A stretch of 64,000 nt of DNA from an uncultured SAR86 cluster bacterium (GCA_902558095.1 CACECP010000006.1:4850-68849), one strand, 5' to 3'. Numbered from the stretch's first letter, positions 1 through 64,000 are shown. Notes: generated by a model not told the origin, from the letters alone. Program-made: numbers and translations.

Positions 1-377
1 CCAATTGTGAAAGCTGTTATCTCAAAAATAAAGTACTCATTATAAAAGCTCGGAGTTGTTGGTATTATTGAAAATAATACTCTTCCCAGAGCAATAGATC
101 CAACTAAGAAAGTTATGAATTTAATAGAAAATATAGCAATATTTTTTTTAAAAATACCGATTAAACACATGATGCCAATACATAAATTCAACCCACCATA
201 TATTCCTGCAATTTCTGAATAACCAAGAGGCCCAGTTGGTGAGAGGCCTATCAATTCGTTAATAGAAGGATAGTCGACCTCTAAAGCTTGAAACATCGGA
301 GAAAGCAATGCCAATAAGCCAATTAATCCATAGATTGCTGCCATAAATAATAAATATAGTCTTATTGCCCAAATCAT
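1..377 (-). CDS. small polytopic membrane protein (DUF4345-like); C-terminus runs off the left edge of the window
   Basis: My own reverse-strand translation from ATG at 377..375 gives MIWAIRLYLLFMAAIYGLIGLLALLSPMFQALEV..., open to position 1 and made of hydrophobic helices. It resembles the product of 10773..11171 in architecture. It is absent from the ORF track because the window edge truncates it. Confidence 0.55.
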   Translation of the reverse strand, partial: MIWAIRLYLLFMAAIYGLIGLLALLSPMFQALEVDYPSINELIGLSPTGPLGYSEIAGIYGGLNLCIGIMCLIGIFKKNIAIFSIKFITFLVGSIALGRVLFSIIPTTPSFYNEYFIFEITAFTI

Positions 378-433
378 CTTAAAAGCTCCTTAAATTTTTA
401 ATACAATTATATTAAATTAATTAATAATTAAAT

Positions 434-937
434 ATGAATAAAAGTTTAATTAAATATTCGCTCATTTCATACTTTTTCTTTTTTGTTTTAATTTTAGAAA
501 GTGAAATTATGCTCAATAAGAACGACAAATTGATTATGCCGCTTCCAATGCCATATGATGGAATAATTTATACAACTAATGACCTTAACGATTTCATAAA
601 TGAAACTATTAAATCCGATAAACAACCTATATTGATTTTTGGTGCAAATTGGTGCCCTGATTGCAGAATTTTTTCTGGAACAATTAATATACCAAAAGTA
701 AATGCATATATTAAAAAGCATTTTAAAATTTTATATATCGATGTTAAAAGATACGAAATAAATATGCAGTTAATGGAGGAATATGGGATACCTTCAGCTG
801 AAGGAATACCAAGAGTTTTAGTTTTTGATAAAGACAAAAATCTATTAAATAATTCAAACACAACTGAATGGCGGACAGCTAGAGATAGAAGCTCACAAGA
901 AATATTTAATTTCTTTCAAGATATGGCCAAGGATTAG
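434..937 (+). CDS. membrane-anchored or secreted thioredoxin-fold protein
   Basis: CxxC redox motif in FGANWCPDCRIF. N-terminal hydrophobic segment. Confidence 0.7.
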   Translation: MNKSLIKYSLISYFFFFVLILESEIMLNKNDKLIMPLPMPYDGIIYTTNDLNDFINETIKSDKQPILIFGANWCPDCRIFSGTINIPKVNAYIKKHFKILYIDVKRYEINMQLMEEYGIPSAEGIPRVLVFDKDKNLLNNSNTTEWRTARDRSSQEIFNFFQDMAKD

Positions 938-2208
938 TCAAATTGTTTACTGGCACTTGCAAATAAAAGATAAAAGGTTCCACCAAATATTAGTACTCCT
1001 GCACATACATAAAAAATAAGATTCCAAGAACTTGATATTTCAAGTATGGCCCCAGCTGCAAGAGGGCTAAGTATAGCTGCTATCATCCCAATACTTCCTG
1101 AAATTCCAACTAAAGATCCCGTATACTTTGGACCTAAGTCAGCATGATTTACTCCAAATCCACCTGAGCATATGCCTGAGCAAACATTAATTAGGCACAG
1201 AAGTATGACCGCAATTAATAGAGAATCTACTGAAGAAATATAATATAAGCATATTGCAGATCCAAAAAAACCAATTGAATTTACTAGCTTTCTAACATTA
1301 ATAACTTTATACCCTTTCTTGATTAAATAATCAGCCAAATAACCACCCAGAATAAGCGAAATAATTGCAACAAGACAAGGAACTAGAATTGCATATAAAA
1401 ATAAGCTCGATTCTAATTCTATTCCCATGCCTCCAGATTCAACTGGACCACTCACATATTTTGGTATGTATGATAGAAATGTATATAAAGTCCAATTATT
1501 GCAAAAAGTTGCAACGACAATTGCAAGAAAAGGAAGATTTGTTACTAGTTTTAAAAGTGGAATTGAACGAGCAGATTCTTTTGATGGAGCTTCTTTCAAA
1601 ATCAAATCTAACTCTTCGGCTGTAATGTATTTATTATTTTCAGGAAAAGATGTCACATTTTTATTCCAAAAAATGATCCAAAAAAATCCTAACATTCCAA
1701 ACAAATAAAAAACCCACTCCCAGGAATAATTTGCGATTATTATTGCTGCGACACCATAACCAAACATGGTACCAGCTGCAATACCGCTATTTGTAAATGC
1801 TACCGCTCGTGTTCTTTCTTTAAATGGAATCCATCTTGCATATATTGCATGCCATGAAGGAAATGTAATTCCTTCCCCTAACCCCATTAAGATTCTAATA
1901 AATACTAACCACCATATTCCTAAATAAGCAAAATATGGAGTAATAATCGTGAATATTGACCAAATTATTAAGCAATATCCAAGCACCCTTTTACCGCCAT
2001 ATTTATCTGCTAAGTATCCTCCTACAATCATTGTTATCATGTAACCAAAGTAAAAAGAGCTGAAGATAAAGCCTGTTTGAAATTCAGACCAACCAAATTG
2101 CTTTTGCATCGGGATTATAGTTACAGAAATATTTACTCTATCGATATAACAGATAAAAACTGCTAAAAATGAGAGAAATACTACTCTAAACCTATATGGA
2201 AATTTCAT
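934..2208 (-). CDS. MFS transporter (anion:cation symporter-like)
   Basis: 424 aa, about 12 hydrophobic helices, MFS-type loop motif GGYLADKYGGKRV. Last gene of the co-directional run 5584->934. Confidence 0.85.
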   Translation of the reverse strand: MKFPYRFRVVFLSFLAVFICYIDRVNISVTIIPMQKQFGWSEFQTGFIFSSFYFGYMITMIVGGYLADKYGGKRVLGYCLIIWSIFTIITPYFAYLGIWWLVFIRILMGLGEGITFPSWHAIYARWIPFKERTRAVAFTNSGIAAGTMFGYGVAAIIIANYSWEWVFYLFGMLGFFWIIFWNKNVTSFPENNKYITAEELDLILKEAPSKESARSIPLLKLVTNLPFLAIVVATFCNNWTLYTFLSYIPKYVSGPVESGGMGIELESSLFLYAILVPCLVAIISLILGGYLADYLIKKGYKVINVRKLVNSIGFFGSAICLYYISSVDSLLIAVILLCLINVCSGICSGGFGVNHADLGPKYTGSLVGISGSIGMIAAILSPLAAGAILEISSSWNLIFYVCAGVLIFGGTFYLLFASASKQFD

Positions 2209-2212
2209 TCAA

Positions 2213-3574
2213 TTATTTAATTGGAGTAAATTTTATGGGCATCTCTTGGATAGCGTGCACAAAATTGTTTGGTGCAACTTTCCAATCTCCATTCATTTCA
2301 AAATCTTTGAATCTTGTTAAAAATTGAGAATAAAATTCTTGTAACTGCATTAATGCTACTGGTTTTCCTAAGCATGTATGTCTGCCAATTCCAAATGCTA
2401 AATGTTTATCTGCATTTTCTCTTAAAATATTAAATTCATCTGGATTTTCAAAGATATCAGGATCTCTGTTTGCTGCCCCATACCATAGTGAAATCTTTTC
2501 ATATGGCCCTATTCTTTGACCATTTATTTCAGTTTCCACCAATGAAGTTCTTCTCATGTGTATAACTGGTGAGACACATCTAACCGTTTCATTTATAAAA
2601 TTTGGTAGTAAATCTAAATTTTGCATCAATAATTCTTTTTGTGATTGATTTTCATGCAAAAGCTTGATGCCTCCGCTCATTGTATTTCGAGTTGTATCAT
2701 TACCAGCAAAAATTATTAATAGCCATGAGCCATCTAGAAATTCGTCAGTTAATTTTTTATCTTCGATCTTGGCATTTGCAATTGCGCTTAGTAGATCATT
2801 GGAAGGATTTTCTCTTTTGCTTTTTAAGATAAATCTTCCATAATCAAACATTTCATCAACCATTGTGTTAAACATATCTATCATTGCTGGATCGGGTGAT
2901 GATTCTGATTTTCCTTCATTTTGTTCTTTTATCATCTCGTAGGTAAAGTATTGTGCTAGTTCTAAAAACTCCATCCACGATACTAGTTTTTGTCTATCTT
3001 CTTCAGGGATACCTAGTATTTCAGACAATGTATATATAGGTAATTGCTGTGAAACATGATGGACAAGATTGCATTCTCCCAGTGGAGCAATTTTATCAAG
3101 CAACTCTGTGACCTTTAAGGATACTTTTTTTTGAAGTTCTGAAACATATCCTGGTTTAAAAAAAGGCATGTGCTCTTTTCTTAATCCTAAATGCATCTCA
3201 CCATCAAGATTAAGCATATGATCTATGGTTGATTTAAAAAGTTTTGGATGTCTATTTTCTTCAGTTCCTAGTGTTAATAAGTTTCCAGTTGAGTATTGAG
3301 AAGAAAAAATCTTTGGATTCATCGATACATATTTTATATCTTCATATTTTGTTAGAACCCAATAACCAGGCTCAGGATCTGTTAGCATCTTATGATGGAA
3401 GTAAACAGGTGCTTGCTCTCTTAGTTCTTTATATAAATCTATTGGCTGTCCTTTTGTAAACAGCTCTAGATCGTTTAACGATTCAGAAGCTTTATATGAA
3501 TACTTATGATCGTATTTGGAATCATTAATTTTATGTCCAAGAATCTCATCTGATAATATATAACCGTTATCCAT
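2213..3574 (-). CDS. cytochrome P450 monooxygenase
   Basis: Heme-thiolate loop FGIGRHTCLG (FxxGxRxCxG), I-helix-like AGNDTT, and an ExxR-like ETVR. Start moved to MDNGY (ATG 3574..3572), which has a GGAGGAGGAG Shine-Dalgarno 5-16 nt upstream. The track's longer start would overlap the upstream gene by 50 nt. Confidence 0.9.
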   Translation of the reverse strand: MDNGYILSDEILGHKINDSKYDHKYSYKASESLNDLELFTKGQPIDLYKELREQAPVYFHHKMLTDPEPGYWVLTKYEDIKYVSMNPKIFSSQYSTGNLLTLGTEENRHPKLFKSTIDHMLNLDGEMHLGLRKEHMPFFKPGYVSELQKKVSLKVTELLDKIAPLGECNLVHHVSQQLPIYTLSEILGIPEEDRQKLVSWMEFLELAQYFTYEMIKEQNEGKSESSPDPAMIDMFNTMVDEMFDYGRFILKSKRENPSNDLLSAIANAKIEDKKLTDEFLDGSWLLIIFAGNDTTRNTMSGGIKLLHENQSQKELLMQNLDLLPNFINETVRCVSPVIHMRRTSLVETEINGQRIGPYEKISLWYGAANRDPDIFENPDEFNILRENADKHLAFGIGRHTCLGKPVALMQLQEFYSQFLTRFKDFEMNGDWKVAPNNFVHAIQEMPIKFTPIK

Positions 3575-3575
3575 T

Positions 3576-4199
3576 TTATTCTCCTCCTCCACCTCCGCCA
3601 CCATCACCGCCATAAGTGCCGCCATCGGTATATGGTTGTGGATGGGTTAGATATATTGAAGACATAAAAGAAACTCCATTGCCTAACATAGTCGATATTT
3701 CTTTTAGGTTTAATTGTTCGGATAGCTCTTTATATGGTTCTGTTTCACCAGTTTGTTTATTTACTACAAGAGCATTTTTTTTGGAAACTAAAAACACCTC
3801 ATCAGAAATAATTACCAATGTATATTGATTAAAAAATGATTTCTTAAAACGTTTTCTATAAAGTATTTTCCCTGTTTTCCAAGACATTTTTGCTATTTCT
3901 TTTGATGAGGCCATATAGTACATGTGATCTTCAAAAGTATGAGGTATAAAAGGAATCATTGAACTATGAAGAATTTCTTGATTATGTGACCACAATCTTT
4001 CACCATTATTTTGATCAAAACAGTGAATCATTTTTGATCCAGTCCAAACAGAACTAAAGACAATTAAATAATCTTCATATTGTCCAATTATGTTTGGCTT
4101 ATAGCCACTTGCTATATTTCCGACCCATAAAGGTTTATTTTCTGTTAGGTCATACTTAGCTATTGAACCTTTCTTACCAAAAATTGCTATTTTATTCAT
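3576..4199 (-). CDS. hypothetical protein with PQQ/BamB-like beta-propeller repeats and a Gly-rich tail
   Basis: Recurring blade-like motifs (YDLTENKPLW, FDQNNGERLW, MSWKTGKILY, VVNKQTGETE). C-terminus is GGTYGGDGGGGGGGE. No signal peptide. Confidence 0.55.
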   Translation of the reverse strand: MNKIAIFGKKGSIAKYDLTENKPLWVGNIASGYKPNIIGQYEDYLIVFSSVWTGSKMIHCFDQNNGERLWSHNQEILHSSMIPFIPHTFEDHMYYMASSKEIAKMSWKTGKILYRKRFKKSFFNQYTLVIISDEVFLVSKKNALVVNKQTGETEPYKELSEQLNLKEISTMLGNGVSFMSSIYLTHPQPYTDGGTYGGDGGGGGGGE

Positions 4200-4231
4200 T
4201 GATATTACTTATATAAATGTTGATTAAAAAA

Positions 4232-4879
4232 TTAGATCTTTAATTTTTCTTTTCTCTTTTTAATCTCCTCTTCATTTCTTATTTTTTTTTCTATTTCAGC
4301 CAATCTTATAGATTCTGTAATTTTTTTAAAAGACTCCTTATGTTTAAAAAATAAATCATCATATTCTCTGTTAGGAATGATTTTGCATGAAGCTTTTTTC
4401 CTACCATAATGACTTATATCTAAGGTTTCTCTACTAATACTAACATCTGGCTCAAATCTATTAATATCAATCATAGAATAGCCTGTATAACAATCATGAA
4501 TTATTTCATGTCCGTTATGTTGTTTTGAGGTATCTCGACAATGGTAATTACCATTGTTAAAAGGTCCACTAGAAAAACTATAATAAAAATCTGAAGATTT
4601 ACTAGCAATCGCGGCAGAGTGAATTTTTACTTTGTATGGATCGTCTAATTCTGAATTACTAATACGCTTAAATTCAATTTTTGTAACAGGTAAGTCATTT
4701 TGAAATATTCTTAAAAAAACTTTTTGACTGCCTTTAAACCACCTTTGTGCTGAAATATTATCAAACTCATCACACTCCAAAGAAACTATTGAGGATGAGT
4801 CATCAGATTGAGCTCGAACATTGAAAAAAATTAAACAAATTAAAAAAATCAAAGTTTGGAAGTTATTTATATATTTCAT
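4232..4879 (-). CDS. secreted hypothetical protein
   Basis: Signal-peptide-like N-terminus (LIFLICLIFFNVRAQS), several Cys residues, Lys/Glu-rich C-terminal helix. No motif I recognise. Confidence 0.6.
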   Translation of the reverse strand: MKYINNFQTLIFLICLIFFNVRAQSDDSSSIVSLECDEFDNISAQRWFKGSQKVFLRIFQNDLPVTKIEFKRISNSELDDPYKVKIHSAAIASKSSDFYYSFSSGPFNNGNYHCRDTSKQHNGHEIIHDCYTGYSMIDINRFEPDVSISRETLDISHYGRKKASCKIIPNREYDDLFFKHKESFKKITESIRLAEIEKKIRNEEEIKKRKEKLKI

Positions 4880-4882
4880 AAT

Positions 4883-5584
4883 TCATTGCATATTCTCAAG
4901 TTGATCTATAAATTTTTGTAAAGTTTTAGCTCTTTTTATTCCCGCTTCTTTATCTTTTCCAGCATAAACATATTCTGTAGCTTCAATACCCCAATTTAAA
5001 TACTTTATAACACGCTTCTTTGAAATAAAACTTACATATTTTGGATATGATTTAATATAGTCTTTTGCGAAATGACCAAACCAAGTTGTGTAATCTCCTT
5101 TACAAATTACTTTTCTTCTTACAATATCTTTTACATTTTTTGCTCTAAATTTAAAATCATCAGTATCAGCATAATTCCAGCCCACTGAATCCCTTGCAGA
5201 GGAAATGGTAATATTCCCAACTCTTTTTGTATTTTTATCAAAAGCTAAATCTGCATTTCTTGACCACCAAAATATTAAAATTGTTATTGATAGAGGCACT
5301 ATTACAATAAAAAAAATAATGAAATCAAAAAAGTTATACATAAAATCTTCTGGCTTATAGTAACTTTTACAATTTCTTGTACTTTCAATTTTTAAATCCA
5401 TGGATGGAATCTCAAATCCATCATTGTTTGATTGTGAAACTGCACAGCCAGCATCTCTTGAGAGCATTAAAGCTTTATCATAATCAAAAGTCTTATTAGT
5501 TAATGCCCATATGAAATATATTCCAATGAACCCAAAAAAAATTAAAAGCCACATTTTTCGAAAAATATCAAAAAAGCTATTCAT
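4883..5584 (-). CDS. two-TM membrane protein, hypothetical
   Basis: Two strong hydrophobic segments (WLLIFFGFIGIYFIWAL and FIIFFIVIVPLSITILIFWW) followed by a ~130-aa soluble domain. A 3-nt spacer separates it from the next gene. Confidence 0.6.
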   Translation of the reverse strand: MNSFFDIFRKMWLLIFFGFIGIYFIWALTNKTFDYDKALMLSRDAGCAVSQSNNDGFEIPSMDLKIESTRNCKSYYKPEDFMYNFFDFIIFFIVIVPLSITILIFWWSRNADLAFDKNTKRVGNITISSARDSVGWNYADTDDFKFRAKNVKDIVRRKVICKGDYTTWFGHFAKDYIKSYPKYVSFISKKRVIKYLNWGIEATEYVYAGKDKEAGIKRAKTLQKFIDQLENMQ

Positions 5585-5628
5585 ATATTAAATGATATAA
5601 GTTTTTTAAATCAAAATAAATGTTTGGT

Positions 5629-5653
5629 ATACAGGGAGTCGAACTCCCTGTAT
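5629..5653 (-). terminator. 11-bp perfect stem-loop downstream of the TonB-dependent receptor gene (probable terminator, poor U-tract)
   Basis: ATACAGGGAGT-CGA-ACTCCCTGTAT, read directly. It lies 19 nt after the stop at 5672. The minus-strand U-tract after the stem is weak. Confidence 0.5.
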
Positions 5654-5671
5654 TAAAAAAGCCTAACAATT

Positions 5672-8047
5672 CTAAAAACTATAAGAATATTTTAGTGTCA
5701 TAGTTCTAGGTGGTATCCATTGCATCCAGTTTCTAGGTCTCCAAGATGTGTCATTGACTGCATATATATATGCTTCTGTTCTCTCATCAGTTAGATTATC
5801 AATAGATAATTGCAACTTAGAATTTTCGTTTAAATCTAATCCAAGATTAAAATTTAATTTGGTGTAATCTGGAGAGCTAGAGTTTGGGTTTTCAGCAAAA
5901 GTATTAAAGCTGTCTCCATAATAATTGACATCAAGTCTTGCATAAGAAGGATACGAAAAAATTGTTGTATCGTATACCAAACCAAGATTCCATTGAGTTT
6001 CAACGGTATTTGGCAGCCTATCTCCAGCAGCAGCTCCTAAAGAAGCTATATCTATAGAAGTCTCAGCAGTCATAGAGCTTCCAGCGAAATCGATAGAGAG
6101 CTCATCATTTATTGCATAAGTAAAATCGACTTCCCAGCCAGAAGTTTCTGCCTTACCACCATTGAAGTTATATGACCAACCACAACCAGGCGTTACAGAA
6201 ATAATAATTCCGTCCCAATCAACCTCAAAATAAGTAACGTTGGCAGTATAGTTTTCACCTCTTGATTTAACTCCAAACTCAGTTGTTTCAGCTTCATCAG
6301 AATTAAATCTAGGTCCCCAAGTTTCTTGTGCAGTCTCGTCACTACTACAAAATGGAGGTAATGGAGACTGGTTTCCACCAGGTCTATATCCAGCAGCTTT
6401 AGTTGTATACAAAGTAAGGTCTTCATTTACCTCATAGCTAAGAGCATATTTCATTCTTGTATCAGATTCTTGACCGGATAACTCAGAGCAGTCTGTTCCT
6501 GCAGGATCATTTCCATCACAACCATTGCTGTCCATATAAAAAATACCATATTGATATGATTTAGATTTATCTTTGATTTCATAGTCTCTTATACCAAGAG
6601 TAAGAGTTAATTTATCATTTACATTATAGTCAAATTGCCCATACATAGATGTCTCTTCTTGCTCGTTATATTCCGTATATGAAGCATAATATAAATGTGG
6701 GTATCCTAAGTGATCATCACAAAATGGCGGACAATAAGCAGTCGCATCATATACAGCAGGATCAACACCTGCAGCTATTGAAGTAACATAATCTAACCAA
6801 TATTTATCAATTGCGTATTGAGTTTGTGAAACAGAATTTGGTTCCTCATTAAATTTGTAGTTGTAGTATCCAATAGTCCACTCAAACTTTCCTGGTTTAG
6901 AAACCAGTCTTAATTCTGTTGTTTCTTGATAATACTTATCGCCATCAACAATTAGTGGTGCTGGAACATAATCATCCATATCAATTCTTGCCCAGTCTGT
7001 TATAGCATCTTCACTGATTGTTTTATCAGATATAATCAAATTTGCATCAAAAGCTCCAAAATCATATTTTATATTTGCAACAAATATATCTTTGGTTATA
7101 TCCTCAGTTTCATCAGCAGCCAATGCATGAGCAAATCTTGGATCATAATTTGTGAGAACAGAACTACCATTAGGATAATCAGCTTCTGAAGCAGCAAAAT
7201 TTGATATAGCACTTAAACGAGAGCATGTAGGATCTCCATCCCAGTTATACCACCAACTTGATGCTTGAGGGCAGCCCTCAACATAAACATCGGCACTTCC
7301 TGGTTTACTTTGACCCGGTTCTAATATTCCATATGCTTTATTAGTAACATTAAAATATCTAAAACTTGCTTTTAATTTGCTACCATTATCAAAACCTAAT
7401 GTAATCATAAGCTGAGAATCATCCTCCTCACCAACTGTGTTACCAGTTTGAATATTTTTATATATACCTGGTGAAACTAATTGAGAATAAACTGCCCTGA
7501 CAGCAAGATTATCTGATAGAGCGAGGTTGTACATCATTTCAATGCTTGTTTCAGGATCACTAGCTTTAACTTTGTCTCCATATCCAACTCTTATTTTTCC
7601 ATAAGATGAGCTTGAATCAGGTTTATTTGTAATATATCTAATAGTTCCTCCAATGGCATTTGATCCATAAAGAGTCCCTTGTGGGCCTCTTAGCACCTCA
7701 ATTCTTTCAATATCAAACAAACCCATTAATGAACCGCTAACCTCATCAATATATGTTGAAGATGTCCCAGAAGAACGCTGTGAAGTAGATGTATTTAATC
7801 CCCTAAAAGTATAGTAATTTGAACCACCTGGTGTAGAAACACCTGCGATAGATCTTAAATAATCTTCGGGATTCATTATACCCCTCTCTTCTAATGCTAC
7901 TTCAGTAATAACAGAAATATTCATTGGTATTTCTTGAACTGTTTCAGCCTTTTTATTAGCTGTAACAATAACTTCTTCAACTTCTTGTGAAATTAAAATA
8001 AAAGGCACTAAAAGAAAAGTACAGTAGATTAAGTTAAAATTTTTCAT
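5672..8047 (-). CDS. TonB-dependent outer-membrane receptor
   Basis: Signal peptide, plug region EEVIVTANKKAETVQEIPMNISVIT and RIEVLRGPQGTLYGSNAIGG, long beta-barrel region, C-terminal aromatic residue (..YSYSF). GAGGAG Shine-Dalgarno before the ATG. Confidence 0.9.
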   Translation of the reverse strand: MKNFNLIYCTFLLVPFILISQEVEEVIVTANKKAETVQEIPMNISVITEVALEERGIMNPEDYLRSIAGVSTPGGSNYYTFRGLNTSTSQRSSGTSSTYIDEVSGSLMGLFDIERIEVLRGPQGTLYGSNAIGGTIRYITNKPDSSSSYGKIRVGYGDKVKASDPETSIEMMYNLALSDNLAVRAVYSQLVSPGIYKNIQTGNTVGEEDDSQLMITLGFDNGSKLKASFRYFNVTNKAYGILEPGQSKPGSADVYVEGCPQASSWWYNWDGDPTCSRLSAISNFAASEADYPNGSSVLTNYDPRFAHALAADETEDITKDIFVANIKYDFGAFDANLIISDKTISEDAITDWARIDMDDYVPAPLIVDGDKYYQETTELRLVSKPGKFEWTIGYYNYKFNEEPNSVSQTQYAIDKYWLDYVTSIAAGVDPAVYDATAYCPPFCDDHLGYPHLYYASYTEYNEQEETSMYGQFDYNVNDKLTLTLGIRDYEIKDKSKSYQYGIFYMDSNGCDGNDPAGTDCSELSGQESDTRMKYALSYEVNEDLTLYTTKAAGYRPGGNQSPLPPFCSSDETAQETWGPRFNSDEAETTEFGVKSRGENYTANVTYFEVDWDGIIISVTPGCGWSYNFNGGKAETSGWEVDFTYAINDELSIDFAGSSMTAETSIDIASLGAAAGDRLPNTVETQWNLGLVYDTTIFSYPSYARLDVNYYGDSFNTFAENPNSSSPDYTKLNFNLGLDLNENSKLQLSIDNLTDERTEAYIYAVNDTSWRPRNWMQWIPPRTMTLKYSYSF

Positions 8048-8062
8048 AATTTTCTCCTCTAT

Positions 8063-8113
8063 AAAAAAAAACCTAGCAATTGCTAGGTCATAAAATAAAA
8101 CAAAAGACCCAGC
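8063..8113 (-). promoter_or_regulatory. 5' leader with a terminator-like hairpin plus U9 directly before the receptor RBS, and a competing upstream pairing segment
   Basis: Minus strand reads GACCUAGC-AAUU-GCUAGGU followed by UUUUUUUUU, then AUAGAGGAGAAAAUUAUG. Upstream GCUGGGUC (8113->8106) can pair with GACCUAGC (8089->8082) for 8 bp including one G-U. Confidence 0.45.
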
Positions 8114-8248
8114 TAACTTGATGGCTCCCGGTTTTTATTATGTATGTTAATAATAAACATCATCTTTCAAGTATATATATGAAAATTGATATAGCTAGAG
8201 TTTATTTGAAAAGAGTATATTATTTTTATACTTAAATTTATATGCTAA

Positions 8249-8272
8249 TGGTAGGGATGGAGGGAGTCGAAC
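8249..8272 (-). repeat. att-like direct repeat: copy of the 3'-terminal 24 nt of tRNA-Leu(UAG)
   Basis: TGGTAGGGATGGAGGGAGTCGAAC is identical to 10643..10666. Flanks diverge immediately on both sides. Confidence 0.85.
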
Positions 8273-9288
8273 TATCCTACCATGTTTACTTCATCTATTA
8301 GCAGTTCCTTTTTATCGATGTTATAACACTCGTTAAATCCATCATACATATATTGCTTCATTTTAGTTGGATTTATCCTAATCTTTTTTAATCTTTTATG
8401 GATATCATTTTCAATTATCTTTGCTTCTCTTCCAGTCGAAATATTGATTATTTTAATTCTTTTAACGATAGCCTTTTTATCAAGTCTATATGTTTTAATT
8501 CTTGTGTTAATATTTTTTGCATACCCCAATTTCAAATAAGAAAATTTATTGACTGTTATCTCTAATAAGTAAATCTTTGATGGTTTGTCTAAGCTTGTTT
8601 TTTCACAAGTATTGCAAATAAACCAACCTTCCTTCAAATGATCGATTCTAATTTCTTGATCATGACCGCATTCATTAAATTTAAATTTCCTATAAAGGTG
8701 ACTATCCAGAGTTTTTTTTGATGCTTTTCCTAAGTATTGAAGGTTATTCTTTTTTGCAATTTTTTTGATTTCATTTTCATGACATTGTTTGCAAGTTATT
8801 TCTTTATTTCTAACATGAATTAGCTGAAATTCATCAATATGTTTACACTTTATAAATTTATATCGCCTATATCGTCCTGATTTACCAGAACCAATTATTT
8901 TCAATCCTGCTTGTTTTGCTTCTCTTTCAAGTTTTTCTTTAAAACATATTTGGCATTTAAAATGTTTATTTTTAACTTCCTTCCATGCAATTTCTTTTAA
9001 ATGTCCACAAGATTTTATTTTGTAAGTGTTTTTACCCTCTTTCCCTTTTTTAACAAGTTCTAAACCTGCATCTTTGATTAACTCATTCTGTTTAATTTCA
9101 ATACATATTTCGCAAGGTATTTCTTTCCTTGTCCTGACCGCCTCTGGAAGCATAATTTTCTTATGGCCACATTCATTAAATTGATAAATCTTATATCTTT
9201 TCTTATTTGCATTTCCTAAGTAAGTTAAGTTCCTCTTTTGTGCTTCGTGCTCAAGCCTTATTAAAACCTTTCCTTTTTTTATATTCAT
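8272..9288 (-). CDS. GIY-YIG (T5orf172/MUG113-like) nuclease with four N-terminal tandem zinc-ribbon modules
   Basis: C-terminal ~100 aa: KIYLLEI..YLKLGYAKNINTRIKTY...AKIIENDIHKRL...DGFNECY (GIY, YIG, Arg, Glu and N/E elements in order). The N-terminus has 4 repeats of ~55 aa, each with C-x-H-x15-16-C-x2-C (CGH..CEIC, CGH..CQIC, CKH..CKQC, CGH..CNTC). Confidence 0.7.
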   Translation of the reverse strand: MNIKKGKVLIRLEHEAQKRNLTYLGNANKKRYKIYQFNECGHKKIMLPEAVRTRKEIPCEICIEIKQNELIKDAGLELVKKGKEGKNTYKIKSCGHLKEIAWKEVKNKHFKCQICFKEKLEREAKQAGLKIIGSGKSGRYRRYKFIKCKHIDEFQLIHVRNKEITCKQCHENEIKKIAKKNNLQYLGKASKKTLDSHLYRKFKFNECGHDQEIRIDHLKEGWFICNTCEKTSLDKPSKIYLLEITVNKFSYLKLGYAKNINTRIKTYRLDKKAIVKRIKIINISTGREAKIIENDIHKRLKKIRINPTKMKQYMYDGFNECYNIDKKELLIDEVNMVG

Positions 9289-9410
9289 AGTACGTTTTAT
9301 GTATATATCTAATTATAAAGATATTAGAGTAAATATATCCTGATATGAGTGTTCAGCGTTTGTTCAGCGGAATTTTTTCTTAGGAATATGCCTATTTTAT
9401 AAGCATTTGA
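8273..9410 (-). mobile_element. islet B: ~1.1 kb insert between att-like copies 1 and 2, carrying only the GIY-YIG gene
   Basis: Bounded by identical direct repeats of the tRNA-Leu 3' end. Holds a single ORF and no recombinase. Confidence 0.5.
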
Positions 9411-9433
9411 TGGTAGGGATGGAGGGAGTCGAA
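9411..9433 (-). repeat. att-like direct repeat: copy of the 3'-terminal 23 nt of tRNA-Leu(UAG)
   Basis: TGGTAGGGATGGAGGGAGTCGAA is identical to 10643..10665. The next base differs (T versus C). Confidence 0.85.
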
Positions 9434-10642
9434 TAGATTCACTCTCTCCTCATTAGCCATTATAAACAAGTGGCATCCTTAAAAAAACATTAAGTATCGC
9501 AATATATGACGCAATTTTTTCTTTTGATGTTTTCGTTATTGCATCTTCACTCATCGTCATTAAACCTTTGTTAGTTAATGATATGTTAATGTTTTCTTAA
9601 TTATTTGTTCTATATAAAGACCTTAATGCTGCTTCAGTTGAGCTTCCTTTGTATTTATTTGATGCTTTTAGCCTTGCTATATCCTTTTTCATCTGAAGTA
9701 TGCTTTCACGTTGCTTTGATTGAGCATATGCATCTAAAAACAAAAAGAATAAAGGCTCATCATCATCAATGTAGCTGTTTTGAGCAGTTGCTAACTTTTG
9801 TTCAAGAAATTTTATCTCGCGTTTTTGTTTTTCCAATTGAAGATCTCTATATGCCTCTTGTTGAACACAAGATGCTAAATCATCTTCATCTTTCCAACCA
9901 AATCCTTCACAACGAGATAATAATCCAGCAAGAACTATTTCTTTTTGCATTTTCTCTTTTTCTTGACGAGCTCTTTTAATCTGTTCTAATTCATTTTGAT
10001 TCCAAAGCTTTCTCATATAGTTAGTATCCCCTGTTCTAAGTGCAGTTTTAAAGTAGCTATCTTTTAAGTCTTCAAAGTCTTTATAATAAATTTCATCTTG
10101 ATATCTTGAAATCACACAATCTATCCCAGATTCCTGTCTTATTCCCCAATTGTTATATCTTTTTTCACAAATATCCTTTATAAATTTTCTTATCTCTAAA
10201 GACGCACCTGGAGCAGAAGCAGGCCCCATACTCCCATAAAAGACTTGTTCACCTGTATTTAAGTTTATAGCTTCAGCTCTCCATTGAGCTTTCATATCCT
10301 CATAGTTGGTCCAAACTTTAGTTGTTCTATGGGTTTCAAGGTTTGCTGATTTCTCAGTATAAAATATTGAAAGACTTTCACCTGAATTTGAAGTAGCGCA
10401 TCCACTTATTAAGATAAATAATGATAAAAATATGAATCTTTTATACATTTAAATATTTTGCCACAAAAAAATCTAATTTTTTATTCGGATGGTGAGTTTC
10501 GTACCCCCTCTCCTTTTTTGTAATGTAAACATTATTATGCGAAGTATCGCAGAAAGTGTCGCAAATGATGTGTGATTATTGTTTTGATAACGTTTTCAAC
10601 GTTTTGCAAACGTTTGATGTTAACGAGTTTATCGTTGTTTCA
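9434..10642 (-). mobile_element. islet A: ~1.2 kb insert between the intact tRNA-Leu and att-like copy 2, carrying only a lipoprotein gene
   Basis: Bounded by the tRNA 3' end and its 23-nt copy. Related 23-nt motifs sit near both ends (10542..10564 and 9492..9514). No recombinase. Confidence 0.5.
9597..10448 (-). CDS. orphan lipoprotein with coiled-coil C-terminal half
   Basis: Lipobox LISGC at residues 13-17. Central and C-terminal heptad-like charged region (EQIKRARQEKEKMQKE, LQLEKQKREIKFLEQKL). No recognisable catalytic motif. Confidence 0.65.
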   Translation of the reverse strand: MYKRFIFLSLFILISGCATSNSGESLSIFYTEKSANLETHRTTKVWTNYEDMKAQWRAEAINLNTGEQVFYGSMGPASAPGASLEIRKFIKDICEKRYNNWGIRQESGIDCVISRYQDEIYYKDFEDLKDSYFKTALRTGDTNYMRKLWNQNELEQIKRARQEKEKMQKEIVLAGLLSRCEGFGWKDEDDLASCVQQEAYRDLQLEKQKREIKFLEQKLATAQNSYIDDDEPLFFLFLDAYAQSKQRESILQMKKDIARLKASNKYKGSSTEAALRSLYRTNN

Positions 10643-10727
10643 TGGTAGGGATGGAGGGAGTCGAACCCCCACGCCTTGCGGCACTTGGTTCTAAGCCAAG
10701 CGTGTCTACCAGTTCCACCACATCCCC
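10643..10727 (-). tRNA. tRNA-Leu (anticodon UAG), 85 nt with long variable arm and encoded CCA
   Basis: Hand fold of the reverse complement GGGGATGTGGTGGAACTGGTAGACACGCTTGGCTTAGAACCAAGTGCCGCAAGGCGTGGGGGTTCGACTCCCTCCATCCCTACCA. Acceptor is 7 bp (G1-U72 wobble). Anticodon stem CTTGG/CCAAG with loop CTTAGAA. T-loop TTCGACT. Confidence 0.9.
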
Positions 10728-10772
10728 AGGCATATGCATTATATAGAGTTCTATTGTTTTGTGGAGTGTTTT

Positions 10773-11171
10773 TTATAGATCGTAATTAAGTAAATTTTTT
10801 CTCTGTTTATGAACAATAATTAAACCAATTAAAACTAATAATCCTAAACCAGCCGCAATATAGTCATGTGTTTTAAAGCTTCCATATAGCAGTCCGCACA
10901 TTTTTCCAATTAACATAAATGCACATAGATAAATTAAAACTGTGCCAAGCTGGACTTTGGATGATGAAAAAATAAATCTTACTAAGATATAACCTGATGC
11001 TACAAAAACACCTGACATGGTTCTTATGAAATTTGCTAACGAGGTATTATTTTCTACTCCTTCGAATGCAGGATACCAAGGTACAAAATTAGGACCAGCC
11101 ATTGTCCATAAACCCATAGCCATTGAAAAAAGACCAATGATTAGCAAATAAGCCTTAAAAATTATACTCAT
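10773..11171 (-). CDS. small 4-TM membrane protein (DUF4345-like)
   Basis: 132 aa, four hydrophobic helices. Paralogue-like to the truncated gene at 1..377. Confidence 0.6.
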   Translation of the reverse strand: MSIIFKAYLLIIGLFSMAMGLWTMAGPNFVPWYPAFEGVENNTSLANFIRTMSGVFVASGYILVRFIFSSSKVQLGTVLIYLCAFMLIGKMCGLLYGSFKTHDYIAAGLGLLVLIGLIIVHKQRKNLLNYDL

Positions 11172-11392
11172 AGAACACCTAGTATATATAACAATAATAC
11201 AATGAAAAAGCTAAAGAATAGTGCTCCGACGCTCATCCAAATATACATTTCTTTATAGTTGTTAAATTTATATGAATTTATTGCAAGAAAACAACAAAGG
11301 ATTGGTGCGACGACGATGATTCCAAACACAAAAAGAACAGCCAAAGGAATAAGTGCTAACAACAAAAAAACCTGTAAAACGAACCTATTCAT
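11168..11392 (-). CDS. small 2-TM membrane protein
   Basis: 74 aa, two long hydrophobic helices. 4-nt overlap with the downstream gene suggests translational coupling. Confidence 0.5.
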   Translation of the reverse strand: MNRFVLQVFLLLALIPLAVLFVFGIIVVAPILCCFLAINSYKFNNYKEMYIWMSVGALFFSFFIVLLLYILGVL

Positions 11393-11423
11393 AAGCTTAT
11401 AAAACTATTATTTTTAGGAATTG

Positions 11424-12083
11424 TCAATTTTGAATGGCTGAACCTTGACTTGATATAGATTTTATTTTTGATATATCAGTTTGAATTTCTAGAATTGCTT
11501 GATTGATCTGATTTTTATAATTATTTAATGCTTGAACTGAGTCTTCTAATAAGATCAATTGAGTATTAGCATTATTTAAGTTTAATTGAATAGATACTAT
11601 TTCATCTTTTGTTAATTTCAATTCATCTAATTGCGTTATATTACTATCAACGGTTTCTTTAATTTGATTAATATTGTCTTTACTTTTCTTAATATCTTTT
11701 TCTAAAGTTAAAAGTAGTTTTTCTATTTCAGAATTTTGCTTAGTTAGTTTTTGAATATTAACTTTGTTTCTTTTATTGCTAAGATCCCAAAGTTTTCTCA
11801 CTTCTTTATCAAGGAATTGAATTGATGAAGATATATCAGTAATTGAATCATTATTTGTTTCATCTGCAAGGTTAATTTGTTCTTCGATTAAGGAAAGCCT
11901 TTCATCAATTAAAGCATTAGTAGTTTTATTAGACTCTGATTCAAAAGTCTGCCAAATAGCAAGAAGCAAAATACTCATAAAGGCAATAACATATATAAAA
12001 CCAATCAAAAGGCCCCCTCGATTTGATTTTTTTAGGTATGAAGGCGATCTTTTTTCTATTTTTAAATTACGGTCCATAAGCAA
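11424..12083 (-). CDS. membrane-anchored coiled-coil protein
   Basis: One TM (LLIGFIYVIAFMSILLLAIW), then ~170 aa rich in heptad-like I/L/N/Q/K/E repeats. Confidence 0.55.
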   Translation of the reverse strand: MLMDRNLKIEKRSPSYLKKSNRGGLLIGFIYVIAFMSILLLAIWQTFESESNKTTNALIDERLSLIEEQINLADETNNDSITDISSSIQFLDKEVRKLWDLSNKRNKVNIQKLTKQNSEIEKLLLTLEKDIKKSKDNINQIKETVDSNITQLDELKLTKDEIVSIQLNLNNANTQLILLEDSVQALNNYKNQINQAILEIQTDISKIKSISSQGSAIQN

Positions 12084-12150
12084 TTAAAATTAAATAGCAT
12101 TTAGCATATAATAAACACTTATTTTATCTTAACAATACAATATAGTTATT

Positions 12151-13263
12151 ATGAATTTAGATTTTTCAGACGATCAAAAATTTTTACAAGAAGAAGCTAG
12201 AAAGTTTCTTGAAAAGGAACAGGCGCTTAATAGAAATAGGTCTGTTTTAGAAACAGATAATAAATTTGATGAAGATTTATGGGAAAAGATAGTTGAACTA
12301 GGTTGGACTGGTATAAGAATTCCTGAAGACTATGGTGGTCTTGGTCTTGGTCATTTAGAGCTTTGCGTTATTGCTGAAGAACTAGGAAGGTTTCTAGCGC
12401 CTGTTCCCTACTCCTCATCAGTTTATCTTTTCACTGAAGCAATCATCAATTACGGAACTGATGAGATAAAGAAAGATATTCTTCCAAAGCTTGTGAGCGG
12501 AGAAATTGTAGGAACCCTAGGAGTTACAGAAGAACTCCATGCTCCGACAAAAGATAATATCAATTTAGTTTATGCCGATGGTAAAATTAATGGTAAAAAA
12601 ATTGCTGTTCCTGATGCCGGGGTAGCAACTCATGCTATCGTAGTGGCAAAATCAGATAAAGGTATTAGCCTACAGTTAGTAGACCTATCTACAACAGGAG
12701 TAACTGTCGAACATCAGGAAAATATTGATGAAAGCAGAGGTCACTTCTCAATCTCTTTTAATGATGTTGAGACTAAATTGTTAGGTGATAAAGTTTCAGG
12801 CTGGGAGCTATACGAAACTTTGATTAATCAGGCTGCTGTTTTATTTAGTTATGAGCAGATTGGAGGATCTCAAGCATCTCTTGATATGGCAATTAATTAT
12901 GCTAAAGAAAGGTATGCTTTTGGAAGACCTATTGGATCTTATCAAGCAATAAAGCATAAATTAGCGGATATGTATATTGCCTTAACATTGGCCAAGTCTA
13001 ATTGTTATTATGCGGCATGGGCTCTCTCAACAAATGCAGCTGACTTACCATCAGCATCTGCGACCGCAAGAGTAAGTGCGACTAAAGCATTTCAATTATG
13101 CTCAAAGGAAAATATACAAACTCATGGGGGTAATGGATTTACGTGGGAATATGACTGTCATATGTTTTACAGGCGCTCAAAATTATTATCTTTGAATATA
13201 GGGTCTCTTAGTAATTGGAGAGAAAAATTAGTTACAAGTTTAGAACAATCAAACATTAATTAG
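12151..13263 (+). CDS. acyl-CoA dehydrogenase family protein (shorter partner of a pair)
   Basis: ACAD-like N-terminus (DFSDDQKFLQEEARKFL), middle domain, and C-terminal HGGNGFTWEYDCHMFYRR. I do not see the usual GGTxEI catalytic-base segment. Confidence 0.8.
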   Translation: MNLDFSDDQKFLQEEARKFLEKEQALNRNRSVLETDNKFDEDLWEKIVELGWTGIRIPEDYGGLGLGHLELCVIAEELGRFLAPVPYSSSVYLFTEAIINYGTDEIKKDILPKLVSGEIVGTLGVTEELHAPTKDNINLVYADGKINGKKIAVPDAGVATHAIVVAKSDKGISLQLVDLSTTGVTVEHQENIDESRGHFSISFNDVETKLLGDKVSGWELYETLINQAAVLFSYEQIGGSQASLDMAINYAKERYAFGRPIGSYQAIKHKLADMYIALTLAKSNCYYAAWALSTNAADLPSASATARVSATKAFQLCSKENIQTHGGNGFTWEYDCHMFYRRSKLLSLNIGSLSNWREKLVTSLEQSNIN

Positions 13264-13271
13264 GAAGAAAT

Positions 13272-14495
13272 ATGGATTTTAATGACACACACGAAGAAGC
13301 AAAATTTAGAAAGAAATGTAGAGAATGGCTTGAAAAAAATGCTACTTATAAAGATGATTTAACTCCACAAAATGATGATTTTGCAAATGCTGATAAGATT
13401 CAGACTGCTAAAGCATGGCAAAAGAAAAAATATGATGCTGGTTGGGCAATGCTTCACTGGCCAAAAGAATATGGTGGTATTGGTGCCAGTTCCATGGAGA
13501 GAATAATTTGGGCAAATGAAGAAGCCAAGTTTGATGTTCCGAGAGGTATTTTTGAAATTGGTTTAGGAATGTGTGGTCCGGTTATGATGCAATATGCAAC
13601 TGAAGAACAAAAAGAAAGATACTTACCTCCAATGGCTGAAGGTAAAGAAATATGGTGTCAACTTTTTTCAGAGCCATCTGCTGGATCTGATGTGGCTGGA
13701 TTAAGAAGTAAGGCCATTCAAGATGGAGATAAATGGATTATCAATGGTCAAAAAGTATGGACATCAGGTGCTCACTTTTCTGATTTTGGTATCTTGGTTG
13801 TAAGACATGATCCTAATCTTGAAAAGCACAAGGGAATGACATTTTTCTTTGTTGATATGAAATCGCCTGGAATTGAAGTAAAACCAATAAAACAGATTAC
13901 TGGAGGATCAAGCTTTAATGAAGTTTATTTTACAGACGTTGAAATTCCAGATTCACAAAGATTAGGAGAAATTGGTGATGGTTGGAAAGTTGCAATAACT
14001 ACTCTAATGAATGAAAGATTAGCTGTCGGTGATGCTGGAGGTGCTGATGTCGAGGATGCTTTTAGATGGGCAAAAACTCAAGATAGTCTTGGAGAACCAC
14101 TGCTTAACAATAAAGCAGCAAGGGAATCAATTGCAGACTGGTATTGCGAAAAAAGTGGTTTGAAAAATACTAAACTGAGAACAATGTCTGCATTATCTAG
14201 GGGTGATACACCAGGGCCAGAGGCCTCAATAACCAAAATTGTAAGTGCTGGAAAACTTCAAGACATTGGTAATTTTGGGATTGACTCACTTGATATGGCA
14301 GGAATGTTAAAAACAGATAATCATGACATAAAAGGATTTCAAAATGCATGGTTGGGTGCGCCGGGTATGAGAATTGCAGGCGGCACTGATGAAATATTGA
14401 GAAATATAATTGCAGAAAGAGTTTTAGGGCTGCCACAAGACCCAAGAGCAGACAAAGGTGTTGCTTTTAAGGATATACCATCTGGTAACTCCTAG
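13272..14495 (+). CDS. acyl-CoA dehydrogenase
   Basis: FSEPSAGSD, WTSGAH and C-terminal IAGGTDEILRNIIAERVLGLP motifs typical of ACADs. Lies 8 nt after the previous ACAD. Confidence 0.85.
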   Translation: MDFNDTHEEAKFRKKCREWLEKNATYKDDLTPQNDDFANADKIQTAKAWQKKKYDAGWAMLHWPKEYGGIGASSMERIIWANEEAKFDVPRGIFEIGLGMCGPVMMQYATEEQKERYLPPMAEGKEIWCQLFSEPSAGSDVAGLRSKAIQDGDKWIINGQKVWTSGAHFSDFGILVVRHDPNLEKHKGMTFFFVDMKSPGIEVKPIKQITGGSSFNEVYFTDVEIPDSQRLGEIGDGWKVAITTLMNERLAVGDAGGADVEDAFRWAKTQDSLGEPLLNNKAARESIADWYCEKSGLKNTKLRTMSALSRGDTPGPEASITKIVSAGKLQDIGNFGIDSLDMAGMLKTDNHDIKGFQNAWLGAPGMRIAGGTDEILRNIIAERVLGLPQDPRADKGVAFKDIPSGNS

Positions 14496-14497
14496 AA

Positions 14498-16219
14498 CTA
14501 TCTAAATTTTGAGAGAAATATTAAAAATTCTGAAGAACTACCCTCTACAATTAAATCGCCAGAGGCAATTTGAGCTACAGGACTAGATAATCCTGTAAGA
14601 GTCTTTTTAAATTCAATTTCTTCTGAAATTATCTTCAAATCACAATTTCCATCAATATTGTTGGATATAACTGCTACTTTATTTCTAATTGTTATATTTT
14701 TTTGTATGCCAGATGAAAAAGAAAAGCAAACTTTATAATTATTATCAAATTCTTCTTCAGGGTTAAATCTAGTTGAAAGGACATCAAATAAAGTATCGAT
14801 AGATATATGATGCAACAAATCTTCTGAAGTCCTATCAAGTAATGATATATCTTCAACAATACCATTTAATTCAAAAGCAGATGTTAAAAAATAATTTCTT
14901 TTATTGGGGTTTGAAGATCTTGAACCTTCATAAATTAAAGCTTCTATTCTTAATTCTTTTACCTCATCAGTAAATAAATCAAGAGAAATCAAATAGTCAC
15001 TTAATTCTAATGCCCACTGCATATCTTTTTCTTTGACAGCGAAACGCAATTTTTCTAAGAGCATGTCATTGCCACCAGCAAGATCAGAAATTCTTAATGC
15101 TTTCTCTCTTCTTGATAGAGGGTCAAGTTCTGATGGATTGCCGCTAAACCATCCAAGATATCCATTGAAAATGCTTTTAACAGACCATCTAACTGTTCCA
15201 TAAAATTCATATAAATAAGGAGATTCAGCAATTTCTTTTGGTAGTTTTACAATATCTGCTATTTCATCAGGATATAAACCTTGATTCATTAATCTAATAG
15301 TTTGATCGTGAATATATTGAATGGCATCTCTATAAATATTTAAAGCATCCTGAATTGTTTCTTTTCCTATTATGGGCTTAGTATGACTTGGAAAGAGGTA
15401 TTCTGGTTCAAATGTCTTCATGTGATCAATGCTATCAATCCAGCCTTTTACATCCCTGTGCGTGGTACCTCTTATTGTGTACAAATTAGGAAAGGTCTTG
15501 TAGATATTATCTCCAGGCATTAGTGCCTTGTGCTTTGGCAGCCATACAAAAATTTGATCATTTGTTTCACCAGGTGCATGATATAGCTCCAATTCAATGC
15601 CTTCTATGTTTAGTTTGAGAATATCACTAAATGTCGTGTCAGGTCTCACATATCCAGTTGGAGACTTAGAAACGCTTAAATTTGGTCCAATTCCTACATT
15701 TATAACATCTTTCTCTGGTAAAGATGTTCCAAACATCCTGGTACTTCTTGAAGTGATTATTGGATTTAGAATTCCCATGATTCTTTGCACATAATAGTCT
15801 GTATCTTCGTGAGCAATAATTTGCGGTTTTTCGTTTTGAGATTTTACATAATAAGCAGCGCCAAAAGTATGATCACCATGATTGTGCGTATATATAATTG
15901 CTTTTATAGGATTATTATTTTTTTCACTAAATAGACTATAAATTTGCTCAGCCTCATAAACACTGTCAGCAGCATCAATTATAATATTGCCATTCTCACC
16001 CTCAACCATAATTGAATTAGCAATACCAAATCCAATTGCAAAGTGAATCTTTCCACCAGGAGTGTCATATGACAGAACTGTTTTTTCGAATTCTTTAGAG
16101 TGCTCTATTAAAGTTTCAACTTCAGATGTTGACGGAATATTGATATTAAAATCATTATCAGTTTCAGCACATGAATACAGAAATAATAGTGAAAAGGATA
16201 TTATTAAAAATTTATTCAA
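14498..16219 (-). CDS. alkyl/aryl-sulfatase (MBL-fold, SdsA1-like) lipoprotein with SCP2-like C-terminus
   Basis: Lipobox LFLYSC. Metallo-beta-lactamase motif YTHNHGDHTFG. ~570 aa three-domain layout. The C-terminal ~100 aa resembles an SCP2 sterol-carrier fold. Confidence 0.75.
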   Translation of the reverse strand: MNKFLIISFSLLFLYSCAETDNDFNINIPSTSEVETLIEHSKEFEKTVLSYDTPGGKIHFAIGFGIANSIMVEGENGNIIIDAADSVYEAEQIYSLFSEKNNNPIKAIIYTHNHGDHTFGAAYYVKSQNEKPQIIAHEDTDYYVQRIMGILNPIITSRSTRMFGTSLPEKDVINVGIGPNLSVSKSPTGYVRPDTTFSDILKLNIEGIELELYHAPGETNDQIFVWLPKHKALMPGDNIYKTFPNLYTIRGTTHRDVKGWIDSIDHMKTFEPEYLFPSHTKPIIGKETIQDALNIYRDAIQYIHDQTIRLMNQGLYPDEIADIVKLPKEIAESPYLYEFYGTVRWSVKSIFNGYLGWFSGNPSELDPLSRREKALRISDLAGGNDMLLEKLRFAVKEKDMQWALELSDYLISLDLFTDEVKELRIEALIYEGSRSSNPNKRNYFLTSAFELNGIVEDISLLDRTSEDLLHHISIDTLFDVLSTRFNPEEEFDNNYKVCFSFSSGIQKNITIRNKVAVISNNIDGNCDLKIISEEIEFKKTLTGLSSPVAQIASGDLIVEGSSSEFLIFLSKFR

Positions 16220-16228
16220 GGTGATAAA

Positions 16229-16741
16229 TTATAGAAAACTTGCCATTATTTCTTCTACAAGAATGTTTGAAGCCTCATCATATGATATAGATCTACTCGA
16301 TCCATCACGCCAAACAGTAACTACAGTCCATAGTGTCTTGTCTTCCTCAGAATTCCTTAAATTAATCCTAAGGATATTTTCTGTAACTGTATATAAATCA
16401 TCTTTGAAAGAATAATAATCCCAATAATATCTTGAGTAATAATGATTTATACGATTAGACTCAACTTTGTCTTTGGTTGTGAAGTTAATATCAAAAACTA
16501 AATTAGATTGTTTATTGAACTTGATGCCTCTATTTTCAATGGCATTTTTTAAGTTTTCTTTAAACTGTTCGAGTACAATTGGATTTATTTCTGGGCTTAT
16601 ATTGGAGTTATTTATCTTTATATTAAAATCGTTATAATTATCTAAGTTGAATGTTGTAACTGAGTCAATTTGAATATTTGACTTTGTTGTTTCACATCCA
16701 ATTAATATTATCAAGCTTAGTAGAACTGTTATTTTTTTCAT
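16229..16741 (-). CDS. lipoprotein (DUF4136-like)
   Basis: Lipobox LILIGC, 170 aa. The family assignment is from general resemblance only. Confidence 0.5.
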   Translation of the reverse strand: MKKITVLLSLIILIGCETTKSNIQIDSVTTFNLDNYNDFNIKINNSNISPEINPIVLEQFKENLKNAIENRGIKFNKQSNLVFDINFTTKDKVESNRINHYYSRYYWDYYSFKDDLYTVTENILRINLRNSEEDKTLWTVVTVWRDGSSRSISYDEASNILVEEIMASFL

Positions 16742-16762
16742 ATTTTGTTTTAGTTATATTTT

Positions 16763-19624
16763 ATGTTTAATTTAGAAGATCAAAAATATATAAAATTATT
16801 AGACCTTAATGCTCAAATATATACTGAATCTAAATTCAATTGCAAGCATATCCATTTAGATTCTAAAAGCGATGAAAAAGTTTTTATGGTCGCATTTAGG
16901 ACTATACCTGAAGATTCTACTGGTGTTGCGCATATACTTGAACACACTGCGCTTTGTGGATCAAAAAAGTATCCTGTACGAGATCCTTTTTTTATGATGA
17001 TTAGAAGATCCTTAAATACATTTATGAATGCTTTTACATCAAGTGATTGGACTGCATACCCTTTTGCTACCCTTAATGATAAAGATTTTAATAATTTATT
17101 AAGTGTTTACTTAGATTCATCTTTCTTTCCAAATTTAGATGAATTAGATTTTCTTCAAGAGGGTCACAGATTAGAATTTAATGATAAATATCCAGATGAG
17201 CTAGAAATTAAAGGAGTTGTTTATAATGAAATGAAAGGAGCTATGAGCTCTGTTTCGAGCCAACTTTGGGAAGGCTTATCCAAGCACTTGTATACATCAT
17301 CTACCTATAAATATAATAGCGGTGGTTCGCCTGAAAATATAATTGATTTGACGCATGATTACTTAGTCAATTTTCATAAAAAACATTATCATCCCTCAAA
17401 CGCAACATTTTTTACATTTGGTAAAGTAAATCCAGAAGAAATACAAACATTTATTGATGAAAATGTCTTAAAAAACTTTGAACCATCTGAAAAAGTAATT
17501 AGAGTGAAGAATGAAGATAGGTTTAGCTCACCTAAGACCATTAAAGAGTTCTATAATCCAATGCCTAATGATGAAAATAATCATCATGTCGTGTTAAGTT
17601 GGTTGCTCGGCGAAAGCCACGATCCAATTGAGTTACTTGAATCTTATTTAATTTCAAATATTCTTCTTGATAATTCAGCCTCGCCATTAAGAAAAGTTCT
17701 TGAAAATACTGAACTTGGTAAGTCTTTGTCTCCATTAACTGGTTTAGAAACAGATCATAAAGAATTAGTTTTTGCTGCTGGATTAGAAGGAGTTGGTCCG
17801 GGTAAACAAAAAGAAGTTGAGGACTTAATAATAAACTGTTTAAAAAATACTGTAAAAAATGGTATTCCAAAAGATCTTATAGACTCATCTCTGCACCAGT
17901 TAGAGATAAGACAACGAGAAATATCTGGCTCTGGTATGCCTTTTGGTCTTCAAATAATGCTGGGGTGTCTTCCTGCATGTATTCATAATGATGATCCATT
18001 AAAGGTATTGGATTTAGATTCATCATTTTCAACTATTAAAGAAAAGTTAAAATCTAAAAACTATATTGAAAATCTTATCAATGAAAAAATTATTAATAAT
18101 AATCACAGAGTAAATTTTTCTTTAGCTCCAGATCTAGAATTTAATAATAAAAAAGACAAAATAATAAAAGATAAGGTATTAGAAAAGTCAAAAAAATTAT
18201 CCTCTAAAGATAAAGATAAAATCATCTATCTTGCTTCAAAGCTTAAAAAAAGACAGGAGTCTGAAGATAATCCTGAAATACTTCCAAAAGTTACAAAAGA
18301 AGATATTCCTTTATATAGAAATTATGCAGTGCCTGAAGTAGCAAAAGACGGTGTGGTTAACAATTTCTTTTACAACGCTGGAACAAATGGGATTACTTAT
18401 CACTCAATGATATTTCCTTGTAAGAATCTATCCATTGATGAATTTAAAATTTCTTCTTTATTTGCCAATACTATAACTGATGTTGGATTAGGTGATAAAA
18501 ACTATGAAGAAGTTCAAAAAATTCAATCAGCGATAACTGGGGGCATATCATCAAATTTTGTTCTCATTCCTGATAAAGATGGAGGTGATCCTAAAATCGG
18601 CCTAAAAATATCATCTAAATCTTTAGAAGCTAATGAAAATAAGATGCAAAATCTTATGATAGAAACTATTAAAGATGCTAATTTCAAGGATAAAAATAGA
18701 ATTGAGGATTTGGTAAATTTTATTTCCTCTTCCAATGAAAGATCTTTAATTCAAAATGGCCACCTGCTTGCCATGAGCAATGCTGGCGCTCAAGTAAATA
18801 ATATTGCTGCTACAAATGATATTGCATCAGGTATTAATTTTATTACAAATACCAAACATCTCTCTAAAGATCTTAATATCAATGATAATCTCGAAAATTA
18901 TATTGCTAAACTTCAATCAATTAAAAATAAAATTAGTGAGTCACCAATATATACTTTTACTGCATCATCATTAAACAAGAATGAAAGTTCTATCAATTTA
19001 ATATTTAAGGATGTTGTTCATGATTGTCAAACACAGAATTATTTTAATATTCAAGAGCAATCGATTGGATGGATTACTGGAGCCCAAGTATGTTACTGTG
19101 CTGAAGTTTTTCCAACCGTTGATTTTTTCCATTCTGATGCTCCTGCCTTAACAGTACTAGGTGCTGTACTTAGAAATGGTTATTTACATTCAGCTATTAG
19201 AGAAAAAGGTGGAGCCTATGGTTCTGGAGCAATACAAGATTCAAATAACATGATTTTCAAATTTTTCTCATACCGAGATCCACGATGCTCCGAAACCTTT
19301 AATGATTTTAAAAAATCAATAGAGTGGTCTCTTAAAAATATTACTGAAGAAAACTTAGAAGAAGGTATCTTGGGAATTATATCTAGCATTGATAAACCCT
19401 TATCTCCATTCGGAGAAGCTATGAGTGATTTTACATCCTCACTTGATAATAAAGATCCAGAAAAAAGATTAAATTTCAGAGCAAAAGTTAAGGAATGCAC
19501 TGTTAAAGATTTAATTAATGTTTCAAGTAAATATCTACTGAGCGGTTCATCTAAATCCGTAATAGCAGGTGAAAATTATATTGAAGAAATTAAGCAACTA
19601 AATTTTGAAATAAAAAATATATAA
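16763..19624 (+). CDS. M16C insulinase-family metalloprotease (PreP/presequence-protease-like)
   Basis: Inverted zinc motif HILEH in GVAHILEHTALCGS. ~950 aa, the size typical of M16C. Confidence 0.85.
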   Translation: MFNLEDQKYIKLLDLNAQIYTESKFNCKHIHLDSKSDEKVFMVAFRTIPEDSTGVAHILEHTALCGSKKYPVRDPFFMMIRRSLNTFMNAFTSSDWTAYPFATLNDKDFNNLLSVYLDSSFFPNLDELDFLQEGHRLEFNDKYPDELEIKGVVYNEMKGAMSSVSSQLWEGLSKHLYTSSTYKYNSGGSPENIIDLTHDYLVNFHKKHYHPSNATFFTFGKVNPEEIQTFIDENVLKNFEPSEKVIRVKNEDRFSSPKTIKEFYNPMPNDENNHHVVLSWLLGESHDPIELLESYLISNILLDNSASPLRKVLENTELGKSLSPLTGLETDHKELVFAAGLEGVGPGKQKEVEDLIINCLKNTVKNGIPKDLIDSSLHQLEIRQREISGSGMPFGLQIMLGCLPACIHNDDPLKVLDLDSSFSTIKEKLKSKNYIENLINEKIINNNHRVNFSLAPDLEFNNKKDKIIKDKVLEKSKKLSSKDKDKIIYLASKLKKRQESEDNPEILPKVTKEDIPLYRNYAVPEVAKDGVVNNFFYNAGTNGITYHSMIFPCKNLSIDEFKISSLFANTITDVGLGDKNYEEVQKIQSAITGGISSNFVLIPDKDGGDPKIGLKISSKSLEANENKMQNLMIETIKDANFKDKNRIEDLVNFISSSNERSLIQNGHLLAMSNAGAQVNNIAATNDIASGINFITNTKHLSKDLNINDNLENYIAKLQSIKNKISESPIYTFTASSLNKNESSINLIFKDVVHDCQTQNYFNIQEQSIGWITGAQVCYCAEVFPTVDFFHSDAPALTVLGAVLRNGYLHSAIREKGGAYGSGAIQDSNNMIFKFFSYRDPRCSETFNDFKKSIEWSLKNITEENLEEGILGIISSIDKPLSPFGEAMSDFTSSLDNKDPEKRLNFRAKVKECTVKDLINVSSKYLLSGSSKSVIAGENYIEEIKQLNFEIKNI

Positions 19625-20245
19625 TCAAAAAAATAAAAATCTCTTTTTCTTTAGCTCTTCTGCGCAGCCCCAATACTGTTTTTGATATTTAGTTGATCTT
19701 GCTTGAACTCTATCTGCAACATTTATCAGCCATTGTTTTTGTCTGTAGGATTTATTTTTGAAGCCACTATACCCCTCATGATATGCAAGATAAAGTGATC
19801 GAGCATCAGTTTGATCAAACCCCTGGTAATATCCTTTACTTGCATACCAACCTATAAAGTCTGCAGAGTCATTAAAATTTTTTCTATTAGCTCTTGTATT
19901 TCCAGTTTCATCTTTATAGTCCGTCCAAGTCTCCTTTAGTGCTTGAGAATAGCCAACAGCTGAAGATGGTCTTGACCAAGGTACAAAACCAAATAATTTT
20001 TCTCTATCTGGTTTTGCATCTGCCTTAAAACTAGATTCTTGATAAACAATTGACATCAATACATATGGAGGGATCTTCCATCTTTTTTCACTGCGAATAG
20101 CTGCTTTATACCAACTCTTTTTTTCTTTAAAAATCAAACAAATGTTATCAGGACTTTCAGGAGGCTTAGTGGCGCAAGATTGAATAATAAAAATAATTAT
20201 TAAAGGTAATAAAGGATTATATTTAAATTTTTTCATCTTTTTCAA
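19625..20245 (-). CDS. lipoprotein with lytic transglycosylase (SLT)-like domain
   Basis: Lipobox IIQSC. Catalytic-Glu context VYQESSFKADAKP followed by GYSQ (analogue of GLMQ). Confidence 0.6.
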   Translation of the reverse strand: MKKMKKFKYNPLLPLIIIFIIQSCATKPPESPDNICLIFKEKKSWYKAAIRSEKRWKIPPYVLMSIVYQESSFKADAKPDREKLFGFVPWSRPSSAVGYSQALKETWTDYKDETGNTRANRKNFNDSADFIGWYASKGYYQGFDQTDARSLYLAYHEGYSGFKNKSYRQKQWLINVADRVQARSTKYQKQYWGCAEELKKKRFLFF

Positions 20246-21509
20246 ATCCTCTAAAGTTTTTAAATCTAGGGAATCTAAGACTGAAATGGTCCCCTTCGAT
20301 ACTTTTAGTTATTGCATCAGCTCTAACCTCTATAAGTCTTCCAATAAGTCTATCTTTGTCTGCCCAGTACATATCTCTCTGTTCGTCTGTTAATCCACTT
20401 CCAACACTTAATGAGAAAAACTTTCCATCGTCTTCACCCTCAACTGAAAATGCGCCCAACTTCCCCTCATGTTTTCCTGTACCCTCCTGAATATCTATTA
20501 CTTTTAATGTCACTTCTATAAAAGGTTTTATCTTTAACCAAGCGTGACTCCTCTTACACTCATAATAATTATTGCTAGGCTTTATCATCAGGCCTTCAAA
20601 CCCTTTTTCAAGGGCCTCTTTGTTCATTTCTGAGAATTTTTCCTGTCCTTGTTCATTGTCAAAGTTTATTATTTCGTAATCGACTAATTTGATTTCACTT
20701 CCAAAAGTTTTTGAGAGTTTGTTTAATTCTTGCTTTCTTTCTAAAGAATTAAGCTTGCTCCTTCCTTCATTAAATTCTTTTAAAGGAAGCATATCGAATA
20801 ATGCTAAATATGCATCTTCTGTATTTGCTCCTGACTTTCTATAAACTTGTTTCATTAATGCTTGAAAGTCATCACTCATAACCTCTCCATCAAAAACGAA
20901 ATTATTATACTCAGGCTTACTAAGTGCATTTTCTATATGAGCAAAGTTATTAAATATTTTTCCATTTCTACTATAGAGTGTTGCCTTATTTTTCTTAACA
21001 ATTGCAACAACCCTTACTCCATCGTATTTATATTCAACTAAGCAATCACCTTTTATTTTTTTTGGATGTTTTGCTCCATCATGAGCCAGCATGCAGGAAA
21101 AAACGGGTACTCTAAATTTCAAATTCATTTTTTTTGCAACATTATTGACTGTTTTTTCACTAACACCGCATCTAAGATCTTTAATTAAGATTCTTCTATA
21201 CCAATTATTCCACTGATCTTCTTTAGAAAGGTTCATTAAATTAATAATTAAATCCCTTGCTGCATGGCCAGTGCTTTCCCTTTCAATTAGCAAATTTGCA
21301 GAATTTTTAAAATCTTCCCAATTGAGCCCATTGCCATTTTTTTCACTTTCTGGAACTTGTTTTACACCAAAAGTAACTAATGGGTCTAAGCACATAGCCA
21401 AGCCTTCTTGAAATTCCTTATAATTGAGATTTTTTTCAATAATATCTTCTTTAAATAAGCGGCTGTTATTACTTTCTAGCTCCTTTATTATTTCCCACGA
21501 ATTTATCAT
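20223..21509 (-). CDS. ATP-dependent DNA ligase (phage T7-like architecture)
   Basis: Nucleotidyltransferase motifs in order: I VEYKYDGVR, III FDGEV, IV EGLMIK, V WLKIK, VI LRFPRF. 428 aa with no BRCT or Zn domain, so it is not an NAD-type LigA. Confidence 0.85.
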   Translation of the reverse strand: MINSWEIIKELESNNSRLFKEDIIEKNLNYKEFQEGLAMCLDPLVTFGVKQVPESEKNGNGLNWEDFKNSANLLIERESTGHAARDLIINLMNLSKEDQWNNWYRRILIKDLRCGVSEKTVNNVAKKMNLKFRVPVFSCMLAHDGAKHPKKIKGDCLVEYKYDGVRVVAIVKKNKATLYSRNGKIFNNFAHIENALSKPEYNNFVFDGEVMSDDFQALMKQVYRKSGANTEDAYLALFDMLPLKEFNEGRSKLNSLERKQELNKLSKTFGSEIKLVDYEIINFDNEQGQEKFSEMNKEALEKGFEGLMIKPSNNYYECKRSHAWLKIKPFIEVTLKVIDIQEGTGKHEGKLGAFSVEGEDDGKFFSLSVGSGLTDEQRDMYWADKDRLIGRLIEVRADAITKSIEGDHFSLRFPRFKNFRGFEKDEKI

Positions 21510-22124
21510 TTAATTTTCAGATGAATTTAATTGATTAAGTCTTTCTATATCCTGTGCTCTTGATTCTATATGTGAAATCATTTGTTTTGTGATTGGAGTT
21601 CTTTCCTCATCACATAGTGATGCATGAAATTTTTCGGAAAAATTAGCAGAAAACTCTATCATTTGTTTCACAGTTATTAATGGATTTGATGCTGAGCTTA
21701 AATTGCTCACTACAACAACTGCAAACGTTCTTGTATCATTCTCAAATGTTCCAGGGTTTAGCGCATTGATAACTCTAAATTTCTCAAAACCATTTTCATC
21801 AACTAATGAAAAATATTTATTTTTGATCTTCGCGCCATAGTTACCTAAAAATGCAAATATCTGATCTATATCAAACATTGATTTATCCGAAGATATTAAA
21901 TAAAAACAAACTAGTTCCTGATTTTCATCAGATTCGTATAAATCTTCTGATTTATCCTCAGTTAGATCTTTGTCTTTTTCTAATGATTCGAGTGGATCTG
22001 GAATTTTTTCAATTTTGACTTTGAGATTATTTGAATTTGTAATTTTTCTAACGAATAAAAAAACAATTACTAAAAAAAATAATATCGCAAGTCCAATTAA
22101 ATATATTTCAGAATTTGTTCCCAT
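21510..22124 (-). CDS. zipA: cell-division protein ZipA (short form)
   Basis: N-terminal TM anchor, acidic linker, and a C-terminal domain with ZipA-like NALNPGTF...TFAVVV pattern. Position is directly after smc. Confidence 0.65.
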   Translation of the reverse strand: MGTNSEIYLIGLAILFFLVIVFLFVRKITNSNNLKVKIEKIPDPLESLEKDKDLTEDKSEDLYESDENQELVCFYLISSDKSMFDIDQIFAFLGNYGAKIKNKYFSLVDENGFEKFRVINALNPGTFENDTRTFAVVVVSNLSSASNPLITVKQMIEFSANFSEKFHASLCDEERTPITKQMISHIESRAQDIERLNQLNSSEN

Positions 22125-24323
22125 TTATGAATCAGCTAATTGAAGAGCTTGACTAACATCTACTGATACCATCCTTGATACCCCAGCTTCTTGCATTGTT
22201 ACTCCCATTAGGTAGTCACTTCTTTCCATTGAAACTTTATTATGAGTTATAAAAATAAATTGTACAGATTTAGACATTTCTTCAACCATATTTATAAACC
22301 TTAAAGTATTTAAATCATCTAATGGTGCATCAACTTCATCAAGCAAACAAAATGGTGCTGGGTTTAGTTCAAATATCGCAAATACCAAAGCTAGAGCGGT
22401 TAACGCCTTTTCACCTCCAGATAATTGAGATATTGATGAATTTTTCTTACCTGGAGGTCTTGCCATCAACACAACACCTGCATTTAAAGTATCATCATCA
22501 GTTAGTGTTAACTCAGCCATTCCGCCACCAAATAGTTTAGGAAACATCTCTTTAAGTCTTGTATTGACCGCATTAAAACTATCTTTGAATATAGTTTTAG
22601 TCTCGTCGTCTATTTTTTTAATAGCAGCTGTAAGCTTATCTAGCGCTTCGGTAAGATCAGCATATTGCTCATCTAATTCTTGCTTTCTTGCTGATTCCTC
22701 TGCAATTTCATCTGGTGCTGCAAGGTTTATTGCACCAAGTTTAATTATTTTGGCTTCAAGATCTACTAACTTATCTTCAATCTCTTCAAATGTTGTATTT
22801 TCGTATACAGAAAAATCTATTGATTCAATCTCTATACCAGCTTCTTTAATTTTTTTATTTGAATTCTCAAGATTGATTTCATGTGTCTTTAACTCAACGC
22901 GAACATCGGTAATTTTTTCTGAAATAGATCTAGAGTCTAAGTCTGCAATTGATTTTTTATTTTCCAGATCACGAAGTTCTTCATTAAATTTAGATTGTTT
23001 TTGTCTAAGATCTATTAAAACTGATTCAGCTTTAGAGCTTTTGTTAACCAATTCTTCCATTTCTTCTTCAATGGAGCCTTTGAGCTTTTCTGCTTCTTCA
23101 ATCTGGACTTCAAGCTCATTCTGCCTTGAAAGATACTCCTTTGTAAGAGATTTTGATTGTGCTGTTGCAATATTTAGGATATCTACTAAAAGCCTTTTTA
23201 ACTCTAATGCTTTATCTCTAATACTGTCGTTATTTATTCCATATTTTTCTATGATATTGATTATGTCATTTAAAATATGCATTGCTTTCTCACTTGGACT
23301 TAATTCATCAAAGTTTTTTTCGCTTTCTCTGGCCTTTTCATAATTTTGCTTAGCCTTTTGTAAGCTGTATTTCGTTTCAGAATCTGATTTATTAATATTT
23401 TGTAAATTAGCCTCTCTTTTTGCAATTTCTGCACCAACAGCATAAAAATTCTTTTGTGCTGTTTCGTATTCAACTAGTATTGAATCATTCTCAGTTCTAT
23501 ATTGATCAATTTGAGATTGAATGGTTTCACATTCAGCATTCTTTATTTTTAAATCTCTATTAAATGAATCTAAGTTTTTTTGAAGGTTATCTCTGTTATT
23601 TTTAGCTTCAATAGAAAAAAGTATGGCTTTATCTAATTCTAATTTGGCCTTATCTTTTTTTAATAAATTATATTTATCAGCAGCTTTGGCTTGATTTTCT
23701 AATCTTTTAATTAATCTTGCTATTTCATCTTTGATGTCTTTAACTCTAGATAGGTTTTCTTTAGTTCTTTTAATCCTGGACTCTGTCTCTTTTCTTCTTT
23801 CTCTATATTTAGATACTCCAGCTGCTTCCTCTATATGAGTCCTAAGTTCATCTGGTTTGGCGCTAACGAGCTTGCTTACCATGCCCTGCTCAATAATTGC
23901 GTAAGAGCTTGGGCCTAGGCCTGTTCCTAAAAATATATCTTGAACATCTTTTCTTCTACATTTTGTATTATTAATATAATAATTTGATTGAGCGTCTCTG
24001 GTCATAACTCTTTTTATTGAAACTTCATTAAAAGATGCGTATTCACCACCTATCTTTGCACTTGAGTTGTCAAATAATAATTCTATGCTGCATTGTCCAG
24101 AGGCTTTTCTTTTTTCTGAACCATTGAAGATAACATCTACCATTGATTCCCCTCTTAGATTTTTTGCTGACAGTTCCCCTAAAACCCATCTAACAGCATC
24201 AATTACATTTGATTTACCACAACCGTTAGGACCGACAACTCCAACCATATTCGTTGGAAATGATATTTTCGTTGGATCAACGAAACTTTTAAAACCAGAG
24301 AGTTTTATATGTTTTAGCTGCAT
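22125..24323 (-). CDS. smc: SMC chromosome-segregation ATPase, unusually short (732 aa)
   Basis: N-terminal head FKSF...GPNGCGKSNVIDAVRWVLGE (Walker A). C-terminal head LSGGEKALTALALVFAIF (signature) and CLLDEVDAPLD (Walker B). Coiled-coil sequence lies between them. Confidence 0.85.
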   Translation of the reverse strand: MQLKHIKLSGFKSFVDPTKISFPTNMVGVVGPNGCGKSNVIDAVRWVLGELSAKNLRGESMVDVIFNGSEKRKASGQCSIELLFDNSSAKIGGEYASFNEVSIKRVMTRDAQSNYYINNTKCRRKDVQDIFLGTGLGPSSYAIIEQGMVSKLVSAKPDELRTHIEEAAGVSKYRERRKETESRIKRTKENLSRVKDIKDEIARLIKRLENQAKAADKYNLLKKDKAKLELDKAILFSIEAKNNRDNLQKNLDSFNRDLKIKNAECETIQSQIDQYRTENDSILVEYETAQKNFYAVGAEIAKREANLQNINKSDSETKYSLQKAKQNYEKARESEKNFDELSPSEKAMHILNDIINIIEKYGINNDSIRDKALELKRLLVDILNIATAQSKSLTKEYLSRQNELEVQIEEAEKLKGSIEEEMEELVNKSSKAESVLIDLRQKQSKFNEELRDLENKKSIADLDSRSISEKITDVRVELKTHEINLENSNKKIKEAGIEIESIDFSVYENTTFEEIEDKLVDLEAKIIKLGAINLAAPDEIAEESARKQELDEQYADLTEALDKLTAAIKKIDDETKTIFKDSFNAVNTRLKEMFPKLFGGGMAELTLTDDDTLNAGVVLMARPPGKKNSSISQLSGGEKALTALALVFAIFELNPAPFCLLDEVDAPLDDLNTLRFINMVEEMSKSVQFIFITHNKVSMERSDYLMGVTMQEAGVSRMVSVDVSQALQLADS

Positions 24324-24348
24324 CTTAGAGTCTTCTTATACAACTACA

Positions 24349-25134
24349 TTATAACTCTTGTGATTTTTTTAACCATTCATTTAAGCCAATTTTGTAGCTG
24401 TAAGAGGTAGTATTTTGATTCAAAATAGTCAAATTTTTTATATAAAATTCTTCAATACTTTCTTTGCATATTAAATTAATTTCAAATTCAATTCTTTCAT
24501 CATTAAGAATGGCCGAAGCTAGATCAAACCCAGGAATAATACTATCAGCATTTGTTAAGAGAACGTTCTGAATATCTTCAAATTCCTGTTTAGCAATTGG
24601 TATTTCTGGACCATTCATTATGAAAAGCTGAATTTCAGCAGTATTAATTCTACACGGAACTTCAGAATCTTGATGGATCTTAAAATTTGAATCTTTAAAT
24701 TTTGGAAATTTAATATCTCTCAAGTTGGTATAAAGACCATAGAAAATAACTTTTTCGTCATTAGTAACAAAAAATTTTTCTGAAAAAGCTATTAGGCTCT
24801 CAGCAGAATTCAGCTTTCCTATATTAATAGATTTTGAAATGAGGCTGATTGTCCAAACTTTAATTTCCTCTGAGTCTAAAATTGATTCCATTTCCTTTAG
24901 GTATTCTTGAGATATCCTTGAGTCTACGAATATCTCTTCATTAATTTTATTAGTTAATATTTGTTTATTTACTGTTCCAAATAAAGCAAACTTGCTTGTA
25001 AATGCAATCAAACAAAATGAAAAAATTAAAATACTATAACCAAGAATAATACCTTTATTATTTGTTCTCTGGCCTAAAAGATAGGCAATTATAGGAAGTG
25101 CTGCAAAAAATATTAATATGTAAAATATAATCAT
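24349..25134 (-). CDS. possible CcmI-like cytochrome c maturation accessory protein
   Basis: Called mainly from position (directly after ccmH) and two N-terminal TM helices. No TPR motif that I can verify. Confidence 0.35.
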   Translation of the reverse strand: MIIFYILIFFAALPIIAYLLGQRTNNKGIILGYSILIFSFCLIAFTSKFALFGTVNKQILTNKINEEIFVDSRISQEYLKEMESILDSEEIKVWTISLISKSINIGKLNSAESLIAFSEKFFVTNDEKVIFYGLYTNLRDIKFPKFKDSNFKIHQDSEVPCRINTAEIQLFIMNGPEIPIAKQEFEDIQNVLLTNADSIIPGFDLASAILNDERIEFEINLICKESIEEFYIKNLTILNQNTTSYSYKIGLNEWLKKSQEL

Positions 25135-25505
25135 TAATATTTTTTTCTAAATAGAAATATTGATAGGGCTAATAAAAGGATAACAAAAGGTGAAAACCAC
25201 AATAAATAAGTTCCTTTACTTAACTCCGGTTCGTAAAGTGACTCCTTGCCAAACCTTGATGCAACATAATTCTTTATTTCATCATCAGTTTTATTTTCCC
25301 TGACCATTTCTGCTATCTTCAATTTTAAGTCTTCAGAGACAGGTGCATTTGAACTAGACAACGATCCAAATGTGCATTTCGGACATCTAATATCTTTTAT
25401 AAGATCATTAAATCTTTTCTCATCTTCATCATTTGTGAATTCGTATATAGTTCCAGAAAATATTGTTAAAGAGAAGAATATTAAAGTGATATATTTAATT
25501 TTCAT
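25134..25505 (-). CDS. ccmH: cytochrome c-type biogenesis protein CcmH
   Basis: RCPKC (LRCxxC-type) motif, C-terminal TM helix, operon position. Confidence 0.8.
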   Translation of the reverse strand: MKIKYITLIFFSLTIFSGTIYEFTNDEDEKRFNDLIKDIRCPKCTFGSLSSSNAPVSEDLKLKIAEMVRENKTDDEIKNYVASRFGKESLYEPELSKGTYLLWFSPFVILLLALSIFLFRKKY

Positions 25506-26026
25506 TTGAATAATCCCTGTTCTTCAATAATTGGAGCAAAAACTTTATTCCAAATAGACGCATTAATTTCACCTTGATAGTGAGCAACTATCTTCCCATT
25601 ATTTACTAAAAAAGTCTCAGGTGCTCCTGTAACACCCATATCTAATGCTAATGACCCTTTGTTGTCATGAATAATTAACTGATATGGATTCCCAAACTTT
25701 GAAAGCCAATTAATTGCATCATCTCTTTCATCCTTATAATTAATACCAATTACAGGAATTCCTCTCTTATTTAAGCTCATTAAATACGGGTGCTCTATTT
25801 GACATGTTATACACCAACTTGCCCATATATTTATTATTGAGGCTCCCTTTATATCGGTATTTTTTATAACTCTTTTGCTATCGAGATCTTCAAGATTGAA
25901 AATAGGTAAATCAAACTCTCGATAATCTGCTCCTGGAATCTGTTTGTCCTCATTTAGCAAGACAAAAAACATAAATAAAAAAGATATTGGAAGGGAAATA
26001 ATTAATAATTTTAATAAAATCTTCAT
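25502..26026 (-). CDS. ccmG: thiol:disulfide oxidoreductase CcmG/DsbE
   Basis: WASWCITCQIEHP (CxxC), N-terminal anchor, GAPETF motif, operon position. Confidence 0.85.
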   Translation of the reverse strand: MKILLKLLIISLPISFLFMFFVLLNEDKQIPGADYREFDLPIFNLEDLDSKRVIKNTDIKGASIINIWASWCITCQIEHPYLMSLNKRGIPVIGINYKDERDDAINWLSKFGNPYQLIIHDNKGSLALDMGVTGAPETFLVNNGKIVAHYQGEINASIWNKVFAPIIEEQGLFK

Positions 26027-26029
26027 ATA

Positions 26030-27916
26030 TTAAACTTTTCTTTTTGATGATATTAACACTACTCCAGCAAATGCCATTAAAAAAGCAGAAAACCATATCC
26101 ATCTTATTAAAAAATTAATTTGTATGTTTACAATCCAACTTCCATCTTCAAGTTGATCACCTATTGTTAGGTATATGTCTCTAAATGGTGTTATATAAAT
26201 TGCCGTTTCAGTTGTAATTTGCCCCCTTCTAGAATATCTTCTTTTTTCTGGATATAAATTAAAACTTTTGCCATTTTGATCTTCAACAACAAAATTAGCT
26301 TTAACTGAATCATAATTGGGGCCTTTGACTAGATTTAAATCTCTAAAATAAATATTTAAGTCTTTGTATTCTTCATATTCATTTATTTTAATGTTTAAAG
26401 CCCTTTCTGAGCTTAATAAACTATTTAAAGAAATTGATACTAAGAGCAGACCTAAAGCAAAATGAGCAATTGCACTAAATGGATTAAGGTATTTTTTATA
26501 GACAAATGAGCTCCATATCTCTATTAAATATCTAAAGATGATTAATAATCCTGTGAATATAGATAGTAATACGAATATATTTATCTTCTCTAAATTAATA
26601 AATACTATTAGCGTTGCAACAAAAGATAAAAACAATGAAATAAATATGGGATTAATAAAAATTTTTAAATCTAAACTTCTGGACCATTTGGATTCAATTG
26701 AAAAGAATAAAAATATAGAGGCTAATATAACTATTGGAATAAATATTGCATTATAAAAAGGTGCGCCAACACTGATTTTTTGATCATAAAAATATTCATA
26801 AATAAGCGGGTATGTCACTCCTAGCATTATTGAAAAAATTAAAGTTACAAAAAAAATGTTATTTATGGATATAAAAGACTCTTTAGATAATGTTTTTATA
26901 CTTCTATGATTTCTAGTAAGAGAGAATCTTGAAATAAATAGACTTAACGATATTAATATTATGGCAGATATAAATGCTAGCAAATATAAACCCCTCTGCG
27001 GGTCATTAGCAAAAGAATGAACACTATCAATGATTCCAGATCTAACAATAAATGCTCCAAACAAACTCAAAGAAAATACACTAATAGATAAAAGTATGGT
27101 CCAAGTTCTTAAATGTGAAGATTTAATTGAAACACTTAATGAGTGAAGGAATGCTGTTGCAGCTAACCAAGGCATTAAGGCTACATTTTCAACTGGATCC
27201 CAGAACCAATAACCACCCCAACCTAGCTCATAATATGCCCACCAGCTTCCTAATGTTATTCCAATTGTCAGAAAGATCCATGCCATGACTGACCATTTTC
27301 GAACTAATGATTCCCATTTTACAGATGCATCATTATTTATTAGGAATGCCATAGAGCATGCAAATGGAATAACAAATCCTACATAGCCTAAATATAATGT
27401 TGGTGGATGTATTGCTAAAGCAGGATCCTGAAGAACTGGATTAATATCAGCTCCATTAACCGGTGCTATTGGCAATATAGTTACAAAGGGATTTGAAGTT
27501 ATTAGCAAAAATAATAAGAATCCCACTATAACAAGAGATATAATCCCTATTGTTTTTGGTTTAAGTATTTCGGTGTTTTTAATAAATATATTAAAAATAA
27601 AGCCCCACAGTGCTAAAAAAAATATCCATAAAAACATTGAGCCTTCATGAGCGCTCCAGATTGATGAAATCTTATAAAAAATTGGAAGAGCTGAGTTTGA
27701 ATGATTTGCAATATATTGAACACTAAAGTCGTCAGTTATTGCTAGATAAATATAAATAAAAAAAGAGGCAGAAAAAAATAAGAAAGCATGCGAGAAGGTT
27801 TTGCTTATAAGGTTTGTTGTATAAAAAGTGTTTTTAATTGTTAATGCAAACAATCCTGCTAAAAAAAATAATGCAGTAGAAATTATTGCTAAAAAATGAG
27901 ATATCTCAACTATCAT
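26030..27916 (-). CDS. ccmF: heme lyase CcmF
   Basis: Polytopic 628-aa protein with WWD motif WGGYWFWDPVEN. Confidence 0.9.
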   Translation of the reverse strand: MIVEISHFLAIISTALFFLAGLFALTIKNTFYTTNLISKTFSHAFLFFSASFFIYIYLAITDDFSVQYIANHSNSALPIFYKISSIWSAHEGSMFLWIFFLALWGFIFNIFIKNTEILKPKTIGIISLVIVGFLLFLLITSNPFVTILPIAPVNGADINPVLQDPALAIHPPTLYLGYVGFVIPFACSMAFLINNDASVKWESLVRKWSVMAWIFLTIGITLGSWWAYYELGWGGYWFWDPVENVALMPWLAATAFLHSLSVSIKSSHLRTWTILLSISVFSLSLFGAFIVRSGIIDSVHSFANDPQRGLYLLAFISAIILISLSLFISRFSLTRNHRSIKTLSKESFISINNIFFVTLIFSIMLGVTYPLIYEYFYDQKISVGAPFYNAIFIPIVILASIFLFFSIESKWSRSLDLKIFINPIFISLFLSFVATLIVFINLEKINIFVLLSIFTGLLIIFRYLIEIWSSFVYKKYLNPFSAIAHFALGLLLVSISLNSLLSSERALNIKINEYEEYKDLNIYFRDLNLVKGPNYDSVKANFVVEDQNGKSFNLYPEKRRYSRRGQITTETAIYITPFRDIYLTIGDQLEDGSWIVNIQINFLIRWIWFSAFLMAFAGVVLISSKRKV

Positions 27917-28317
27917 TTTTCAATATCTAAATTGGGTGGCATATAATTTTCATCATGCTTAGCTAAAACCTCTTCTGCATAAAATATTTCATCATTAAGA
28001 TATCCTAATGCAACAACCCCACTTCCCTCTTTAAATAAATCTGGAACGATGCCCTCAAATAATACAACTATAGAATTTTCATAATCAGTTATAGTAAAAG
28101 AAATATCTGAAGCATTCCTATCAACTGAACCCTCTAGCACCATTCCGCCAATTTTTATTCTTTTTTTTGTAGGTATATCAACCTCTTTAAGTTCTGAAGG
28201 TGTAAAAAAATAATCTAAATTAGAATTTAATGAATATAGAATCAAAGATACTCCTGAAACAGAAAATAAAAAAACAAAGAAAATACTTAAAAGTCTTTTT
28301 TTTCTAATTGGATTCAT
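27913..28317 (-). CDS. ccmE: heme chaperone CcmE
   Basis: N-terminal anchor and C-terminal LAKHDENYMPP heme-binding His motif. Confidence 0.9.
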   Translation of the reverse strand: MNPIRKKRLLSIFFVFLFSVSGVSLILYSLNSNLDYFFTPSELKEVDIPTKKRIKIGGMVLEGSVDRNASDISFTITDYENSIVVLFEGIVPDLFKEGSGVVALGYLNDEIFYAEEVLAKHDENYMPPNLDIEK

Positions 28318-28471
28318 TTAATTTTTTTATTAATTTTTTAATCTTTAAGTTGTAATTTGCAAATGCATAAACCAAACAAATAACAACAATTGCAACCACG
28401 CTCCAAACATAAATTCCATGACCTGACATATATATGGCTTCTTGAATAGATTTAAATGCTAAATCAAACAT
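28304..28471 (-). CDS. ccmD: heme exporter protein CcmD (55 aa; not in the ORF track)
   Basis: Hand translation: MFDLAFKSIQEAIYMSGHGIYVWSVVAIVVICLVYAFANYNLKIKKLIKKLNESN. The MSGHGIYVW plus single TM matches the CcmD pattern. It overlaps the ccmC stop and the ccmE start. The internal ATG at 28429 is an alternative start. Confidence 0.7.
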   Translation of the reverse strand: MFDLAFKSIQEAIYMSGHGIYVWSVVAIVVICLVYAFANYNLKIKKLIKKLNESN

Positions 28472-29195
28472 AATCTTTTAACCATGATTTGGTTGATTCT
28501 CTTTTTAAAATTTGTACATAGGAGGAAAGAATAACCAAACATATAATTAGTCCAAAAAAGCCTATTATTGAGCCAATCAGAGGGTATAGCATTGACGGAT
28601 CTATACTTGGTTTATCAGTTAAGGTAATTGAGGCCGATTGATGTAAGGTACTCCACCAATCTACTGATTTTTTTATAATAGGTATATTTACAAATCCAAC
28701 TATAACCAACCATGATAAAAGCTTATCTGCTTTTTCATAATTGCTGAATGATGCATGCAATGATATCAACCCTAAATACATTATAAATAAGATAAGTGTA
28801 GAAGTTATTCTTGCATCCCATTGCCACCAAGTTCCCCAAGTTGGTATTCCCCATACAGATCCAGAAAAAAGTGCTATGAATGTAACTATTGCTCCAATTG
28901 GGGCTATTGAAATGATTAAATAAGCTGCAAGTTTTACTCTCCAAACAAGATAGATAACACTAGCTATAGCCATAGCAGCATAAAGAGATTGTGATAGGAA
29001 TGATGCGGGTACATGCAAGTAGATAATCCTATAAGAGTTGCCTTGAACAAAATCCTCTGGTGTAAAAAATAAACCCCACATCAAGCAAAAAATATAGATA
29101 ATCAGCGATGGGTAAAATATATATTTATATGTCCTGTTCATCTGATAAAGGTAAGTCTTTGGTGAGGCAAATTGATGTATAAATTTTTTTATCAC
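28464..29195 (-). CDS. ccmC: heme exporter/handling protein CcmC
   Basis: Trp-rich motif WGIPTWGTWWQWDARIT. Confidence 0.9.
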   Translation of the reverse strand: MIKKFIHQFASPKTYLYQMNRTYKYIFYPSLIIYIFCLMWGLFFTPEDFVQGNSYRIIYLHVPASFLSQSLYAAMAIASVIYLVWRVKLAAYLIISIAPIGAIVTFIALFSGSVWGIPTWGTWWQWDARITSTLILFIMYLGLISLHASFSNYEKADKLLSWLVIVGFVNIPIIKKSVDWWSTLHQSASITLTDKPSIDPSMLYPLIGSIIGFFGLIICLVILSSYVQILKRESTKSWLKDYV

Positions 29196-29222
29196 TTTTA
29201 AACGCGTGCTGGTGTAAAAAAG

Positions 29223-29870
29223 CTACTCCAAGTGTGCTTTTATTACGTAAGATACAATAAAAGGTACTGTGCTAATTATAATAGATAAGCAACCTAATAA
29301 TAAGAGTAAAAGCTCAAGATAATTTATTCCAAATTGAAGAGCTATTATACTTTTACCCAAGACTATCAAAACAGGAAGAGCAATAGGCATTGTTATTAAA
29401 GCACCTAAAACTGAGCCTTTGTTTAGACTAAGCGCACTCCCAAATACAAACAAGTTAAGAAAAATATATGAAGAAATCATAGCTAAAAAAATCACGAAAA
29501 GACTTAAATTTAAATCTTTTGTTATGCCTAATGAAAAAAGAAAGCTAAGAGCAGAAATAGGTAACCCAATCATGATCCAATAAATAAAAATTTTCTTAGC
29601 AATCATGAATGGAAAAGATGATGAAGATATTATTATTTGTTCAAGTGTTCCATCATTGAAGTCCTCTAAAAATATATCTTCCGTAGAAAACATCATACTT
29701 AAAAGAATTGAGATCCATAACAATGAGTAAAAACCTTTTTCTAAATCCTTTTCCAAAAATTCAACAGTCAATGGATATGCAACCATTATTAAAATAAAGA
29801 CGATTATTGGGCCAAGCCAGCTCCTCAATTTCTTTTTTAGTTTTAGATATTCCAAGTAATAGGTTGTCAT
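29223..29870 (-). CDS. ccmB: heme exporter permease CcmB
   Basis: ~215-aa six-helix membrane protein between ccmA and ccmC. Confidence 0.8.
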   Translation of the reverse strand: MTTYYLEYLKLKKKLRSWLGPIIVFILIMVAYPLTVEFLEKDLEKGFYSLLWISILLSMMFSTEDIFLEDFNDGTLEQIIISSSSFPFMIAKKIFIYWIMIGLPISALSFLFSLGITKDLNLSLFVIFLAMISSYIFLNLFVFGSALSLNKGSVLGALITMPIALPVLIVLGKSIIALQFGINYLELLLLLLGCLSIIISTVPFIVSYVIKAHLE

Positions 29871-29872
29871 GA

Positions 29873-30448
29873 TTATTTTAAATTAAGTATTTTAGAGTCT
29901 ATATTGCAATTAATATGTGAGGTGTAAATTAATGCTTTTCCTAAATTGATTTCATTAATTAAGAAACTTTCAACAATATTTTGGGTATATGTATCTAGAC
30001 CAACAAAGGGTTCATCAAGAACTATAACATTGGATTTATTTAAAAAAATTCTTAATAATGCTAATTTTTTTTGTTGCCCAAATGATAAATTAGCAACAGT
30101 CACATCTAAATACTTTTTAAGAGCAAGTTCTTCAAGAAAATTGTTAAGTTTTTCATGCGAATTTAATCCTAATAATATAAGATTATCTGAAACGGTGAGG
30201 TAGTTTTTTAAAGCGTTTTTGTGTCCTAAATAGGATATATTATTGCTTTCGTTATGAGTTAAAGTTCCCTTTGTTTGTTTGGTAATTCCCAAAATAATTC
30301 TAATCAAAGTTGATTTTCCAGACCCATTAGGACCGGATATATGCAATGCCTCTCCTTTGTTGACACTAAATGAAAGATTATGAAAAAGTTTGTTTTCATT
30401 GATCTTGTAAGCTATGTTTTCAGCTTCTATAAGTGATTTAGTATTCAT
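29873..30448 (-). CDS. ccmA: heme exporter ATP-binding protein CcmA
   Basis: Walker A GPNGSGKST, signature-like LSFGQQKK, Walker B VIVLDEP. Confidence 0.85.
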   Translation of the reverse strand: MNTKSLIEAENIAYKINENKLFHNLSFSVNKGEALHISGPNGSGKSTLIRIILGITKQTKGTLTHNESNNISYLGHKNALKNYLTVSDNLILLGLNSHEKLNNFLEELALKKYLDVTVANLSFGQQKKLALLRIFLNKSNVIVLDEPFVGLDTYTQNIVESFLINEINLGKALIYTSHINCNIDSKILNLK

Positions 30449-30963
30449 TTTTGGAATAGATCTAAGTTTTTAGTTCTTATTATAAGAGCTGGAAGTGGAT
30501 TTTGTGGATCAATTCTTGAATAAAATCTTTTTGATAATTCATTGAATGGGGATATTCCAAATTTTCCAATACCTCCAACTGAAAAATATAATCTTTTAGT
30601 AAAATATATACCCTGTTCAATATTAGGTATGCTTCTTATAGAGGAAGATATCTTCTTTAAATTTTGTATAAAGTTATTTTTTCTTTCATCAAATTGAAAC
30701 CACCCCCATGACGATTGATCTATCATAGATATTTTTTTTAATACTTCTTTAGATTTTGTATTCGGAAGTGTGGATGGAGGTAAAAGAACTATAAGGTTTC
30801 CTTTTGAGCTGGATATAATCTTATCCAAAGATTCTTCAAGTGATTTATTATTAGTAAAATTAGCTAGTATGTATTCTTCTTTATCTGATAAAGATGGTTT
30901 TTTAAGGCCTCTTAATCTTTCATATGAACCAAGAATTATGTAAGTAATTAATTCTTGGTTCAA
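30445..30963 (-). CDS. hypothetical protein translationally coupled to ccmA
   Basis: 172-aa ORF. Its stop overlaps the ccmA ATG (ATGA). No motif recognised. Confidence 0.5.
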   Translation of the reverse strand: MNQELITYIILGSYERLRGLKKPSLSDKEEYILANFTNNKSLEESLDKIISSSKGNLIVLLPPSTLPNTKSKEVLKKISMIDQSSWGWFQFDERKNNFIQNLKKISSSIRSIPNIEQGIYFTKRLYFSVGGIGKFGISPFNELSKRFYSRIDPQNPLPALIIRTKNLDLFQK

Positions 30964-30969
30964 AATATA

Positions 30970-32262
30970 TTATATCTTCGATAGAGCTTGCTCAAAGTCA
31001 GCAACAATATCATCTACATGTTCCAATCCAATTGAAAGTCTCACGTACCCTGGTGTAATGCCTGCTGCTAACAATTCTTCTTCATTAAGTTGACTATGAG
31101 TAGTACTACCAGGGTGAATAGCAAGGCTTCTTGAATCACCAATATTCGCCACGTGGTATACCATTTCTAAAGCATTGATAAACTTTTCACCTGCTTCTCT
31201 TCCACCCTTAACCTCAAAGCCCATTAAACCACCATTACCTCTGGTTAAATATTTTTCAGCTCTTTCTTTGGCATAACCATCCATTAGAGAAGGATAACTA
31301 ACTCTTTCAACAGAATCATGATTAGAAAGATATTCAGCAACTTTTTCAGCGTTGCTACTATGCTCTCTCATTCTAAGGGCAAGCGTCTCAAGCCCCTGAA
31401 TGAACATAAATGCATTAAATGGACTCATGGCAGCTCCCATATCTCTTAAGATAGTAGTTCTTGCTTTAAGAATATAAGCGATTGGACCAAGAGGTTTTAC
31501 TGCCTCTGTCCAAACTGCACCACCATATGATGGATCGGGAGTATTTAATGCTGGTTGCCGTTCTGGTACAGCCTCCCAATCAAAGTTTCCACTATCAATA
31601 ATTATTCCTCCAATTGATGTTCCATGACCACCAATATATTTTGTTGTTGAATGCATTGAAATAGCTGCTCCATGATCGAATGGCTTACAGATTACTGGAG
31701 CTGCTGTATTATCAACAATCAATGGAATACCTAATGGTCTTCCAATTTCAGCAACTTCAGATATTGGAAATACTTCAAAACTAGGATTAGGTAATACTTC
31801 TCCATAATAAGCTCTTGTTTTATCATCAGTAGCTTCTAAAAAATTATTTGGATCAGCAGGATCTACAAACCTAACTTCAATTCCCATATCAGAAAAAACA
31901 TTCTTAAAAAGATTGTAGGTACCGCCATAAAGATGTGCCGAAGCTACAATATTATCTCCGTTTGTCGCTAAATTTTGTATTGCAACTGTTGAGGCTGCTT
32001 GACCAGATGCAACAGCAAGAGCCCCTACTCCACCTTCAATTGCAGCAACTCTATCCTCAAGGACAGCGCATGTCGGATTCATTATTCTAGAATAAATATT
32101 ACCTAATTCTGATAAGGCAAAAAGATTTGCTGCATGCTCAGTATTATCAAATTGGAAGCTTGTAGTTTGATGAATAGGAACTGCTACTGAGTTAGTGTTC
32201 TCGTCTTTTCTCCATCCAGCATGAAGACCAATTGTTTCTGGATTTGAATATGTTTTGCTCAT
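30970..32262 (-). CDS. metY: O-acetylhomoserine sulfhydrylase (PLP-dependent, Cys/Met metabolism family)
   Basis: 430 aa with the PLP-Lys context STTKYIGGHGTSIGG. The N-terminal HAGWRKDENTNSVAVPIHQTTSF is typical of MetY/MetZ. Confidence 0.85.
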   Translation of the reverse strand: MSKTYSNPETIGLHAGWRKDENTNSVAVPIHQTTSFQFDNTEHAANLFALSELGNIYSRIMNPTCAVLEDRVAAIEGGVGALAVASGQAASTVAIQNLATNGDNIVASAHLYGGTYNLFKNVFSDMGIEVRFVDPADPNNFLEATDDKTRAYYGEVLPNPSFEVFPISEVAEIGRPLGIPLIVDNTAAPVICKPFDHGAAISMHSTTKYIGGHGTSIGGIIIDSGNFDWEAVPERQPALNTPDPSYGGAVWTEAVKPLGPIAYILKARTTILRDMGAAMSPFNAFMFIQGLETLALRMREHSSNAEKVAEYLSNHDSVERVSYPSLMDGYAKERAEKYLTRGNGGLMGFEVKGGREAGEKFINALEMVYHVANIGDSRSLAIHPGSTTHSQLNEEELLAAGITPGYVRLSIGLEHVDDIVADFEQALSKI

Positions 32263-32395
32263 TGAAAGTACTCCTCTATACGTCGTATATATTTATCTAT
32301 AAGTATAGTAAATTATGCTTAATTACGACACCCTAATTAAAAAGATATACTGGTATATTAATCACAAATAATTATAATTAGCGAAGGAAATTATT

Positions 32396-32794
32396 ATGGC
32401 AAAAAAATACACAAACTTTAGAATTGGTGGTTCTCCTCAAAAAGTAACCGATGACTACACCGTATGGTCAAATGATCTTCTTCAGAGAATTATTGCAAGT
32501 AAGACTGTTATTCAACCAGGAAAATCAACTATAGGACATAAACTTATTGATTCGGATGTTGTTTATATTATTACTAATGGTAGAGGTACTATGGAGATAG
32601 TAGAATACATGAACTCAGATGAAGGTCATGGCTCTAATCCTTCTTATGGTATAGAACACAAGGATTCATATGAACTCTCCGCAGGCGACGTTGTGCTTGT
32701 TGAATCTGGAGATTATTGCAAGGTTGTTAATGACTCTGATCATGATCAGCTAACTTATCTAAGAATATTTGATAGGGGTGGTTGGAGACAATAA
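32396..32794 (+). CDS. cupin-domain protein
   Basis: 132 aa, beta-rich, with cupin-like G-x-H (STIGHKL) and a GDVVLVESG segment. Weak assignment. Confidence 0.5.
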   Translation: MAKKYTNFRIGGSPQKVTDDYTVWSNDLLQRIIASKTVIQPGKSTIGHKLIDSDVVYIITNGRGTMEIVEYMNSDEGHGSNPSYGIEHKDSYELSAGDVVLVESGDYCKVVNDSDHDQLTYLRIFDRGGWRQ

Positions 32795-33193
32795 ATGCTA
32801 AAAGCACAAATACCTTCGGACAAAATAGCAATGGGATTATCTTTTGCATGCGTTTTACATTGTTTTCTTGCTCCGTCTTTACTAATTTTTTCTTATGGCG
32901 TTTCATCATATTCCATAGAAAGCGAGCTTATACACTATTTGATTTTATTATTAACAATACCAATAAGTATTCTTGCTTTAACGCTGGGTTACAAAAACCA
33001 TAAAACTGTTTCTTTTTTTGTAACGGGTGTTATTGGGCTATCAATTCTTATTCTTGCTGTCCTTTTGGGTGAAGCTATTATCGGTGATTTTGGTGAAAAA
33101 GGATTAACGCTTGTAGGATCTATAATTGTTGCATATGCACATTATAGTAATTTCCGAACATGTCAAAATCTAGATTGCACATGTCACGATTAA
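32795..33193 (+). CDS. MerC-family membrane protein
   Basis: Four TM helices, Cys motif ACVLHCFLAP in helix 1, Cys/His-rich tail CQNLDCTCHD. Starts immediately after the cupin stop. Confidence 0.6.
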   Translation: MLKAQIPSDKIAMGLSFACVLHCFLAPSLLIFSYGVSSYSIESELIHYLILLLTIPISILALTLGYKNHKTVSFFVTGVIGLSILILAVLLGEAIIGDFGEKGLTLVGSIIVAYAHYSNFRTCQNLDCTCHD

Positions 33194-33206
33194 TAATTTT
33201 TAAATA

Positions 33207-34205
33207 CTAATTAAATTCGAATCTCGCAACAATTGGAAGATGATCCGATGCTCCAATTTTTTTCTTTGGATCGAATTTTATAGGTCTACCTGTATCTTGA
33301 TAAACACTGTTTGATGTTGTGTGAACATTGATACTGCCAGGAATATATTTTATACCTCTATTTTTTGACAGGAAGATGGCATCTAAAAAGCTCCAGCTTT
33401 TGTCATAAGCATAATAATGGGTTCCTTTGCAGTCATTACAACCATTTAGGTGGCCTACTAGCCAGTGAGTTTCTTGAGATTTGTAGATATCAAATTTTTT
33501 GTCTTCTTTAACATTAATATTGAAATCTCCTAGTGCTATAGAAGGATAATTATGACTTTTTAAAAGATCTTCTAATGTATTTAGAGAATCAATCCTCATT
33601 GAGACATCATAAAATCCAGAAGGAAAGTGAACATTATATATTTTTAATATTTCGTTATTAACATTCATTGTGACTTCTAGTATTGGTCTAGTATCTTTGT
33701 TTTCATGCTTACCAGTGAAAGAAATATAATGTAGTTTAGAGTCTTCAATTGTAAATTTACTTATAAATGCCGTATCTATGCCTCTATAATCTTTGCCCTC
33801 TATAAGCATGAGATCTTTGTAGCCATGTGGTTCTAGTAAATTAAATAACTGAGTTAGAATATTTAAATTTTCGACCTCTTGAAGAGCTAAAATATCAGGG
33901 CCAGAATTATCATATGCAAGTATAACCTCAACCAAGTTAAATAACTTTGCATTTTTTGTATCCTCATTCCAATCAAGATACAAACATTCGTCCTTCCAGG
34001 CTTTTACTCTGATGTATTGACAGGAGTTTATATGTTTATCTGATTTTTTAAGTTCGATTGGCAAATAAGCTTTATCGTTTTTCTTAGGGTCATCAAGAGT
34101 ATCAAAAAGATTTTGAGTATTAAAAGTCATTGCACTAAATTCAAAACTAAAAATAGATAGAGATGAAGAGAATAATAATATTAATATTAGATTACGCATC
34201 TGCAT
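33207..34205 (-). CDS. secreted endonuclease/exonuclease/phosphatase (EEP) family protein
   Basis: Signal peptide plus EEP motifs LALQEVEN, GDFN and SDHLP. Confidence 0.75.
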   Translation of the reverse strand: MQMRNLILILLFSSSLSIFSFEFSAMTFNTQNLFDTLDDPKKNDKAYLPIELKKSDKHINSCQYIRVKAWKDECLYLDWNEDTKNAKLFNLVEVILAYDNSGPDILALQEVENLNILTQLFNLLEPHGYKDLMLIEGKDYRGIDTAFISKFTIEDSKLHYISFTGKHENKDTRPILEVTMNVNNEILKIYNVHFPSGFYDVSMRIDSLNTLEDLLKSHNYPSIALGDFNINVKEDKKFDIYKSQETHWLVGHLNGCNDCKGTHYYAYDKSWSFLDAIFLSKNRGIKYIPGSINVHTTSNSVYQDTGRPIKFDPKKKIGASDHLPIVARFEFN

Positions 34206-34671
34206 CTTTTATATAGAGTTTGATTTCAAATGGAATTTCAATGTTTAAATTTTGTTCAGAGCATACCTTAGAAATATCAGCAAACTTATCATTTGGAAAA
34301 TTAACAATTTTCCTTTTATTAAGGTCTATGTGTCCCAACACAGTTTCAAAAATTGCTGCAATTTCTGAGTTTTTGTTTTGGAGTATTCCCACAAAATGCA
34401 TTAATTTTTTATTTACTTTGTGTAAAATAAATGAAGGATAAACATATTCATCTAATCTAAATTCTTTTAAATATCTAATATTGTCCTCCAATGTAAAGGT
34501 AGAAAAACCTTTTTCAATATATTCTTGACCAAAATTTAATTCATCAACATAAAAGGATGTATATGTGCTATCAAATAATCTGTAATAATAATTTACATTC
34601 ATATGTCCATTATGGTCACACATTTCTTCTGAAACTTTTATAGCCTTGTGAACATAAGGAAGCGATTTCAT
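34192..34671 (-). CDS. hotdog-fold acyl-CoA thioesterase
   Basis: 159 aa, 4HBT-like N-terminal segment CDHNGHMNVNYYYRLFD. Confidence 0.6.
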   Translation of the reverse strand: MKSLPYVHKAIKVSEEMCDHNGHMNVNYYYRLFDSTYTSFYVDELNFGQEYIEKGFSTFTLEDNIRYLKEFRLDEYVYPSFILHKVNKKLMHFVGILQNKNSEIAAIFETVLGHIDLNKRKIVNFPNDKFADISKVCSEQNLNIEIPFEIKLYIKDADA

Positions 34672-34686
34672 AATGATATTGTATAC

Positions 34687-34714
34687 AAAAAAGCCCAGTA
34701 AAGTACTGGGCTTT
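34687..34714 (-). terminator. intrinsic terminator after the receptor gene 34736..37525
   Basis: Minus strand: GCCCAGTA-CTT-TACTGGGC followed by TTTTTT. Confidence 0.75.
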
Positions 34715-34735
34715 AAACTATTTAATTAACTAAGG

Positions 34736-37525
34736 TTAAAATTCAAATCCAAATTGTAGACCCCATGTTCTTGGATCAGAGAATGATCCATATAGCTGTC
34801 CACCTTGCAAGTTACTTGCTGTTCTTAAGAACTGTAACTGCCTATCGTCAGCTATATTTTTACCATACAGAGCAACATACCAATCACTGTCATTTGGTGT
34901 GAATTTAACTAGCATATCAAAATACTTGTTAGCAGGAATTGCCATTCTTACTTCTTCAAATGCACTTGAATTAGATTCATCTCTGTATCTATATGAGAGT
35001 CTTGCAGATGTTTCTCCATTGCTAGATGGGAAAATCTTTGTCAAAGATAAACTATATTCAAGCTCAGCAGTGTTAGGAAGTTTGTTTCCTTTTAAGCTTG
35101 ATGGAACACCTTGAGCAACTGGACATGGTATTCCTGCTGCTGGAGCAAATTGTGGAGCTAAACAGTTAAATCCACCAGATTTAAATAAATTTAGGCCATT
35201 TGAGAATGCTGCTCCTGTAACAGCACCAGTTCCGTTAGGATCTAGCGCGCCAAGATAAGCAACAAGTTGTCCTCCAACAGGGTTCAGATAGTTAATGATA
35301 CTGGTATCAGAAGTTATTTCATTATCAATTGCTAACCAGCTGAACTGAATTTGAGTAGTTTCTGATGGGAAGAATGACATTTGTCCTTCAAAACCAGTTA
35401 TCTCAGCATCAAGGTTGTAGTTGATACTTGCATCATCCACGATTGCTGCAAGCAGCATTCCTTGGTTGTCATTTCTGAACAGATTCATGTTTAGTAACAT
35501 AGCGCCATCAAGGAAAATACCTTTAAGACCAAAGTCTAATACTGCTGTTTCTTCTGGATCATAAGTGCTAGAACTCGAACCTGCGTTTACACCTCCAGCT
35601 TTTGTAGCAGTTGTATAACTTCCATAAACCATTACATCTTCACTTAAATAATGCTGAAGAGCTACTTTGTAAGAGGAAGATGTATCAGAAACAGTTCTTT
35701 TTTGAAGCATCCCCGGAATGTCTCTTGGATTAGCATATGCATTTCCACCTCTGGCTACATATTGTCTTCCAACTAAGTCATTAAAGTTTGAGCTATCAAC
35801 AAGAAAGTCATCATATCTTGCACCAATTGTAAGCATAGTATTTTCGTTTATATCAAAATACAACTCACCATAAAGTGCTTGAGATTTTGTTCTTACATGT
35901 TGATCGCTTAAAGTTCCTCTGAGATCAACTGGAACTGTCATATCAGGCATAGCATTAATTGTTGCTACCAAAGTACCATAAGCAGTTAATATGCCTTGAG
36001 CTGTAGCTGGATCAGTTATTAAACCAGCTTGAACTTGTTGAACGCTTGGTATTACAGCCATAAGTCTTAATAACTGATCATAAAAAGCAAAACCACCTTT
36101 ATTAGAGTAATCTAATCCGGTTAATCCAAAAAGAACTGGTGCATATGGATGAGCTCCAAAATCACCAATCAGTTGAGTGCCCATGGTTTGAACTCTATAT
36201 TCATTATCAGTTGTATCGTCATACCAATAATATCCAAAAGTATAATTAAATGAATCATCATAACTTGAGACGACATTAATTTCTGCTTGTTTATTTTCAG
36301 TTTCTACATCTGAAAAATCATATGTTCTGTCAGAATTAGCTAATTCACAGAATTGAATATCTCCACCAAAACATACAGTTGCTTCAACAGGAGGCAATCC
36401 TAATGCAGCGCCAACGCCTAGCAAAGGGACCGTTGATATACTTCCATCATTATCATTCATTTGATGGAAATCTCTAGTTGAATATGTATATTTAACAATC
36501 ATTTGAAGATCGTCATTTAAATCATGTGTTAGTTCTAAATTTGTAACTTCTGATTCTTGATAATGAGTTGGCTCTCTGTCTAAATAAAGTGTATCAAAAC
36601 CACTTGCTAAAGATGGGCCATATTTATTAACTATTGTTCCTGGATCTATTAATGAATAAAATCCAAATAATCCTGCAACATGTCCTCTGGTATCAGCTGC
36701 TTGGTTGATTCCACCTCTTGAATATGGTGAACAGCCAAAGAATTGATCTTGAGCACAGAAAGATACCTCTTCTTGAGGTCTATTATCATCACTTTTTTGA
36801 CCTGAATATGTAAATTTAAGATCAGTTGCGTCACTTAAGTTCCAATCTAATGAAAATCTTAAACCCACATCATTTCTATCATCATAGTCATTACCAGTAT
36901 TAGCATTATGAACCATGCCGTCTCTTTGATTAGACATAAAAGCTATTCTTGAATTTATACTGTCTGTTAGCGGAATATTAACAGCACCTTTCATTAGTGA
37001 TCTTCCATAGTTACCACCTTCAACATCAAGATAGCCACCTAATTCAGAGGTAGGCCTCTTGGTAATAAGGTTTATAACACCTTGAACAGAATTTCTGCCG
37101 TTAAGGGTTCCTTGAGGTCCTTTTAGAACTTCAACCCTTTCTATATCCATAAATCCTAAATCTACAAATTGTCCAGTACCAACACTGTGGCCGTTCATAT
37201 TTGTAACTAAAGATGAAACAACAGCTGCACCAATTCCATAAGAACCGATACCTCGCATAGAAAATGCTGAACCTGAACCTATACCTTTACCAAACCCAAA
37301 ACCAGGAACGACCTCTGTTAAATCAGAAAGATCATAAATTTGTTCTGAATCGAGCATATCTGAGGTAAAAGCTTCCACAGAGATAGCAATATCCTGAGTA
37401 GACTCTTCCTTCTTTGTTGCAGTAACTACAACTTCTTCAACTTCTTGTGCAAATGAAGAAATTGAAAAGGAAAGTGTCAAAAAAGACATTAAAAATAATT
37501 TGTTAGTTAATTTTGTTTTAAACAT
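34736..37525 (-). CDS. TonB-dependent outer-membrane receptor (tandem paralogue 2)
   Basis: Signal peptide, plug motifs QEVEEVVVTATKKEESTQDIAISVEAFT and RVEVLKGPQGTLNGRNSVQG, C-terminal ..FGFEF. Start set at ATG 37525 (MFKTKL), which has a GGGGGA Shine-Dalgarno 8 nt upstream. The track's start at 37540 is a GTG inside that SD region. Confidence 0.9.
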   Translation of the reverse strand: MFKTKLTNKLFLMSFLTLSFSISSFAQEVEEVVVTATKKEESTQDIAISVEAFTSDMLDSEQIYDLSDLTEVVPGFGFGKGIGSGSAFSMRGIGSYGIGAAVVSSLVTNMNGHSVGTGQFVDLGFMDIERVEVLKGPQGTLNGRNSVQGVINLITKRPTSELGGYLDVEGGNYGRSLMKGAVNIPLTDSINSRIAFMSNQRDGMVHNANTGNDYDDRNDVGLRFSLDWNLSDATDLKFTYSGQKSDDNRPQEEVSFCAQDQFFGCSPYSRGGINQAADTRGHVAGLFGFYSLIDPGTIVNKYGPSLASGFDTLYLDREPTHYQESEVTNLELTHDLNDDLQMIVKYTYSTRDFHQMNDNDGSISTVPLLGVGAALGLPPVEATVCFGGDIQFCELANSDRTYDFSDVETENKQAEINVVSSYDDSFNYTFGYYWYDDTTDNEYRVQTMGTQLIGDFGAHPYAPVLFGLTGLDYSNKGGFAFYDQLLRLMAVIPSVQQVQAGLITDPATAQGILTAYGTLVATINAMPDMTVPVDLRGTLSDQHVRTKSQALYGELYFDINENTMLTIGARYDDFLVDSSNFNDLVGRQYVARGGNAYANPRDIPGMLQKRTVSDTSSSYKVALQHYLSEDVMVYGSYTTATKAGGVNAGSSSSTYDPEETAVLDFGLKGIFLDGAMLLNMNLFRNDNQGMLLAAIVDDASINYNLDAEITGFEGQMSFFPSETTQIQFSWLAIDNEITSDTSIINYLNPVGGQLVAYLGALDPNGTGAVTGAAFSNGLNLFKSGGFNCLAPQFAPAAGIPCPVAQGVPSSLKGNKLPNTAELEYSLSLTKIFPSSNGETSARLSYRYRDESNSSAFEEVRMAIPANKYFDMLVKFTPNDSDWYVALYGKNIADDRQLQFLRTASNLQGGQLYGSFSDPRTWGLQFGFEF

Positions 37526-37579
37526 GTATATATCCCCCACGTTTATTTAACGTTATTTAATCTAACGAGTATTCTAATT

Positions 37580-37606
37580 AAAAAAGGCTGGATAAACCAG
37601 CCTTTT
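37580..37606 (-). terminator. intrinsic (bidirectional-looking) terminator between the two tandem receptor genes
   Basis: AAAAAAGGCTGG-ATAAA-CCAGCCTTTT. A T-run follows the stem on both strands. Confidence 0.75.
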
Positions 37607-37623
37607 ATTGGATTTAAACAATT

Positions 37624-40329
37624 TTAGAAAGTTGTACCAAATCCGATACTCCATGTTCTAGGATCAGTAATTGTTGCAAATTTTGCTCCTCCTTGGAGTC
37701 CACTTGCCATATACCATGATCCAACATACTTATCATCATTAAGGTTTTTACCTTCAAATCTAACAAACCAGTTACCATCATTTGGTCTAAAGGTAACAGA
37801 AGCATCCCAGTACTTATGTTCTGGAACTCTCGTTTGTGCTTCGTTATATACAGTGCCCTCTCTTTCTCCCATATATCTAAAAGCCAATCTTGAACTAACT
37901 ATTCCATTCGAAGTAGCAAAGTCTTTGTTTAAGCCAAGGCTGTATGATAATTCAGGCGATTGAGGAAGTTTGTTTCCTGACACATCAACTGGTGTACCAA
38001 GACCAGCTGCTGGACAATTAACTCCACCTAGCGGATTAAATGGCACAGAGCACATATAACCTGCTGACTTAAATACATTACCTAAATCAGTAGTTGTTAT
38101 TGCAAGTGCTCCTAATGCATCAACATTAACCCTATTTCCAAGACCGGAAGAAGCGTTAAGAATATTTACTGGATTAATTAAGCTTAGTGCTGTAATTTCA
38201 GAATCGACTTTTAACCAGGTTAAATCAACACTGGTAGTTTCATTCATATAAAATAACAAATTACCTTCAAAACCATTTATCTCAGCATCAGTATTTACGT
38301 TTCTTGATCCAGCATTAACAATAGATGAAATTAACATCCCATCTGTTGTATTTTGGAAATATGCTGCATTAAATAGCATAGCGCCATCTAATAAAATGCT
38401 CTTTGTACCAATCTCAAAAACACCAGTTTCTTCTTGATCATAAGGATCGGGAGTACCTGTTGAATTTGGGTTGTTACCGCCTGCTTTTGTAGCAGTTGTA
38501 TAACTTGCATAAACCATTTGATTATCACTCAAATTATGCTGAACTGCTATCTTGTAACCAATTGCGTCATCAGCCTCTACAACTTGAGTTGGGAAGAATC
38601 CATATTCTCCAGTTGCTTTCTGAGAAGCAGGATATGCAGGACAACTAAAGAATGTTAAACAAGATGCAACACTATCCTTAACTACATCATCGTTATATCT
38701 TAATCCAAGAGTAAGCATTGTATCTTCAGAAAGGTCTATATAAACCTCACCAAGAATAGCTTTTGATTTAACTCTTACATGGTCTTCATTTATAAAACCT
38801 TGTATAGGAGTTGGAGTTGTATAACCATTTAAAAGAACTGGCAGTAAAGTAGCATCAAATCCACTCAATGCCCAGGGAACAAAGAAATCAGTTGAACCTG
38901 ATCCAGTCAAAGCTCCTCCAAAGAGAGTCGCATTATATGGATGAAGTGAACCGTCTGAAATTAAGTTCCATGACGCAGTTTGAACCTGATAAATATTCTT
39001 AGTTGTATAATCATAATGATAAAAACCAACTACATAATTAATAGGTCCATCGTAATTAGATATAAATGTTATCTCTGCCTGTCTTGTCTCAGAGTCTGCA
39101 TTTGAAAATTCATATGTTCTATCTGAATCGATCATTTCACAGAAACCATAACCCTCTCCACCAAAACAACCGGTCCATTGCATTGGAATAGCTGCTGCTG
39201 GATGACCAGCTGGGAAAAGTCCTGGGAATTTTTGAACTGCTACAGAGTAGTCATTATCACCCATGTGGTAATAATCTCTAACTGAATAAGTTGCCTTAGC
39301 TACCATATCAACATTTTCATTAATCTGATGATTTAGCTGAAGCATCGTATATTCTGATAACTGCTTGTGCTCAGGATCTCTATTAATATTTACTTTTTCA
39401 AGCGAATTTAGAACTGTTGCACCAACATATGAGTTGTTATCAGCAGTACTATTTAAACCTGCTATGAAATTAAATATAGCAGCAGTACTTCCTCTTGTGT
39501 CTCCAGGCTGACCAAAAGTTCCTCTTGAAAATGGATCACAACCAAAAACTGGATGAGAGTTACAAACAATAATACCAATATTTTGTCTATTATCATCAGT
39601 CTCTGATCTATCGTATGTAAATTCAAGTGAAGTAGTTTCAGAAATATCGAAATCAACCGAAAGTCTTACGCCATATGCATCTCTTCCATCAATATCGTTG
39701 CCTGTATGAATGTTTTCTATTGTTCCATCTCTTTCAAACATAGTATATGCAAGTCTTGCACTAACTTTATCGCTGAAAGGCATGTTTAGCATTAGATTAG
39801 ATCTTGTAGAATTATAATTACCTGAAGATACATCAAATGATCCACCCCATTCAGAAGTCGGTCTTGCTGTAACAACGTTAACCAAACCTTGAACTGCGTT
39901 TCTGCCTGATAAAGTACCTTGAGGTCCTTTTAATACCTCGATTCTTTCAAGGTCATGGAAACCGACCTCAGATATTGCAGAACTTCCATATTCGTGGCCG
40001 TTCATATTAACCACTAATGAGCCAACAACAGCAGCACCAACACCATAAGAGCCAACACCTCTCATTGAGTATGAAGCTCCAGATCCAATAGCTTTATCTA
40101 TAATCAATCCAGGGACTATTTCAGCAAGGTCACTGAAATCTTCAACCATATTATTGTCTATATCATCGGCAGTAAATGCTTCAACAGATACAGCTAAATC
40201 TTGTATAGATTCTTCTTTCTTAGTTGCCGTAACTACAACTTCTTCAACTTCTTGAGCAATGATATTCAAAGAAAAAATTAAAGATAAGCAAGCACAGAAA
40301 CTAAATGATAGCTTTAAAAATTTGTCCAT
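37624..40329 (-). CDS. TonB-dependent outer-membrane receptor (tandem paralogue 1)
   Basis: Signal peptide, QEVEEVVVTATKKEESIQDLAVSVEAFT, RIEVLKGPQGTLSGRNAVQG, C-terminal ..GFGTTF. AGGGGGG Shine-Dalgarno. Confidence 0.9.
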   Translation of the reverse strand: MDKFLKLSFSFCACLSLIFSLNIIAQEVEEVVVTATKKEESIQDLAVSVEAFTADDIDNNMVEDFSDLAEIVPGLIIDKAIGSGASYSMRGVGSYGVGAAVVGSLVVNMNGHEYGSSAISEVGFHDLERIEVLKGPQGTLSGRNAVQGLVNVVTARPTSEWGGSFDVSSGNYNSTRSNLMLNMPFSDKVSARLAYTMFERDGTIENIHTGNDIDGRDAYGVRLSVDFDISETTSLEFTYDRSETDDNRQNIGIIVCNSHPVFGCDPFSRGTFGQPGDTRGSTAAIFNFIAGLNSTADNNSYVGATVLNSLEKVNINRDPEHKQLSEYTMLQLNHQINENVDMVAKATYSVRDYYHMGDNDYSVAVQKFPGLFPAGHPAAAIPMQWTGCFGGEGYGFCEMIDSDRTYEFSNADSETRQAEITFISNYDGPINYVVGFYHYDYTTKNIYQVQTASWNLISDGSLHPYNATLFGGALTGSGSTDFFVPWALSGFDATLLPVLLNGYTTPTPIQGFINEDHVRVKSKAILGEVYIDLSEDTMLTLGLRYNDDVVKDSVASCLTFFSCPAYPASQKATGEYGFFPTQVVEADDAIGYKIAVQHNLSDNQMVYASYTTATKAGGNNPNSTGTPDPYDQEETGVFEIGTKSILLDGAMLFNAAYFQNTTDGMLISSIVNAGSRNVNTDAEINGFEGNLLFYMNETTSVDLTWLKVDSEITALSLINPVNILNASSGLGNRVNVDALGALAITTTDLGNVFKSAGYMCSVPFNPLGGVNCPAAGLGTPVDVSGNKLPQSPELSYSLGLNKDFATSNGIVSSRLAFRYMGEREGTVYNEAQTRVPEHKYWDASVTFRPNDGNWFVRFEGKNLNDDKYVGSWYMASGLQGGAKFATITDPRTWSIGFGTTF

Positions 40330-40374
40330 ATTAACCCCCCTAATATTGGTTGTATTGAACTTTTATTTCCACTA

Positions 40375-40402
40375 ACTATAGCACTATAAAAGTTATCTAC
40401 AA
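40375..40402 (-). promoter_or_regulatory. candidate sigma70-type promoter for the tandem receptor genes
   Basis: Minus strand TTGTAG-16 nt-TATAGT, ~45 nt upstream of the ATG. AT-rich DNA produces many such matches by chance. Confidence 0.25.
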
Positions 40403-40459
40403 AATAAATATACATTTATTATATGTATTTCTTATAATTATTAATAATCTAGACTTATC

Positions 40460-40651
40460 TTAATTATGCCAGGGATGACATTTTGAAATTCTTTTAATTG
40501 CGAGCTGGGTTCCTTTAATAACACCCTCTTTCGATATGACTTCAATTGCGTATTGAGAGCATGTTGGTTGGAATCTACAAGATGGTGGAAAAAGTGGTGA
40601 TATAAAATACCTATAAAAGCGAATCGGTAGTATAAATATCTTAGCAATCAT
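40460..40651 (-). CDS. yidD: membrane protein insertion efficiency factor YidD (short C-terminus)
   Basis: [23 protein letters not shown] and KRISKCHPW motifs. The alternative-frame ORF 40441..40647 is ignored. Confidence 0.8.
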
Positions 40652-40657
40652 TAAATT

Positions 40658-42583
40658 TTAGACTGAGTTTTCTTTTGTTATTTCTTTAATAGCATCGTCC
40701 AATTTAAGGACATTATTATTATTGCTTCCTATTCGTCTTATTGAAACAGTTCTATCATTTTTTTCATTATTACCAATTGCTAGAATGATTGGCACTTTTT
40801 TTGAGCTATGTTCTCTAACTTTATAACTAATCTTTTCATTCCTAAGGTCTGCTTCGGCTCTAATTCCTTCTTTCTTCAGTAAGTCCATGATTTCAATGGA
40901 ATAATCATTAACATCAGAAATGATTGATGCAATGACAACCTGTTGAGGTGCAAGCCAAAATGGAAGCTTGCCTGCATAATTTTCGATTAAAATACCAATA
41001 AATCTCTCAAAGGAACCTAGCACAGCTCTATGAATCATGACCGGATTGTTTTTGTTTCCATCCTCACCAACATATTCTGCATTAAGCCTTTCTGGTAAGT
41101 TAAAATCTAATTGGAAAGTACCACACTGCCAATCTCTTCCTATTGCATCGGTAAGAACAAAATCTAACTTTGGACCATAAAAAGCTCCATCTCCTTCATC
41201 AATTTTATAGGGATAACCTAAATTTTTTATTGCAGCTTCCAATGAAGACTCTGCCCTATCCCAGACATCATCGGAACCAACTCTTGTTTCAGGCCTTGTT
41301 GATAGTTTTATATCAAAATCCTTAAATCCTAAATCAGCATATACACCCGAAAGCAATTCTATAAATTTACCAGTTTCAGACTCTATTTGATCTTCGGTAC
41401 AAAATATATGACCATCATCTTGAGTAAAGCCCCTTACCCTCATTAATCCATGCATTGTTCCAGACGGTTCATATCTGTGACATGATCCAAATTCAGCAAA
41501 CTTAATTGGAAGATCTTTGTAAGATTTTATACCTTGATTGTATACCTGAACATGACAAGGACAATTCATGGGCTTTAATGCATTTACTCTTTTTTCATTA
41601 GCATGCTCTTCATCTATTTCGGTTATAAACATATTTTCACGATATTTGTCCCAATGGCCTGATGCCTCCCATAGCTTTCTATCAACAACTAATGGAGTAT
41701 TAATTTCTAAGTATCCAGAATCTTCAAGTTTCTGACGCATAAAATTTTGAAGCTGTCTATAAATAGTCCAACCATAAGGATGCCAAAAAACCATTCCTGG
41801 GGCTTCGTCTTGAAAATGAAATAAATTCATTTCTTTCCCCAGTTGCCTATGATCTCTTTTCTGAGCTTCTTCGATATCACTTAGATATTTATCCAATTCT
41901 TTTTCATTATTCCAAGCTGTGCCATATATCCTGGTAAGCATTTTGTTTTCTGAGTCCCCTTTCCAATATGCTCCTGAAACTTTAGTTAATTTGAAAGATC
42001 CAATAAAGCTTAGGCTAGGCAAATGAGGTCCCCTGCATAAATCAATAAATTTTTCGTCATCTTGATAATATAATTGAAAATCATCTTTTTGATCTGATTC
42101 ATTTATTATTTCAACCTTGTAGGGCTCTTTTAAAGATTTAAATATCTTTAAGGCATCTTTTTTACTCTTTAATTTTTTTGTTATAGATGAATTTGTCTTT
42201 ATAATTCGATGCATTTCATCTTCGATCTTTTGTAAATCATCAACAGAAATACCTTCATCCACTTCTACATCGTAATAAAAACCATTATCAATAGTAGGTC
42301 CAATTGCTAAGAATGATTTTGAATAAATATTTTTTAAAGCTCTTGCTAAAACCTGAGCAGTGAGCGTATGACGCATAATCTCAAGACCTTTGTCTGAATC
42401 AATTGTGATAATAGAAATGCAGCAATCTGAGTTGATAGGATCATGAAGGTCTTTCTGTTCACCATCAATTTCTATTGCTACTGCAGCTTTTGCCAAACCT
42501 GCACCAATGTCTTTTGCAAGATCATATCCAGAAGATCCTTCAGGTAACTCTCTAATGCTGTTGTCAGGTAAGGTTAATTTCAT
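40658..42583 (-). CDS. thrS: threonine--tRNA ligase
   Basis: 641 aa: TGS-like N-terminus, class II core (FRGFTQDDGHIF-type segment VRGFTQDDGHIFC, HRAVLGSFERF), C-terminal anticodon-binding domain. Confidence 0.95.
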   Translation of the reverse strand: MKLTLPDNSIRELPEGSSGYDLAKDIGAGLAKAAVAIEIDGEQKDLHDPINSDCCISIITIDSDKGLEIMRHTLTAQVLARALKNIYSKSFLAIGPTIDNGFYYDVEVDEGISVDDLQKIEDEMHRIIKTNSSITKKLKSKKDALKIFKSLKEPYKVEIINESDQKDDFQLYYQDDEKFIDLCRGPHLPSLSFIGSFKLTKVSGAYWKGDSENKMLTRIYGTAWNNEKELDKYLSDIEEAQKRDHRQLGKEMNLFHFQDEAPGMVFWHPYGWTIYRQLQNFMRQKLEDSGYLEINTPLVVDRKLWEASGHWDKYRENMFITEIDEEHANEKRVNALKPMNCPCHVQVYNQGIKSYKDLPIKFAEFGSCHRYEPSGTMHGLMRVRGFTQDDGHIFCTEDQIESETGKFIELLSGVYADLGFKDFDIKLSTRPETRVGSDDVWDRAESSLEAAIKNLGYPYKIDEGDGAFYGPKLDFVLTDAIGRDWQCGTFQLDFNLPERLNAEYVGEDGNKNNPVMIHRAVLGSFERFIGILIENYAGKLPFWLAPQQVVIASIISDVNDYSIEIMDLLKKEGIRAEADLRNEKISYKVREHSSKKVPIILAIGNNEKNDRTVSIRRIGSNNNNVLKLDDAIKEITKENSV

Positions 42584-42621
42584 GCAAGTATTATAGATTG
42601 GTTAAGCAATTTTTAATAACT

Positions 42622-44469
42622 CTATTTAATTGGTAAGTATATGACAGTATTTGTTGAAAGTATCATGATAAAAATTAAACAAGTTATGATTGGTCCAAGG
42701 TAGACTCTGCCAGTCATGTTAAAAAAAATTCTATTAAAATAAGGAAGGATAAACATCATAGGTACAATTCCAAATAATAAGTTCACGCTAAGCCAGTTTG
42801 TAGTCCAATATACGGTCCCAGTAAATGCATAAGTAACGTATTGAATTACTATTATTAAGATTAATCCTAACGAATTAGCAAAACCAGCAATTAGTCTGGA
42901 TTGCCATTCAGATTGATTTTTAAATCGCATAGATCCATTGACTCTCAGTGAATTTGAAAAGAAAAATATAAAGAATAAGGGAAAATACATTAGTAGAACT
43001 AATAACATTTCTGGTTGAAATACTCTGACCCCCATAAACCAAAATCTATAATCAATGTGAAATATAAAGTAATTTATGAATAAGATTCCATAGTAAATAC
43101 TAAAAACCAATATTCCTAAAATTATTGTTTTAGTAAGCTCTTTTTTTGAAACTTTTAAGCCCCAAGATTTCTTTTTTACCCCATGATGTTTTCCAAAAAA
43201 ATAAAACGATAAAAGAAAAATGACAATTCCGATAGTACCATTCAGGGCAGCCCAAAGCATTACAGAATTGTTCATCCTTTGAGGAAAAAACCATGTTAAT
43301 TCTCTGTTGGCGGCATCTGCAAATAAAACTTTTGCAATATCAACCATTGGTATAAATGTTATACATGCTATTGATGCGCTTATAAAAAATATTATCCAAA
43401 AAACTATCCTGCTTCTTTTTGATTGCACCGGAAGAGCATCAGGAATAGGTTTGATTATTTCTTTAAAGAGATTTATTCGAAGCAACATTCTCGTCAGAGG
43501 TATTAACATTATCAATGAAACAACCATATTAATTAAAGTAAGCAATTCTTTAAATTGCCAAATCTGGTCATTTGGTTCTAGCTTGTTTGGAAATCCGAAT
43601 ACTCTATCAAAATAATTGATTTGATTGGCAGTAGCCTCTTTATTGTATGGTTGAAATGGGTGAAGAAGTTTCTCGTTAAAAATAACCCTTAAATTATTGT
43701 TATCTTTGCTTCCATAATATTTCCCTAACTCTACTCTATCAATTTGACTATCTTTTTCTAAAATATTATTAATAACTCTTAGTGACTCAGGTGCGATCTC
43801 CATATTGGCTGCATCCCAACCCTTAAGTTCATTTCTAAAAGCCCCCTCATCATATAAAGCATAACTAATTCCCATATTGGATTTAGAATCTTTTAAAATA
43901 TTATCTCTTAAAGTCAAAACATAACCTGAAACAAAAACTGAATCTAATTTACTTTTTTTATTTAATTTAATGGCTTCCTTACCAAAATAGTCTGCTCCTC
44001 TAATTGCAGCATTCCCTCCCATAGAATGACCTGTAGAACCAATCTTATTAGTATCAACAAAGTCAAAATTTCCTTCATATGCATAATCCACAAGTGGGAA
44101 CATTCCATAACCTTGGTCTGTTGCTGCGAATCTAGTTGTTGAAGAAGAAGACATACCTTGGGCATAGGGATCGATTAATGCAACAGCAAAGCCTCTTCTT
44201 GAAAGTTCAATTGCAATGTTAGATAAAGCTTCCTTTGATCTCTGAAAACCTGGAACTACTACTACAAAGGGAACTTTATTAGAACTATTTGCTGATTTAG
44301 GTTTGTATAAATCGTAAACCAAAGTTTGGCCATCGTCTGTTTCAAGTTTTTTGAGTTGGATATTTACACTGCCAAAACTTGTTTGAACGATAGACGCAAA
44401 AAAACTCGCGATAAAAATAATACCAATGCAAATAAATAGAAACTTATTACTTTTTATATGGTTGACCAT
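42622..44469 (-). CDS. alpha/beta-hydrolase domain fused to a C-terminal polytopic membrane domain
   Basis: N-terminal TM, nucleophile elbow GHSMGG inside a ~300-aa hydrolase-like region, then ~8 hydrophobic helices. Confidence 0.6.
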   Translation of the reverse strand: MVNHIKSNKFLFICIGIIFIASFFASIVQTSFGSVNIQLKKLETDDGQTLVYDLYKPKSANSSNKVPFVVVVPGFQRSKEALSNIAIELSRRGFAVALIDPYAQGMSSSSTTRFAATDQGYGMFPLVDYAYEGNFDFVDTNKIGSTGHSMGGNAAIRGADYFGKEAIKLNKKSKLDSVFVSGYVLTLRDNILKDSKSNMGISYALYDEGAFRNELKGWDAANMEIAPESLRVINNILEKDSQIDRVELGKYYGSKDNNNLRVIFNEKLLHPFQPYNKEATANQINYFDRVFGFPNKLEPNDQIWQFKELLTLINMVVSLIMLIPLTRMLLRINLFKEIIKPIPDALPVQSKRSRIVFWIIFFISASIACITFIPMVDIAKVLFADAANRELTWFFPQRMNNSVMLWAALNGTIGIVIFLLSFYFFGKHHGVKKKSWGLKVSKKELTKTIILGILVFSIYYGILFINYFIFHIDYRFWFMGVRVFQPEMLLVLLMYFPLFFIFFFSNSLRVNGSMRFKNQSEWQSRLIAGFANSLGLILIIVIQYVTYAFTGTVYWTTNWLSVNLLFGIVPMMFILPYFNRIFFNMTGRVYLGPIITCLIFIMILSTNTVIYLPIK

Positions 44470-44494
44470 AATTTAATATAAAAAATATTCTAAT

Positions 44495-44569
44495 GCCTTC
44501 TTAGTTAAATGGATATAACAAATCCCTCCTAAGGATTAGTTGTAGGTTCGATTCCTACAGAGGGCACCA
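44495..44569 (+). tRNA. tRNA-Arg (anticodon CCU), 75 nt with encoded CCA
   Basis: Hand fold: acceptor GCCTTCT/AGAGGGC (one G-U), D stem GTTA/TAAC, anticodon stem AATCC/GGATT with loop CTCCTAA, T arm GTAGG-TTCGATT-CCTAC. Confidence 0.85.
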
Positions 44570-44570
44570 T

Positions 44571-44600
44571 AAAAAGAGCTGACATAGGCCAGCTCTAATT
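44571..44600. terminator. stem-loop between tRNA-Arg and the convergent gene (bidirectional terminator)
   Basis: AGAGCTG-ACATAGGC-CAGCTCT. TTTTT follows on the minus strand and ATTATTTTCTTTT on the plus strand. Confidence 0.65.
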
Positions 44601-44621
44601 ATTTTCTTTTAACAAATAAAA

Positions 44622-45101
44622 TTAGTCTTCAAAATCAGATGCTTGCGTTCTATGAACTCCTCCATAACTAGCAGATGAATAGTGAGCAGTTTTAAGTACC
44701 CATTTACCGCTCTCTTTAACCCAATTCATTGATACTCTAGTTCTATAGTCACTCATGTTGCCATCATTTCCTACCATACCTTCAGAATAAAACCTTACAT
44801 GCACAACATCATCGGATAATGCAGTAGCTTCTGGATAAAAATGCATAGTAGTTGCATCACCACTATTTTTCCATCCATCAACAGTTTGATTTGTTAAGGG
44901 TTTGTGAAAACTTCCATCAGAGTTTGTATCAAGAGTCCCTGACTTACTAGACATTGCTACTACAGTTTCAAAATCTCTAGAATTTCTTGCTTCCATGTAT
45001 TTATCAAGCGCTTTTAAGACTGCTTTTTCTGATGAGCTGTGATCATCAGCAAATACAAAACTTGTTGCTAATACCATACTTGCTATAAATAAATTTTTCA
45101 T
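44622..45101 (-). CDS. secreted SnoaL/NTF2-like (DUF4440-like) protein
   Basis: Signal peptide plus a ~140-aa domain whose N-terminal helix LKALDKYMEARNSRDFETV is typical of NTF2-like folds. Confidence 0.5.
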   Translation of the reverse strand: MKNLFIASMVLATSFVFADDHSSSEKAVLKALDKYMEARNSRDFETVVAMSSKSGTLDTNSDGSFHKPLTNQTVDGWKNSGDATTMHFYPEATALSDDVVHVRFYSEGMVGNDGNMSDYRTRVSMNWVKESGKWVLKTAHYSSASYGGVHRTQASDFED

Positions 45102-45196
45102 TCTTATCTCCTATTAAAATTATGTATATAAATAATACAGTATTTTAAGTAGTTTATTTTTGTAATTTATATATAAAAGTTAAATAGAAAGAGGAT

Positions 45197-45796
45197 TTAC
45201 GGAACAAGCCAACTGGATACCAAACCATTATCCCATGAATGAATTGCCCTTCTGTGGCCAGATCTTTTTAAATATAAAAATTCGAGAGTATCAAAAGAAA
45301 AAATTAAAGCAGAAAAATTTTTATAGCCGCTCTCAACATCATACTCTTGGATATCATATTCATAAGGATCTTTTATTTGCTTTGAAGAGCCTCCTTTAAC
45401 CGAATAACATTTCTTGGACCTATTAGTAGATCCTTCCCACGCTTTTTTAGAAATATCATTGTTATAGTGCACATTGACCTTTCCATGCAATTTGATTTGT
45501 ACTTTTATACTTGGGTCATAACCAATAACAGTTGCAATAGACTCATTTGAAAACTGTTTAATTTTAGGCGCCCTATAATCTGTATGAAATCTCATGATTC
45601 TTTTATCAAAATCAAATTCTCTTAAAACCATAACTCTTGATGAAATTTTAAATCCATCAAAAGAAGATACCACTAATGTGTGGAATAAAGTTTTAGAATT
45701 ATCGACAGCATCAGATAATATTCTTTCTGCTACCTGGAGAGTTTCTTCTACACAAGAGTAACTATCTGGAATGTCTAATATAGATTCATTGTTCAT
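45197..45796 (-). CDS. pyridoxamine 5'-phosphate oxidase-like FMN-binding protein
   Basis: Split-barrel pattern (VLREFDFDKRIMRFHTDYRAPK, VQIKLHGKV). The ATG at 45796 forms an ATGA overlap with the cysS stop. The track's upstream start at 45811 is also possible. Confidence 0.55.
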   Translation of the reverse strand: MNNESILDIPDSYSCVEETLQVAERILSDAVDNSKTLFHTLVVSSFDGFKISSRVMVLREFDFDKRIMRFHTDYRAPKIKQFSNESIATVIGYDPSIKVQIKLHGKVNVHYNNDISKKAWEGSTNRSKKCYSVKGGSSKQIKDPYEYDIQEYDVESGYKNFSALIFSFDTLEFLYLKRSGHRRAIHSWDNGLVSSWLVP

Positions 45797-47160
45797 GATT
45801 TTAGGTTCCAAGATGTACCATCGCTAGTATCTTTTATTTCAATACCTAGTTCATTTAGCTCATTTCGAATTTGGTCAGCCATATCAAAATTTTTGTCTTT
45901 TTTTGCATTTTCTCTTTTAATAATTAGCTCCTCAATCTTTTGCTGCATCTCATCTGAGACTTGATTAAAAGATTTGTCTTGAAAGATGCCTAGAACAGAT
46001 CCAATTAACATAAGTTTTGACTTAATTTGTTCTTTATCTTTTGCATCCGAGCTATATTCTTTTGCTATTTTATTTAACTCTGCAATTAAACCCGGCGTAT
46101 TAAGATCATCTAGCAATGTTGCGATAGCTTCATTATCAGAAGAAGTTATATTTATATTTTTTAAATCATCAAGAATGATATATATTTTATTGAGCAACTT
46201 CTTTGCCTGATGAATTATTTTTTCATTCCAATCAAGCCCCTTTCTATAATGAGTCGATAAAAGAGCTAGCCTAATTACTTCTCCATGATGGTCTTGGATT
46301 AGATCATTAACAAGAATAATATTACCAAGAGATTTAGACATTTTTTCACCATCAATTGTTACGAAACCATTATGCATCCAATACTTAGCATAAGAATCTG
46401 GTTCGTCTATGTTTGCTGAAGAACAACAACTTTGAGCAATTTCATTCTCGTGATGCGGAAAAATTAAATCTCTCCCGCCCCCGTGAATATCAAATGGAAG
46501 GCCTAGAGTCTTTTCTGACATTGCCGAACATTCTGTATGCCATCCTGGCCTCCCAAAACCCCATGGCGAATCCCATCCTGGTTGAGTATTATTGCTTGGT
46601 TTCCATAAAACAAAATCAGATGGGTCTTTTTTAAAAGGAGCAACCTCAACCCTGCTCCCGGCAATCTGCTCTTCTCTATTTCTATTAGATAATTCTCCAT
46701 ACATTGAATAAGAAGGGACATGAAAGAGAACATGTCCATCTTTTTCATAAGCAAATTCTTTACTAATTAAGTCTTTAATTAATTCAATCATTTCTGGAAT
46801 ATATTCTGTTGCTTTCGGTTGAATGTCTGGCTTTAAAACATTTAGCATTGACATATCTTCATTATATATTTGGGTGTATTTTTCAGTAATTTCAGTTATT
46901 TCAGCATTTTGTTCTTTAGCAGCCTCAATGATCTTGTCATCTATGTCTGTGATATTAGATACGTAAGTAACCTTTGGATAAATAACTCTTAAAGTTCTTA
47001 CAAAAGTATCAAAAACCACAGCCATTCTTGCATTTCCAATATGTGCAAAATTATAGACAGTAGGTCCACATGCATAAATTTTTATATGGTTTTTATCAAT
47101 AGGAATAAATATTTCTTTTTTACTGTTTAAAGTATTGAATATCTTTAGAGCATTCATCAA
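45793..47160 (-). CDS. cysS: cysteine--tRNA ligase
   Basis: HIGH motif (AHIGNARM), KMSKS motif (KMSKSLGN), Zn-ligand context WHTECS. Confidence 0.95.
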   Translation of the reverse strand: MMNALKIFNTLNSKKEIFIPIDKNHIKIYACGPTVYNFAHIGNARMAVVFDTFVRTLRVIYPKVTYVSNITDIDDKIIEAAKEQNAEITEITEKYTQIYNEDMSMLNVLKPDIQPKATEYIPEMIELIKDLISKEFAYEKDGHVLFHVPSYSMYGELSNRNREEQIAGSRVEVAPFKKDPSDFVLWKPSNNTQPGWDSPWGFGRPGWHTECSAMSEKTLGLPFDIHGGGRDLIFPHHENEIAQSCCSSANIDEPDSYAKYWMHNGFVTIDGEKMSKSLGNIILVNDLIQDHHGEVIRLALLSTHYRKGLDWNEKIIHQAKKLLNKIYIILDDLKNINITSSDNEAIATLLDDLNTPGLIAELNKIAKEYSSDAKDKEQIKSKLMLIGSVLGIFQDKSFNQVSDEMQQKIEELIIKRENAKKDKNFDMADQIRNELNELGIEIKDTSDGTSWNLKS

Positions 47161-47161
47161 A

Positions 47162-47785
47162 TTATTTTAAACTAATTATTTGTAATTCTCTCAACGCATT
47201 AAGCAATGGGAGAAGAGGCATTCCTCTAACAGTAAACGAAGAACCATTTACAGAAGAAAATAAGTTGCATCCTAATGATTCAAATTTATATGCTCCGGCT
47301 GCATGAATTGGATTTTCTATTTCAACATAATTTTCAATCTCTTGCTCCGAAAGACTATGCATACGAAGTTCAACCGTTTCGCTATATTCCCATAAACACT
47401 CATTATTATGATATATACATACCCCGCTATTCTGAGAATGTGTTTTTCCAGATAGTAGTTTAAGATTTTCAATTGCTTTTTCTTTGCTTCCAGGTTTGTT
47501 AAAAACAGTATCTTCCAATACGCACATTTGATCTCCACCGATTACGACTTTGTCAGTGTTTTCCATACTAACGCTTTGAGCTTTTGCTTTTGCCAAATGA
47601 ACTACTTGTTGTTCAAATGGTAAATTAGAAATCTGATCCTTTAATAAATCTTCATCGGTGCCAGAAACAATTACATTAAATTCAATTCCAGCCTCTTCAA
47701 GCATCAACTTTCTACTTTCAGAACCTGATGCAAGAATAATAGGAATTGTAGGCTTGATACTGGAATATTCCAGAGATCTAGTCAT
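47162..47785 (-). CDS. maf: Maf-like nucleoside-triphosphate pyrophosphatase
   Basis: ILASGSESRKLMLEEAGI N-terminus and AGAYKFES motif. Confidence 0.8.
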   Translation of the reverse strand: MTRSLEYSSIKPTIPIILASGSESRKLMLEEAGIEFNVIVSGTDEDLLKDQISNLPFEQQVVHLAKAKAQSVSMENTDKVVIGGDQMCVLEDTVFNKPGSKEKAIENLKLLSGKTHSQNSGVCIYHNNECLWEYSETVELRMHSLSEQEIENYVEIENPIHAAGAYKFESLGCNLFSSVNGSSFTVRGMPLLPLLNALRELQIISLK

Positions 47786-48430
47786 TTAATATTTTTTAGG
47801 CGAGTGAATAAGGCTAATAAATTCTTCTCTAGCTTTACTATCTGATCTAAAAGTTCCTAACATTCTAGATGTGATTGTACTTGATTCTGTTTTATGAACC
47901 CCTCTTGTACTCATACACTGATGATTAGCATCAATAACAACAGCTACACCTTTTGGTTGAAGAACTGTATCGATTGTATCCGCAATTTGCGCTGTCATTG
48001 TTTCTTGTGTTTGAAGCCTCTTACCAAACAAATCTACTAATCTAGCTAGTTTACTTATTCCAACAACTCTTTTTCTAGGTATATAGCCTATATGAGCAAC
48101 TCCTACGATTGGAACCATATGGTGTTCGCAGTGAGATTCAACTCTAATATTTCTTACTATTACGGCATCGTCATAACCTTCAACTTCTTCAAATGTTCTG
48201 CTAAGTATTTCTTTAGGATCTTCTTCATATCCAGAAAAGAATTCTTTATATGCTTTGACTACTCTTTTGGGAGTGTCAACCAAGCCTTCTCTTTCAGGAT
48301 CATCTCCAGCCCAAAGTATTAGAGTTCTAACCGCTTCAAGAGCTTCTTGCTCAAGAGAACTCTCAGAAATTTCTTTAGTAATAGTTTTAACAGCCTTTAA
48401 AGCTTCATCTTTAGATATGTTTTTGCTCAT
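47786..48430 (-). CDS. folE: GTP cyclohydrolase I
   Basis: SHCEHHMVP and HQCMSTRGV motifs. Confidence 0.92.
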   Translation of the reverse strand: MSKNISKDEALKAVKTITKEISESSLEQEALEAVRTLILWAGDDPEREGLVDTPKRVVKAYKEFFSGYEEDPKEILSRTFEEVEGYDDAVIVRNIRVESHCEHHMVPIVGVAHIGYIPRKRVVGISKLARLVDLFGKRLQTQETMTAQIADTIDTVLQPKGVAVVIDANHQCMSTRGVHKTESSTITSRMLGTFRSDSKAREEFISLIHSPKKY

Positions 48431-48584
48431 TTTGTATTTTAGTAATGTTAAAAATGCTTATTTTATAGCATTTTTTTAAAAATTAAACCTAAAACATATT
48501 TTATGGCTTTTGTTTAAGTGAGAAACATGATCGTTATTCTTTATATATACTATGAATATTTAAATAGAAATTTTAAAAATAATT

Positions 48585-49235
48585 ATGCTAAAAACGTTAA
48601 TCCAACCAGTTACTCCTTTTCAACAGAATTCATCAATAGTTTTTTGTTCGCATACTAAAAAATGCGCTATTGTTGATCCAGGTGGTGATATTGAGCTTTT
48701 GCTAAATGTGGCAAAAGAGAATAACTTAATACCTGATAAGATACTTCTTACTCATGGTCATATTGATCATGCTGGAGGTGCAACTGAATTATCTGAAATA
48801 CTTAACATAAAAATTTATGGTCCTCATAAAGCTGATAAATTCTTACTTGATGAGCTTCAGCAACAAGGCGAAATGTTTGGTCTGCCTTCAAAAAACTGTA
48901 ATCCCGATAAATGGCTTGATGAGGGTGATGTTATTGAAATAGGTAATGAAGTTTTAGAGACATTTTTCTGTCCAGGCCACACTCCGGGTCATATCATTTT
49001 TTTTAATAAAAAAAATAAATTAGCTTTAGTCGGTGATGTATTATTTAATGGGTCTATTGGAAGAACTGATTTACCTGGGGGTAACTTTGATGAGCTCATA
49101 AGCTCAGTGAAAAATAAATTGTGGCCACTTGGAAAGGATATAGACTTTATACCTGGTCATGGTCCAGTATCGACTTTCAGAGCAGAAAGAATATCTAATC
49201 CTTTTGTTTCAGATCAAGCTCTTGGTTTAGTCTAG
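48585..49235 (+). CDS. MBL-fold metallo-hydrolase (glyoxalase II-like)
   Basis: THGHIDHAGG motif, CPGHTPGH, GDVLFNGSIGRTD. Confidence 0.8.
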   Translation: MLKTLIQPVTPFQQNSSIVFCSHTKKCAIVDPGGDIELLLNVAKENNLIPDKILLTHGHIDHAGGATELSEILNIKIYGPHKADKFLLDELQQQGEMFGLPSKNCNPDKWLDEGDVIEIGNEVLETFFCPGHTPGHIIFFNKKNKLALVGDVLFNGSIGRTDLPGGNFDELISSVKNKLWPLGKDIDFIPGHGPVSTFRAERISNPFVSDQALGLV

Positions 49236-50038
49236 TTTCTATCATATCTTCCGGGAGCTAGCGCAGTTCCAATAAGTCTTAAAATTGATTGAGGAATATT
49301 TTTTAACATAAAGACTAAAAACTTATACGTTTTTGTTGGAACGCAAAGGCTTTTTCCAGACAATGTTGCAGTTACAGCCTCTTTTGCAATTCTTTCTGCA
49401 GAGAAAACCATAAATTTAGGAACTCTATTCATTTCTTCTTGAACTCCACTTGCTGTATGAAAACCAGTGGTAGTAAATCCTGGACAAACTGCCGTTGATG
49501 TTATCCCTTTGTGCTTATAGTTTATGTTTATACTATCGCTAAATCTGTTCATAAAAGTTTTTATTGGTCCATAAAGAGGCTGAATTGCTGATGGGGCAGC
49601 AAAAGAAGCAACTGAAGATACTATCATTATTTTTCCACCGCCATTTTCAAGCATTCTTGGTAAAAATAATTTTGTAAGCATTATTACAGATGTTCCAAGG
49701 ACTCTAATAAAGTCTTCTTCAATTTCTATGCTTGTTTCATGAAAAGATGTCTTTATTCCGTAGCCTGCATTATTTACTAGCAAATCTACTTGATAATTTT
49801 TTGATTCACAAAATTCAAAAATCTCATTTGGTGACTCATACTTGCTCAAGTCTTTTGAGATAAAATCAACATGAACATTATTTTTATCAGTAATTTCTTT
49901 AGCAAGAGATTCAAGCAACTCGGTTCTTCGGGCTGTTAAAATCAAGTTATAACCTCTTCCAGCTAGATTTTTTGCTATCTCTAAACCTATTCCAGATGAT
50001 GCTCCTGTTATTAATGCATAAGAATTTTTCATAGGCAT
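49232..50038 (-). CDS. short-chain dehydrogenase/reductase (SDR)
   Basis: TGASSGIG cofactor motif, NNAG, and YGPIK (YxxxK) catalytic motif. Confidence 0.85.
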   Translation of the reverse strand: MPMKNSYALITGASSGIGLEIAKNLAGRGYNLILTARRTELLESLAKEITDKNNVHVDFISKDLSKYESPNEIFEFCESKNYQVDLLVNNAGYGIKTSFHETSIEIEEDFIRVLGTSVIMLTKLFLPRMLENGGGKIMIVSSVASFAAPSAIQPLYGPIKTFMNRFSDSININYKHKGITSTAVCPGFTTTGFHTASGVQEEMNRVPKFMVFSAERIAKEAVTATLSGKSLCVPTKTYKFLVFMLKNIPQSILRLIGTALAPGRYDRN

Positions 50039-50098
50039 ATACTACCAGTAAGCTTCTTTCTAGGATAGAATTACCTGCTATTTAACGAGACTACACAA

Positions 50099-52582
50099 AT
50101 GAAAAATAAATCGAAACTATTTAATATTAATATATTTTTATCATTGATTATCTTTATTGGTTTGAACTCATATTCAATCAATATATTTGCAGAAGATGAT
50201 GAAAAAGCATCCTCATCTGAAGAAATAACTGATGATGCATCGCCAAAAAAGCCTAAAGGGATTCCAGGCAAGAAAAAGGAATATAAGACTATAGATGAAT
50301 TTTTAGAAGATGGTGAATATATTTCAATTGATGGCTTTATGAATGTTTTGCACGAAACAGAAAAAGATAAATATTATCTTATTCTTAATGAAGACCAGCT
50401 TAATAAAGAGTTTATTTACTTCACCTATATTCTTAATGGACCTTCTGATGCAGGTCCAAGTGGTGGTGATATGGGAGAAGCTTTCATTCTTGAGTTTAGA
50501 AAATTTAAAGAAGATATTGGAATATACAAAAAAAATACAAAATTTAAATATGACGATTCAAATAAAATTTCTCAATCAAAGTTAACAAATATTATTGAAG
50601 CATTTTTAGGGAGATTTTCAGTTATTGTCAATGAAGACTCAAAATATCTCATCAACATAGATAAGATGTTTTTAAGTGAAATGTTGGTGGCAATTACACC
50701 CAACATTCCTAAAGAGTATATGGAGTATTACAACCTAATACTTGGAAGGCCCGATAAATCAAAAACATTTATTGATGAAGTAAAAAACTATGAAAAAAAT
50801 ACCTCATTTAAAGTTAGATATGGATTCTTTAACCCCAAACCAAAATCTGGTGGATCAATTGATGCAGTAACAGATAAAAGATATACATATGTTGACGGTC
50901 TTCACTTATTTGTAGAAATGCCAGATGATAAATTTGAACCAAGAGTTGCCGATCAAAGAATAGGTTATTTTTCTGAAAAAGTTACCGATCTATCAACATA
51001 TGACTCCAATAATGCTAGAGACTTGATGAATAGATGGAGACTTATAAAAAAAGATCCTGATGCAGAGCTATCAGAGCCCGAAGAGCCATTAGTTTATTGG
51101 GTCGAAAATTCTACACCTGAGGAAATACGTCCTTTTGTAGTTAAAGGTATTGAGGCTTGGAATAAAGCCTTTGAAAAAGCTGGTTTCAAAAATGCAATTG
51201 TTGCAAAGATTCAACCTGATGATGCTGAGTGGGATGCTGGTGATGTTAGATATAACGTAGTTAGATGGGCTTCAACTCCTGATCCAAGATACTCTGGGTA
51301 TGGACCAAGTGTTGCTAATCCAAGAACAGGAGAAATTATAGCTGCAGATATTGTTCAAGAGTTTAATGCTATCAAAAGAGGTTATACCTACAGAAAATTA
51401 TGGGGATATACTCCAGAAAATGATCCTCTAGAACAATGGATAGTTTCATTAACTATGCATGAGGTTGGCCATACCTTGGGTTTAAGACATAACTTTAAAT
51501 CAAGTTGGATATATGATGCGAAACAAGTGCATGACGTATCAATTACAGGGGATAATCATATAGGTTCAGTAATGGATTATGATCCAATCAATTTAGCGCC
51601 TGAAGGTTCGGTCCAAGGTAATTTCTTTCCAACTGGCCCAGGATCTTATGATATCTGGGCAATTGAATTTGGTTATACTCCAAGCTTTACTGATGAAGAA
51701 AGAGAAAATCTTCTATCTAAATCAACACAACCTGAATATATTTTTGGAACTGATGGAGATGCAATGTCCTCTCCTGGAATCAATATAGATCCAAGAAACT
51801 ATAGAGGTGATATGTCCAATGACCCTATAACGTATACATCAGATAGAATAAAAACTTTGGATGCAAAAATTGCTGAGCTACCAGATATTTTTCTTGTTGA
51901 TGGAGAAACTTCTACTGAATTCAGGTCTGTTTTTTACAGTCTTACATCTGAAAAAGGAAGATTTCTTGATGGTGTTTCTAGATTAATAGGTGGAGTTTAC
52001 TCTAATAGAATAGTCAATGACTCAAATAAAGATATCACCCCTTTTGAGGCTGTATCTTATGAAGATCAAAAAAGAGCTATGAATTTAATTAAAGAAAAGC
52101 TTTTATCAAATGATGCATTTTCATTTGATGAAAACTTATTAAAGTACCTCCAAAGCGAAAAAAGAGCAGCATATAGTTCTGGAAGAAGGGTCAATGAAGA
52201 TCCTAAGTTGCACGATCTGGTTTTAAGTATGCAAGGAAGAACACTATCGCATATTCTTCATCCAGTTGTAATGATGAGACTCGTTGATAGCTCTCAATAC
52301 GGAAATACTTATATGCCTGATGAAGTTTTGGAAGATCTTTTTGATGGTATTTTTGTTCAAAGAGAAATACCTACAACTTTTAAAATGAATCTTCAATCTA
52401 AATATGTTGATAGCCTAATTAGTGCTTTAGATGATGATGACTATGATGAAATATCAAAAGCTGCTATTTATGCTTCTTTGGTAAGTATAAAAAAATTTAC
52501 TAAATCTCAATACGTAGATTCAAAGACTAAGGTTCACTATGAATTCTTAAACTGGAAGGTATCTAAAGCTTTAGATGATTAA
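50099..52582 (+). CDS. secreted zinc metalloprotease (reprolysin-like, DUF4953/DUF5117-type)
   Basis: Signal peptide plus HEVGHTLGLRHNF (HExxHxxGxxH). Confidence 0.8.
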   Translation: MKNKSKLFNINIFLSLIIFIGLNSYSINIFAEDDEKASSSEEITDDASPKKPKGIPGKKKEYKTIDEFLEDGEYISIDGFMNVLHETEKDKYYLILNEDQLNKEFIYFTYILNGPSDAGPSGGDMGEAFILEFRKFKEDIGIYKKNTKFKYDDSNKISQSKLTNIIEAFLGRFSVIVNEDSKYLINIDKMFLSEMLVAITPNIPKEYMEYYNLILGRPDKSKTFIDEVKNYEKNTSFKVRYGFFNPKPKSGGSIDAVTDKRYTYVDGLHLFVEMPDDKFEPRVADQRIGYFSEKVTDLSTYDSNNARDLMNRWRLIKKDPDAELSEPEEPLVYWVENSTPEEIRPFVVKGIEAWNKAFEKAGFKNAIVAKIQPDDAEWDAGDVRYNVVRWASTPDPRYSGYGPSVANPRTGEIIAADIVQEFNAIKRGYTYRKLWGYTPENDPLEQWIVSLTMHEVGHTLGLRHNFKSSWIYDAKQVHDVSITGDNHIGSVMDYDPINLAPEGSVQGNFFPTGPGSYDIWAIEFGYTPSFTDEERENLLSKSTQPEYIFGTDGDAMSSPGINIDPRNYRGDMSNDPITYTSDRIKTLDAKIAELPDIFLVDGETSTEFRSVFYSLTSEKGRFLDGVSRLIGGVYSNRIVNDSNKDITPFEAVSYEDQKRAMNLIKEKLLSNDAFSFDENLLKYLQSEKRAAYSSGRRVNEDPKLHDLVLSMQGRTLSHILHPVVMMRLVDSSQYGNTYMPDEVLEDLFDGIFVQREIPTTFKMNLQSKYVDSLISALDDDDYDEISKAAIYASLVSIKKFTKSQYVDSKTKVHYEFLNWKVSKALDD

Positions 52583-52605
52583 TCTAAAGCTTTAGAAAAT
52601 GGATT

Positions 52606-52977
52606 TTACTCTGGTATTTTTAAAACTCCGAATGCGCCTAAGAGCATTACAACTGAAGCTATAAGTGTTAAATAAACACCAATACCTGCTACAGCAAATA
52701 AATCACCGCCTCTTGAAATGACATAGATAAACGGGACTATTCCAGCAGCAATTGCCAAATACTTTCCTAGCTTTTCATTAGAGATAACATCAGCCACAAT
52801 TACTCCAATTGAAAGTAAAGGAATAAACCATATGATTACAGCCGCTCCTCCTATTTGAGCAGCTTTCAATCCGCTCATGGTGACTGACATATAACTATTA
52901 CCTGCACTAATCCATGGCAAAAAGAATGCCACAATTAATAGAATTGCAGAGATATTTGTTACTTTTTTTATATTCAT
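52606..52977 (-). CDS. small 4-TM membrane protein
   Basis: 123 aa, four hydrophobic helices, Gly/Ala-rich. Confidence 0.55.
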   Translation of the reverse strand: MNIKKVTNISAILLIVAFFLPWISAGNSYMSVTMSGLKAAQIGGAAVIIWFIPLLSIGVIVADVISNEKLGKYLAIAAGIVPFIYVISRGGDLFAVAGIGVYLTLIASVVMLLGAFGVLKIPE

Positions 52978-53053
52978 ATTCTCTCCTAATTAAATACCTG
53001 AATAATCATAACAGAGAATTTAATTTATCGCCTATGTTATTGAAGATTAAAAA

Positions 53054-53323
53054 TTAAAGTGATTCTATCTTTAGAAGTATCTTCTTTAATCTAGCGCCTC
53101 CACTTCCACTATATCCGCCTAATTCTCCATTTGAGCAAATTACTCTATGACATGGTCTGATAATTGGTAAAGGATTTTTACCACAAGCGTTTGCTACTGC
53201 TCTTGAGGATTTTGGTCTACCTATTTTTATTGCAATTTCCTTGTAAGTCATAGTTTTTCCATAGGGTATTTTTTCAATTTCTTCCCATACTAACTGTTGA
53301 AAATGAGATGGTTTCTTCATCAA
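53054..53323 (-). CDS. single-domain MGMT-family methyltransferase (DNA-binding/active-site domain only)
   Basis: IRPCHRVI active-site PCHR motif in an 89-aa protein. ATGA overlap with the upstream aminotransferase. Confidence 0.75.
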   Translation of the reverse strand: MMKKPSHFQQLVWEEIEKIPYGKTMTYKEIAIKIGRPKSSRAVANACGKNPLPIIRPCHRVICSNGELGGYSGSGGARLKKILLKIESL

Positions 53324-54555
53324 ATTGAAGAAATAACTTTTGTAATTTTTTCAATTGCCCAATCAATCTCTTTTTTAGTGATCATTAATGGAGGAGCAAA
53401 CCTTATTACAGATTTATGAGTTTCTTTACACAACAGCCCTTCATTTAACAACATTAAACATAAATCTTTTGCATTGAAATTGTGCTTATTAAGCTCCATT
53501 CCAATCCACAACCCTTTCCCTCTGACTTCTTTAATAATATTATTATCAATTGATCTCAACTTCGATTTAAAATAACTACCAAGTTCGCAACTATTATCAA
53601 TTAAATTGTCTTCATACAATATCTCTAATGCTCTTGTAGCTATTTTTGAGGCTAAAGGATTACCGCCAAACGTTGAACCGTGAGAACCAGAATTAAAGTG
53701 ATCCATAACATTTTTTGAACTTAGAAAAGCTGATATTGGCATCATGGCACCTCCTAAAGCTTTGCCAAGAATCAGACCATCCGGAATTATATCCTCATGT
53801 TGAAATGCAAATAATTTACCTGTTCGACCTAATCCTGATTGAATTTCATCAAGAATTAACAAGATATCATTTTCATTACATAACTCTCTCAACTCATGAA
53901 GCCATCCTTTTTCTGGCACCCTAATTCCAGCCTCACCTTGGATTGGTTCTACCAATATTGCACAAGTATTTTTGTTTATTTTTTCTTTAAATGATTCAAT
54001 TGATTCTTCTTTACTGCATCCAGACCAGCAGAATTTTGCTTCTACAAAACCTTTGCTAAATGGTCCAAAACCCCTCTTATATGACTCCTCAGATGAAAAG
54101 CCAACTATGGTCGTTGTTCTTCCATGAAAATTCCCATCTGCAACAATAATTTCAGCTTTATTCTCTGATATACCTTTAGTGAAATACCCCCACCTTCTTG
54201 CAGCCTTTATTGCTGTTTCAACAGCTTCAGCTCCAGTATTCATTGTTAATACAGATTCGAATCCTGATATATTTGTTAATGATTCTAGGAAGTTAGCGAA
54301 TGGTTCCGTGTAGAATGCTCTTGATGTTATCGCGAGTTTTTCTGATTGATTTTTGATTGCTTTAACTAATTCTGGATGCGAATGCCCATGACTTACAGCA
54401 GAATAAGCAGAAACCATATCAAGATATTTATTTCCATCAACATCCCAAAGATAGACACCCTTACCTTTTTCAAGAACTACTGAAAGTGGTGAATAATTTT
54501 GAGCACCATGAAGTAACTCTTTTTTAATAAATTCATCTTGTAAACTTTGAGACAT
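53320..54555 (-). CDS. rocD: ornithine aminotransferase (class III PLP aminotransferase)
   Basis: NYSPLSVVLEKGKGVYLWDVDGNKYLDMVSAYSAVSHGHSHP is OAT-like. DEIQSGLGRTG motif. Confidence 0.8.
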   Translation of the reverse strand: MSQSLQDEFIKKELLHGAQNYSPLSVVLEKGKGVYLWDVDGNKYLDMVSAYSAVSHGHSHPELVKAIKNQSEKLAITSRAFYTEPFANFLESLTNISGFESVLTMNTGAEAVETAIKAARRWGYFTKGISENKAEIIVADGNFHGRTTTIVGFSSEESYKRGFGPFSKGFVEAKFCWSGCSKEESIESFKEKINKNTCAILVEPIQGEAGIRVPEKGWLHELRELCNENDILLILDEIQSGLGRTGKLFAFQHEDIIPDGLILGKALGGAMMPISAFLSSKNVMDHFNSGSHGSTFGGNPLASKIATRALEILYEDNLIDNSCELGSYFKSKLRSIDNNIIKEVRGKGLWIGMELNKHNFNAKDLCLMLLNEGLLCKETHKSVIRFAPPLMITKKEIDWAIEKITKVISSI

Positions 54556-54597
54556 GAGTGTATTTTAACCGCATAGTAAATATCAGCAAAGGAGTGT

Positions 54598-55494
54598 ATG
54601 TCAAAACAATCAACCTCACATTTATTTATGATCGAACCTGAATCTTTCTATGTAAATGAACAAACTGCATTCACTAACCATTATCAAAAAGAAGCAAACG
54701 ATGAAAGTCCTCAAATTATTGCTGAGAAAGCATTAAATGAATTTCATAATCTCAAAAACAAGATTGAAGAAAAAGGAATTAAAGTAACCAGTCTAAAAGG
54801 TTCAGAGGATTGTCCAGATCATATATTTCCAAATTGGTTTATTACGTTTGAGGATAAAACCATGCAAATTTTTAGCATGATGGCTCCAAATAGAAGAAAA
54901 GAAAAAAAATTATCAATGATTGAACATTTAATGCAAACTTATAAGCTTACTGATGATATGTCTCACCTTGAAAAAAGAGAGATTTTCCTAGAGTCAACAA
55001 GCAGTATGGTTTTTGATAGAGTAAACAGAGTTGTATATGCAGGAATCTCTCCAAGAACTAATGCAGTTCAGTTGATAATATGGTGCAGACACAATAATTA
55101 TGAACTTGTTTTATTTGAAACAGAAGGACATACAGGATCACCGATATATCATACTGATGTGTTGATGTATGTTGGCACTGATATAGTGGGAATATGTTTT
55201 GATGTTATTAGACCTGAGCACAGAGATTATGTAAAAGATAAGGTTCGGCAACATCACGAAGTTATAGAATTATCATCAGAACAAATTGAAGAATTTTGTG
55301 GAAATGCAATTGAAGCACAAAATTTAGATAATGAACTATTTCTGATTATGTCCTCAAGAGCCTTTAAAGCATTAAAACAAGAACAAATAAATAAACTTCT
55401 TACAAGTTATAAAGAAATAATTCATTCCGATATTCCGACAATAGAAAAATATGGCGGTGGCTCTGCAAGATGTATGCTTACTGAGTTGTTCTAA
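54598..55494 (+). CDS. ctlX: amidinotransferase-superfamily hydrolase (CtlX citrulline-utilisation-like)
   Basis: ~300 aa with the C-terminal catalytic Cys context GGGSARCMLTELF. Divergent partner of the ornithine aminotransferase. Confidence 0.6.
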   Translation: MSKQSTSHLFMIEPESFYVNEQTAFTNHYQKEANDESPQIIAEKALNEFHNLKNKIEEKGIKVTSLKGSEDCPDHIFPNWFITFEDKTMQIFSMMAPNRRKEKKLSMIEHLMQTYKLTDDMSHLEKREIFLESTSSMVFDRVNRVVYAGISPRTNAVQLIIWCRHNNYELVLFETEGHTGSPIYHTDVLMYVGTDIVGICFDVIRPEHRDYVKDKVRQHHEVIELSSEQIEEFCGNAIEAQNLDNELFLIMSSRAFKALKQEQINKLLTSYKEIIHSDIPTIEKYGGGSARCMLTELF

Positions 55495-55495
55495 A

Positions 55496-55517
55496 AAAGG
55501 AGGGTTACCCCTCCTTT
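55496..55517. terminator. bidirectional terminator between convergent genes
   Basis: AAAGGAGGG-TTAC-CCCTCCTTT, a 9-bp stem. Extra T residues follow on the minus strand. Confidence 0.7.
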
Positions 55518-55535
55518 CTAGATTGAAAAAATCAA

Positions 55536-56324
55536 TTACGAATCAGGACTATTATAAAGCTCCCAGCTATCGTAATAATCTGGGCTCATGCATGTTGATA
55601 TTTCATTAAACTGAGCTTCCATAGCCTGTCCATTTTCTTCCCAGTCTGCATTTCCTGCTTTCATAGTTTCAAAAGTTGCATGCCAATTTCCCCACAAGAA
55701 ATCATTTGCTGCATCCTCAAATTCAGGATAATAAACTCCAAAAAAATATGGTGACTGTGATCCATTTTCATCAAGATACTCGTTAAATGCTACAACAGCA
55801 GCTCTAAGATCAGAGCTTGATTTTCCTTCATTAAAATCACATGCTAGAAATTCAGATGCGAAGTATCCATTTTCACCCATTACCTCACCAAATGAATCAG
55901 GCTCTCTAGGTAAATAAAAGGTCCATGGATATCTTCCTTCAATATCACAAGTCATAACTTCTGCATAATCTTCTGCCCATGCAAGAAATTCAGGACTTGG
56001 ATTATTAAACGCATTATCAGAGCTTTCCTTAGAATCCCATTCAAGTTCCCACCAGCCATTTGAAAATCTATGATTTTCTCCAACTGGAGCATATACTCCT
56101 GCCCATCCTAAACCTTCAGCTATTGGTAAATCTTGCCATGCAGATAGCATCTCAGTAATTGTCTCTTGCGAGTATTTGGGTCCCGCTTCACAAGCCAAAA
56201 ACTCATTATAATAAGGACCTAAATGAATAGGACCTTTTTCAGTATCTTTAGATATGTTTTGATCTGTGCAGCTTACTAAAAAAACTATAACTAAAAAACT
56301 GTATATTTTTACAAAATGCTTCAT
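55536..56324 (-). CDS. acidic, Trp-rich lipoprotein, hypothetical
   Basis: Lipobox FLVSC. Many W/E/D residues (GWWELEWDSKESS, WGNWHATFETMKAGNADWEENG). Confidence 0.6.
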   Translation of the reverse strand: MKHFVKIYSFLVIVFLVSCTDQNISKDTEKGPIHLGPYYNEFLACEAGPKYSQETITEMLSAWQDLPIAEGLGWAGVYAPVGENHRFSNGWWELEWDSKESSDNAFNNPSPEFLAWAEDYAEVMTCDIEGRYPWTFYLPREPDSFGEVMGENGYFASEFLACDFNEGKSSSDLRAAVVAFNEYLDENGSQSPYFFGVYYPEFEDAANDFLWGNWHATFETMKAGNADWEENGQAMEAQFNEISTCMSPDYYDSWELYNSPDS

Positions 56325-56326
56325 GC

Positions 56327-56731
56327 TTACTTTTTAAACCAAATTGGATAAAGAATAATTGCAAAAGCCGATAAAAAGAAAACTATTGCTACAGGTTGGT
56401 TTAGTAAACTTGGTTCACCACCAAATGTCTCAGCAAATTTCATAGCTCCTTCACTGACTTCCATACCTTCTTCACTCATTGTTTTAAATGCATTGGCTGT
56501 TACAGACCAATTCGTTTGTGCCATAAGGTTTATTTGAATTCCCCAAAGAATTACAGATCCACCAAATAAAGTAAGTAACACTTTACCAAATAAAGTTTTA
56601 TTTTCCTCTGATTGTTCAGATGCAACACTTGCAAATCTAGCTGCAACCCAAATAGCAATTATCGTGGTAAGACCACCAATTGCTCCTGGAATCCTGTTTG
56701 TTGCCCAAACACTCCACATTTCCATTTCCAT
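56327..56731 (-). CDS. 4-TM membrane protein, hypothetical
   Basis: 134 aa, hydrophobic helices. A 2-nt gap separates it from the downstream lipoprotein gene. Confidence 0.55.
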   Translation of the reverse strand: MEMEMWSVWATNRIPGAIGGLTTIIAIWVAARFASVASEQSEENKTLFGKVLLTLFGGSVILWGIQINLMAQTNWSVTANAFKTMSEEGMEVSEGAMKFAETFGGEPSLLNQPVAIVFFLSAFAIILYPIWFKK

Positions 56732-56847
56732 ATAATTTCTCCTCTATCAATAAAAAATGAATAATAAATGTAACACTTAAATATGTATATTTTGAAAATA
56801 ATATGTATATTTTTTGTAACTATTTTTAAAAGGGAGATATATTAGAA

Positions 56848-57699
56848 TTAATGTTCTTGTACAAATTTACTAACTTGCTTTACACCGCCTAGTGGAAAAA
56901 AATGAACCTTTTCAATATTGAAATCTGGATTATTAAATTTGTAAATAGCCAATTCATCAAGAATTTTTGTAGGCTTATAGGGTAATAGTAATTTTGTTAA
57001 ATCAAGGGCACGTTTTTGAAGAATTTTTATAGATGCTCCTACACCACATTCTATTGAGTATCTTAATAATGTTTGTAACTTTGCTGGTCCAGCAATACCA
57101 ATATGAATTGGAATGTCTACACCTTTGTTCTTTATATCATTAGCCCAGTTAATTACTGTTTTCGAATCAAAACAAAATTGGGTAGTTATTGCCATATCAG
57201 CATCTGTTCTATTGTTATATTCATTTTTCCATAATAATGCCTGATCAATATTTTTAGTTGAACCATCTGGATCAATATCTTTATTTCCTTCAGGATGTCC
57301 AGCAATATATAGCTTTTCAAAACCTGCTAGATCAAATAACTCTGATTCAATTAGTTGTATTGATGAATCATATTCACCATAAGGTTTATTTACGCCTCCG
57401 CCTAAAAGAAGTGCACCTTTTACATTAGCTTCATTTTGATATTTTGAGATCCAATCTTTTAGAGTTTTTTTATCTTTAATAATACGAGCAGGAAAATGAG
57501 GCATGGTGGCGTAACCTTGTTCATTTATTTTTTTTGCCGTTTTAACCATTTCCTCTATAGGAGTGCCTTCAATATGTGCTATATATACAAGGGTGCCGGA
57601 TGGTATTAATTCGTGGAGATTTTCAATTTTTGCAACTGCTCTGGGCGTTACTTCAATTGAAAAATTATTCAAAAAATTTTTAAGCAAGTTCTTACTCAT
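56848..57699 (-). CDS. metF: methylenetetrahydrofolate reductase family protein
   Basis: FSIEVTP N-terminal motif, HPEG, TQFCFD. Confidence 0.75.
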   Translation of the reverse strand: MSKNLLKNFLNNFSIEVTPRAVAKIENLHELIPSGTLVYIAHIEGTPIEEMVKTAKKINEQGYATMPHFPARIIKDKKTLKDWISKYQNEANVKGALLLGGGVNKPYGEYDSSIQLIESELFDLAGFEKLYIAGHPEGNKDIDPDGSTKNIDQALLWKNEYNNRTDADMAITTQFCFDSKTVINWANDIKNKGVDIPIHIGIAGPAKLQTLLRYSIECGVGASIKILQKRALDLTKLLLPYKPTKILDELAIYKFNNPDFNIEKVHFFPLGGVKQVSKFVQEH

Positions 57700-57719
57700 A
57701 TCATATTAAAACATAAATC

Positions 57720-57809
57720 TGGCGGAGAGTGAGGGATTCGAACCCTCGAACCAGTTACCCAGTTACCTCCTTAGCAGGGAGGCGCTTTCGACCACTCAGC
57801 CAACTCTCC
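57720..57809 (-). tRNA. tRNA-Ser (anticodon GCU), 90 nt with long variable arm and encoded CCA
   Basis: Reverse complement GGAGAGTTGGCTGAGTGGTCGAAAGCGCCTCCCTGCTAAGGAGGTAACTGGGTAACTGGTTCGAGGGTTCGAATCCCTCACTCTCCGCCA. Anticodon stem CCTCC/GGAGG with loop CTGCTAA. Confidence 0.9.
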
Positions 57810-57863
57810 TATTTATTTCAAAAAAAGGGATTATAACTCTTCGACAGCTTAAAAATAACTAAT

Positions 57864-59198
57864 TTATCTATTGAATTCTATTTGCATTCCAAAAGGCAAA
57901 TTGTCACTAACAACACCGTCTTTAAATGCTATGTTTCCATTTACAATTGTCATAAATATTGATGAATTGAATTTATGACCTTCAAATGGTGACCAACCAC
58001 ATTTATATAAAATATTATCTTTAGAAACCTGATATGGATTATTTAAATCTAATATGGCTAGATCAGCATAATAGCCTTCTCTTATATAACCTCTATCTTT
58101 TACTTGAAATCTTTTTGCAACGTTATGGCTCGTTTTTTCAACAATAGTTTCAAGTGTAAGAATATCATTGTTGAAAAAATCCATTAATATTTGAAGTCCA
58201 TGTTGAACCAGAGGAAGGCCAGCTGGAGCCTCAGGATATGGTTTGTTTTTCTCATCCCAAGTATGTGGCGCATGATCAGTAGCAATGATGTCAATTTTGT
58301 CATCAAGCAAAGACTCTATTAATGCCAACCTATCAGACTCTTCTTTAATTGAGGGATTGCATTTAATTTGATTACCTAACTCAGAATAGTATGTTTCATT
58401 AAAAAACATGTGATGAACACAAACCTCTGAAGTAATTTTTTTTCCATCAATTGCTCCAGAACTTAATAAATCCATTTCTTTTTCTGTAGTTAAATGAAAA
58501 ACATGTAAATCTGAATCATACTTTTTAGCCAAATCGACAGCTAAAGAGCTTGATAAATAACAACTTTCAACATCTCGTATTAAATGATGATGCTCAGCAG
58601 AAACTTTATTGCCATATTTTTCATAGAAAAGTTGTTCGTTTTTTTTGACGGTTCCTTGATCTTCACAATGAGTAACAACTATGAGTGGTGAATAATTAAA
58701 AATGTCATCAAGTGCATCTATGTCATCTACTAACATTTCTCCTGTTGAAGCACCCATAAATACCTTCAGTGCCGATGCTTGATGTATGTCTGCTCTTTTA
58801 ATTTCTTCTATATTTGTATTACTTGCACCAAGATGAAAAGAATAATTTGAAAGAGATTTGGTGCTGGCTAATTGAAATTTTTTTGTTAGATTCTCATTTG
58901 TAGTCGTTGTAGGATTTACATTAGGCATTTCGAAATAACTTGTCACTCCACCTGCTAGGCCTGCTCTTGATTCTGTTGCAATATCGCCTTTATGAGTTAA
59001 ACCCGGTTCTCTAAAATGGACTTGATCATCTATTAGTCCAGGAATTACATAACGGCCTTTTACATCTACTACCTCTTTTGCTTCTGCTGTGATTTCTTTT
59101 TCAATCAACTCAATTCTTGAGTTCTTAATAGCAATATCTGCTTCAATAATATTATTTTCGTTAACAATTTTGCAATTCTGAATTTTTAAATCAAACAT
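57864..59198 (-). CDS. pyrC: dihydroorotase-type cyclic amidohydrolase
   Basis: DDQVHFREPG, ALKVFMG (carboxylated-Lys context), VTHCED, ATDHAPH. Confidence 0.7.
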   Translation of the reverse strand: MFDLKIQNCKIVNENNIIEADIAIKNSRIELIEKEITAEAKEVVDVKGRYVIPGLIDDQVHFREPGLTHKGDIATESRAGLAGGVTSYFEMPNVNPTTTTNENLTKKFQLASTKSLSNYSFHLGASNTNIEEIKRADIHQASALKVFMGASTGEMLVDDIDALDDIFNYSPLIVVTHCEDQGTVKKNEQLFYEKYGNKVSAEHHHLIRDVESCYLSSSLAVDLAKKYDSDLHVFHLTTEKEMDLLSSGAIDGKKITSEVCVHHMFFNETYYSELGNQIKCNPSIKEESDRLALIESLLDDKIDIIATDHAPHTWDEKNKPYPEAPAGLPLVQHGLQILMDFFNNDILTLETIVEKTSHNVAKRFQVKDRGYIREGYYADLAILDLNNPYQVSKDNILYKCGWSPFEGHKFNSSIFMTIVNGNIAFKDGVVSDNLPFGMQIEFNR

Positions 59199-60413
59199 CT
59201 ACTTTTCTAAGTCAAACTCTTTGTGAAGAACTTCTACAGCCTTATCTACTATATTTTTTTCAACTACCATTGTAATTTTAATTTCTGATGTACATATGAT
59301 CTGTATATTAACATCATTCTCTGACAGAGCTTTGAAAGCCCTACTAGCAACACCAGCTTGCGATCTCATTCCAACACCAACCAAGGAAACTTTCGCAATA
59401 TTAGAGTCAACGATAAGCTCTTTGAAATTAATATCATTTCTTACATTTTCAAGAACCTTTTTAACAGTATCCTCTTCTTCAGATGAAACAGTAAATGTAA
59501 AATCCGTTTTACCATCAACACTTACGTTTTGAACGATAACATCAACCTCAACCTCGGCATCACTTATTGGTCCCAAAATCTTAAATGCGGTTCCTGGAAC
59601 ATCACCAACTCCGTGTAAAGTAAATTTAATCTGATCTTTCTGAAAAGCTATACCTGAGACTAATGCGTTTTCCATGCTTTCATCCTTTAAAGTAATTAAA
59701 GTTCCACTTCCCTCATTAAAGCTTGATAACACTCTGACCGGGACATTGTATTTATTAGCAAATTCAACTGCTCTAGTTTGCATTACTTTTGCCCCTTGCC
59801 CTGCAAGCTCAAGCATTTCTTCCATTGTAATTGAATCTAATTTTTTTGCATTCGAAACAACTTTTGGATCAGTAGTAAAAATACCATCAACATCGGTATA
59901 AATATCACATCTTAATGCTCCAACCTGAGCTGCTATTGCAACAGCAGTTGTATCAGAACCACCCCTTCCCAAAGTAGTTATATCTCCACCTTCGGTTATA
60001 CCTTGAAATCCAGTAATAATAGGTATTGTATTATCTTCAACTACCTCAAGAATTTTTTTTGAGTTTACATCTAGTATTTTAGCTTTTGAGAACGAATTAG
60101 TAGTTTTCATAGCAATTTGTGATGCTGAGTATGATTTTGCTTTAATTCCTTTTGAATGCAATGCCATTGCAAGTAATGCTGAACTTACTGTTTCTCCCGT
60201 TGAAACTAATGCATCGAATTCTCTTTTATCAGGATCTTCACTGAAATGTTTTGATAGTTTTATTAACTTATTTGTTTCTCCACCCATTGCAGATACAACT
60301 ACAATAATGTCATTGGATTTTGAGGCGTTTTTGATAATCTCGGCAACTGCATCAATTCTTTCAACAGATCCAACAGAAGTACCCCCAAACTTTTGAACTA
60401 TAATTTTTGACAT
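59199..60413 (-). CDS. lysC: aspartate kinase
   Basis: VQKFGGTSVG N-terminus, LGRGGSDTTA, two C-terminal ACT-like repeats. Confidence 0.92.
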   Translation of the reverse strand: MSKIIVQKFGGTSVGSVERIDAVAEIIKNASKSNDIIVVVSAMGGETNKLIKLSKHFSEDPDKREFDALVSTGETVSSALLAMALHSKGIKAKSYSASQIAMKTTNSFSKAKILDVNSKKILEVVEDNTIPIITGFQGITEGGDITTLGRGGSDTTAVAIAAQVGALRCDIYTDVDGIFTTDPKVVSNAKKLDSITMEEMLELAGQGAKVMQTRAVEFANKYNVPVRVLSSFNEGSGTLITLKDESMENALVSGIAFQKDQIKFTLHGVGDVPGTAFKILGPISDAEVEVDVIVQNVSVDGKTDFTFTVSSEEEDTVKKVLENVRNDINFKELIVDSNIAKVSLVGVGMRSQAGVASRAFKALSENDVNIQIICTSEIKITMVVEKNIVDKAVEVLHKEFDLEK

Positions 60414-60422
60414 AGTATTTTT

Positions 60423-62996
60423 CTATTTAGCGAGGGATTTTACTGAATCTTGGATAGATGTCACGAAATCTTTAATATTTTTAGACTCGCCAGCTCCTTG
60501 AGCAAAATCAGGTCTACCACCACCTTTGCCACCAATTTTTTCAGATACAACAGAAACTATATCTTTTGCAGATAAGGTATCTGTAAGATTTTTAGTGACT
60601 CCACAAACAAGCGCAATCTTATTATTTTGTTCTGAAAAAATAACAACACAAACTTTTTCGTTTGTATTTTTTTGCTCGTCGGCTATTAATCTTAAATCTT
60701 TGGTGTCATCTAATTGAACTTGCAGAATAACTAGTTTCCAATCATTGATTTCAAAACTTTCTGAAAAAACTATTTCTCTTTTTGTGCTTTTATTTTCTTT
60801 ACTTTTTAAATTCTTATTCTCATCAATGAGTGATTTTATTTTATCTTGTATATCATTTGCAGAGACATTTAGAAGGTTTTGAATTGAGGAATTAACTTCT
60901 TTTAATTTTTTTATATAGTTTAAAGCCTGCATCCCAGCAACAGCTTCAACTCTTCTTATACCAGAAGCAACACTTGATTGTGTTGTAACGATAAAGAATC
61001 CAATATCACCAGTTCTAGCAACATGAGTACCACCACATAACTCTACTGAATAAGAGTTCTCACCCATTGTAAGAACTCTAACATCATCATCATACTTTTC
61101 ACCAAAAAGTGCCATTGCACCTGAATTCATTGCATCATCGAGTTTCATTAATTCAGTTTTTACTTCAAGATTATTGAGAGCCTCTTTATTAACAATTTCT
61201 TCTATAGTTGCTATTTCATTCTGAGTTAAAGGTTTGTCATGAGAAAAATCAAAACGTAGCTTATTTTCATCAACCAAAGATCCTTTTTGTTGAACATGAT
61301 CTCCTAGAACTTCACGCAAAGCAGCATGCAGTAGATGTGTACTAGAGTGATGAATTGCTATTGCTATTCTTTTTTCTTTTTCTACGCTCATTTGAATTAG
61401 ATCACCTTTTTTAATTTCTCCACTTTCTATTGTAACTTTATGAATAAAAACCTTGCCTTGTTTCCTACAATCTAAAATGTTACCAGTAGCGTTGTCAGAT
61501 GCAAACTTTCCTTTGTCCCCAATTTGACCACCAGATTCTGCATAAAATGGTGTTTGATTACATGCTAAAAATATTTCTTGGCCCTTGAGAGCATTTTCAA
61601 TCCTCTCTTGTCCATCCCACATTACAAGAATTTCAGACTCAGATTCAAGCTGATCATAACCTAAGAACTTAGTCTCCTCGACACCAGATGCAGCAGGAAG
61701 AGATGAAACGAAATGACTAGATGACTTAGAAGATTCTTGTTGTTGTTTCATACATTTATTAAAGCCATCTTCGTCAATTAATAACTGTTTTTCTCGAGCA
61801 ATATCAGCAGTCAAATCAAAAGGAAATCCATATGTGTCATGAAGTTTAAATACAATCTCGCCTGAAATAGTATTATTCTGCATTGTTGAAATGGTCTCTT
61901 CTAAAATCTCAATGCCATTTTGTAAGGTTTCAAAAAATTTTGTCTCTTCATTTTTAATAATCTTTACTATATTTTCATAGTTATCCTCAAGCTCGGGGTA
62001 TGCCTGCTTCATTAAACTAATAAGGTCTTTGACCAACAAGTGCAAAAAAGGCTCTGTTGCGCCTATTTTATATCCATGCCTGATACCTCTTCGCATTATT
62101 CTTCTCAAGACATATCCTCTTCCCTCTTTTTCAGGAATTACGCCATCCGAAATTAAAAATACACTTGATCTTATATGGTCGGCAATAACTTTATGTGAAG
62201 TGCTATCCTTATTACCAAGTATTTTTTCTGAAGCAATAATTAAATCTTTAAAAATATCTGTTTCATAGTTTGAATTAACACCTTGCATCACTGCAGCAAT
62301 TCTTTCGAGACCCATTCCTGTATCAACTGAAGGCTTTGGAAGAGGTTCCATACCTCCACTTTCATCTCTATTGAATTGCATAAAGACAAGATTCCATATT
62401 TCAACAAATCTATCTCCTTCATCACCATCGGCTCCTGGAGGTGTTCCTTCGATATGATCGCCATGGTCATAAAATATTTCAGAGCAAGGCCCGCATGGAC
62501 CTGTATCACCCATTGACCAAAAATTATCTTCATCACCAAGTCTGGCAATTCTTTTAGGGTCTATTCCAATGTTATTTTTCCAAATTTCTTCTGCTTCATC
62601 ATCGTCTTTGTAAACAGTTATCCATAACTTATTTCTATCAAGCTTAAGAACTTCAGTTAAAAACTCCCAAGCAAACTCAATGGCCTCTTCTTTAAAATAA
62701 TCACCAAAACTAAAATTACCCAGCATTTCAAAAAATGTATGATGACGGAGCGTATAACCAACATTCTCTAAATCATTATGTTTTCCGCCAGCTCTTATAC
62801 ATCTTTGTGATGTCGATGCTCTTTTATAACTTTTTTTATCAGTTCCGAGAAAAACATCTTTGAACTGAACCATGCCAGCATTAGTAAACAGTAGGGTTTC
62901 ATCATTACTTGGCACCAATGCACTTGATGGAACAATCTCATGATTTTTTGATTCAAAGAAATCTAAAAAAGATTGTCTGATTTCATTAGTTTTCAT
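60423..62996 (-). CDS. alaS: alanine--tRNA ligase
   Basis: 857 aa: FTNAGMVQFK, RCIRAGGKHNDLENVG, editing-domain HSSTHLLH and CGGTHV, C-terminal DHHA1-like GGGRPDFAQG. Confidence 0.95.
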   Translation of the reverse strand: MKTNEIRQSFLDFFESKNHEIVPSSALVPSNDETLLFTNAGMVQFKDVFLGTDKKSYKRASTSQRCIRAGGKHNDLENVGYTLRHHTFFEMLGNFSFGDYFKEEAIEFAWEFLTEVLKLDRNKLWITVYKDDDEAEEIWKNNIGIDPKRIARLGDEDNFWSMGDTGPCGPCSEIFYDHGDHIEGTPPGADGDEGDRFVEIWNLVFMQFNRDESGGMEPLPKPSVDTGMGLERIAAVMQGVNSNYETDIFKDLIIASEKILGNKDSTSHKVIADHIRSSVFLISDGVIPEKEGRGYVLRRIMRRGIRHGYKIGATEPFLHLLVKDLISLMKQAYPELEDNYENIVKIIKNEETKFFETLQNGIEILEETISTMQNNTISGEIVFKLHDTYGFPFDLTADIAREKQLLIDEDGFNKCMKQQQESSKSSSHFVSSLPAASGVEETKFLGYDQLESESEILVMWDGQERIENALKGQEIFLACNQTPFYAESGGQIGDKGKFASDNATGNILDCRKQGKVFIHKVTIESGEIKKGDLIQMSVEKEKRIAIAIHHSSTHLLHAALREVLGDHVQQKGSLVDENKLRFDFSHDKPLTQNEIATIEEIVNKEALNNLEVKTELMKLDDAMNSGAMALFGEKYDDDVRVLTMGENSYSVELCGGTHVARTGDIGFFIVTTQSSVASGIRRVEAVAGMQALNYIKKLKEVNSSIQNLLNVSANDIQDKIKSLIDENKNLKSKENKSTKREIVFSESFEINDWKLVILQVQLDDTKDLRLIADEQKNTNEKVCVVIFSEQNNKIALVCGVTKNLTDTLSAKDIVSVVSEKIGGKGGGRPDFAQGAGESKNIKDFVTSIQDSVKSLAK

Positions 62997-63513
62997 GATA
63001 ATGCGCCAACTGTTTATATTTTTTATAATTATCTATGTAGTGTTCTGCACCAAGTGGAACAACGCTTTGCTCTTCCTCGGTAAGAGTTTTTTTAATCTTT
63101 CCAGGAATACCAAGCACCATTGATCCGTCTGGCACTTCCATTCCTTCAGTGACTAATGCTTTTGAACCAATAATACAATTCTTGCCAATTTTAGCGCCAT
63201 TAAGAATAACCGAACCAATTCCAATTAAACTTCCATCTCCAATAGAGCAACCATGTAACATTGCCATATGACCAACAGTTACTTTCTTTCCTATCCTACA
63301 TGCAAAACCAGGATCAGTATGGACAATAGCTCCATCTTGAACATTTGAGCCTTCGCCAATAGTAATGGGTTCATTATCAGCTCTCAAAATTGCATTAAAC
63401 CAAATACTTGCATCCCGCTCTAAGTTAACTTCGCCAATTACGCTTGCATTAGGTGCAATCCAAAAATTATCGTCAGCCGTTTTTAGTTTTTTATCTCCTA
63501 AATCAATAATCAT
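62986..63513 (-). CDS. gamma-class carbonic anhydrase-like hexapeptide-repeat protein
   Basis: Left-handed beta-helix repeats and a YrdA/PaaY-like pattern (IGEGSNVQDGAIVH, VTVGHMAMLHGCSIG). Confidence 0.8.
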   Translation of the reverse strand: MIIDLGDKKLKTADDNFWIAPNASVIGEVNLERDASIWFNAILRADNEPITIGEGSNVQDGAIVHTDPGFACRIGKKVTVGHMAMLHGCSIGDGSLIGIGSVILNGAKIGKNCIIGSKALVTEGMEVPDGSMVLGIPGKIKKTLTEEEQSVVPLGAEHYIDNYKKYKQLAHYHEN

Positions 63514-64000
63514 CGTACGCTCTTATCAAATCTAAATCAGTATTAATTGAGGCATTAAAACAAATATTAAGAAAATCTGCAGTAATCATTGCTGTAAGAC
63601 CCCATATATGGTTCCCATTATAAACCCAACTTGGAATAGATACTTTTAAATCCTTTCTATTAAATTCTTTATAACTTATGTTTTCAGGATTAGTTAAAAA
63701 ACTTATTGGAACGGTAAAAATCGTATCTATTTCATAATTACCCTGGAAAACTTGTTTAGTTTCAAGGTAGGCTACAAATGGATTAACTTCTACTTTATGT
63801 CTTGAAAGCAAAAAATTTAATGATCCTAGTTTGATCATATTATTTTTTTCAAGGCCGATTTCTTCATAAGATTCTCGCAATGCGGTATCAAATAAACTTT
63901 CATCTTGCTCTTCCCATTTACCTCCTGGAAAGCTTACCTCGCCAGAATGAGTTGATAAATTCGAAGACCTTTTTGTATACAATATCCTTACATCCTCTTT
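63503..64000 (-). CDS. NUDIX hydrolase (CoA pyrophosphatase-like); N-terminus beyond the right edge
   Basis: Nudix box GGKWEEQDESLFDTALRESYEEIGL. The frame stays open upstream of the track's TTG start to position 64000 (..KEDVRILYTKRSS). Confidence 0.8.
   Translation of the reverse strand, partial: KEDVRILYTKRSSNLSTHSGEVSFPGGKWEEQDESLFDTALRESYEEIGLEKNNMIKLGSLNFLLSRHKVEVNPFVAYLETKQVFQGNYEIDTIFTVPISFLTNPENISYKEFNRKDLKVSIPSWVYNGNHIWGLTAMITADFLNICFNASINTDLDLIRAYDDY

What the first reader, a model, noticed from the sequence alone, without database searches (positions are those of the whole stretch)
8249..10727. Two stacked, recombinase-less mini-islets on tRNA-Leu(UAG), each closed by an exact copy of the tRNA 3' end
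Seen: the last 23-24 nt of the tRNA (TGGTAGGGATGGAGGGAGTCGAA[C] on the plus strand, 10643-10666) recur in the same orientation at 9411-9433 and 8249-8272, and identity stops abruptly at the repeat edges. Each interval (~1.2 kb and ~1.1 kb) holds exactly one ORF, an orphan lipoprotein and a GIY-YIG nuclease. Established: site-specific integration into tRNA 3' ends duplicates the 3' segment as attL/attR, and successive integrations give tandem arrays. Unusual: no integrase, excisionase or transposase is present anywhere in the window, and the units are far smaller than normal genomic islands. Inference: these are either trans-mobilised minimal cassettes using this att core, products of an endonuclease-driven (homing-like) process, or heavily decayed islands.
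Basis: partly seen in the sequence, partly recalled or inferred. Interest (0 to 1): 0.72.

Follow-up and report, generated by a model that had tools for sequence, protein, structure and literature searches.

The report
Integrase-less gene cassettes at tRNA-Leu
Two tiny inserted gene cassettes sit behind a leucine tRNA gene of a marine SAR86 bacterium; they carry no recombinase but keep the docking sites of a newly recognised integrase family found at the same tRNA in relatives, so they look like hitch-hikers moved by that enzyme.

Summary
The last 23 nt of tRNA-Leu(UAG) occur three times, exactly and in one orientation, bounding units of 1,209 and 1,139 nt.

The window is from a SAR86 gammaproteobacterium. 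In seven related SAR86 genomes the DNA left of 8249 joins the tRNA 3' end directly (empty site). A metagenome contig has the tRNA joined directly to islet 2 (one-islet variant).

The same tRNA end bounds 34 complete units in SAR86 genomes and marine metagenomes. Their median size is 1.17 kb, most hold one ORF, and none holds an integrase.

Full-size elements at this tRNA encode a divergent tyrosine integrase with a lambda-Int-like fold, plus a replication module. One identical integrase is seen both integrated and at an attP-type junction.

Islet 1 carries both attP arms, with paired TTGCGAYACTT repeats matching one integrase variant. Islet 2 carries only the proximal arm (CGCTGAACA pair, as next to another variant) and a phage-type T5orf172/zinc-finger putative homing endonuclease whose stop codon abuts the core.

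Best reading: non-autonomous cassettes integrated, and probably moved, in trans by these integrases. This is an additive tRNA island of known kind, with an unusual integron-like cassette habit. Movement itself is inferred, not shown.

The parts
10643..10727 (-). tRNA-Leu(UAG) gene, the attB-bearing target; CCA is encoded
   Evidence: ARAGORN; Rfam tRNA, 57.9 bits. In about 45 SAR86 loci it lies about 1.5 kb (about 3 kb in a more distant group) upstream of the acyl-CoA dehydrogenase gene.
10643..10665 (-). Core copy 1: the tRNA's own 3' end (T loop to CCA), the attL core
   Evidence: Exact 23-mer.
10449..10642 (-). Islet 1 proximal (P1) arm. It holds an AAACGT pair (about 10599-10616), the direct-repeat pair TTGCGACACTT/CTGCGATACTT (10542-10565) and a weak G-rich stem (about 10482-10510).
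   Evidence: 69-93 % identical across seven cassettes with unrelated interiors. Repeat pair (D9). Same motif as the four repeats in front of the L109 integrase gene.
9597..10448 (-). Islet 1 cargo: 283-aa predicted lipoprotein with a conserved C-terminal half (residues about 155-283)
   Evidence: ORF. No Pfam, NCBIfam or PADLOC family. 73 relatives. Homologues lie in other cassettes: L082, L105, L110, L099, L074.
9434..9596 (-). Islet 1 distal (D1) arm, with the direct-repeat pair TTGCGTCAT/TTGCGATACTT (9492-9516) about 60-82 nt from the core
   Evidence: (D9). 74-88 % identical to the D arms of other cassettes and to the attP D arm of the integrase element L109.
9411..9433 (-). Core copy 2, the junction between islet 1 and islet 2
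   Evidence: Exact 23-mer.
9289..9410 (-). Islet 2 proximal (P6) arm: a small hairpin (9388-9406) and the direct-repeat pair CGCTGAACA x2 (9350-9370)
   Evidence: The same repeat pair and a similar lead-in lie in front of the L029 integrase gene. The hairpin folds weakly.
8272..9288 (-). Islet 2 cargo: 338-aa protein with four zinc-ribbon repeats and a C-terminal T5orf172/MUG113 nuclease domain (putative homing endonuclease). Its stop codon (8272-8274) abuts the core, and there is no distal arm.
   Evidence: Pfam T5orf172 25.5 bits and MUG113 23.4 bits, both above cut-off. phrog_681 endonuclease, E 1.2e-19. Alignment. Model pLDDT 87.8. BFVD hits to CapR-homology, T5orf172 and homing-endonuclease phage proteins, best E 3.7e-27.
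8249..8271 (-). Core copy 3: the displaced tRNA 3' fragment at the far end of the array (attR core)
   Evidence: Exact 23-mer. Host flank begins at 8248 and matches empty-site genomes.
8048..8248 (.). Host flank, which abuts the tRNA 3' end directly in empty-site relatives
   Evidence: Window 5616-8272 aligns as one block to L015 5876-8532 at 93.4 %, ending inside that genome's tRNA. Flank comparison.

Best explanation
The interval is a two-unit array of non-autonomous integrative cassettes in the 3' end of tRNA-Leu(UAG) of a SAR86 bacterium.

Autonomous relatives at the same tRNA are elements longer than 11 kb (their far end was never reached). They encode a divergent 408-431-aa tyrosine integrase with a lambda-Int-like three-domain fold, a conserved 321-345-aa partner protein, a second small tyrosine recombinase and a replication protein. 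Their attP reads: D arm (one pair of 8-10-nt direct repeats starting about 80 nt before the core), the 23-nt core, then the P arm (a hairpin plus one or two repeat pairs about 30-55 and about 78-100 nt after the core).

The cassettes keep these arms but carry one or two cargo genes in place of the whole element body. Inferred mechanism: the integrase binds the arm repeats through its N-terminal domain and the core through its central and catalytic domains. It then recombines the circular cassette's attP with the tRNA T-loop-to-CCA segment (attB). This regenerates the tRNA and leaves a core copy at the far end. Each new arrival inserts at the tRNA and pushes older units outward.

On this reading islet 2 arrived first (L004 shows that state) and islet 1 second. 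Islet 1 has a complete attP equivalent, matching the TTGCGAYACTT integrase variant (L109 type). Islet 2 has only the proximal arm, matching the CGCTGAACA variant (L029 type). Its distal side is occupied by a T5orf172 homing-endonuclease-type gene, so it may be fixed in place or move only together with a neighbour. The integrase must come from elsewhere in the genome or from a transient element.

Shown: the repeats, empty and one-islet sites, the cassette family, arm conservation and covariation, the integrase fold, and the integrated and attP states of the autonomous element. Inferred: arm binding, and integration and excision of the cassettes in trans.
For: Exact core copies.

Precise presence/absence. 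Seven SAR86 genomes have the empty site with the window's own flank. Occupied and empty pairs with matching flanks occur in at least nine other lineages. There is a one-islet variant with a 99 % identical islet 2.

Cassette family. 34 complete units lie between successive cores: 0.41-4.2 kb, median 1.17 kb, 30 under 2 kb. In 29 of 34 the longest ORF is in the tRNA sense. No relative of the integrases was found in them by tblastn.

Arm conservation. Arms are 69-93 % identical while interiors do not align in 17 of 21 pairs. The converse also occurs: the L082 cargo is 80 % identical to the islet 1 cargo but lies between different arms.

Repeat geometry and covariation. D-arm repeat pairs start at -82 to -78 with 12-nt spacing in most units that have a D arm (two start nearer the core). 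P-arm pairs lie at +77 to +92 (spacing 12) or +29 to +54 (spacing 11). By my reading, the motif type agrees between the two arms in about 19 of 20 units that have both.

Integrase. It lies next to the same tRNA in L019, L029, L125 and L126. Matches: phrog_1 integrase E 1.3e-14 and XerA-like E 2e-5. Invariant R...SIRHxH...YY. Model pLDDT 84.5. Foldseek hits to XerH, XerA, full-length lambda Int, IntI, Tn1549 Int and Cre.

Matching repeats. The repeats in front of the L109 int gene have the islet 1 motif, and those of L029 have the islet 2 motif.

Autonomous element active. One identical integrase (P0007) is found integrated beside two different tRNA-Leu(UAG) backgrounds and at the junction of distal genes, D arm, core, P arm and int in three samples. 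The same junction type occurs in L090, L094, L109 and L127-129.
Against: No circular mini-cassette junction was seen, and no cassette is seen at two unrelated genomic sites. Movement in trans is therefore inferred.

No integrase lies in the 64-kb window, and the rest of this genome could not be searched. No array holding both a cassette and an integrase element was found.

Islet 2 and six other units lack a distal arm, so not all units can be complete attP carriers. P2-type arms lack the G/C-rich repeat pair.

Short metagenome contigs favour recovery of small units, so the size distribution is biased.

No independent contig spans the islet 1-core-islet 2 junction as assembled in the window.
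Confidence: 0.6

Rival explanations
1. Decayed relics. Each islet is what is left of a full-size integrase element after internal deletions (a CIME in the original sense). It is now immobile and merely kept or drifting.
For: CIMEs arising by decay, and accretion of further elements at the regenerated att site, are well documented (PMC5704250). The tycheposon preprint reports degenerated elements and scattered partial tRNAs in Prochlorococcus islands. The cassette arms are clearly homologous to the arms of the autonomous elements. Islet 2 has lost one arm. No integrase lies in the window.
Against: tblastn found no integrase, partner-protein or replication-gene remnant in any of the 34 units. 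Cargo genes (lipoproteins, restriction-modification systems, nucleases) are not among the genes seen in the autonomous elements. Both arms stay conserved, with fixed repeat geometry and matched motif types, across species whose cargo is unrelated. Random deletion would have to end at the same arm boundaries more than 25 times.
Confidence: 0.22
2. Endonuclease-driven spread. The T5orf172 gene of islet 2 (and the GIY-YIG-type genes of similar units) is a free-standing homing endonuclease gene. It cuts near the conserved tRNA/att sequence and copies itself in by break repair. The integrase is not involved for this unit.
For: The ORF has the domain plan of phage T5orf172 homing endonucleases: repeated zinc-finger DNA-binding modules plus T5orf172 (PMC10448857). 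Units whose ORF runs up to the core and that lack a D arm carry nuclease-type genes: L111 GIY-YIG + NUMOD-like, L076 DUF3427 + NOV_C, and the window's T5orf172. The same islet 2 has different neighbours on both sides in L004 and in the window.
Against: Homing does not create exact 23-nt target duplications at both ends. Islet 2 keeps an integrase-type proximal arm with the L029 repeat pair. A 38 % identical homologue lies in an operon with a tyrosine integrase (L003), so the gene behaves as a passenger of integrase elements. Islet 1 and most other units encode no nuclease. At most this explains how the nuclease gene entered a cassette and replaced its distal arm.
Confidence: 0.1
3. Assembly chimera. 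The population contains tRNA-islet 1 and tRNA-islet 2 variants, and the assembler threaded them in series through the 23-nt repeat.
For: Independent contigs support tRNA-islet 1 (L006) and tRNA-islet 2-core (L004) separately. Metagenome contigs break at the core (L005 ends at the CCA). None spans islet 1-core-islet 2.
Against: A 23-24-nt repeat is shorter than the usual assembly k-mers. Multi-unit arrays with the same grammar occur in independent assemblies, including single-cell genomes (L027 with three cores; L093, L112). The far end of islet 2 joins the expected host flank. Even if the order were chimeric, each islet would still be a real insertion.
Confidence: 0.05
4. Ancient fixed duplication of the tRNA end, shared by all relatives.
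For: None found.
Against: Of the 44 SAR86 loci that hold the tRNA end, 41 carry a single exact copy of the core. The inserts are absent from the closest available relatives.
Confidence: 0.01

Closest known systems
Additive flexible genomic islands marked by recurring tRNA 3'-end repeats (e.g. tRNA-Lys island of 'Ca. Methylopumilus', PMC10872708)
   Same: A streamlined aquatic bacterium. A hotspot directly 3' of a tRNA gene. Repeated copies of the last about 20 nt of the tRNA separate variable units from a few hundred bp upward. Content differs between strains, and most genes have unknown function.
   Different: That report describes the pattern only; it names no integrase, arms or cassette structure. 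Here the cognate integrase family, the attP arms and their covariation are identified, and the host is SAR86.
Tycheposons of Prochlorococcus (Hackl et al., bioRxiv 10.1101/2020.12.28.424599)
   Same: Marine picoplankton. Tyrosine-recombinase elements that integrate into tRNA genes and carry replication genes. Tandem integrations are separated by a partial tRNA, newer arrivals push older ones outward, and remnants and extra partial tRNAs lie in islands.
   Different: Homology of the SAR86 integrase or replication protein to tycheposon hallmark genes was not tested. In the text searched, tRNA-Leu is not among the tycheposon target tRNAs named in the passage shown, and SAR86 does not occur in the text. 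The units described there carry integrases or are called degenerated. Here, intact-armed single-gene units without integrase are the commonest form recovered (34 units, none with a detected integrase).
CIMEs (cis-mobilizable elements) and accretion at att sites in streptococci (PMC5704250)
   Same: Elements that lack integration genes but keep attL and attR, sit in tandem at the 3' end of a tRNA or other gene, and can be mobilised by a related element's integrase.
   Different: CIMEs are defined as decay products of ICEs or IMEs and travel by conjugation with an accreted ICE. No conjugation genes or decay remnants were seen here. The units are much smaller and recur as a family with exchangeable cargo.
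Integron gene cassettes
   Same: Arrays of small, mostly single-ORF units, mostly in one orientation, without their own recombinase. Each ends in a recombination site, and a tyrosine recombinase acts in trans. New cassettes enter at the proximal end.
   Different: No IntI, attI or attC hairpin site. Recombination here would be of the lambda type, attP (core plus arm sites) with attB (tRNA end). The integrase gene is not adjacent to the array. The IntI structure is only one of many tyrosine-recombinase fold matches.
Phage T5orf172 homing endonuclease genes with repeated CapR/DUF723 zinc-finger domains (PMC10448857)
   Same: The islet 2 ORF has this architecture, and structural matches are to such phage proteins. 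One homologue (P0002) carries DUF723.
   Different: It is chromosomal, inside a tRNA-bounded cassette rather than a phage genome. Activity and target are unknown.

Membership tests
tRNA-targeting tyrosine-integrase integrative element / genomic island | Insert bounded by direct repeats equal to the 3' part of the target tRNA gene, with the tRNA regenerated | tested here: met
   Three exact 23-nt copies; intact tRNA.
tRNA-targeting tyrosine-integrase integrative element / genomic island | Empty site (tRNA joined to the distal flank) in related genomes | tested here: met
   L015, L017, L025, L026, L031, L033, L036.
tRNA-targeting tyrosine-integrase integrative element / genomic island | Integrase gene encoded inside the element | tested here: not met
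   No recombinase in either islet or anywhere in the window.
tRNA-targeting tyrosine-integrase integrative element / genomic island | A cognate integrase using the same core exists | tested here: met
   Integrase lies beside the same tRNA end in L019, L029, L125, L126, L130, L132, L136 and L137. Its fold is that of tyrosine recombinases.
Non-autonomous (trans-mobilised) derivative of such an element | Both attP arms retained, with the integrase's arm-type sites | tested here: met
   Met for islet 1: repeat pairs at 10542-10565 and 9492-9516 have the motif of the L109 int-proximal repeats, and the D arm is 74 % identical to the L109 attP D arm. Islet 2 has only the proximal arm.
Non-autonomous (trans-mobilised) derivative of such an element | Observed excision or integration when the integrase is supplied | not testable with these tools
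   No circular cassette contigs found; this needs experiment or read-level data.
CIME (cis-mobilizable element) | Flanked by attL and attR, lacking integration and transfer genes | tested here: met
CIME (cis-mobilizable element) | Derived by decay from an ICE or IME and mobilised by accretion with a conjugative element | tested here: inconclusive
   No integrase or replication-gene remnants were found in the units. No Pfam or PHROG hit in the autonomous element L126 points to conjugation, but most of its genes have no family.
Tycheposon | Tyrosine (or large serine) recombinase plus replication module, integrating at a tRNA or tmRNA and leaving partial tRNA repeats | tested here: inconclusive
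   The autonomous SAR86 elements show this layout. The window's islets have neither gene. Sequence relatedness to tycheposon hallmark proteins was not tested.
Integron cassette array | IntI gene with attI next to the array, and attC sites ending each cassette | tested here: not met
   No integrase in the window. Units end in a tRNA-derived core with arm repeats, not in attC-type inverted repeats.
Free-standing T5orf172 homing endonuclease gene (islet 2 ORF) | T5orf172/MUG113 nuclease domain | tested here: met
   Pfam scores above both curated cut-offs, residues 239-329. Conserved YLLE...LKLGxAK...R...E motif columns.
Free-standing T5orf172 homing endonuclease gene (islet 2 ORF) | Repeated zinc-finger (CapR/DUF723-type) DNA-binding modules | tested here: met
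   Four C..H/C..C modules with invariant Cys/His. BFVD matches to CapR-homology proteins. Homologue P0002 has DUF723.
Free-standing T5orf172 homing endonuclease gene (islet 2 ORF) | Site-specific cleavage and homing into nuclease-free alleles | not testable with these tools
   No nuclease-free allele of the same cassette was found; activity needs experiment.
Additive flexible genomic island | Strain-variable content at one tRNA-adjacent site, with recurring tRNA-end repeats | tested here: met

The most novel reading that the evidence does not exclude
SAR86 bacteria run an integron-like gene-cassette system built on lambda-type recombination. Single-gene cassettes each carry a complete attP (tRNA-Leu core plus two arms). 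They are captured at, and released from, the tRNA-Leu(UAG) 3' end by integrases supplied in trans by self-replicating elements. At least six orthogonal integrase/arm-site specificities share one core: GCGAYAC, GCTGAAC, GCGAAAC, GCGGAAC, GCCAAAC and GGACAAAC. Homing-endonuclease genes parasitise the cassettes by replacing the distal arm.
Probability: 0.45. Interest if true: 0.78.

Novelty: new variant of a known kind. Interest (0 to 1): 0.62.

Why it matters
SAR86 is one of the most abundant heterotrophic lineages of the surface ocean. It has small genomes and no known routes of gene exchange. How such streamlined cells keep a large flexible gene pool is an open question.

This locus gives a concrete, testable mechanism. 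There is a defined attB (23 nt of tRNA-Leu) and defined attP arms with short repeats in fixed positions. There is a small, previously unnamed integrase family: 17 clusters among 5.8 billion proteins, with only faint precomputed Pfam hits on two of them. And there is a population of 0.4-4 kb cassettes carrying lipoproteins, restriction-modification systems and nucleases.

If the cassettes are moved in trans, this is a second, independent way to build integron-like cassette arrays. The matched integrase/arm-site variants would also be a natural set of orthogonal recombination systems.

If they are not moved, the locus is still a clean example of how an additive island grows at a tRNA.

Tried and rejected
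- **Core in IMG/VR viral contigs.** Only two phage tRNA-Leu genes matched; no attP.
- **Integrase family in IMG/VR and P1 arm in IMG/VR.** Nothing found, so there is no sign that the elements are phages or are packaged.
- **PADLOC on both window ORFs and on cargo from L027.** No defence-system hit for the window ORFs. Only the L027 PLD-type nuclease matched weakly.
- **NCBIfam on the window ORFs.** Only a sub-threshold zinc-ribbon hit.
- **PDB sequence profile for the integrase.** Only the N-terminal SAM-like domain matched. The catalytic domain was recognised only by structure and PHROGs.
- **PDB fold search with the whole islet 2 model.** Uninformative, probably because the model is a string of small modules. 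The viral library worked.
- **Terminal-overlap test for circular contigs among 56 metagenome loci.** None found.
- **Rfam at a permissive threshold over 5400-11000.** Only the tRNA.
- **Promoter and terminator scan.** Nothing above chance. One promoter-like match overlaps the P1 repeat pair.
- **An error of my own, corrected.** I first read L090, L094 and L109 as arrays with mini-cassettes lying between the tRNA and an integrase element. One search showed that the DNA before the core there is the element's own distal end, so these are attP-type junctions. That reading was dropped.
- **Weak tblastn hit of the integrase to window 38392-38706.** It lies in a TonB-dependent receptor and is chance.
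- **tRNA-like folding of the distal arm plus core, and the G-rich stem of the window's P1 arm.** Not better than shuffles.


Full report
**1. Observation**

tRNA-Leu(UAG) lies at 10643-10727 on the minus strand. Its last 23 nt, read on the plus strand as TGGTAGGGATGGAGGGAGTCGAA, occur exactly at 10643-10665, 9411-9433 and 8249-8271. No further match appears even with three mismatches, and 100 shuffles gave none.

With the shared A on the 5' side, 24 nt are common to all three copies. The segment runs from the T loop to the encoded CCA. Similarity ends at its edges.

The two intervals, of 1,209 and 1,139 nt, each hold one long ORF in the tRNA's orientation.

**2. Host and locus**

A scan of one genome per species with the neighbouring acyl-CoA dehydrogenase returned about 50 syntenic loci, nearly all titled SAR86. 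In these the same tRNA-Leu lies about 1.5 kb upstream of that gene, or about 3 kb in a more distant group.

Of the 44 loci that hold the tRNA end, 41 carry a single exact copy of the core.

In L015 (93 % identical), L017, L025, L026, L031, L033 and L036, window 5616-8272 aligns as one block that ends inside the tRNA. The 70 nt after the last core copy in the window are almost identical to the 70 nt after the tRNA in L015. So 8272-10665 is a 2.39-kb insertion into an otherwise conserved junction.

The 1,245-nt metagenome contig L004/L070 carries the intact tRNA 3' half joined directly to a 99 % identical islet 2, then the core, then a different sequence. L006 carries the tRNA plus islet 1.

The DNA 3' of this tRNA differs widely between SAR86 species, as expected for an insertion hotspot.

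**3. A family of small units**

Three other SAR86 genomes have arrays: L027 with three cores, L050 and L052 with two.

A metagenome scan for core copies that do not continue as the tRNA gave 56 marine contigs. Together these yield 34 complete units between successive cores, with these properties:

- Size is 410-4,225 nt, median 1,171 nt, and 30 are under 2 kb.
- In 29 of 34 the longest ORF is in the tRNA sense.

tblastn with the integrases and their partner proteins found no relative in any of them.

Host flanks after the last core match between occupied and empty loci in at least nine further lineages. Short contigs favour small units, so the size distribution is biased. The recurrence is not.

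Cargo includes the following:

- lipoproteins related to that of islet 1
- a Dcm methylase with a PLD-type nuclease
- N6/N4 methylase-HNH fusions
- a Z1-domain ATPase with an HNH protein
- a BRCT protein
- a MazG-like protein with an unknown partner
- a GIY-YIG/NUMOD-like endonuclease
- a DUF3427/NOV_C protein

**4. Conserved, modular ends**

The first 100-230 nt (P arm) and last 110 nt or so (D arm) of the units fall into a few sequence families.

Islet 1 belongs to a set of seven units. Their P arms are 69-93 % and their D arms 74-93 % identical, while the interiors do not align in 17 of 21 pairs. Conversely, the lipoprotein gene of L082 is 80 % identical to that of islet 1 but lies between other arms.

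Each arm carries a pair of direct repeats of 8-10 nt in a nearly fixed position:

- In D arms the pair starts 78-82 nt before the core with 12-nt spacing in most units that have a D arm; in L081 and L092 it starts nearer the core (about -56 to -62).
- In P arms it lies at +77 to +92 (spacing 12) or +29 to +54 (spacing 11).

The motif differs between families: GCGAYAC, GCTGAAC, GCGAAAC, GCGGAAC, GCCAAAC/GGCAAAC and GCAAAAC. By my reading, it agrees between the two arms of a unit in about 19 of 20 units that have both; L088 is the exception.

In the window the pairs are at 10542-10565 and 9492-9516 (islet 1, TTGCGAYACTT type, family D9) and at 9350-9370 (islet 2, CGCTGAACA). Seven units, islet 2 among them, have no D arm: the ORF's stop codon lies 0-8 nt from the core.

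**5. The integrase and the autonomous elements**

In L019 and L029 a 412-420-aa ORF follows the same tRNA, preceded by a hairpin and four direct repeats. In L029 the repeat is ACGCTGAACA, the islet 2 motif, with a similar lead-in.

The protein family is small: 17 clusters in the 5.8-billion-protein collection, all from marine data. Evidence that it is a tyrosine recombinase:

- Invariant R263, SIRHxH and YY near the C terminus.
- Only faint or sub-threshold hits in Pfam and NCBIfam, but phrog_1 integrase at E 1.3e-14.
- An AlphaFold model with pLDDT 84.5 and an N-terminal beta-sheet domain.
- Foldseek matches to XerH, XerA, full-length lambda integrase (408 aligned columns), IntI, Tn1549 Int and Cre.

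Longer contigs show the element body:

- the integrase
- a conserved 321-345-aa protein
- a 196-198-aa Phage_integrase protein
- small ORFs
- a 905-909-aa protein matching a phage replication family

More than 11 kb was covered without reaching the far end.

Six contigs (L090, L094, L109, L127-129) carry the junction of the element's distal genes, D arm, core, P arm and int. This is the attP of a circle or a head-to-tail tandem.

One identical integrase (P0007) is found in three states:

- beside the window-type tRNA-Leu (L132, L136, L137)
- beside a second tRNA-Leu(UAG) sequence in another genomic context (L130, L134)
- at the attP-type junction (L131, L133, L135)

So the autonomous element is active.

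The repeats in front of the L109 int gene are TTGCGATACTT/TTGCGACACTT, the islet 1 motif. The L109 attP D arm is 74 % identical to the islet 1 D arm. Other variants use TGCGAAAC (L090), AGCGGAAC/AGCGAAAC (L019, L094), TGCCAAACA (L127) and TGGACAAAC (L125).

**6. The two cargo genes**

The islet 1 product has a lipoprotein signal and no family assignment. It has 73 relatives, mostly sharing the C-terminal half, and several lie in other cassettes. It is not an orphan, but its function is unknown.

The islet 2 product has four zinc-ribbon repeats and a C-terminal T5orf172/MUG113 domain above Pfam cut-offs. It matches phrog_681 endonuclease. A confident model (pLDDT 87.8) matches phage CapR-homology, T5orf172 and putative homing-endonuclease proteins, with best E 3.7e-27.

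This is the architecture described for phage T5orf172 homing endonucleases (PMC10448857). Only four homologues were found in the large collection. One of them lies in an operon directly after a different tyrosine integrase (L003).

**7. Mechanism and rivals**

The simplest account covering all of this is as follows. The cassettes are non-autonomous derivatives of the integrase elements. They keep attP (D arm, core, P arm) but carry one or two cargo genes instead of the element body. The integrase inserts them in trans at the tRNA end, and newer units push older ones outward.

On this reading islet 2 arrived first, which is the L004 state, and islet 1 second.

Binding of the repeats by the integrase's N-terminal domain is inferred by analogy with lambda Int. 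The inference rests on the fixed geometry and on the covariation of motif types with integrase variants.

The rivals fare as follows:

- **Decay of full elements.** This is the main rival. It does not explain the absence of any detected element-gene remnant, the repeated identical arm boundaries, or the conserved and co-varying arms around unrelated cargo.
- **Homing endonuclease.** Homing cannot make the core duplications. It may explain how nuclease genes came to replace the distal arm in units like islet 2.
- **Chimeric assembly of the two islets in series.** This cannot be excluded for this window, because no independent contig spans 9411-9433 with both neighbours. Arrays of the same grammar are seen in independent assemblies.
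- **Ancient fixed duplication.** This is refuted.

**8. Relation to what is known**

Several parts of this picture are established:

- Tandem integration at tRNA genes and integrase-less att-flanked elements (CIMEs) (PMC5704250).
- Recurring tRNA-end repeats marking an additive island in 'Ca. Methylopumilus' (PMC10872708).
- Tandem tycheposons, remnants and partial tRNAs in Prochlorococcus.

The full-text searches I made turned up no description of this SAR86 system. The following look new:

- the integrase family
- the defined arms with several specificities on one core
- the fact that intact-armed, single-gene, integrase-less units are the commonest form recovered

I file it as a new variant of a known kind. 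Movement of the cassettes remains to be shown.

**9. Caveats**

- The rest of the source genome could not be searched for the integrase.
- No array with both a cassette and an integrase element was found.
- P2-type arms lack the G/C-rich repeat pair. Instead they carry a hairpin whose 3' half repeats 13 nt of the core; this is unexplained.
- Relatedness to tycheposon proteins was not tested.

Noticed in passing
window 5620-5660: A degenerate tRNA-3'-like sequence (ATGTTTGGTATACAGGGAGTCGAAC, 5 mismatches to the 25-mer) forms a perfect hairpin, TACAGGGAGTCGAACTCCCTGTA, just downstream of the TonB-dependent receptor gene (5672-8047). Copies with 4 mismatches lie at the same place in L015, L020, L022 and L023. 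In L010 and L034 the tRNA sits right next to the BamB-like gene (window 3576-4199), with no receptor gene in the locus. In L016, L018 and L024 the receptor lies on the far side of that gene. The receptor gene may itself be an older captured unit.
   Followed up: partly
window 4216-5615: Two ORFs (4232-4879 and 4883-5584, no family hits) are absent from L015, where window 4215 and 5616 are adjacent. This is a further 1.4-kb insertion, on the side of the degenerate core facing away from the tRNA. No second core-like copy was found at its other end.
   Followed up: partly
L052 (reverse strand, about 60-110 nt after the tRNA), L082, L093, L104, L112 unit 2: P2-type proximal arms lack the G/C-rich repeat pair. 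They carry a 13-bp hairpin, TAGGGATGGGGGG...CCCTCCATCCCTA, whose 3' half repeats 13 nt of the core (DNA fold -11.9 kcal/mol, z -2.4). A reversed core piece, TAGGGATGGAGGGA, also lies about 140 nt before the core in the L127 attP. These may be an extra core-type site or a relic; unexplained.
   Followed up: partly
L125 12874-13470, L126 3450-4046, L127 123-713, L131 4413-4985: Every autonomous element also encodes a second, short (190-198 aa) protein that is a catalytic-domain-only tyrosine recombinase (Pfam Phage_integrase E 1.3e-19). Its role beside the large integrase is unknown.
   Followed up: no
L003 284-2640 (GCA_001757125.1): A 38 % identical homologue of the islet 2 T5orf172 protein overlaps the stop codon of a 449-aa integrase of another family (DUF6538 + Phage_integrase). 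It is preceded by GGTACA repeats. This nuclease type therefore recurs as a passenger of unrelated integrase elements.
   Followed up: partly
L001 6249-6332 and L002 1718-1803 (IMG/VR contigs): Two viral contigs carry tRNA-Leu genes with other anticodons (UAA, AAG) whose last 23 nt are identical to the core. Such tRNA genes would be potential secondary attachment sites. L001 also carries a tmRNA and several tRNAs, so it may be cellular DNA.
   Followed up: no
cassette cargo in L082, L093 (both units), L099, L105, L110, L074; window 9597-10448: Many cassettes carry lipoproteins that share a C-terminal module (...C..YGF.EENAIA.CVQ.E...) but have different N-terminal halves. This suggests a diversifying surface-protein family spread by the cassettes.
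   Followed up: partly
L055 5581-6996 and L104 unit 1: A 468-471-aa fusion of an N6/N4 DNA methylase with an HNH nuclease lies directly 3' of the tRNA. In L055 there is no second core; in L104 it is a bounded cassette. So the same cargo occurs with and without a recognisable distal core.
   Followed up: no
window 10534-10562: A sigma-70-like match (GCGACA-17-CATAAT, 9 of 12) overlaps the P1 repeat pair and points towards the lipoprotein gene. The arm repeats may double as a promoter or operator. The scan as a whole was not above chance.
   Followed up: no
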